Positions 1 to 22,787 of a stretch of 22,787 nucleotides of DNA are shown here, one piece after another. The notes below the pieces were generated by a model that saw nothing but the letters and a program-made list of their open reading frames with translations, did not search any database and had not been told where the DNA came from. Made by a program: the position numbers and the translations under genes. The DNA is from Candidatus Nanohalobium sp. (GTDB taxonomy: Archaea > Nanohalarchaeota > Nanosalinia > Nanosalinales > Nanosalinaceae): contig JBDGSM010000067.1 of assembly GCA_042217545.1 (NCBI GenBank), positions 1-22,787 of the forward strand, written 5' to 3'. The first letter of the stretch is position 1. Each line of letters starts with the position of its first letter.

Positions 1-75
1 TGCGGCGGCCGGGATTTGAACCCGGGTCTTCGGCTCGAAAGGCCGAGATGATTGGCCAGACTACACTACTGCCGC
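1..75 (-). tRNA. tRNA-Glu (anticodon TTC)
   Basis: Reverse complement GCGGCAG TA GTGTAGTCTGGCCAATCAT C TCGGC CTTTCGA GCCGA AGAC CCGGG TTCAAAT CCCGG CCGCCGC A folds as a cloverleaf; anticodon loop CTTTCGA gives TTC. Confidence 0.95.
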
Positions 76-158
76 ATATGCGTGTGTACTTGAAGTCGAA
101 GTTAACACTTTTAAGGCAACCGAAACCAACAAATTTCTCACCTGAGAAGGCCTTAACT

Positions 159-566
159 ATGACAGACGACTGTGTATTCTGCAAGATTATAGACGGCAAG
201 ATTCCATCCCACAAGGTCTACGAGGACGAAAACATGATTGCCATACTGGACGCAAACCCGGTTTCCAGAGGCCATACGCTGGTGATCCCTAAGAAGCATG
301 TAGAGACCATTCACGAAGCCGAAGGAATGAACTACCTGCATGACGGTCTTGTCAAGGTGTCGAACGCTTTGCAGGATGCTTTCGAACCGGAAGGTATCAA
401 CATCGCACAGAACAATGGAAAAGCTGCGGGCCAGGAAGTCTTCCATCTCCACTTCCACGTAACGCCTATTTACAACGGAACAGAGCTGGATATCACATAC
501 AACCGCAGCGATCTTGAGGACGGTGAAGAGGTAGCAGAGGAGATAAAACAAAATTTCGGGGCCTGA
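159..566 (+). CDS. HIT (histidine triad) family protein
   Basis: DCVFCKII N-terminus, GHTLVIPKKH and HLHFH triad. Start moved to ATG 159 because the longer ORF overlaps the tRNA. Confidence 0.93.
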   Translation: MTDDCVFCKIIDGKIPSHKVYEDENMIAILDANPVSRGHTLVIPKKHVETIHEAEGMNYLHDGLVKVSNALQDAFEPEGINIAQNNGKAAGQEVFHLHFHVTPIYNGTELDITYNRSDLEDGEEVAEEIKQNFGA

Positions 567-622
567 AAAGGCCTTAAAACATGTCTTTTTCTACATAGGT
601 TTCTCTAAACTCCGGGATAAAA

Positions 623-640
623 ATTTAGCCCCACCTAAAT
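623..640. promoter_or_regulatory. Putative DtxR/SirR/MntR-family metal-regulator operator
   Basis: Perfect inverted repeat ATTTAG-N6-CTAAAT upstream of the ZIP transporter; TATA-like CTTAAA near 660. Confidence 0.6.
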
Positions 641-688
641 ATTTTACAGTAGTAAGGCTCTTAAACGCAGGGGCATTATTGAAGAGGT

Positions 689-1525
689 ATGGCGGCCTTG
701 GAGGCCTTGATTCTGGTGTTTGTGGCAGGTCTGATAACAGATTTAGCTACAGGACTGGGGGCTCTTCCATTCTTCATTTGGGAGGAGGTCAGTGATCGCT
801 GGATCGTAGGCCTCTGGGGGATTGCAGGAGGTATAATGCTTTCTGCTTCGGTCTTCGGTCTTATCTGGAAAGGATATCTTTATGCCATGGCAAAAGCAGG
901 TTTCGTCACGGCTTTCTGGAAGTTGGGCCTGGGCCTGTTACTCGGAGCGGTTCTTGTGGAGTTAGCGGACAAGGTTATAGACCAGTACGATCATGAGCCG
1001 GAGGATATGGCAGAGGCGAATTTCAAGAAGCTTCTGTTGATTCTCGGCGTTTTAACTGTTCACAGCTTCCCTGAAGGAGTGGCTATAGGAGTTTCCTTTG
1101 CAAATCTCGGCATTACATCTGCATCGTTCGCTTCGGTGAATATTCTGGGATTCGTGGTTCCGCTCCTGGCAGTTTTCATGACTCTGGCAATCTCGATCCA
1201 GAACATTCCGGAAGGCTTGGCAGTTTCGATCCCGCTGAAGACATATGACTACAGCAAATGGGACATGGTGAAGTACTCAATCTTCTCAAGTGTTCCACAG
1301 CCTATCGGAGCCGTGCTCGCGTACTACTTCGTCACGATCGCCCAGCAGATACTTGTCATAGGATTCGGATTCGCAGCCGGAGCGATGATCTTCCTCGTCT
1401 ACGATGACCTCGTACCGGAAGGCCTTGAACAGGGTGAGGACCTTCCAGCAAACGGGAAGAAACAGATGGCTGCAGGCCTCGTAACAGGATTCCTGGTGAT
1501 GATCCCGCTCGTCTTCCTGATATGA
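689..1525 (+). CDS. ZIP (GufA/ZupT) family divalent metal transporter
   Basis: Multi-TM protein with HSFPEG and QNIPEG metal-site helices and GFAAGAMIFLV. Confidence 0.92.
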   Translation: MAALEALILVFVAGLITDLATGLGALPFFIWEEVSDRWIVGLWGIAGGIMLSASVFGLIWKGYLYAMAKAGFVTAFWKLGLGLLLGAVLVELADKVIDQYDHEPEDMAEANFKKLLLILGVLTVHSFPEGVAIGVSFANLGITSASFASVNILGFVVPLLAVFMTLAISIQNIPEGLAVSIPLKTYDYSKWDMVKYSIFSSVPQPIGAVLAYYFVTIAQQILVIGFGFAAGAMIFLVYDDLVPEGLEQGEDLPANGKKQMAAGLVTGFLVMIPLVFLI

Positions 1526-1562
1526 CCGGGCAATTTTTTTACTTTCTCGACAATTCCTACCT

Positions 1563-1937
1563 ATGACCACAGAACTCGCTGGAAACCTCATGCTCAGAGA
1601 TAGAAAGATACTCCTGCTCTACAGGGAAGACGAACAGCACTGGGAGGTGCCCGGTGGGAAGGTGGAGGAAAACGAATCGCCTACAGAAGCAGCGGTCAGG
1701 GAAGCCGAAGAAGAGATAGGTGTAAAGGCCTCTCTCGAAAAACCATTCTACAGCGGGGAGTTCCAGCACAACGACGAAATCTTTCTATGGCACTGCTACA
1801 GGGCCTCGATAGAGGGAGAACCCGAGATAAAAGAGGATAGGTTCGAGAAGCTGGAGTGGTTCGAGGCCTCGGAGCTGGATGATCTTGAACTGGCGCCGAA
1901 CATTCAGATGATCCTTCCCGCGTTGAGAAAACTCTAG
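1563..1937 (+). CDS. Nudix hydrolase
   Basis: Complete Nudix box PGGKVEENESPTEAAVREAEEEIG. Confidence 0.92.
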   Translation: MTTELAGNLMLRDRKILLLYREDEQHWEVPGGKVEENESPTEAAVREAEEEIGVKASLEKPFYSGEFQHNDEIFLWHCYRASIEGEPEIKEDRFEKLEWFEASELDDLELAPNIQMILPALRKL

Positions 1938-2164
1938 TCCTGTAGCTCAGGTTCGAGAAGCGTCGCTATCACTTCTTCCTCGCTGCCTGAAGGCCCGGTG
2001 ATCTCAAGCACGTCGTCCGCGACTTCTACAGTGGCTTCTCCTGAGTCGTACAGGGCTTCTCCGCTGCCGTTCCTGTCTCTATATCCTCTCCTGTTCAGGA
2101 CTGGCTTGATGGAGCTGTAGAGCTCTTCCTCAGAAAGTTCTTCAGGGTAGGTAAGCTCTTTCAC
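1934..2164 (-). CDS. Small acidic hypothetical protein
   Basis: 76-aa acidic ORF with GTG start; its stop overlaps the Nudix stop convergently; composition matches the other genes. Confidence 0.6.
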   Translation of the reverse strand: MKELTYPEELSEEELYSSIKPVLNRRGYRDRNGSGEALYDSGEATVEVADDVLEITGPSGSEEEVIATLLEPELQD

Positions 2165-2233
2165 ATCAAGAAGTTTGCGCTAAAACTTTATTGGCTCTTC
2201 GAAATCAGTAAGAGAAAGGATATGGATAGTAGA

Positions 2234-2253
2234 GAGGGTTCCCGAGAACCCTC
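2234..2253 (-). terminator. Hairpin downstream of the rpl18e-rpoN operon
   Basis: GAGGGTTC-N4-GAACCCTC 8-bp stem followed on the minus strand by a pyrimidine-rich tract. Confidence 0.45.
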
Positions 2254-2257
2254 AAGC

Positions 2258-2337
2258 ACTGCCAACATGACCGAAAATCCTCTGGAGATTTTCTGGAAAC
2301 TCAGAAACTCTGGAAGAGTTTCGAGTGCTGCGGCAGT
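2258..2337. repeat. Twin-hairpin intergenic element (copy 1)
   Basis: GAAAATC-N7-GATTTTC TGGAAA CTCA GAAACTC-N5-GAGTTTC, enclosed by ACTGCC/GGCAGT. Confidence 0.6.
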
Positions 2338-2346
2338 TGAAGGCCT

Positions 2347-2544
2347 CTAAGTAAGCTTGTGTTCTCCGACTTCCTGAATGGTGTCTACGTGTGTCAGGAA
2401 GATTGTTCTGCAGCAGTATTTCTCGACATCCAGATCGTCAAGGACTTCTCCTTTGTCCTCTCCATCCTGGACTCTCTCCTGATATTCCTCCCATTTGTCG
2501 CCGATAACCTTGCCGCAGGTCATACATCTGACCGGAAATTGCAT
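2347..2544 (-). CDS. rpoN: DNA-directed RNA polymerase subunit N (Rpo10)
   Basis: FPVRCMTCGKVI...KYCCR motif; follows rps9. Confidence 0.97.
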   Translation of the reverse strand: MQFPVRCMTCGKVIGDKWEEYQERVQDGEDKGEVLDDLDVEKYCCRTIFLTHVDTIQEVGEHKLT

Positions 2545-2579
2545 TTTCTTTGATACACCCTGTGAAAGTGCAGAAAATC

Positions 2580-2987
2580 CTATCTGTAGGATTTCTGCTG
2601 TTTGTGCCGTGCTCCTTTCGAAGACTGGCTTGGTTTTCTGGTCTCTGTCCTTCTCGGATCTTCGACCATCATGTTTCTGTCGTAATCCCTGAACTCTCTT
2701 TCAAGATCATCGCTTCCCGTGTGCTCTACAAGGCCTCTGGCAATAGCCATACGGATGGCTTCTGCCTGTCCCTGGATTCCGCCACCGTGGGACTCGACCT
2801 TGATGTTAAGGCCTTCGTAGACCTCTTCGCCGGCGATGATAAGAGGTTCCTTGACTCTCTCCTGGATCATATCTCTCTGAACGTGGAGAGGCCTGGAGTT
2901 GATTCTCAGCGTGCCTTCGCCCTCTGTGATCGTGGCTCGAGCCTTCGCTGTCTTCCTCTTTCCGTTAGTGTGTGTCGCTTCTGTCAT
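2580..2987 (-). CDS. rps9: 30S ribosomal protein uS9
   Basis: GKRKTAKARA, GGGIQGQAEAIR, C-terminal QKSYR. Confidence 0.97.
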   Translation of the reverse strand: MTEATHTNGKRKTAKARATITEGEGTLRINSRPLHVQRDMIQERVKEPLIIAGEEVYEGLNIKVESHGGGIQGQAEAIRMAIARGLVEHTGSDDLEREFRDYDRNMMVEDPRRTETRKPSQSSKGARHKQQKSYR

Positions 2988-3034
2988 TCGAAAACACCTC
3001 GGCTGTTTTCTGCAAAGTCACTTTCTTCGAAAGT
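2988..3034. repeat. Twin-hairpin intergenic element (copy 2), includes rps9 SD
   Basis: TC GAAAACA-CCTCGGC-TGTTTTC TGCAAA GTC ACTTTC-TTC-GAAAGT; CACCTC reads GAGGTG on the minus strand. Confidence 0.6.
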
Positions 3035-3462
3035 CACTGTTCTCCACCTCTTGGAGTCCAGCCGATATGCTTGGATACGTCGCCAAGTTTTACATAGTTC
3101 CTGTTCTTCAGCTCGTCGCCTTCCTTCACATCGACTTCCTCGGGCTCGAACTCATCCGGAACACCTAGGTAAGTCCTGACACGTGAATGCATCTCACGTC
3201 CGCGCTTCTCACTGTCAGGAAGCATACCTCTAACAGTACGCTTCAGGATCTTGTCAGGCCTCTTCGGATAGTAAGGACCGAAATCCTTCCTTCCCCTGTC
3301 GTACTTCGTCTTGTATTGATCTTTGATCTCGGCCTCATCACCGGAGATAACCGCCTTCTCCGAGTTAACAACTCTCACTTCCTCGCCGTCCTTAACGGAA
3401 CGGGCGATGCTGGAAGCCAGACGTCCGAGAACCTTGTTCTCTGCGTTGATAACCTTTGTCAT
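3034..3462 (-). CDS. rpl13: 50S ribosomal protein uL13
   Basis: INAENKVLGRLAS, GPYYPKRPDKILKRTVRGMLP. Confidence 0.97.
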   Translation of the reverse strand: MTKVINAENKVLGRLASSIARSVKDGEEVRVVNSEKAVISGDEAEIKDQYKTKYDRGRKDFGPYYPKRPDKILKRTVRGMLPDSEKRGREMHSRVRTYLGVPDEFEPEEVDVKEGDELKNRNYVKLGDVSKHIGWTPRGGEQ

Positions 3463-3511
3463 TCGAAATTCACCTGAATTTCTGTATCATGAGAAAATCT
3501 ACGATTTTCGA
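3463..3511. repeat. Twin-hairpin intergenic element (copy 3), includes rpl13 SD
   Basis: TC GAAATTC-ACCT-GAATTTC TGTATC ATGA GAAAATC-TAC-GATTTTC GA; TCACCT reads AGGTGA on the minus strand. Confidence 0.6.
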
Positions 3512-3862
3512 TCATTTTACAATTCTCACCTCGGAACCTTCAGGATTCTCCTCGACCAGATCGCGGATAAACATGAACTCTCCGTCTTCCTCGATCGATT
3601 CACGAGCTCCTGTGGAGGTCTTGAAAGCTGCAACGTCCAGTTCCTTTGTCAAACGACCGGAACCGAGAACCTTGCCCGGGATAACGACTGTCTCGCCGTC
3701 TTCCGCAACTCTCTCAAGATCGGAGAGGTTTACTTCAGGCCTCTGTCTATTAACTTTACCTAGATTTTCAGCCACTTCATTCCAAATAGGAGCGTCCTGC
3801 TCCTTAAGGAATTCGATTGTCTCCCTGAGCACAGGGTTGCTTGGGTCTGCTTTAGCGTCCAT
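3512..3862 (-). CDS. rpl18e: 50S ribosomal protein eL18
   Basis: APIW..VAE.L, EVNLS, VVIPGKVLGSG motifs; canonical position before rpl13. Confidence 0.96.
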   Translation of the reverse strand: MDAKADPSNPVLRETIEFLKEQDAPIWNEVAENLGKVNRQRPEVNLSDLERVAEDGETVVIPGKVLGSGRLTKELDVAAFKTSTGARESIEEDGEFMFIRDLVEENPEGSEVRIVK

Positions 3863-3976
3863 AATTAGATAACACCTCGCGGCGCCCTCTCACAGAGGAG
3901 AGGCGTTCAAGCAGGCATCAAGGCCTGCGGGCCACTTAAAGGCTGTAACTACATGAGAGGTAGAAAATTTTTTAAA
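3863..3976 (-). promoter_or_regulatory. Promoter and structured ~80-nt leader of the rpl18e operon
   Basis: TATA-like TTTAAAAAA (3976-3968, minus strand), hairpins GCAGGC/GCCTGC (3911-3928) and CCTCT/AGAGG (3886-3898), SD GAGGTG at 3878-3873. Confidence 0.45.
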
Positions 3977-3988
3977 TCAGGAGTGGAT

Positions 3989-4342
3989 CTAGTTCCCGTA
4001 CTCGTTTTCCTCGATAAGCTCGTCGATCCTCGCCGCCATGATGAAATCGTTCTCGTGAAGCCCGTCGATCTTGTGGGTGTACAGCTTCACGGTAACTCTG
4101 CCCCATGTGAAGTCGTTGAAGATCGGGTGATGTCCCTGCTCCTCCGCGATCTCCCCCACATCGTTCACGAAATCCAGTGCGCTCTGGAAGTCAGGGAACT
4201 CGAACTTCCTCTTGATATGGTGGTTGTCCTCCTGCGTCCATTCCTCCCTGAGATCCTTCATGTGCCCGTGGATCTCGGTTGCCTTCAAAGTATCCGCGTC
4301 ACCGCTGCATGCGGTGCATACCTTCGAGGAGAGCTCACTCAC
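3989..4342 (-). CDS. Pterin-4-alpha-carbinolamine dehydratase family protein
   Basis: F.DF..ALDFVN.VG.IAEEQGHHP, LYTHKIDGLHENDFIMAARID. Confidence 0.93.
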   Translation of the reverse strand: MSELSSKVCTACSGDADTLKATEIHGHMKDLREEWTQEDNHHIKRKFEFPDFQSALDFVNDVGEIAEEQGHHPIFNDFTWGRVTVKLYTHKIDGLHENDFIMAARIDELIEENEYGN

Positions 4343-4352
4343 GGTGAGGCCT

Positions 4353-4709
4353 CTAGATCTTTTTCATGAACTTTTCCTTGTTTTCCTCGAGGTGAGGCAC
4401 AAGCTTTCTTTCCTTGATCTCCTCCTTCGAAACCCATTCTCCTCTCTGGGGATCGCCCTTCAGCTCGACCAGGTAAGGATTCCAGTTATTACCTGAGCCG
4501 AGAGTCAACTGGAGCTTTCTCTTGTAACGGGTTACCTCGCAGTCGCACTGGGAGAACTTTTCAGAAGCACGAAGAGCAGCTTCAGCAGAAATCTCACCTT
4601 TCTCAGGCCTTACGCTGGGTACGTCCCAGGCCTCTTCCTCCTCGTTCCTGAACATAAGGATTTTCTTGTTACGCACTATAAGTCCTGCAGAGATGCTCGA
4701 AACACTCAT
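4353..4709 (-). CDS. Nudix-fold protein with degenerate Nudix box
   Basis: AGLIVRNKKILM...WDVPSVRPEKGEISAEAALRASEK aligns by eye to the 1563 Nudix protein. Start ATG 4709 lies 23 nt from a TTTTTAAA box. Confidence 0.75.
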   Translation of the reverse strand: MSVSSISAGLIVRNKKILMFRNEEEEAWDVPSVRPEKGEISAEAALRASEKFSQCDCEVTRYKRKLQLTLGSGNNWNPYLVELKGDPQRGEWVSKEEIKERKLVPHLEENKEKFMKKI

Positions 4710-4749
4710 ATAGTATAATTGACTCCGCTCGTTTAAAAAGAGGGAGATG

Positions 4750-4929
4750 TTAGAGGCCTCCAGAGTAACAGCTTTCACAGATTTCGGGTTCTCTGCCCAC
4801 CTGGTTGAAAGGTACGCAGATCCTGTTCCCGCAGCCTCTGCAGAGCTGTATGACGTAACCAATGTTCGCATCCGTACTCTGCGGAAACCCGTTGAAAGGC
4901 CTCAGTGTTCTCATCCTCTTCGTGGCCAT
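4750..4929 (-). CDS. 59-aa CxxC-x17-CxxC zinc-finger protein (not in ORF track)
   Basis: MATKRMRTLRPFNGFPQSTDANIGYVIQLCRGCGNRICVPFNQVGREPEICESCYSGGL; SD GGAGGTGA 8 nt upstream of ATG. Confidence 0.8.
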   Translation of the reverse strand: MATKRMRTLRPFNGFPQSTDANIGYVIQLCRGCGNRICVPFNQVGREPEICESCYSGGL

Positions 4930-4930
4930 T

Positions 4931-5035
4931 CTAGTTCTTCACCTCCGAGCCACACCTCACGCATACAGAGGCCTTTGACGTGATTTTGAAACCGCAGTTC
5001 TGACAGAAACTGATTCCCCTCCCATCTCCTTTCAT
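4931..5035 (-). CDS. 34-aa zinc-ribbon microprotein (not in ORF track)
   Basis: MKGDGRGISFCQNCGFKITSKASVCVRCGSEVKN; CxxCG-x9-CxxCG; TTAAAA box about 27 nt upstream. Confidence 0.75.
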   Translation of the reverse strand: MKGDGRGISFCQNCGFKITSKASVCVRCGSEVKN

Positions 5036-5157
5036 AGCAACTACGAATTTGAAGCCCTCCTTTTAACCGTTTTCAGGGCCTGTTCCGGTACTTCCGCTAC
5101 GTCCGGTTTTTCTGTAAACCGGTATATTCAAGAGCAGCTCTCACCCAGAGTTTATAC

Positions 5158-5454
5158 ATGCCTGGAATAGAACTGGAAAAGGTGAAGATCGACAAGCACG
5201 CGATCCCCTGGTTTGACCACAACCTGGATCGTGATAACATAATCCTTCGGAGCGATGGAAGAACGGAAGGCCTCAGAGAAACCTTTACGGTCATCAAGCT
5301 CTTCTACCTGGAGGAAAGAGAAATGCTCAAAGCCATCATGGAGGTCTTCAAAGACGAGAAGGAGAACGAGAGAAAGACATGGCTTATACCCAAGTCGCAG
5401 ATACTTTCTATGACCCGAGGAGGAGAAGTCCCCAGCACAGCAGAAGACGAATAA
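5158..5454 (+). CDS. Hypothetical protein, paralog of 6637-6929
   Basis: 98-aa ORF sharing KH.IP, DHN.DR, EGLRETF.VI.L.Y and WLIP.SQI with the downstream copy. Confidence 0.8.
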   Translation: MPGIELEKVKIDKHAIPWFDHNLDRDNIILRSDGRTEGLRETFTVIKLFYLEEREMLKAIMEVFKDEKENERKTWLIPKSQILSMTRGGEVPSTAEDE

Positions 5455-5622
5455 GGCCTCTAACTGCCCGCAAACTTCACAAAAATCATGCCATCTTTCT
5501 TCAACTCGTAATCAACCCCTGTTTCCAGATCATTGTAGTTGAAAGGCCTTTTAACCGGTTGCAGGGTCTTTTCCGGAAGTTCCGTTTCTGTGTATGGAAA
5601 GCTTAATAGCCTGCGGTTAGAA

Positions 5623-6075
5623 ATGTATACTAAAAATGTTTGTGATGTTGATGTTTGCGGTGCTGGCGGTGAGTGGCTGTGTAGCTGTAGAGGGAGGTTC
5701 TGACCCTGCTGAGACGGACGTGGCCGAGATCCGGGTGGAGAGGCCTCTCCGTCTTCAGGCGAGGAAGAAAATGTTACGGTCGTCACCTATACCTCTTCGG
5801 GTTTCTCCCCTGGTACTGTGAACGTTGAGGTGGGGGATACTGTCGTGTGGAGGTCTGAGACCTCGACTCCGATGTGGGTCGCTTCTGATCGTCATCCGGT
5901 CCACTCGAAGTATTCGGGTTCTTCGCTGAGCGAGCACTGTGGCCAGGGAGGAGGTTCCTCGTTCTATCAGTGTTCCTCTGGCGAGACGTACAGGTTCACT
6001 TTCGAAAAAGACGGTACCTGGGGTTATCACAACCATGAATACGCCTCCCATACTGGAAAGGTGGTCGTTGAGTGA
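5623..6075 (+). pseudogene. Cupredoxin/plastocyanin-like lipoprotein, frameshifted in this sequence
   Basis: Lipobox signal (MFVMLMFAVLAVSGC) is in one frame; cupredoxin body (VTYTSSGFSPGTVNVEVGDTVVW...FTFEKDGTWGYHNH...GKVVVE) is in another. Frame switch at about 5713-5730, with a probable extra A in AAAAA at 5632-5636. Confidence 0.7.
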
Positions 6076-6588
6076 ATCTCAGGGAGATGGATCCCGTGCT
6101 GTCCTGGGGTATAACAGTGACTCTTGCATATCTGTTTACGCCGTATGTAGGCCTGATGCCGGTGAAAGGAGTTCCTCTGAACTTTCAGATACTTCTCATG
6201 TGGACTTTGCTGATGATACCTCCTGTCTATCACTCGTACAGAGAGGCTCAAGGTCCTCTGGGCTGGAAGACGCTGAATACGGGCTGGAGCATCCTTATCG
6301 TTTTCGGTGTAGTCGGAAACTTCGCGGGGGGAGCTGTTTGCGACAGATCCGCAGATACTCACTTACTCGTACTATCATAAATGGCTGCTCGTTCCTGGCC
6401 TCGCTTTCGTCTACACTGCTTACAGGATGAACGATGAATCCAGAAAGATATACGGGGCTGCGGCCGTCCTCAACATCGCAGCAGCTCTGGCTCTGTTCGT
6501 TGCTCCAGGATTACAGGTCTACACGTTCCAGACTGCGGCACTGATCCAGGGTTTGCCGATGATCGCCGACTGGTATGTGCGGGGCTAA
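6072..6588 (+). pseudogene. Multi-TM membrane protein, frameshifted at a G6 run
   Basis: Removing one G from 6326-6331 continues the hydrophobic ORF (ELFATDPQILTYSYYHKWLLVPGLAFVYTAY...ADWYVRG) to TAA at 6586-6588. Confidence 0.7.
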
Positions 6589-6636
6589 GGGAGGGGAACC
6601 GTTTCCTTGATTAACCTGGCCGCTCATCAAAGAAGT

Positions 6637-6929
6637 ATGGTTGAGAGGAAAGAACGTGTAGAGCTGGATAAGGCTGTCGTTGAGAAACACTCGATACCTT
6701 GTACGATCACAATCAGGACAGAGGTGATATCGTTCTGGAAAGCTCCGGTAAGGTGGAAGGCCTGAGGGAGACTTTCAGCGTGATTGAACTGGCTTACAAC
6801 AGGGAAAATGAGATGCTTAGGGCTGTACTTGATGTTCTCGAGGAGGATGGCGACTCCGAGAGGACTGTATGGCTGATACCCCGTTCCCAGATCAAGTTCA
6901 TGAGCAGGGAACATGATGGAGGGGGGTAA
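6637..6929 (+). pseudogene. Paralog of 5158-5454, frameshifted at a Trp codon
   Basis: MVERKERVELDKAVVEKHSIP then TG TAC GAT (6700-6707), where the paralog has TGG TTT GAC; one missing G. Confidence 0.75.
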
Positions 6930-7008
6930 CTTAGAGGTGACCTCTCAAGCAGGTTTTTGAGGCCTTTCTCCAGGTAAATTTTTAACCAAGGCAACTGATT
7001 TAGTATGT

Positions 7009-7365
7009 ATGGCACACAAACTGTTGTCAATAGATGACTCTGGTTTCGAGAGGAAAGTACTGAGGAACGCATTGGAAGAGGATTACGAGTTCCTGGAGGC
7101 TGAGAACGCTGAGGAAGGCCTTGAAAAATTTGAGGAGGAAAGGCCTGACCTTGTATTGCTGGATATCAGGCTTCCGGACCGTGATGGTATAGATGTGCTG
7201 GAAGAACTGATGGATGAATACGATAATCCCAATGTAATTATGGTTTCAATTGTAAGGGAGGAAGAGACGAAGAACGAGGCTATGGATCTTGGTGCTGAGG
7301 CCTACGTGGAAAAACCTGTCGATGAAGACGATCTGCGTGAGACCGTCGAGGAAGTGCTGGAGTGA
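7009..7365 (+). CDS. cheY: Stand-alone receiver protein (CheY-like)
   Basis: IDD, DLVLLD, IMVS and KP are all intact; TTTTTAAC box about 25 nt upstream. Confidence 0.85.
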   Translation: MAHKLLSIDDSGFERKVLRNALEEDYEFLEAENAEEGLEKFEEERPDLVLLDIRLPDRDGIDVLEELMDEYDNPNVIMVSIVREEETKNEAMDLGAEAYVEKPVDEDDLRETVEEVLE

Positions 7366-7371
7366 TTTTCT

Positions 7372-7734
7372 GTGAAGGCTCTGGTAGTGGATGACTCCTC
7401 CTTTATGAGGAACATGATGAGTAATATCCTTGAGGACATGGATTTCGAGGAGATAGAGGAAGCGGACGATGGAAGTGTCGCTATCGAGAAGTTCGAGGAA
7501 GAGGATTTCGACCTCGTCACTCTGGATATAATAATGGATGATGTCGGAGGGATCGAGGCCCTGGAGGAGATCAAGGATATGGACGAGGATGCTGACGTGA
7601 TCATGGTCTCCGCAGTAGGCCAGGATGATATGGTGGATGAAGCGAAGGATAAAGGCGCAGAAACATTCATCAACAAGCCTTTCGATGAAGAGGACGTCAA
7701 GGATACCGTAACCGAACTTATACTTGATCAGTGA
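7372..7734 (+). CDS. cheY: Chemotaxis response regulator CheY
   Basis: VVDDSSFMR, DLVTLDIIM, VIMVSAVGQ, KPF; GTG start. Confidence 0.92.
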   Translation: MKALVVDDSSFMRNMMSNILEDMDFEEIEEADDGSVAIEKFEEEDFDLVTLDIIMDDVGGIEALEEIKDMDEDADVIMVSAVGQDDMVDEAKDKGAETFINKPFDEEDVKDTVTELILDQ

Positions 7735-8414
7735 GCCTGGGCCTTGTGGGAGGCCAGACCTCTCTTGGTGTCAAATGTATCTCCGCATTCATCGCATTCG
7801 AACGCCTCTTGGGAGTCATCTGAGGTCTCTTCATCGTTCTCATCCTCCTTGTCTTCATCTTCGTCCCTGGAGACTCTTTCACGGGCTTTCTGCTTGACCT
7901 CGTCCTCGGATACTTCTCCCGTGTCTTCTTCCTCTTCATCCTGTTCTTCGGACATCTCCTCGTTTATCTCCTTCATCTCAAGCGCCTCGCTGTCCTCCAG
8001 GCCGACGCTCAGATCCAGTATGATTATCATCCTGTCCTCAAGCACTCCCACAGCATCCACGTATTTCCTGTGGATTTCCTCCTCGACTATCTCGGGTGCA
8101 TCCTTCACCTTCTCTGATGAAAGCTTCATAACCTCTTTGACATCGTCCGCAAGAAGGCCTGCTGTAGCTTCCTCAAGTTCTATTATGACTATGTAGTTGT
8201 TCTCCTCGTTCCGGAGGTCAAACTTTTTTTCGAGGTCTATCAGAGGTACCGCCTGACCTCTAACGTTGGTTATGCCCTCGATAAAGTCGGGGACGTTCGG
8301 AACAGAAGTAACATCCTTCTCCTCCGCTCTTATTATCTCTTTCACGTTGTTAACATCGACCGCATACTCCTCGCCGTTAAGCACGAAAACGAATACCTGT
8401 CTTTCGTCAGTCAT
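7728..8414 (-). CDS. cheW: CheW fused to an acidic linker and C-terminal C2H2 zinc finger
   Basis: CheW core (VFVLNGEEYAVD..VKEI, VPNVPDFIEGITNVRG, GLLADDVKEV, MIIILDL), then a D/E-rich tail and CDECGDTFDTKRGLASHKAQAH; ATG 8414 preceded by GAGG. Confidence 0.92.
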   Translation of the reverse strand: MTDERQVFVFVLNGEEYAVDVNNVKEIIRAEEKDVTSVPNVPDFIEGITNVRGQAVPLIDLEKKFDLRNEENNYIVIIELEEATAGLLADDVKEVMKLSSEKVKDAPEIVEEEIHRKYVDAVGVLEDRMIIILDLSVGLEDSEALEMKEINEEMSEEQDEEEEDTGEVSEDEVKQKARERVSRDEDEDKEDENDEETSDDSQEAFECDECGDTFDTKRGLASHKAQAH

Positions 8415-8567
8415 GAAGGTAACCTCTCGACGGCTCTCCCAGGTTGTGCCGCCTATATCCACAAATAGTGAGCAGCGGTTAAAAAGCCTTCAGCCCTCCT
8501 TCTCAGGAAAGGTTTAAACATGAAGAACCAGAATCAGCAGATATAGGCTTTAAAATAACTGGAGAAG
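8415..8567. promoter_or_regulatory. Divergent cheW / cheB promoter region
   Basis: TTTTTAAC on the minus strand (8485-8478); TTTAAA boxes on the plus strand near 8513 and 8548. Confidence 0.5.
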
Positions 8568-9548
8568 ATGATGACAAGGATACTGATTGCACACCAGGAA
8601 TCAGGTACAAGGGACACTGTTTCGAGAAAGATAAGAGGGCTTGAAGGATTTCAGATTGTTGAAAAAGTCAGGAAAGCTGAAGATTTCTTCGAGAAGGTTA
8701 ACAAAGCAGATCCTGACGTCGTCGTTCTCGGCATGAAGTTCGAGAAGCTGTCAGGCCTTGACCTTCTGGAGAAGCTGAAGAGGACAGATCCGAGGCCCGT
8801 ACTGGCATTGGCTTCAGACGATGTTGAGAGGGAGGAGGCTGTGAGAGCTCTCTCCTACGGAGCTGTTGATGTCCTGGAACCGGATTACAGGCCTGATGAG
8901 GTGAGGTCTCTGCTTGAGGTTTCGCTGAAGGCTGATGAAATTGTTTCTGGTCGGGAGGTGGTCTCTGGCTCTGCTGAGTGTTCAGGAGATGAAGCTGCGG
9001 TTTTCATCGGGAGTTCGACTGGAGGGCCTGGTACCCTGGAGTTCATACTGAAGAACTTCCCTGATCGGCTTGATGCTCCTCTGTTCGTTGCCCAGCACAT
9101 GTCTGCGAGTTACACTGCCCTTTTCTCTGAGCGTATGGATAAGCTCTCCGAGTTCGAGGTGAAGGAGGCGGAGGATGGGGAAGAGGTCAGAGAAGGAATG
9201 GTGTACTTTGCTCCGGGAGACTGCGATATGAGGGTGGTAGAGGAAGACGATGAGAAGATGATCAAGCTATCTGAGCCTTCCGATACTACTTCTCCATCGA
9301 TCGATGTGCTTTTCAGGTCGGCGGCCGAGGTCTATGGGGATAAGGCCCTGGGTGTGGTCCTCACTGGAATGGGGAAGGATGGAGCTATAGGTTCGAGGTT
9401 TATCCGATCTGAAGGAGGAAAAGTATTTGTCCAGAACCGGGCTACCAGTAAGATATATGGGATGCCAAAACACGTAGTAAATCAGGGGGATGCAGACAGG
9501 ATACTTCCTCTTGAGAAGATCCCTGAGGAGATGGCGAGGTGTCTCTAG
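8568..9548 (+). CDS. cheB: Chemotaxis methylesterase CheB with degenerate receiver domain
   Basis: Catalytic motifs IGSSTGG, QHM and LTGMGKDG are intact; the N-terminal REC domain lacks the phospho-Asp. Confidence 0.93.
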   Translation: MMTRILIAHQESGTRDTVSRKIRGLEGFQIVEKVRKAEDFFEKVNKADPDVVVLGMKFEKLSGLDLLEKLKRTDPRPVLALASDDVEREEAVRALSYGAVDVLEPDYRPDEVRSLLEVSLKADEIVSGREVVSGSAECSGDEAAVFIGSSTGGPGTLEFILKNFPDRLDAPLFVAQHMSASYTALFSERMDKLSEFEVKEAEDGEEVREGMVYFAPGDCDMRVVEEDDEKMIKLSEPSDTTSPSIDVLFRSAAEVYGDKALGVVLTGMGKDGAIGSRFIRSEGGKVFVQNRATSKIYGMPKHVVNQGDADRILPLEKIPEEMARCL

Positions 9549-11126
9549 ATGTCCGATATAAACGAAGAAATGCTTGATATGTTCGTGGATGAGGCCAACG
9601 AGAAGATAGACGATCTCAACGATGGGATGCTCGAGTTCGAGGAGAATAAGAGTCAGGATGCCATCGAGGAGATGTTCAGGGCCTCACATACTATCAAGAG
9701 CTCGTCAGCTTCTCTTGGGTTCGACCAGATATCGGAACTGGCGCACAGGATGGAGGACGTGTTCGGAAAGTTCAGGGACGATGAGATTGATGCCTCACCT
9801 GAGGTCTTCGACCTTCTGTACGCCTCGGTGGATGCTCTCGAGGAGATGGTGGATGAAGCAGAAGAAAAGAAAGAGCAGCCGGATAAAGACGTTTCTGAAC
9901 TGATTGAAAACCTTGAAAACGCTAGGGACGGGAAGGAGATAGAGTTAGAACAGGAAGATGATACTGAAGAGGAGTTCGAGGAAGTCTCCGAGATAAAAGT
10001 TGATGTCGAGAGACTGGACAAGCTCATGAACCTGGTCGGGGAACTCCTGATCGTTGAAAAGAAGCTGAGAAGGCTGGGGGAAGATGAAGAAATGGACGAG
10101 TTCGGCTCCACACTCGATCAGCTCGAAAGGCTGGGTAAGGATATCCGACAGGAGGTATCTGAGGCAAGGATGATACCGGTCTCACAGGTGTTCGACAGGT
10201 TCCCCAGAACAGTCCGAGATCTCAGCAGGAGGACCGACAAGGAGATCGACTTCGAGATGGAGGGCGAAGACCTCAGGATGGACAGAACAATAATCGAGGA
10301 ACTGGGCGAACCGATAATACATGCCATCCGGAATGCGGTAGATCACGGCATAGAACCCCCAGAAGAGAGGAAAGAAAAGGGAAAGCCTGAGGCCGGAAAG
10401 ATCAAGCTCAAGGCGGAAAGAGAGGGAAGCGAAGCGATAATATCGGTCGAAGACGACGGCAGAGGAGTAGATACAGATAAAGTGGTTGAGAAAGCGAAGG
10501 AAGAAGGAGTCATCGATAGTGGCGAAGGCCTTTCTAGGAAGGAAAAGCTGATGCTCCTTTTTGATTCAGGTATGTCGACGAACGACGAAGTAACGGAGCT
10601 TTCTGGCCGAGGAGTGGGCCTCAGCGTGATGAAGAAGACTGCAGAGGACTTGAGAGGGTCATACGATATCGAGACTGAAGAAGGAGAAGGTACAAGAGTC
10701 GAGATGAGACTTCCGCTTTCTCTGGCGGTTGTCAGGTGTTTCCTTGTCAGGATAGGAGACTCCAGGTACGGTCTTCCTATCGACTCTATTCTGAGGGTTC
10801 TTGAAAGAGAGGAAACTGATGTGAAGAGGATAGAGGATAGAGAAGTATTTAAATATGAGGAATCGGAGATACCGTTGATCGATTTATCTCAGAAGCTTGA
10901 TGAGGGTTCAAATTCCTCTGAGGAAGGGAGTATAGTCGTTGTGGAGAAGGGGAACACTAGAGCAGGCCTTCTGGTGGATGAGATAGAGGATGTACAGGAT
11001 TTCGTGACAAAGGACCTTGATCTTCTTGATGTCGAGGGGGCGGCAGGTGTTTCGATGCTTTCCGACGGCAACCCGATGCTTATATTGGATTTCAATCAAT
11101 TACTCGGTGAGGAAAATGGAAATTGA
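9549..11126 (+). CDS. cheA: Chemotaxis histidine kinase CheA, P2 domain apparently absent
   Basis: FRASHTIKSS (P1 His), LDKLMNLVGEL (P3), HAIRNAVDHG / DDGRG / SGRGVGL (P4), C-terminal CheW-like P5; only 525 aa. Confidence 0.96.
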   Translation: MSDINEEMLDMFVDEANEKIDDLNDGMLEFEENKSQDAIEEMFRASHTIKSSSASLGFDQISELAHRMEDVFGKFRDDEIDASPEVFDLLYASVDALEEMVDEAEEKKEQPDKDVSELIENLENARDGKEIELEQEDDTEEEFEEVSEIKVDVERLDKLMNLVGELLIVEKKLRRLGEDEEMDEFGSTLDQLERLGKDIRQEVSEARMIPVSQVFDRFPRTVRDLSRRTDKEIDFEMEGEDLRMDRTIIEELGEPIIHAIRNAVDHGIEPPEERKEKGKPEAGKIKLKAEREGSEAIISVEDDGRGVDTDKVVEKAKEEGVIDSGEGLSRKEKLMLLFDSGMSTNDEVTELSGRGVGLSVMKKTAEDLRGSYDIETEEGEGTRVEMRLPLSLAVVRCFLVRIGDSRYGLPIDSILRVLEREETDVKRIEDREVFKYEESEIPLIDLSQKLDEGSNSSEEGSIVVVEKGNTRAGLLVDEIEDVQDFVTKDLDLLDVEGAAGVSMLSDGNPMLILDFNQLLGEENGN

Positions 11127-11730
11127 TGATGAGCAGCTGGATAAGCTTCGTGAGATAGGTAATATAGGTGCCGGGAATGCTTCGAATGCACTTTCTCAGA
11201 TGACTGATGAAAAGATAGATATCGGATTCCCGGACATAGATGCGATGAGGATAGAGGATATCCCTGAGAGGATAGGGAAGCGCTCGAAAATACACACTCT
11301 GATCCGTGTAGAGGTCAAGGTGGAAAGAGAAGGTGAAAAAGTATATCTTGGGACTCTGATGCTGATACTTGATATGGAATCTGCTCACGTCCTGGCTGAG
11401 CATCTTCTGGGTAAAGAGGTTGAAGGCGGCCAGCAGCTAACATCTCAGGAAGAATCCGCTTTGAAAGAAACAGGAAATATACTCACCGGCGCAACTCTTT
11501 CAGCAATGACAGAATGGGTCGATCTCAAGCTTCAGGAGGAGGTGCCGGACATCAAGACAGACATGCTGGGTGCAGTGATGGATGAGATACTTCTCAAGAT
11601 GGCCAGAACTGAGGATGAGGCTCTGGTTTTCCAGACAGATTTCAGCTTCAGAGAAGAGCTGAACTCCTACTTTATTTTTCTGTTCAGCAAGAATGGTAGA
11701 GAGCTTATACTGCAGGAACTCTCTGTTTGA
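11116..11730 (+). CDS. cheC: Chemotaxis phosphatase CheC
   Basis: Two ExxN motifs (REIGN, KETGN); ATG 11116 overlaps the end of cheA. Confidence 0.92.
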   Translation: MEIDDEQLDKLREIGNIGAGNASNALSQMTDEKIDIGFPDIDAMRIEDIPERIGKRSKIHTLIRVEVKVEREGEKVYLGTLMLILDMESAHVLAEHLLGKEVEGGQQLTSQEESALKETGNILTGATLSAMTEWVDLKLQEEVPDIKTDMLGAVMDEILLKMARTEDEALVFQTDFSFREELNSYFIFLFSKNGRELILQELSV

Positions 11731-11744
11731 ACGGAGTGAGGCAT

Positions 11745-12206
11745 ATGGGACGAAACAAGAATGTAAACATGGGAGAGTACAAGATAGGTACAGGAAAGGA
11801 AGTACTCACTGCCATGGGGCTCGGGAGTTGCGTCGCAACGTGTCTATATGATCCTGAAGATAAAAGGGCAGGCCTGGCGCACGTCATGCTCCCCGAAGAG
11901 GAAGAAGGAGATTCATCGAAGCACGCTGATATCCTGATAAATTCTTTGATCGACGATCTAAATGATAAGGGCTCGGATACTTCTGATCTGGAGGCCAGGA
12001 TATATGGAGGAGCTTCAATGTTCGACAATTCCTTTGATATCGGTAAGAGGAACGTTGAATCGGTGGAGGAAATCCTTTCACGGAAAGGTATTCCGATAAG
12101 GGAAGAGGATACCGGGGGAGAAAAGGGAAGAGCTATCTGGTTCAACAGCGGAACAGGAAACGTAGTAGTTCGTAAGTCATTCGAGGGGAACAAGGAACAC
12201 AGATAA
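11745..12206 (+). CDS. cheD: Chemoreceptor glutamine deamidase CheD
   Basis: GLGSCV, AGLAHVMLP, GGASMF, IGKRN, EDTGG..GR. Confidence 0.95.
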   Translation: MGRNKNVNMGEYKIGTGKEVLTAMGLGSCVATCLYDPEDKRAGLAHVMLPEEEEGDSSKHADILINSLIDDLNDKGSDTSDLEARIYGGASMFDNSFDIGKRNVESVEEILSRKGIPIREEDTGGEKGRAIWFNSGTGNVVVRKSFEGNKEHR

Positions 12207-12303
12207 CGTGTTGGTTTTTAATACAGAGGACCCCAAATTGAAGATAGGAAGTTGTGCAACGCATCTGAAAAAACTGTTATGAGAAAGATGTCGCTTCCCG
12301 GAC

Positions 12304-14286
12304 GTGTTCAATGCTATGCTACAAGACCTGAAGGCCTGGATAGATGACCAATCGTTTACTGTAAAAATCGGTATAGGTATGATAATACTCTCTGCGTTTA
12401 TAGGAGTGTCAGCCTACAACGTCTACGATGCAACAAGCCAGATGAACAGGGAACAGATGAGAAACACTCTTTCCACACATGCCAAGTATGCCCAAGGCCT
12501 TTATGAGGCCAATGATTCTCAGGCCTTTCAGGATAAAGTGAAGGGGATAGGGGCTAAAGGCACGGAGTTAACTGTTCTGAACCTCAACGGCGAACCAGTT
12601 GATTCTGGTTCGGAACCAGGTTTTCTGGCAGAAAAGGGTTTCCAGGAGGCTCTAAATCAGGCGAAGACCGGTTCAGATGGTTCTCAGACCTTCAGTGTGA
12701 ATACCGGGTCTGGGACTGTTCTGGGGGCTGTAAACGTTGATCCCGAGTCTGAAAGAGTGTTCGTGGCAACTGCGCCTGAATCAGCGGCTTATGCATCGAT
12801 GAATGTCGTGAATACCAGTGTCATTCAGGCCATGGTGATCACAGGTATCGGTATAGTTCTTGTGCTGTTCGGGTTCTACTTCTACATGATGATACCGATG
12901 AACAGGCTCACTGAGAAGGCGGATACGGTAGCCGAGGGCAACGTCTCGGAGGTCGAGTTCGAAGCAGATAGAGACGATGAAATAGGAGATATCGAGAAGG
13001 CCTTCGCTGGTATACATCAGTTCATGCAGGATTTCTCGGCTCAGGCAGATGCTCTGGCGGAGCAGGACTTTGATTCTGAGGCCTTTGACCGTGAGGTGCC
13101 TGGTGAGCTTGGTGATACTCTTGATGATCTGAAGAAGGATCTTCAGCAACTGTTTGATGAGCTTGAGGAGGAGAAGAATAGGGCTCAGGAACGTACTGCG
13201 TCTCTTCAGGAGAAAGCTGCGGAGTTCAGCCAGGTCATGGAGGAAGCTCGCTCTGGGGATTTGACTGTCCGCGTTGAGCCTGAAAGTGAAAGTGAAGCGA
13301 TGACTTCAGTAGGTAAATCTATCAATACCTTGCTTGACGAGGTTGAGAGCATCATTATGAGGATAAGAGGCTTCGCGGAGGAGGTCTCCTCTGCAAGTCA
13401 GCAGCTTGATGCTAGTTCTGAACAGGTTGAGGAATCCAGTGAGGAGATTAATGAGTCGATGGAGGAGATCAGTTCAGGTATGCAGCAGCAGACTGCCACT
13501 CTTTCAGAGGCTGAGGAGCAGATGCAGGAGCTTTCGGCTGCTGTTCAGCAGATAGCTTCGTCTGCCGAGTCCCTTGCCAATAAGTCACAGAGGATATCTG
13601 AGACCGGTGAGCAGGGACGTGAAGTTTCAAAGGAGGCTATGGAAGAGATGGATGAGATGGATGACAGGAGTGAGGAAGTCACTGAGAAGGTCAAGGAACT
13701 TGACGAACAGATGGAGCAGCTCGAGGAGATCGTCGAGATGGTATCCGAGATAGCTGAGGAAACGGATAACCTGGCGCTGAACGCTTCTGTGGAAGCTGCG
13801 AGGGCTGGTGAAGCAGGTGAAGGCTTCGCAGTCGTCGCGGATGAGGTCAAGAACCTGGCTGAAGAAGCTGCGGATTCGACTGAAGAGATGCAGCAGCTAA
13901 TCAATGAAGTGCAGGAGTCAACTTCTGAGACTGTTGAAGAAGTTGAAGGTATGAGGCAGTCTGTAGAGGAAGGTAAGGAATCTATCGAGAACAGTCTTAG
14001 CGCTGTAGACGAGATCGCTGATCAGATCGAGGAAGCTAACGCCAGCGTACAGGAGGTGGATAGTGCGGTCGATCAACAGGCGGAATCCTCAGAGAAAGTG
14101 CTCGATGAAGTACAGGAGGTATCCAGTGTCAGTGAAGAGGCCTCAGAGGAGGCACAGGAGGTCGCGAGCTCGCTCAATGAACAGACAACAGCCATCAAGG
14201 AGATCTCTGAAAGCGCCGACACGATGTCGGATAAGGCCGTCAAACTCAACGAGATGCTGGAGGAATTAGAGGTAAGAGACAAGTAG
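12304..14286 (+). CDS. Methyl-accepting chemotaxis protein (2 TM, small sensor domain, HAMP domains)
   Basis: Two hydrophobic helices, HAMP signature RDDEIG, hairpin tip [38 protein letters not shown]. Start could alternatively be ATG 12316. Confidence 0.96.
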
Positions 14287-14295
14287 AGGCGATAT

Positions 14296-14913
14296 ATGAT
14301 GGAACCAGAACTTACGGACAGACAGAAAGATGAGCTAAGAGAATTAGGTAATGTTGGAGCCGGAAGAGCCTCCAGGTATCTTTCAGATCTCGTGGATCAC
14401 CGTGTGGATATCAGCATACCTGAAGTTGAGGTGGTGAATCTTGAGGAAGAGGATGTCACAAGAAAGATGTTCCAGGAAGATCCTGATCAGAAAGTTACAG
14501 CCGTAGTGATACCGCTGAAAGACGTGGGAGGCCTTATAGTCTTCATCTTCGAGCAGGACGATTACCAGAACTTCCTGACACAGTGGAGAGGTAAGGATGG
14601 TGAAGAAGGCCCTCAGAAAAACTTTATGGAGGTCAGCAAGGAGGTAGGAGATTTCTACATAGAGGCACTTCAGAACCTCCTGGATATCGATCTAGAGACC
14701 GAGGAACCGAAACTTATGACTCTGGACATGAACGCACTTACCATTCACACTACCTCCGGCATAAACAGCAGCTGTGGGCCGGATCGTAACTGTGTGCTTG
14801 CGATAAACACGGATATGGAGATAGCTGACTTGAAGAGCGGTATAACGATGCTACTTGAGCATGATCAGGTCGAAAAGATCCTCGACTCCATGAAAGAGCA
14901 GCTGCAGGAATGA
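14296..14913 (+). CDS. cheC: Second, divergent CheC-family protein
   Basis: D.LRELGNVGAG.AS..LS N-terminus; the second site reads KEVGD. Confidence 0.82.
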   Translation: MMEPELTDRQKDELRELGNVGAGRASRYLSDLVDHRVDISIPEVEVVNLEEEDVTRKMFQEDPDQKVTAVVIPLKDVGGLIVFIFEQDDYQNFLTQWRGKDGEEGPQKNFMEVSKEVGDFYIEALQNLLDIDLETEEPKLMTLDMNALTIHTTSGINSSCGPDRNCVLAINTDMEIADLKSGITMLLEHDQVEKILDSMKEQLQE

Positions 14914-14953
14914 AACCGCTCCCAACAGTTCAAAGACGTCATCCCCTCCTCTT

Positions 14954-14971
14954 TCTTCCTTCTCAGGAAGA
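14954..14971. terminator. Hairpin between convergent cheC2 and tRNA-Asn
   Basis: TCTTCCT-TCTC-AGGAAGA within a pyrimidine-rich tract. Confidence 0.4.
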
Positions 14972-14984
14972 GATAGAACTAACA

Positions 14985-15124
14985 CGCCCAAGCCAGGATT
15001 CGAACCTGGGACCACCACGTAACTGTACATGAAGGCCTTTTCCCGGGCCTTCCGCATATCCTTCCTCACCGTGAGGAAGGACGAGTTTAACAGCGTGGCG
15101 CTCTACCTACTGAGCTACTTGGGC
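14985..15124 (-). tRNA. tRNA-Asn (GTT) with a 67-nt intron at 37/38 (intron 15021-15087)
   Basis: Exon 1 GCCCAAG TA GCTC AGTAGGTA GAGC G CCACG CT GTT A; exon 2 A CGTGG TGGTC CCAGG TTCGAAT CCTGG CTTGGGC G. Bulge-helix-bulge with central helix CTGT/ACAG and bulges TA^A and TT^A. Confidence 0.93.
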
Positions 15125-15251
15125 TTAAAGCGTAAACAGTAGAGACAAGGCTATTTTTTTAAACCTGAAACCCTTCCGGGGTTACCTCAGGTGCTCCTGG
15201 TTACCTCCTGGTTCGGGACAGCATATATATCGGGAGTTACTAAAGGTAAGT

Positions 15252-15368
15252 ATGACTGATGAGTGCATGTTCTGCGGCGAACCGATAGAGGACGAGCCTC
15301 ATGTGTGCGTTAAGGAGGACTGCGTCCACAGGACCTGTCTTGGAGAGGGTGAGGTGGAGGCCGTTTAG
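15252..15368 (+). CDS. 38-aa Cys/His-rich zinc-finger microprotein (not in ORF track)
   Basis: MTDECMFCGEPIEDEPHVCVKEDCVHRTCLGEGEVEAV; CxxCG...HxxC; TATATAT about 25 nt upstream; T-tract after the stop. Confidence 0.72.
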   Translation: MTDECMFCGEPIEDEPHVCVKEDCVHRTCLGEGEVEAV

Positions 15369-15389
15369 AGGCCTCCGCTCTCCGTTTTT

Positions 15390-16520
15390 TTAGTCCAGGA
15401 ATTCTTCGTTCTCGATTTTTTCCGGCAGGTAGGTGTTTGCTACGAATTCAAGGCTCTGGCTTGCGAGGGCCTGCTGCTCTACCCTGACTCCCAGGTCGAG
15501 CATTTTCTGGAACTGGTTCTGCCACTGTTCTGTCTGCATCCATTCGTAGTCTTTGACGTCGTGGATGCGTTTGAAGTCCTTGGTTGGGCCTCCGTTGTCC
15601 TCGGATTTTCCTTTGAGGTCTTCTGTGACGTGGTGGAGGTCGTATTCTTCGATGTCCTCCATTGTCATTCCGATGAGCTTTGCGTCCGGGATGGAAAGTC
15701 TGTCGGACTGGAATGCCAGGCTCATGGATCCGGATTTGAGGACGGAGTAGATGTAGTATCCCCATGGGTCGCCGTCGGTGAATACGTAGACCGGTAGGTC
15801 CAGTTCGTTGTGCATCATGTTGATGAGTCTTCTAGCTCCTCTTGCTGGCTGTCCTCCTGTTCCGATGATGATCGCGTCGTGTTCTTTGTGGAAATCTTCT
15901 TCGACCAGTCTGTTAACCATCGCGGAGGTCTCGACTACAAGTATGAAGTCCGCGTTGCATTCCACGAATTCGAAGTGGTCTACGATAGAGTTGATTGCCA
16001 TGCCTGATGTACCCATGTTCATTCCGTCGATAACGTCTCCGGAGTCATCGATCTTGATGGGGCCGAACAGTCTTCCCTTTGGCTCTGCGAAAAGGTGCAG
16101 ATCCTCTCTGATAGCTCCTGTCGCTGTCTCGATGTCGACTACTACGTTGTTGGACTCGTCCTGGTCCTCGAACGTGTTCTCGTCAAGGCCTGGAACGCTG
16201 TGCTTCAGCTGGTAGTAGATCTCTCTGATTGATGCGGTTCTTCCTCTCTGAACAAGCTCCTTGGTCTTGGAAGCAACCATCAGAGTCTGCATAAACTTCC
16301 TGGCATGTGAAATGTTGAGGAACTTCCTTGTGGAGTAGTTATCTCCGAGCGCCAGCCTTCCCTTGTCCTCATCGTATTCCACGTTGGACTTGGAACGGAC
16401 CTGGGTCTCGATAGTCAGATCTTTTTCTTCAGGGTCGTCTAACTGCTTCCTGATCTTCTTTCCTAAGTGTTTCAGTTTTTCTACAGTCTTTTCGTCATTT
16501 CCAAACTCTTTCTTCGGCAT
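15390..16520 (-). CDS. top6A: DNA topoisomerase VI subunit A
   Basis: REIYY catalytic Tyr, ILVVE, GTGGQP, TDGDPWG. Confidence 0.96.
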   Translation of the reverse strand: MPKKEFGNDEKTVEKLKHLGKKIRKQLDDPEEKDLTIETQVRSKSNVEYDEDKGRLALGDNYSTRKFLNISHARKFMQTLMVASKTKELVQRGRTASIREIYYQLKHSVPGLDENTFEDQDESNNVVVDIETATGAIREDLHLFAEPKGRLFGPIKIDDSGDVIDGMNMGTSGMAINSIVDHFEFVECNADFILVVETSAMVNRLVEEDFHKEHDAIIIGTGGQPARGARRLINMMHNELDLPVYVFTDGDPWGYYIYSVLKSGSMSLAFQSDRLSIPDAKLIGMTMEDIEEYDLHHVTEDLKGKSEDNGGPTKDFKRIHDVKDYEWMQTEQWQNQFQKMLDLGVRVEQQALASQSLEFVANTYLPEKIENEEFLD

Positions 16521-16570
16521 TCAAAGACCACCTCGGTGGTCTTTTGCAAAGAGCAAATCTCTGATTTGCG
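16521..16570. repeat. Twin-hairpin intergenic element (copy 4), includes top6A SD
   Basis: TC AAAGACCAC-CTCG-GTGGTCTTT TGCAAA GA GCAAATC-TCT-GATTTGC; CACCTC reads GAGGTG on the minus strand. Confidence 0.6.
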
Positions 16571-16593
16571 TCATGGCTTTCACCAAAGTTCGA

Positions 16594-16668
16594 TCATGGT
16601 CCTGCCGCATTCGGCCTTGCGGCCTCAACGGCTCTTCCATTCTCTCTTTTGTTTTCTGTTTTTGTCAT
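16594..16668 (-). CDS. Possible 24-aa peptide between top6B and top6A
   Basis: MTKTENKRENGRAVEAARPNAAGP, preceded by GAGGT 1 nt after the top6B stop; no recognisable motif. Confidence 0.25.
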   Translation of the reverse strand: MTKTENKRENGRAVEAARPNAAGP

Positions 16669-16684
16669 AGCATTTCTTACCTCG

Positions 16685-18280
16685 TTAAAGCTGCTCCGGG
16701 TTGTAATCGGCTTGAACAAGTTCCTGGATTTTGTCCACCATCTCTTCCTCGCTTCCTTCCTCCGCAAGCTGGGCGATCGCCGGACCCATCTCCTTCGCAT
16801 AACTTGTAAGCTTACGTTTCTTCTTCTCCTGTATCTTTCTCCTTTCCTCACGCTTCAACTGCTTTCCAAGCTTCCTTCCAACTTCCTGGAGCGCAAGCTT
16901 CATCTCCTTCCGGATAGGATCGTAGTTCGCAACCGCTTCCTTACCCTCAGAGGTGAAAGGAACCCAGACAGATGCGATATGCACAAGGATGTAAAGCGGT
17001 CCCTGAGGCCTGTTACCTGTCTGCGAGATATTGTAACGGTTCCAGGAAACGTTCTCGATAGCCTTCGTTGTCACACATGCAGATTTCTTGTAAAGCAGCG
17101 GCACCTTGTTAGCAAATCGTAGCTCTTCAAAGGAGCCTTCGTCCTCGATGTCTCCTCCCCAGGCAAGGCCTACCTCTACCTGGAAAGGGTTGCCTTTGTA
17201 TACTGTAGGCTTACGTGTCACAGAGAAGATGTGATCCGGGTTCAGCTCTTTCTGAAGGCCTTTCTCGACCAGGTCTTCCCCGATAGGCGAGAGGCAGTCC
17301 GTCGGCGGACTCTGTAGGTCCACTTCCTGTGCCGCGTTCAGCAAGGTCTCGATCTCATCCTTGGTCATCGTGTTAGGCCTTCTACCGTCGTCTATACCTG
17401 CTTCTTCACAGATGTTTTCTGCGGAGGTTTTTCCGACTCTTGTGAACTCGTTTTGCAGGAAGCTGCTTATTGTTCTGGAGTCCGTGTTATCCACCATCCT
17501 CATGAGGACTCCGAGTTCCACGCCGTGTGGATGTGGCTTGATCTCCTCCGGTTTCTCAGGCAGCTCCTTGGAGACTCTTGGGTATTCGATCTTGTTCCCG
17601 CTTGGTTCTCTCAGCACGATTCTTGCGTACGGGTTCATGATCGCTGTATGCTTCAGGTAGTTGCGCACGGAGTGATGGCCTTTCGTGTACTTCGCTTCAA
17701 TATCCATCTCGATCGTGGTTCCGTGGTCGAAGTAGTAATCTTTCTGTCCCGGGAACTCGTCTCCTTCAGGATCAACGACTTCATCCTCAAGGATCTCCGG
17801 CTCGTTCTCCTCAGTATCGATACGTACTACGAACTTGTGGCATGGCTTTCCGTCCTGCTTGGACCAGACAGTTACCGGTTCACCGGTCGTGAGCTGGGCG
17901 TACATAGCGGACGCTGATATACCTATACCCTGCTGTCCACGGCTCTGCTGGAGCTTGTGGAACTTTGAACCGTAGAGAAGCTTTCCGAAAACCTTCGGAA
18001 TCGTCTCCTTGTCAAGACCCATCGCGTTGTCCCTGATCTCGACACGGCACTTATCTTCGCCGATCTCGTCGATCAGGACCTGTATCTCCGGTAGAATCTC
18101 CTCTTCCTCGCATGCGTCCAGCGAGTTATCTACAGCTTCCTTGACAACAGTGATAATCGATTTCTGAGCGTTTTCAAAGCCGAGAAGATGCTTGTTCTTC
18201 TCGAAGAACTCTGCCACCGAAATCTCACGGTGATCTCCTCCTTCGGCCTCTACTGCCTGTTCGTCTATGCCATCTGCCAT
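16685..18280 (-). CDS. top6B: DNA topoisomerase VI subunit B
   Basis: EFFEKNKHLLGF, KEAVDNSLDA, QSRGQQGIG (GHKL ATPase), RFANKVPL. Confidence 0.97.
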   Translation of the reverse strand: MADGIDEQAVEAEGGDHREISVAEFFEKNKHLLGFENAQKSIITVVKEAVDNSLDACEEEEILPEIQVLIDEIGEDKCRVEIRDNAMGLDKETIPKVFGKLLYGSKFHKLQQSRGQQGIGISASAMYAQLTTGEPVTVWSKQDGKPCHKFVVRIDTEENEPEILEDEVVDPEGDEFPGQKDYYFDHGTTIEMDIEAKYTKGHHSVRNYLKHTAIMNPYARIVLREPSGNKIEYPRVSKELPEKPEEIKPHPHGVELGVLMRMVDNTDSRTISSFLQNEFTRVGKTSAENICEEAGIDDGRRPNTMTKDEIETLLNAAQEVDLQSPPTDCLSPIGEDLVEKGLQKELNPDHIFSVTRKPTVYKGNPFQVEVGLAWGGDIEDEGSFEELRFANKVPLLYKKSACVTTKAIENVSWNRYNISQTGNRPQGPLYILVHIASVWVPFTSEGKEAVANYDPIRKEMKLALQEVGRKLGKQLKREERRKIQEKKKRKLTSYAKEMGPAIAQLAEEGSEEEMVDKIQELVQADYNPEQL

Positions 18281-18328
18281 ACTATGTTTAAACCTCTGAT
18301 ATTATCAAATACTCCGCAACTTTTAACT

Positions 18329-18832
18329 CTACTTTACGATCTTTGCCTGATTCTTCTCCAGGTAATTGTACGCAGTCGAATGCGAACTCCCGTTAAGCAA
18401 CATCTTAACAGCTTGCTGCGCAACCTCAATGTTCTCCGCTCGACCTATCATCCCGATAGTCTTGCCGTACACACATATATCGATCTCGGTCATCTTCTCG
18501 ATGTGCCTGCGAGCTTCACCGTCACGGCCGATCACACGGCCTTTCAAACGGTCACGCGAATTCGAAGTCTTAGCATAATCATTAATATCCATCAAATGCA
18601 GGGCAATATCTCTCTCCACCAGTCTGAAGGCCTTATCCGGATTAAAACCTCTACCGATCGCCTTCACAGCTTTCTGGGCGTTCATCTCATCAAGAGCATC
18701 ACCATCGATCCGCGCCACGTTATCCTCCACGGTCAGAGAGCAGTCCGTAAGGTCCTCGAACTCCTCCTTGGTGCTGCCACCCTCACCTATGAGAGCGCCC
18801 ACGCGTTCCTCTGGTATCTTCACCTCTTTCAT
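18329..18832 (-). CDS. KH-domain RNA-processing protein (Pno1/Dim2 family)
   Basis: RVGALIGEGG, AIGRGF, KGRVIGRDG, G..HS.AY. Confidence 0.93.
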   Translation of the reverse strand: MKEVKIPEERVGALIGEGGSTKEEFEDLTDCSLTVEDNVARIDGDALDEMNAQKAVKAIGRGFNPDKAFRLVERDIALHLMDINDYAKTSNSRDRLKGRVIGRDGEARRHIEKMTEIDICVYGKTIGMIGRAENIEVAQQAVKMLLNGSSHSTAYNYLEKNQAKIVK

Positions 18833-18889
18833 TGGATGATGCCTCTAAATAACATTCAACTGCCAACCTTTTTATACCTTGTATCCCAG

Positions 18890-19678
18890 CTACAGGCCCT
18901 CTACATCCGGAAAAACCTGTTTTAAGGCATTTTCCAGATCGATGTCTGCGCCCTGCTTCCGGAAAAAATTCGCCACATTCCTCACATCACGTTTTCCCAG
19001 CTCAAGGGCCTCAGGATGCGATACATGGACGCCCTGGCTGAAATCGATCCAGACAAGCTCGTCTTCAGCCACAAGGATGTTGTACTCGGATAAATCGCCG
19101 TGAACGATTCTTTTCTCTTCCCAGAGCTTCTTAATACCGTTCAAAACCATCTCAAAGGCTTCTTCTGGGTTCTCGATCTCCACATCCTTCAACTTCGGAT
19201 ATGGCGAGAATTCCTCACCGATAAACTCCATCACAAGAATGTTGTTCTCGTAAGCGATCGGTTCCGGACATTTAACAACGTTCAAGGCCTTGTCAAGGTT
19301 CTTGTACTCTTTCTTACACCACTCGTTGATCACGCTTCTCCTGTCTTTCTTCACGTTCCTGAGGCGCTTATCGCCACGCAAGTACTGCATCATGTCCCGG
19401 AAGCTTCCGGCCTGCGCCATGTAGATCTTCACAAGAACTCTTTCGCCTTCAGGTGTATCCGCCAGAAAGACCAGCGACTCTTTACCGGATTCTATCGTTC
19501 CGTACAGCCTGTCCAGGACTTTCCTGTCACCGAGCTTCAGTAAGGCCTTCTTGGTCGCGTGATCGAAGACATTGTCGACCGCTTTCCTTGCTTCCGATGA
19601 GTCGAACATTTTACGGCTTTCTTCCTTCCAGCGCTCCCTGTAATCGATATCTTCATCGTAAGAGTTTTCGTCTTCCAT
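18890..19678 (-). CDS. rio1: RIO1 family serine kinase
   Basis: GKES.VF, VKIY, KEYKNL, VHGDLSEYNIL, IDFSQ. Confidence 0.95.
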   Translation of the reverse strand: MEDENSYDEDIDYRERWKEESRKMFDSSEARKAVDNVFDHATKKALLKLGDRKVLDRLYGTIESGKESLVFLADTPEGERVLVKIYMAQAGSFRDMMQYLRGDKRLRNVKKDRRSVINEWCKKEYKNLDKALNVVKCPEPIAYENNILVMEFIGEEFSPYPKLKDVEIENPEEAFEMVLNGIKKLWEEKRIVHGDLSEYNILVAEDELVWIDFSQGVHVSHPEALELGKRDVRNVANFFRKQGADIDLENALKQVFPDVEGL

Positions 19679-19761
19679 AGAACTTACTGAGGCCTTGAAC
19701 TCTAAAAAACGGAGTACCTACGACTTTCCTGGGAGGCAGGTTTCTTCAAGAAAAAATTCTG

Positions 19762-20073
19762 TTAGAGGAATTCTTTGATTTCGTCCAGGAATCCATGGTC
19801 TTCAAGCCAGCGGGTCTCCGCGTTGCTGTAGCTTTCTACTATGTCCCCTTTCTCGTCGCCCTGGATGTCCCATGGATCTACGAGTACTACATTGTCTCTT
19901 TTGACCCACAGGCCTCTCTTCTTGCTTCCGGGGATACGGCAGATCCTTTCGTTTCCGTCTGTGCAGTAGATACGGTATTTCCCGCCGCCTTCCTTCCTGA
20001 GGACGATTCCAAGCAGTTCCTCATCGTGCGGCTTTCTTACTCTTCCTACTTCCTGTTCTTCTTCCTCGCTCAT
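19762..20073 (-). CDS. eif1a: Translation initiation factor aIF-1A
   Basis: C.DG.ERICRIPG, W..D.V.V.PW, KGDI; conserved position upstream of rio1. Confidence 0.94.
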   Translation of the reverse strand: MSEEEEQEVGRVRKPHDEELLGIVLRKEGGGKYRIYCTDGNERICRIPGSKKRGLWVKRDNVVLVDPWDIQGDEKGDIVESYSNAETRWLEDHGFLDEIKEFL

Positions 20074-20111
20074 AGGAAGTTATATCCCGGTGAGATTTTT
20101 AAACTCCTTGA

Positions 20112-20585
20112 TTACTCGTTATCTTTGTCAGGCCAGCCATAGATTTTTCTCCAGATCACCGAGGCAATACAGTAGTTGGCGGTACCCATCAGAAGGGCGA
20201 CAGCGGTCAAAACCGCGCCCAGGACAAGGCCTGCAGTACTGTAGTCTACCAGGAAGGCCGAAGCCGTTACAGAAGACCAGACAACAGCTATAAAACACGC
20301 GAAACGTGCTGGAGCAGGCCTCTTCGGAAGATCAGGGCCGTTGATTACAGGCCTTATCGTGTAGAGGTAAAGCCAGTCAAAAGGAGTGTGGTGGAATGAA
20401 AGACCTCCTACTGCGAAAAGAGCCATCGTGAACAGCAGTGCCGGACTCTGAAGGTATGTGCCGGCGGCGAATCCCGCTGCACACATCAAAGGTGAGAACT
20501 TCAGCCAGCGTGCTGTGCTCTTCGTATCAACGCCTAGAAATCCCTGCGTGTCAAGTCTGTTTCTAAGGCCTTCAGATACTGTCAT
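20112..20585 (-). CDS. DUF4395-like membrane protein
   Basis: HTPFD.LY, P.RFA, L......YC.AS pattern with four TM segments; start ATG 20585. Confidence 0.7.
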   Translation of the reverse strand: MTVSEGLRNRLDTQGFLGVDTKSTARWLKFSPLMCAAGFAAGTYLQSPALLFTMALFAVGGLSFHHTPFDWLYLYTIRPVINGPDLPKRPAPARFACFIAVVWSSVTASAFLVDYSTAGLVLGAVLTAVALLMGTANYCIASVIWRKIYGWPDKDNE

Positions 20586-20592
20586 TATCTTT

Positions 20593-20892
20593 TTACACCT
20601 TGTATACATTGTAGTTTAGCTTTGCAACTGCTGCAACAAATACGGCGCCGGCAAAGAAGACCAGTGCGCTTATCAGCCTCGGATCGAGGAACCGTTTGGA
20701 GCTTATTATCTGTGCGGAGAATGCGATGTATCCCAGGATGAATAATGCTATCATTCCAATAAGCTTGTCCCAGGCCTCTGCCAGTTTGCCTTTACCTAGA
20801 GTGTTCCTGAACTCGAAGGCTGTGAAAAATCCGTAGATCAATGTCAGTATGCCTCCTGCGGTCAGGAGCAGTGTGGGTAGCTGTATGTTCAT
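20593..20892 (-). CDS. Small 3-TM membrane protein
   Basis: 99-aa hydrophobic ORF; AT-rich TATA-like box upstream near 20922. Confidence 0.75.
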   Translation of the reverse strand: MNIQLPTLLLTAGGILTLIYGFFTAFEFRNTLGKGKLAEAWDKLIGMIALFILGYIAFSAQIISSKRFLDPRLISALVFFAGAVFVAAVAKLNYNVYKV

Positions 20893-20950
20893 ACGTGTAT
20901 CAGTTCTTTCTGGTTCCTGACTTAAAAATGCTCTGTCCAGTAGAAAGTTC

Positions 20951-21631
20951 TTACAGTCGGACTGAGATAACGTTCCTGTATACTTTCTCGCCGTTCTCCT
21001 CGCCCACCAGTTCGTAAGATCTCTGGACTTCGGGATTCCTGGTCGATTTTAGCATCCTCAGGACTTCCTTCGCCATCTTCTCGGTCGACATGAAAAAATC
21101 GAAGCCATGATCAGTTTTCTCGATGTTTGCCAGGAAACTCGTCCTGTCCCTGTTCGTTATCTCCGCCGCCTTATCCGCGACCTCGTCGGAGATACGCTCA
21201 AGATCCGCCTCTCCTCTGAGCTGCATCTTCACCTTGTAGAAGCTGCCGTTGAAGCGGGCGCAGTCCTCACACTGCTGCTGTTTGATGTTTACCTGGGTGT
21301 CGTACTCGTCCTTCATTTTTCCTTTGTATGCGTGGACTCTCACCCACATCTGTTCCTCTTCATCTTCCCAGAACTGAAGTTCCATATCGACACCTGGTTC
21401 GGAAAACTTTGCAAACTTCGCACCAAGCTGATCCTGGACAGTATACTCCTCGATCCAGTCACCGTGCTTCCTCATCCTGCCGCAGACACTGCACACATCG
21501 ATCTCAACCTTGTCCGGTATCTCCAGAAGATCATGCTTATCTGGATAACAGTCCGCGCAGAGCTGCTTCTTATCCCCGTACAGCTCATCAGTCTCCTTAC
21601 CGCACTGCGGACAAAATTTTGAAAGCTCCAT
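20951..21631 (-). CDS. NMD3 family zinc-binding protein (truncated type)
   Basis: Four CxxC pairs (FCPQCG, LCADC, VCSVCG, QCEDC) and Y..K.QLRG. Confidence 0.88.
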   Translation of the reverse strand: MELSKFCPQCGKETDELYGDKKQLCADCYPDKHDLLEIPDKVEIDVCSVCGRMRKHGDWIEEYTVQDQLGAKFAKFSEPGVDMELQFWEDEEEQMWVRVHAYKGKMKDEYDTQVNIKQQQCEDCARFNGSFYKVKMQLRGEADLERISDEVADKAAEITNRDRTSFLANIEKTDHGFDFFMSTEKMAKEVLRMLKSTRNPEVQRSYELVGEENGEKVYRNVISVRL

Positions 21632-21708
21632 AAACCCAAAACCGGCTCAAAAACTTATAAAGCAGAAAACCCAGAAACCACGAAACAAACACAGAAAGGC
21701 CTCAAAAC

Positions 21709-22062
21709 CTAATCCGTACCGGAGAACTCCATGCTGTCCCCCTCCTCCACATCAAGCTCCTCAAAACTCTCAAGAAGAAACCTGTAAGGCCTGTCAGGAG
21801 AATAAACCTTCCAGGTCCTCGGATCAAAGCCCCAAGGTCTGGCCGTCTGCACATCGATCACCTCTCCCTCTGAATCCATGAAGTAAAGATACAGAGGCCT
21901 TGAAAGCAGCATCATATCGATGCTCGCCGTCGTATCCCTGCTGAACTTGAATAGCATCTTCCCCTCGGAACGGAAGGAAAGGCCTTTCGCTCTAGTGTAG
22001 AAGTTGTCAGCGACCTCCGCTTCAAAGTTTTTTCCGTTGACTTCGATTTTTTCAAAGCTCAT
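21709..22062 (-). CDS. DUF192 (UPF0127) family protein
   Basis: EVADNFYTRAKGLSFR, GKMLF.F, PW. Confidence 0.82.
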   Translation of the reverse strand: MSFEKIEVNGKNFEAEVADNFYTRAKGLSFRSEGKMLFKFSRDTTASIDMMLLSRPLYLYFMDSEGEVIDVQTARPWGFDPRTWKVYSPDRPYRFLLESFEELDVEEGDSMEFSGTD

Positions 22063-22100
22063 AGGGTACTATTTAGAATGGTAATAAGATAAAAAGGGTG

Positions 22101-22643
22101 TTAATTGATCGAAAGCTGGAATCCTCCGTAAGCTGATTCAAGGCCTTCTGCCGCCTCTTTCATCTCTGCGTCTCTCATTCCTTGGTATCCGGCGCTTTTG
22201 TATCCAGAAAGTATTCCTAGTCCTGCCCCTCCTGCTGCGACTTCGATAGATCCTGCTGATAATCCAAGGCCTGTAACTCCTGCGCCGGTGGCAAATCCTA
22301 GATCTACCCCTTTTGCCTTATCGTCTTTGCTCTGGGCTTTTCTACTCATCAAGTCGTTATCGTCTTCATTTTCGAGGGCTTTTTTACCTTTTCCAAATCC
22401 TCTGTCATAGTTGTTATCCCATATGTTCGAGGTTATCCCTTCTAAAACGTTTCTGACTGCGCCTAAGCCTCCTGAACTCATGTATTCGTCGGCGGTATCG
22501 CTTTCGATTTCAAGGTCTGCTCCTCTAAAATTTCCGTGTTCAACGGCTTCGATGATGGCTTGGTATTCGCCATCTCTGTACATGTCGGTTATGGTGATGT
22601 CTTCGCCATTGTCTACTTTCTCTAGGTAATCTCCAAGACTCAT
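22101..22643 (-). CDS. Hypothetical acidic protein with a C-terminal glycine-zipper-like hydrophobic segment
   Basis: Long ORF; ATG 22643 is 24 nt from TTTAAA (alternative start ATG 22652); GFATGAGVTGLGLSAGSIEVAAGGAGLGILSG. Confidence 0.7.
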   Translation of the reverse strand: MSLGDYLEKVDNGEDITITDMYRDGEYQAIIEAVEHGNFRGADLEIESDTADEYMSSGGLGAVRNVLEGITSNIWDNNYDRGFGKGKKALENEDDNDLMSRKAQSKDDKAKGVDLGFATGAGVTGLGLSAGSIEVAAGGAGLGILSGYKSAGYQGMRDAEMKEAAEGLESAYGGFQLSIN

Positions 22644-22764
22644 GTTGTGCATCTTTAGTAACAAAATTTAAATTAATTCGGCTTTAGCTCTGCCTAGAGG
22701 TCGCTTGGAGAAATAATGATTATATGATATGTCTCTGAACTGGTAAAGTTACAGTCTGTTCAAA

Positions 22765-22787
22765 CGCCCGCACAGGGATTTGAACCC
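22765..22787 (-). tRNA. 3' end of a tRNA (identity not visible; truncated by window edge)
   Basis: Reverse complement GGG TTCAAAT CCCTG TGCGGGC G gives T-loop, T-stem, acceptor 3' strand and discriminator. Confidence 0.8.

Follow-up and report, generated by a model that had tools for sequence, protein, structure and literature searches.

An intact chemosensory gene cluster of F1 ancestry in a Candidatus Nanohalobium contig, with neither CheF nor an archaellin gene detected

Archaeal chemotaxis is thought to run through CheF and the archaellum, and the presence of a chemosensory cluster on a contig of Candidatus Nanohalobium sp. that carries neither raises the question of what such a pathway controls. 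The window analyzed here is the whole 22,787-nucleotide stretch, and the cluster occupies positions 7009-14913 (Table 1). The cluster is real and intact: ORF and Pfam checks bore out the gene order cheY-cheY><cheW<>cheB-cheA-cheC-cheD-mcp-cheC given by the initial annotation, as all nine ORFs are open, in the order and orientation noted, and each product contains the expected Pfam domain (cheC2 below the Pfam cut-off only). The host, proposed to be a DPANN nanohaloarchaeon, is indeed of the Nanosalinaceae type, its marker proteins grouping with named members; Top6B and eL18 cluster at 90% identity with proteins named from the Nanohaloarchaea archaea SG9 and SW_7_46_7. The family is probably Nanosalinaceae, a name that we infer from the membership of SG9 in the Table S4 set of Zhao et al. 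2022 (PMC9765267).

Table 1. Features of the chemosensory cluster and the adjoining tRNA gene (positions in the window).
Feature	Position	Strand	Description	Basis
cheY1	7009..7365	+	lineage-specific single-domain response regulator	Pfam, alignment
cheY2	7372..7734	+	canonical F1-type CheY	Pfam, alignment, structural relatives
cheW	7728..8414	-	acidic tail and C-terminal C2H2 motif	Pfam
cheB	8568..9548	+	pseudo-receiver and methylesterase/deamidase domain	Pfam, alignment
cheA	9549..11126	+	no P2 domain	Pfam, alignment, tree
cheC1	11116..11730	+	CheC phosphatase, both active-site motifs	profile matches
cheD	11727..12206	+	receptor deamidase; alternative start ATG at 11745 possible	
mcp (chemoreceptor)	12304..14286	+	Cache-like sensor, HAMP, 44H-like signalling domain	
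cheC2	14296..14913	+	divergent CheC paralogue, first active-site motif alone	
tRNA-Asn(GTT)	14985..15124	-	intron of about 67 nt; che cluster abuts tRNA 3' end	

We surveyed 70 nanohaloarchaeal genomes of the phylum, 28 of them at least 90% complete, including the 92%-complete host genome (G000). CheA was found in 9 of the 70, all nine being incomplete (71-92%), and in 4 of the 50 genomes of the large family f1; a weak match in G024 (E 3.7e-4, 26% over 112 residues) was left out of these counts. CheC and CheD occur together with the cheB-cheA-cheC-cheD order expected of the F1 class, and the receptor aligns without gaps over 289 residues to 2ch7 (TM1143), which we take to be a 44H receptor. 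CheA lies within the archaeal F1 radiation (SH-aLRT 97 and 84 in two trees), so the F1 ancestry first proposed from CheC and CheD holds; the best NCBIfam model for CheA is CheA_Halo, with a score below the cut-off. A P2-bearing CheA is typical of the F1 class, and nanohaloarchaeal CheAs lack this domain; the F1 combination of CheR with a phosphorylatable CheB is likewise missing from the host genome. In the Tfp and ACF classes CheA is fused to a receiver domain, has multiple Hpt domains and matches a class-specific HMM; the single Hpt domain and the lack of a fused receiver do not fit either class. The 30 nearest relatives of CheA make up a Nanohaloarchaea-labelled clade that lies outside the halobacterial one, followed as next-best matches by CheAs of Altiarchaeales and Aenigmarchaeota. 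These also include P2-less proteins (P0032, P0036, P0309) with the same four domains in 524-550 aa, and a common origin with them is compatible with the trees. A Halobacteria sister group, obtained with two halobacterial sequences (SH-aLRT 83-90), vanished when 12 were used. Neither sister group was rejected (p-AU 0.77 for Halobacteria, 0.945 for Altiarchaeales/Aenigmarchaeota), the constrained trees being 12.5 and 33.7 log units better than a quick free search.

Pfam divides CheA into Hpt, dimerisation, HATPase and CheW domains. The P2 domain (PF07194) was absent from all 31 nanohaloarchaeal CheA clusters, and a short linker occupies its position in the seven aligned copies, in which H47, N262, D302 and the G-box are invariant; across about 30 CheA clusters of 47-86% identity the active-site residues are also invariant. 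The CheB receiver has no acidic pair, phospho-acceptor Asp or conserved Lys and is a pseudo-receiver in 7 of 7 aligned copies, all with an intact Ser-His-Asp triad (S150, H177, D271). CheB is predicted to be incapable of phosphorylation. The C2H2 motif that follows the acidic tail of CheW scores below the Pfam cut-off, and such a tail is found in only 5 of the 12 copies examined. CheY1 carries the signature LSI[ED]DSxFERK and intact phospho-site residues (D10, D52, S80, K102), while the best solved relatives of CheY2 are 6er7 and 1tmy CheY; by sequence, both CheYs can be phosphorylated. The host CheC1 has both active-site motifs, CheC2 matches NF041093 (E 2e-24), and CheD contains GLGSC and HVMLP. 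Domain and residue checks thus bear out the three altered parts singled out initially (C2H2-bearing CheW, pseudo-receiver CheB, P2-less CheA). These alterations are not peculiar to this genome: che clusters across the phylum share the P2-less CheA, the pseudo-receiver CheB and the layout with two CheYs and two CheCs; catalytic residues are invariant in all aligned copies, though identity to the host proteins is only 32-71%. A sigma-70 promoter scan, with a model unsuited to archaea, performed at chance level.

No cheR was found in the window or in the rest of the host genome. Full CheR occurs in 2 of the 70 genomes, G009 and G010, both among the nine with che genes; 14 of the 16 CheR matches were left out, as they covered only short parts of the model. 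Each che genome has one receptor, soluble in 7 of 9 (receptor fragments of G051 and G013 were not counted). The sole receptor of the host is membrane-anchored, with a single Cache-like sensor and a long signalling domain, and a homologue search with its sensor region returned no match but itself. All four of its consensus adaptation sites read QQ; EE is found at 2 of 39 such sites in 12 nanohaloarchaeal receptors, while in a set of 31 others the figure is 38 of 55. This near-complete encoding of adaptation sites as Gln is new here. These 12 receptors represent about three lineages, and the sites of the CheR-bearing G009 and G010 are equally Gln-rich. With no methyltransferase at hand and Gln encoded at the adaptation sites, covalent receptor tuning would be a one-way deamidation; reversible adaptation might proceed through a Bacillus-style CheC-CheD-CheY~P loop.

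What was noted for the window, that it lacks cheR, cheF and archaellum genes, holds beyond it as well. Neither cheF nor an archaellin gene was found in the window or elsewhere in the host genome, and CheF, ArlD/E and archaellins over the cut-off were each found in 0 of 70 genomes, with positive controls detected. None of 10 genomes tested, among them the nine with che genes, had ArlI over the cut-off, and tblastn with two ArlH queries gave only one weak KaiC match in the host. The set that characterizes archaellum-coupled chemotaxis, namely CheF, the ArlCDE switch (searched as ArlD/E), ArlH, ArlI, a single ArlJ and archaellins, is therefore not recovered, and this loss of the entire known output arm is new here. 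Since neither CheF nor a switch complex is detectable in the phylum, the intact nine-gene pathway must have some other output. The host genome has three receiver domains in total, all within the cluster, so that there is no downstream response regulator.

A module of KaiC, a KaiC-MglA-type GTPase fusion and a Roadblock protein is, from its sequence and distribution, a candidate for this output that we infer here for the first time. KaiC-type genes adjoin cheY1 divergently in 4 of 9 related-contig loci (L260-L263), with the fusion visible in L261-L263 and the start of the Roadblock gene in L263, and the module adjoins a receptor remnant in G051; since these loci and G051 probably belong to a single lineage, one event may account for the adjacency. 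Of the 9 che genomes, 8 carry the fusion, as do 13 of the 61 others, and within family f1 the counts are 4 of 4 and 5 of 46, respectively, although Fisher values overstate this co-occurrence because kin genomes are not independent. No copy of the module was detected in G019, which bears che genes and is 75% complete; the module occurs without che genes in 13 genomes, including the complete G040 and 7 of the 10 members of family f4, and is adjacent to the che cluster in 0 of 9 genome loci; in the host it lies on contig C7, outside the window and unlinked to the cluster. Its GTPase has no G3 Asp, FGTPGQ being invariant in 14 of 14 copies, and a Roadblock gene lies downstream of the fusion. A missing G3 Asp and pairing with Roadblock are MglA hallmarks (PMC4316618), and the C7 module would thus belong to the MglA/MglB family. 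A KaiC homologue adjoins a pilus ATPase in G010, and in archaea type IV pilus loci are known to have KaiC and Roadblock genes next to them (PMC4858521). An unrelated family of about 95 aa co-occurs equally well (9 of 9 che genomes, 13 of 61 others), and the GTPase overlap may therefore simply mark signalling-rich genomes. This family had no Pfam match in 61 members, and its model, though confident, matched no fold clearly (best Z 6.3, rmsd 4.0, 87 aligned). A complex prediction for CheY1, the fusion, KaiC and Roadblock from G036 gave no answer (score 0.00). Two small ORFs (5158-5454, 6699-6929) were discarded as outputs: they are present in the che-less G040, and none of the 5 other genomes tested, four of them che-bearing, yielded them.

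In the proposed mechanism, a small extracellular solute, perhaps released by the host, would modulate CheA, and CheY~P might, in the most speculative step, act on the KaiC/GTPase/Roadblock module. Much as Frz-MglAB does in Myxococcus, the module would then switch the type IV pilus machinery, which would serve movement over surfaces or attachment to the host. We hold this whole chain, GTPase-to-pilus output included, only tentatively, at somewhat short of even odds. By analogy with the bacterial ACF class, the same sensory core could instead serve attachment or fusion proteins, a life-cycle switch, or metabolism via another partner. The missing P2 domain and motor adaptor, a lone and mostly soluble receptor poorly suited to gradient sensing, the occurrence of pili also in che-less genomes, and the recurrence of V4R, FIST and ~95-aa genes beside clusters in families f4 and f5 are consistent with such a non-pilus output, but the V4R and FIST neighbours were not found in the host and the cluster has no recurring neighbour that encodes another receiver, a transcription factor or a cyclase, leaving such an output unlikely. 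Less likely again is a role in ordinary taxis, with a highly divergent motor of the archaellum type, or direct binding of CheY to the pilus ATPase, with an adaptor too divergent for the models. CheY2 is a canonical F1 CheY, pilins in 18 of 70 genomes give weak archaellin-profile scores, and the appendages of the cultured Ca. Nanohalobium constans are described as archaella-like filaments, with an operon called FlaG-FlaI-FlaJ-FlaJ2 (PMC7443923). The host pilus locus (four pilin-like genes, a PilB-type ATPase) nevertheless contains two half-size TadC-type genes instead of one ArlJ, the score of its ATPase (394) falls short of the cut-off (550), and searches recovered no ArlH, ArlD/E or CheF. A relic that lost its motor first, with sensory genes persisting or drifting between genomes to no useful effect, would account for the patchy spread, the loss of cheR, the empty site in G040 and the decayed che remnant in G051; it is improbable given intact ORFs and invariant active sites in genomes of ~1 Mb under strong reduction, and the exchange of receptors for new sensor types suggests use.

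The position of the cluster suggests how it spread. In G040, a complete che-less genome of the same genus, the slot beside tRNA-Asn holds an unrelated gene, and both contig flanks are collinear with it; in L259, a second species, the cluster lies at the same left flank. The CheA tree conflicts with taxonomy, and no att-like repeat was found between the two ends of the cluster. In one run a contig joint skipping 5428-14984 had 29 bases' support and could come from another organism. The 16 AGGCCT copies counted by hand in 7009-14913 proved exact; the whole window holds 67 (6.2 expected). Copies are sparser in the cluster, at 2.0/kb, than in the remainder of the window, at 3.4/kb, and among 263 overlapping stretches of the genome of equal size the cluster ranks at the 4th percentile. 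The argument that the cluster is not a very recent acquisition therefore stands, with the signature only partly acquired; given its cassette behaviour, "vertically inherited" would not. Its presence in Nanosalinaceae as a mobile cassette beside tRNA-Asn is new here. That a halobacterial che operon was joined to a nanohaloarchaeal contig in assembly or binning, as the loose grouping of the receptor signalling domain with one halobacterial transducer might hint, is already refuted by the nearest relatives of CheA, the host AGGCCT signature, the G040 collinearity, the shared site in L259 and the even depth across the cluster in two runs that are possibly the source, which rule out a chimeric contig.

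With a probability of roughly 85%, we read the cassette as a functional, archaellum-independent F1 derivative; it would be a sensory pathway uncoupled from the archaellum and travelling among nanohaloarchaea. More doubtful is a DPANN-specific subclass (P2-less CheA, dead-receiver CheB, Gln-locked receptors, two CheYs) in which a KaiC-MglA-type GTPase switch on type IV pili replaces CheF and the archaellum, and which is swapped between lineages as a cassette with exchangeable receptors. If true, this would be the first case in archaea of a chemosensory pathway connected to pili instead of the rotary motor, used for finding, or committing to, a host. The cassette may bear on how DPANN symbionts find their hosts, and the cue that these cells follow would be revealed by its one receptor.

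Che pathways, initially regarded as not commonly reported in such symbionts, were already in print for two Nanohaloarchaeota families of sediments: Zhao et al. (PMC9765267) published cheAWCDBY clusters for Ca. Nanoanaerosalinaceae and Ca. Nanohalalkaliarchaeaceae, suggested a host-finding role and listed no che genes in 14 Nanosalinaceae genomes. Phylum, gene set and host-seeking idea are shared with our clusters, and those of families f4 and f5 fall in the same CheA clade; cheR, cheF, receptors, domain loss, mobility and output are not treated in its searched text and table rows. A 2016 census reported no evidence for chemotaxis control of other type IV pili in archaea (PMC4858521), and a 2022 survey reported DPANN as lacking chemotaxis systems (PMC9680633). 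The archaeal F1 system of Halobacterium, Haloferax, Methanococcus and Pyrococcus (PMC7289035, PMC9126983) shares the cheB-cheA-cheC-cheD order, two CheC, CheD, a long receptor and an F1-type CheY2, and CheA branches among its sequences. By contrast, nanohaloarchaea have no CheF, ArlD/E, archaellum or P2, a CheB that is predicted not to be phosphorylatable, CheR mostly lost, an extra atypical CheY1 and one receptor.

Myxococcus Frz is not of the F1 class. Frz-MglA/MglB nevertheless resembles the present case in that one cell combines type IV pili, an MglA-type GTPase paired with Roadblock, and chemosensory signalling through two or more CheY-type domains (PMC4316618); the nanohaloarchaeal GTPase differs in being fused to an inactive KaiC-like domain, there is no RomR-like receiver, and coupling is proposed only from gene neighbourhood and co-occurrence. 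All components of the Bacillus subtilis CheC-CheD-CheY~P loop are present here and offer methylation-independent adaptation; in Bacillus the loop works beside CheR/CheB and CheV (PMC7289035), whereas here it would be the only reversible one, in a pathway small enough for reconstitution and a natural test of methylation-free adaptation.

An ORF check of the window returned nine open genes within the che cluster in the order first described, cheY1-cheY2 converging on cheW, which diverges from cheB-cheA-cheC1-cheD-mcp-cheC2. Pfam identified two receivers, CheW, CheB, CheA, CheC, CheD, a HAMP-MCP receptor and a second, divergent CheC; the CheA matches were Hpt, dimerisation, HATPase and CheW domains, with no P2. 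Contig C64, which makes up the whole window, comes from genome G000 (1.03 Mb; 92% complete). The window's Top6B and eL18 cluster at 90% identity with proteins attributed to the Nanohaloarchaea archaea SG9 and SW_7_46_7, and among named CheAs the nearest carry the labels Ca. Nanohaloarchaea or Ca. Nanohalobium, both in agreement with the nanohaloarchaeal host proposed in the initial annotation. In G065 (L166-L167) the Top6B gene, with an open frame of 1,569 aa, is split by a long insertion that stays in frame and is probably an intein. The commonest hexamer of the genome is AGGCCT, with 3,699 sites spread over all contigs at about 3.6/kb; its abundance resembles that of the highly iterated palindromes of cyanobacteria. 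It is lineage-specific: at loci L168-L173, counts per 19.9 kb were 74, 91 and 43 in G040, G058 and G052, and 1-2 in G046, G032 and G050. The window holds 67 copies versus 6.2 expected, and the 16 copies initially counted in the cluster were recovered. The claim that the cluster is not a very recent acquisition holds in that it is partly adapted to the host signature and has been resident for some time, but it is still distinguishable by a lower density (2.0/kb versus 3.4/kb in the remaining window; 4th percentile among 263 overlapping G000 windows). The che cluster of G036, another genome of the set, has 0.4/kb.

CheA was present in 9 of 70 nanohaloarchaeal genomes, one weak match being left out: 4/50 in family f1, which includes G000, 3/10 in f4 and 2/8 in f5. 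We read f1 as Nanosalinaceae because SG9 is so treated in the available text of PMC9765267. The missing parts noted in the window are missing beyond it as well. With positive controls detected, CheF, ArlD/E and archaellin above the cut-off were found in none of the 70 genomes (28 of them at least 90% complete), weak pilin-like matches occurring in 18; ArlI did not exceed its cut-off in any of ten genomes tested, which included all nine with che genes. Two genomes alone, G009 and G010, were found to encode full-length CheR, its gene lying immediately 5′ of cheB; the G011 contig ends at this position and is uninformative. The only three receiver domains of G000 all lie inside the che cluster. 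Contig C3 carries a type IV pilus locus with four pilin-like genes, one ATPase and two TadC-type genes, and a second pilus-type ATPase lies on C5. The C3 layout is that of the operon with 'FlaI, FlaJ, FlaJ2' termed archaellum in the available part of PMC7443923, yet it fails archaellum models.

The P2-less CheA and pseudo-receiver CheB originally reported for G000 proved common to all seven aligned copies, and P2 was also absent from all 31 top CheA protein clusters. By the usual residue roles and motifs, the CheA phospho-His and ATP-box residues and the CheB Ser-His-Asp triad are invariant in the aligned copies. The residues needed for phosphorylation are retained in CheY1, which is of an atypical but conserved type, and in CheY2, of canonical F1 type. 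CheC1 retains the second motif in all copies and CheC2 the first. The C2H2 tail of CheW, also listed as an altered component, is present in G000 but limited to 5 of 12 copies, a subclade containing G000. P2-less CheAs also occur in two Halobacteriota genomes, G117 and G219 (locus L213).

The G000 receptor aligned gaplessly with 2ch7 over 289 residues. Atlas features and a model mark its sensor as Cache-like, as does Pfam for the G036 orthologue. Each che genome has one receptor, except G041 with two; seven genomes have soluble receptors, G000, G036 and the fetched locus L259 have Cache-type membrane receptors, and that of metagenome locus L262 is fused to a solute-binding protein. The receptors of these clusters are interchangeable. 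In G038, a dCache-HAMP protein and a soluble receptor possibly form a split receptor. At sites matching a presumed methylation consensus, EE was found at 2/39 in 12 nanohaloarchaeal receptors versus 38/55 in 31 other receptors from fetched loci, these counts being pattern matches in related, not independent, receptors. All four G000 sites are QQ, and the CheR-bearing G009 and G010 are likewise Gln-rich.

Coordinates of the che cluster and of associated features
Feature	Location	Remarks
che cluster	window 7009-14913	nine genes
tRNA-Asn(GTT)	window 14985-15124 (-)	~67-nt intron with long hairpin inside; shared with G040; not called by ARAGORN at default settings
Small ORF of unknown function, two copies	window 5158-5454, 5466-5546, 6699-6929	single in G040 and L259; same stretch holds remnant of a 201-aa gene, which follows cheC2 in L259
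KaiC/GTPase/Roadblock module	G000 C7:112-2942	Roadblock gene cut by contig end
~95-aa family members	L023:4577-4861; G000 C59:8228-8494; G000 C41:3459-3776
G041 che cluster	L018:10207-16999	adjoins apparent hydrogenase and heterodisulfide-reductase-type genes, judged from ORF starts only
Chemoreceptor	L262:7676-10144	signalling domain at start, solute-binding-protein domain C-terminal
dCache-HAMP membrane protein (G038)	L019:11903-13273	without signalling domain; beside cheB, adjoining soluble receptor
CheY1-type gene and cheB alone	L264:9998-11364	behind cdc6 and PolD genes; low-GC archaeal contig, no cheA in 20 kb fetched
P2-less CheA (G117)	L245:4001-6123	directly behind H-NOX gene; no other che genes nearby
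Two unrelated acidic proteins	G000 C10:14688-15641; C37:6708-7418	start with C2H2 motif resembling the end of CheW

The genome of G040, which belongs to the same genus, is complete and has no CheA. It shares the genes on both flanks, and where G000 has the che cluster, between the small upstream ORF and the 3′ end of the tRNA-Asn with its intron, it carries an unrelated FAD-type oxidoreductase gene. L259, from a different species, has its che cluster behind the same left flank as G000, while that of G041, of the same genus, lies elsewhere in a different gene order, with 55% identity to G000 in CheA versus 81-88% in three housekeeping proteins. A CheA tree uniting G000, L259 and G041 was rejected (p-AU 5e-8), and the clusters of the remaining genomes each have different neighbours. 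Neither an att repeat nor an integrase was detected at the cluster site. We take the duplicated ORF and the 201-aa gene remnant as traces of duplication and deletion at the cassette's left edge. Nanohaloarchaeal CheAs form a single clade (SH-aLRT 99), which lies within the archaeal F1 radiation but separate from that of Halobacteria, so the cluster is no recent gift from the halobacterial host. P2-less CheAs attributed to Altiarchaeales and Aenigmarchaeota come next among the matches; neither a joint clade with these nor one with Halobacteria was rejected, and both constrained trees beat a quick free search, the former by more.

Given standard chemistry and parts that are intact in sequence, ligand at the Cache domain would modulate CheA via CheW, and CheA without P2 would phosphorylate the CheYs directly from P1, CheC1 and CheC2 stripping the phosphate. 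Because CheR is missing and CheB is unphosphorylatable, CheB and CheD would be able only to deamidate Gln sites, once; reversible adaptation would depend on CheY~P-driven CheC-CheD binding, as described in Bacillus (PMC7289035, available part). Since there is neither CheF nor a switch complex, CheY~P would need a new target. Our best lead, to which we give a probability of about 0.4, is a module that comprises KaiC, Roadblock and a fusion of a KaiC-like domain with an MglA-type GTPase, and that would act on type IV pili. In four of nine metagenome loci retrieved with a CheY1 alignment (L260-L263), a KaiC-type gene is divergent from cheY1 and is followed by an inactive KaiC-like domain fused to a small GTPase and then by a Roadblock gene, the fusion being visible in L261-L263 and the beginning of the Roadblock gene in L263; in genome G051 the same module adjoins a receptor fragment. 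Like MglA, as characterised in the available text of PMC4316618, the GTPase is without the G3 Asp and coupled to Roadblock. The fusion occurs in 21/70 genomes, 8/9 with che genes and 13/61 others (within f1, 4/4 versus 5/46). The GTPase trait requires six changes in a tree built on two markers from 29 genomes, where the f1 genera radiate as a star; if genera are independent, the chance that three che-bearing genera all fall among the five GTPase-bearing of 21 is 0.008. On G000 C7 and in L298-L318 the module reads KaiC, KaiC, fusion, Roadblock, and a genome has several nearly identical Roadblock genes.

Against this reading, none of the nine genome loci has the module next to the che cluster. 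L260-L263 together with G051 probably represent a single lineage, and the module persists in genomes without che genes. Moreover, a ~95-aa family co-occurs equally well (9/9 che genomes versus 13/61). It has no Pfam match, is present in 1-9 copies in 22/70 genomes, has 457 relatives at 50% clustering and often has che, V4R, FIST or Roadblock genes as neighbours; its model, confident and mostly helical, matches death folds and the helical part of H-NOX only weakly. A CheY~P output other than pili is unlikely, but ranks next. Somewhat less probable is a cryptic motor, or direct binding of CheY~P to an ATPase. The available text of PMC4858521 finds no evidence of chemotaxis control over other pili, while it describes pilus loci that include genes for KaiC and Roadblock, as PMC9563170 does kaiC in nanohaloarchaeal pilus clusters. 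That the cluster is a relic we consider improbable, the absent output arm notwithstanding, given its open genes and invariant catalytic residues. An artefact can practically be dismissed: depth was even across the cluster in two salt-lake metagenome runs, which may be the contig's source, so that the contig is not chimeric. The cluster is real, intact and unusual.

The initial annotation described Che pathways as not commonly reported in this group. DPANN are said to be without chemotaxis (PMC9680633), but che genes of the phylum had been published, and their bare presence is already known. The available text of PMC9765267 reports cheAWCDBY in two sediment families, with host seeking suggested, and its absence from 14 Nanosalinaceae genomes, with one lone cheA assignment among these in Table S4; cheF, cheR, archaell and flagell do not occur in its main text. 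Chemotaxis is unmentioned in the available parts of PMC7443923, PMC10266531 and PMC13195033, and the authors of PMC12632262 state there that they are aware of no functional study on archaeal pseudo-receivers. Our literature search, which covered few subscription papers, returned no account of an archaeal pathway that lacks both CheF and an archaellum, or of its linkage to a KaiC-MglA fusion; in the literature searched, the architecture, absent output arm, mobility and candidate GTPase link are undescribed. The F1 class is tied to archaella in the available text of PMC13747009, which also describes Chloroflexota with F1 but without CheF.
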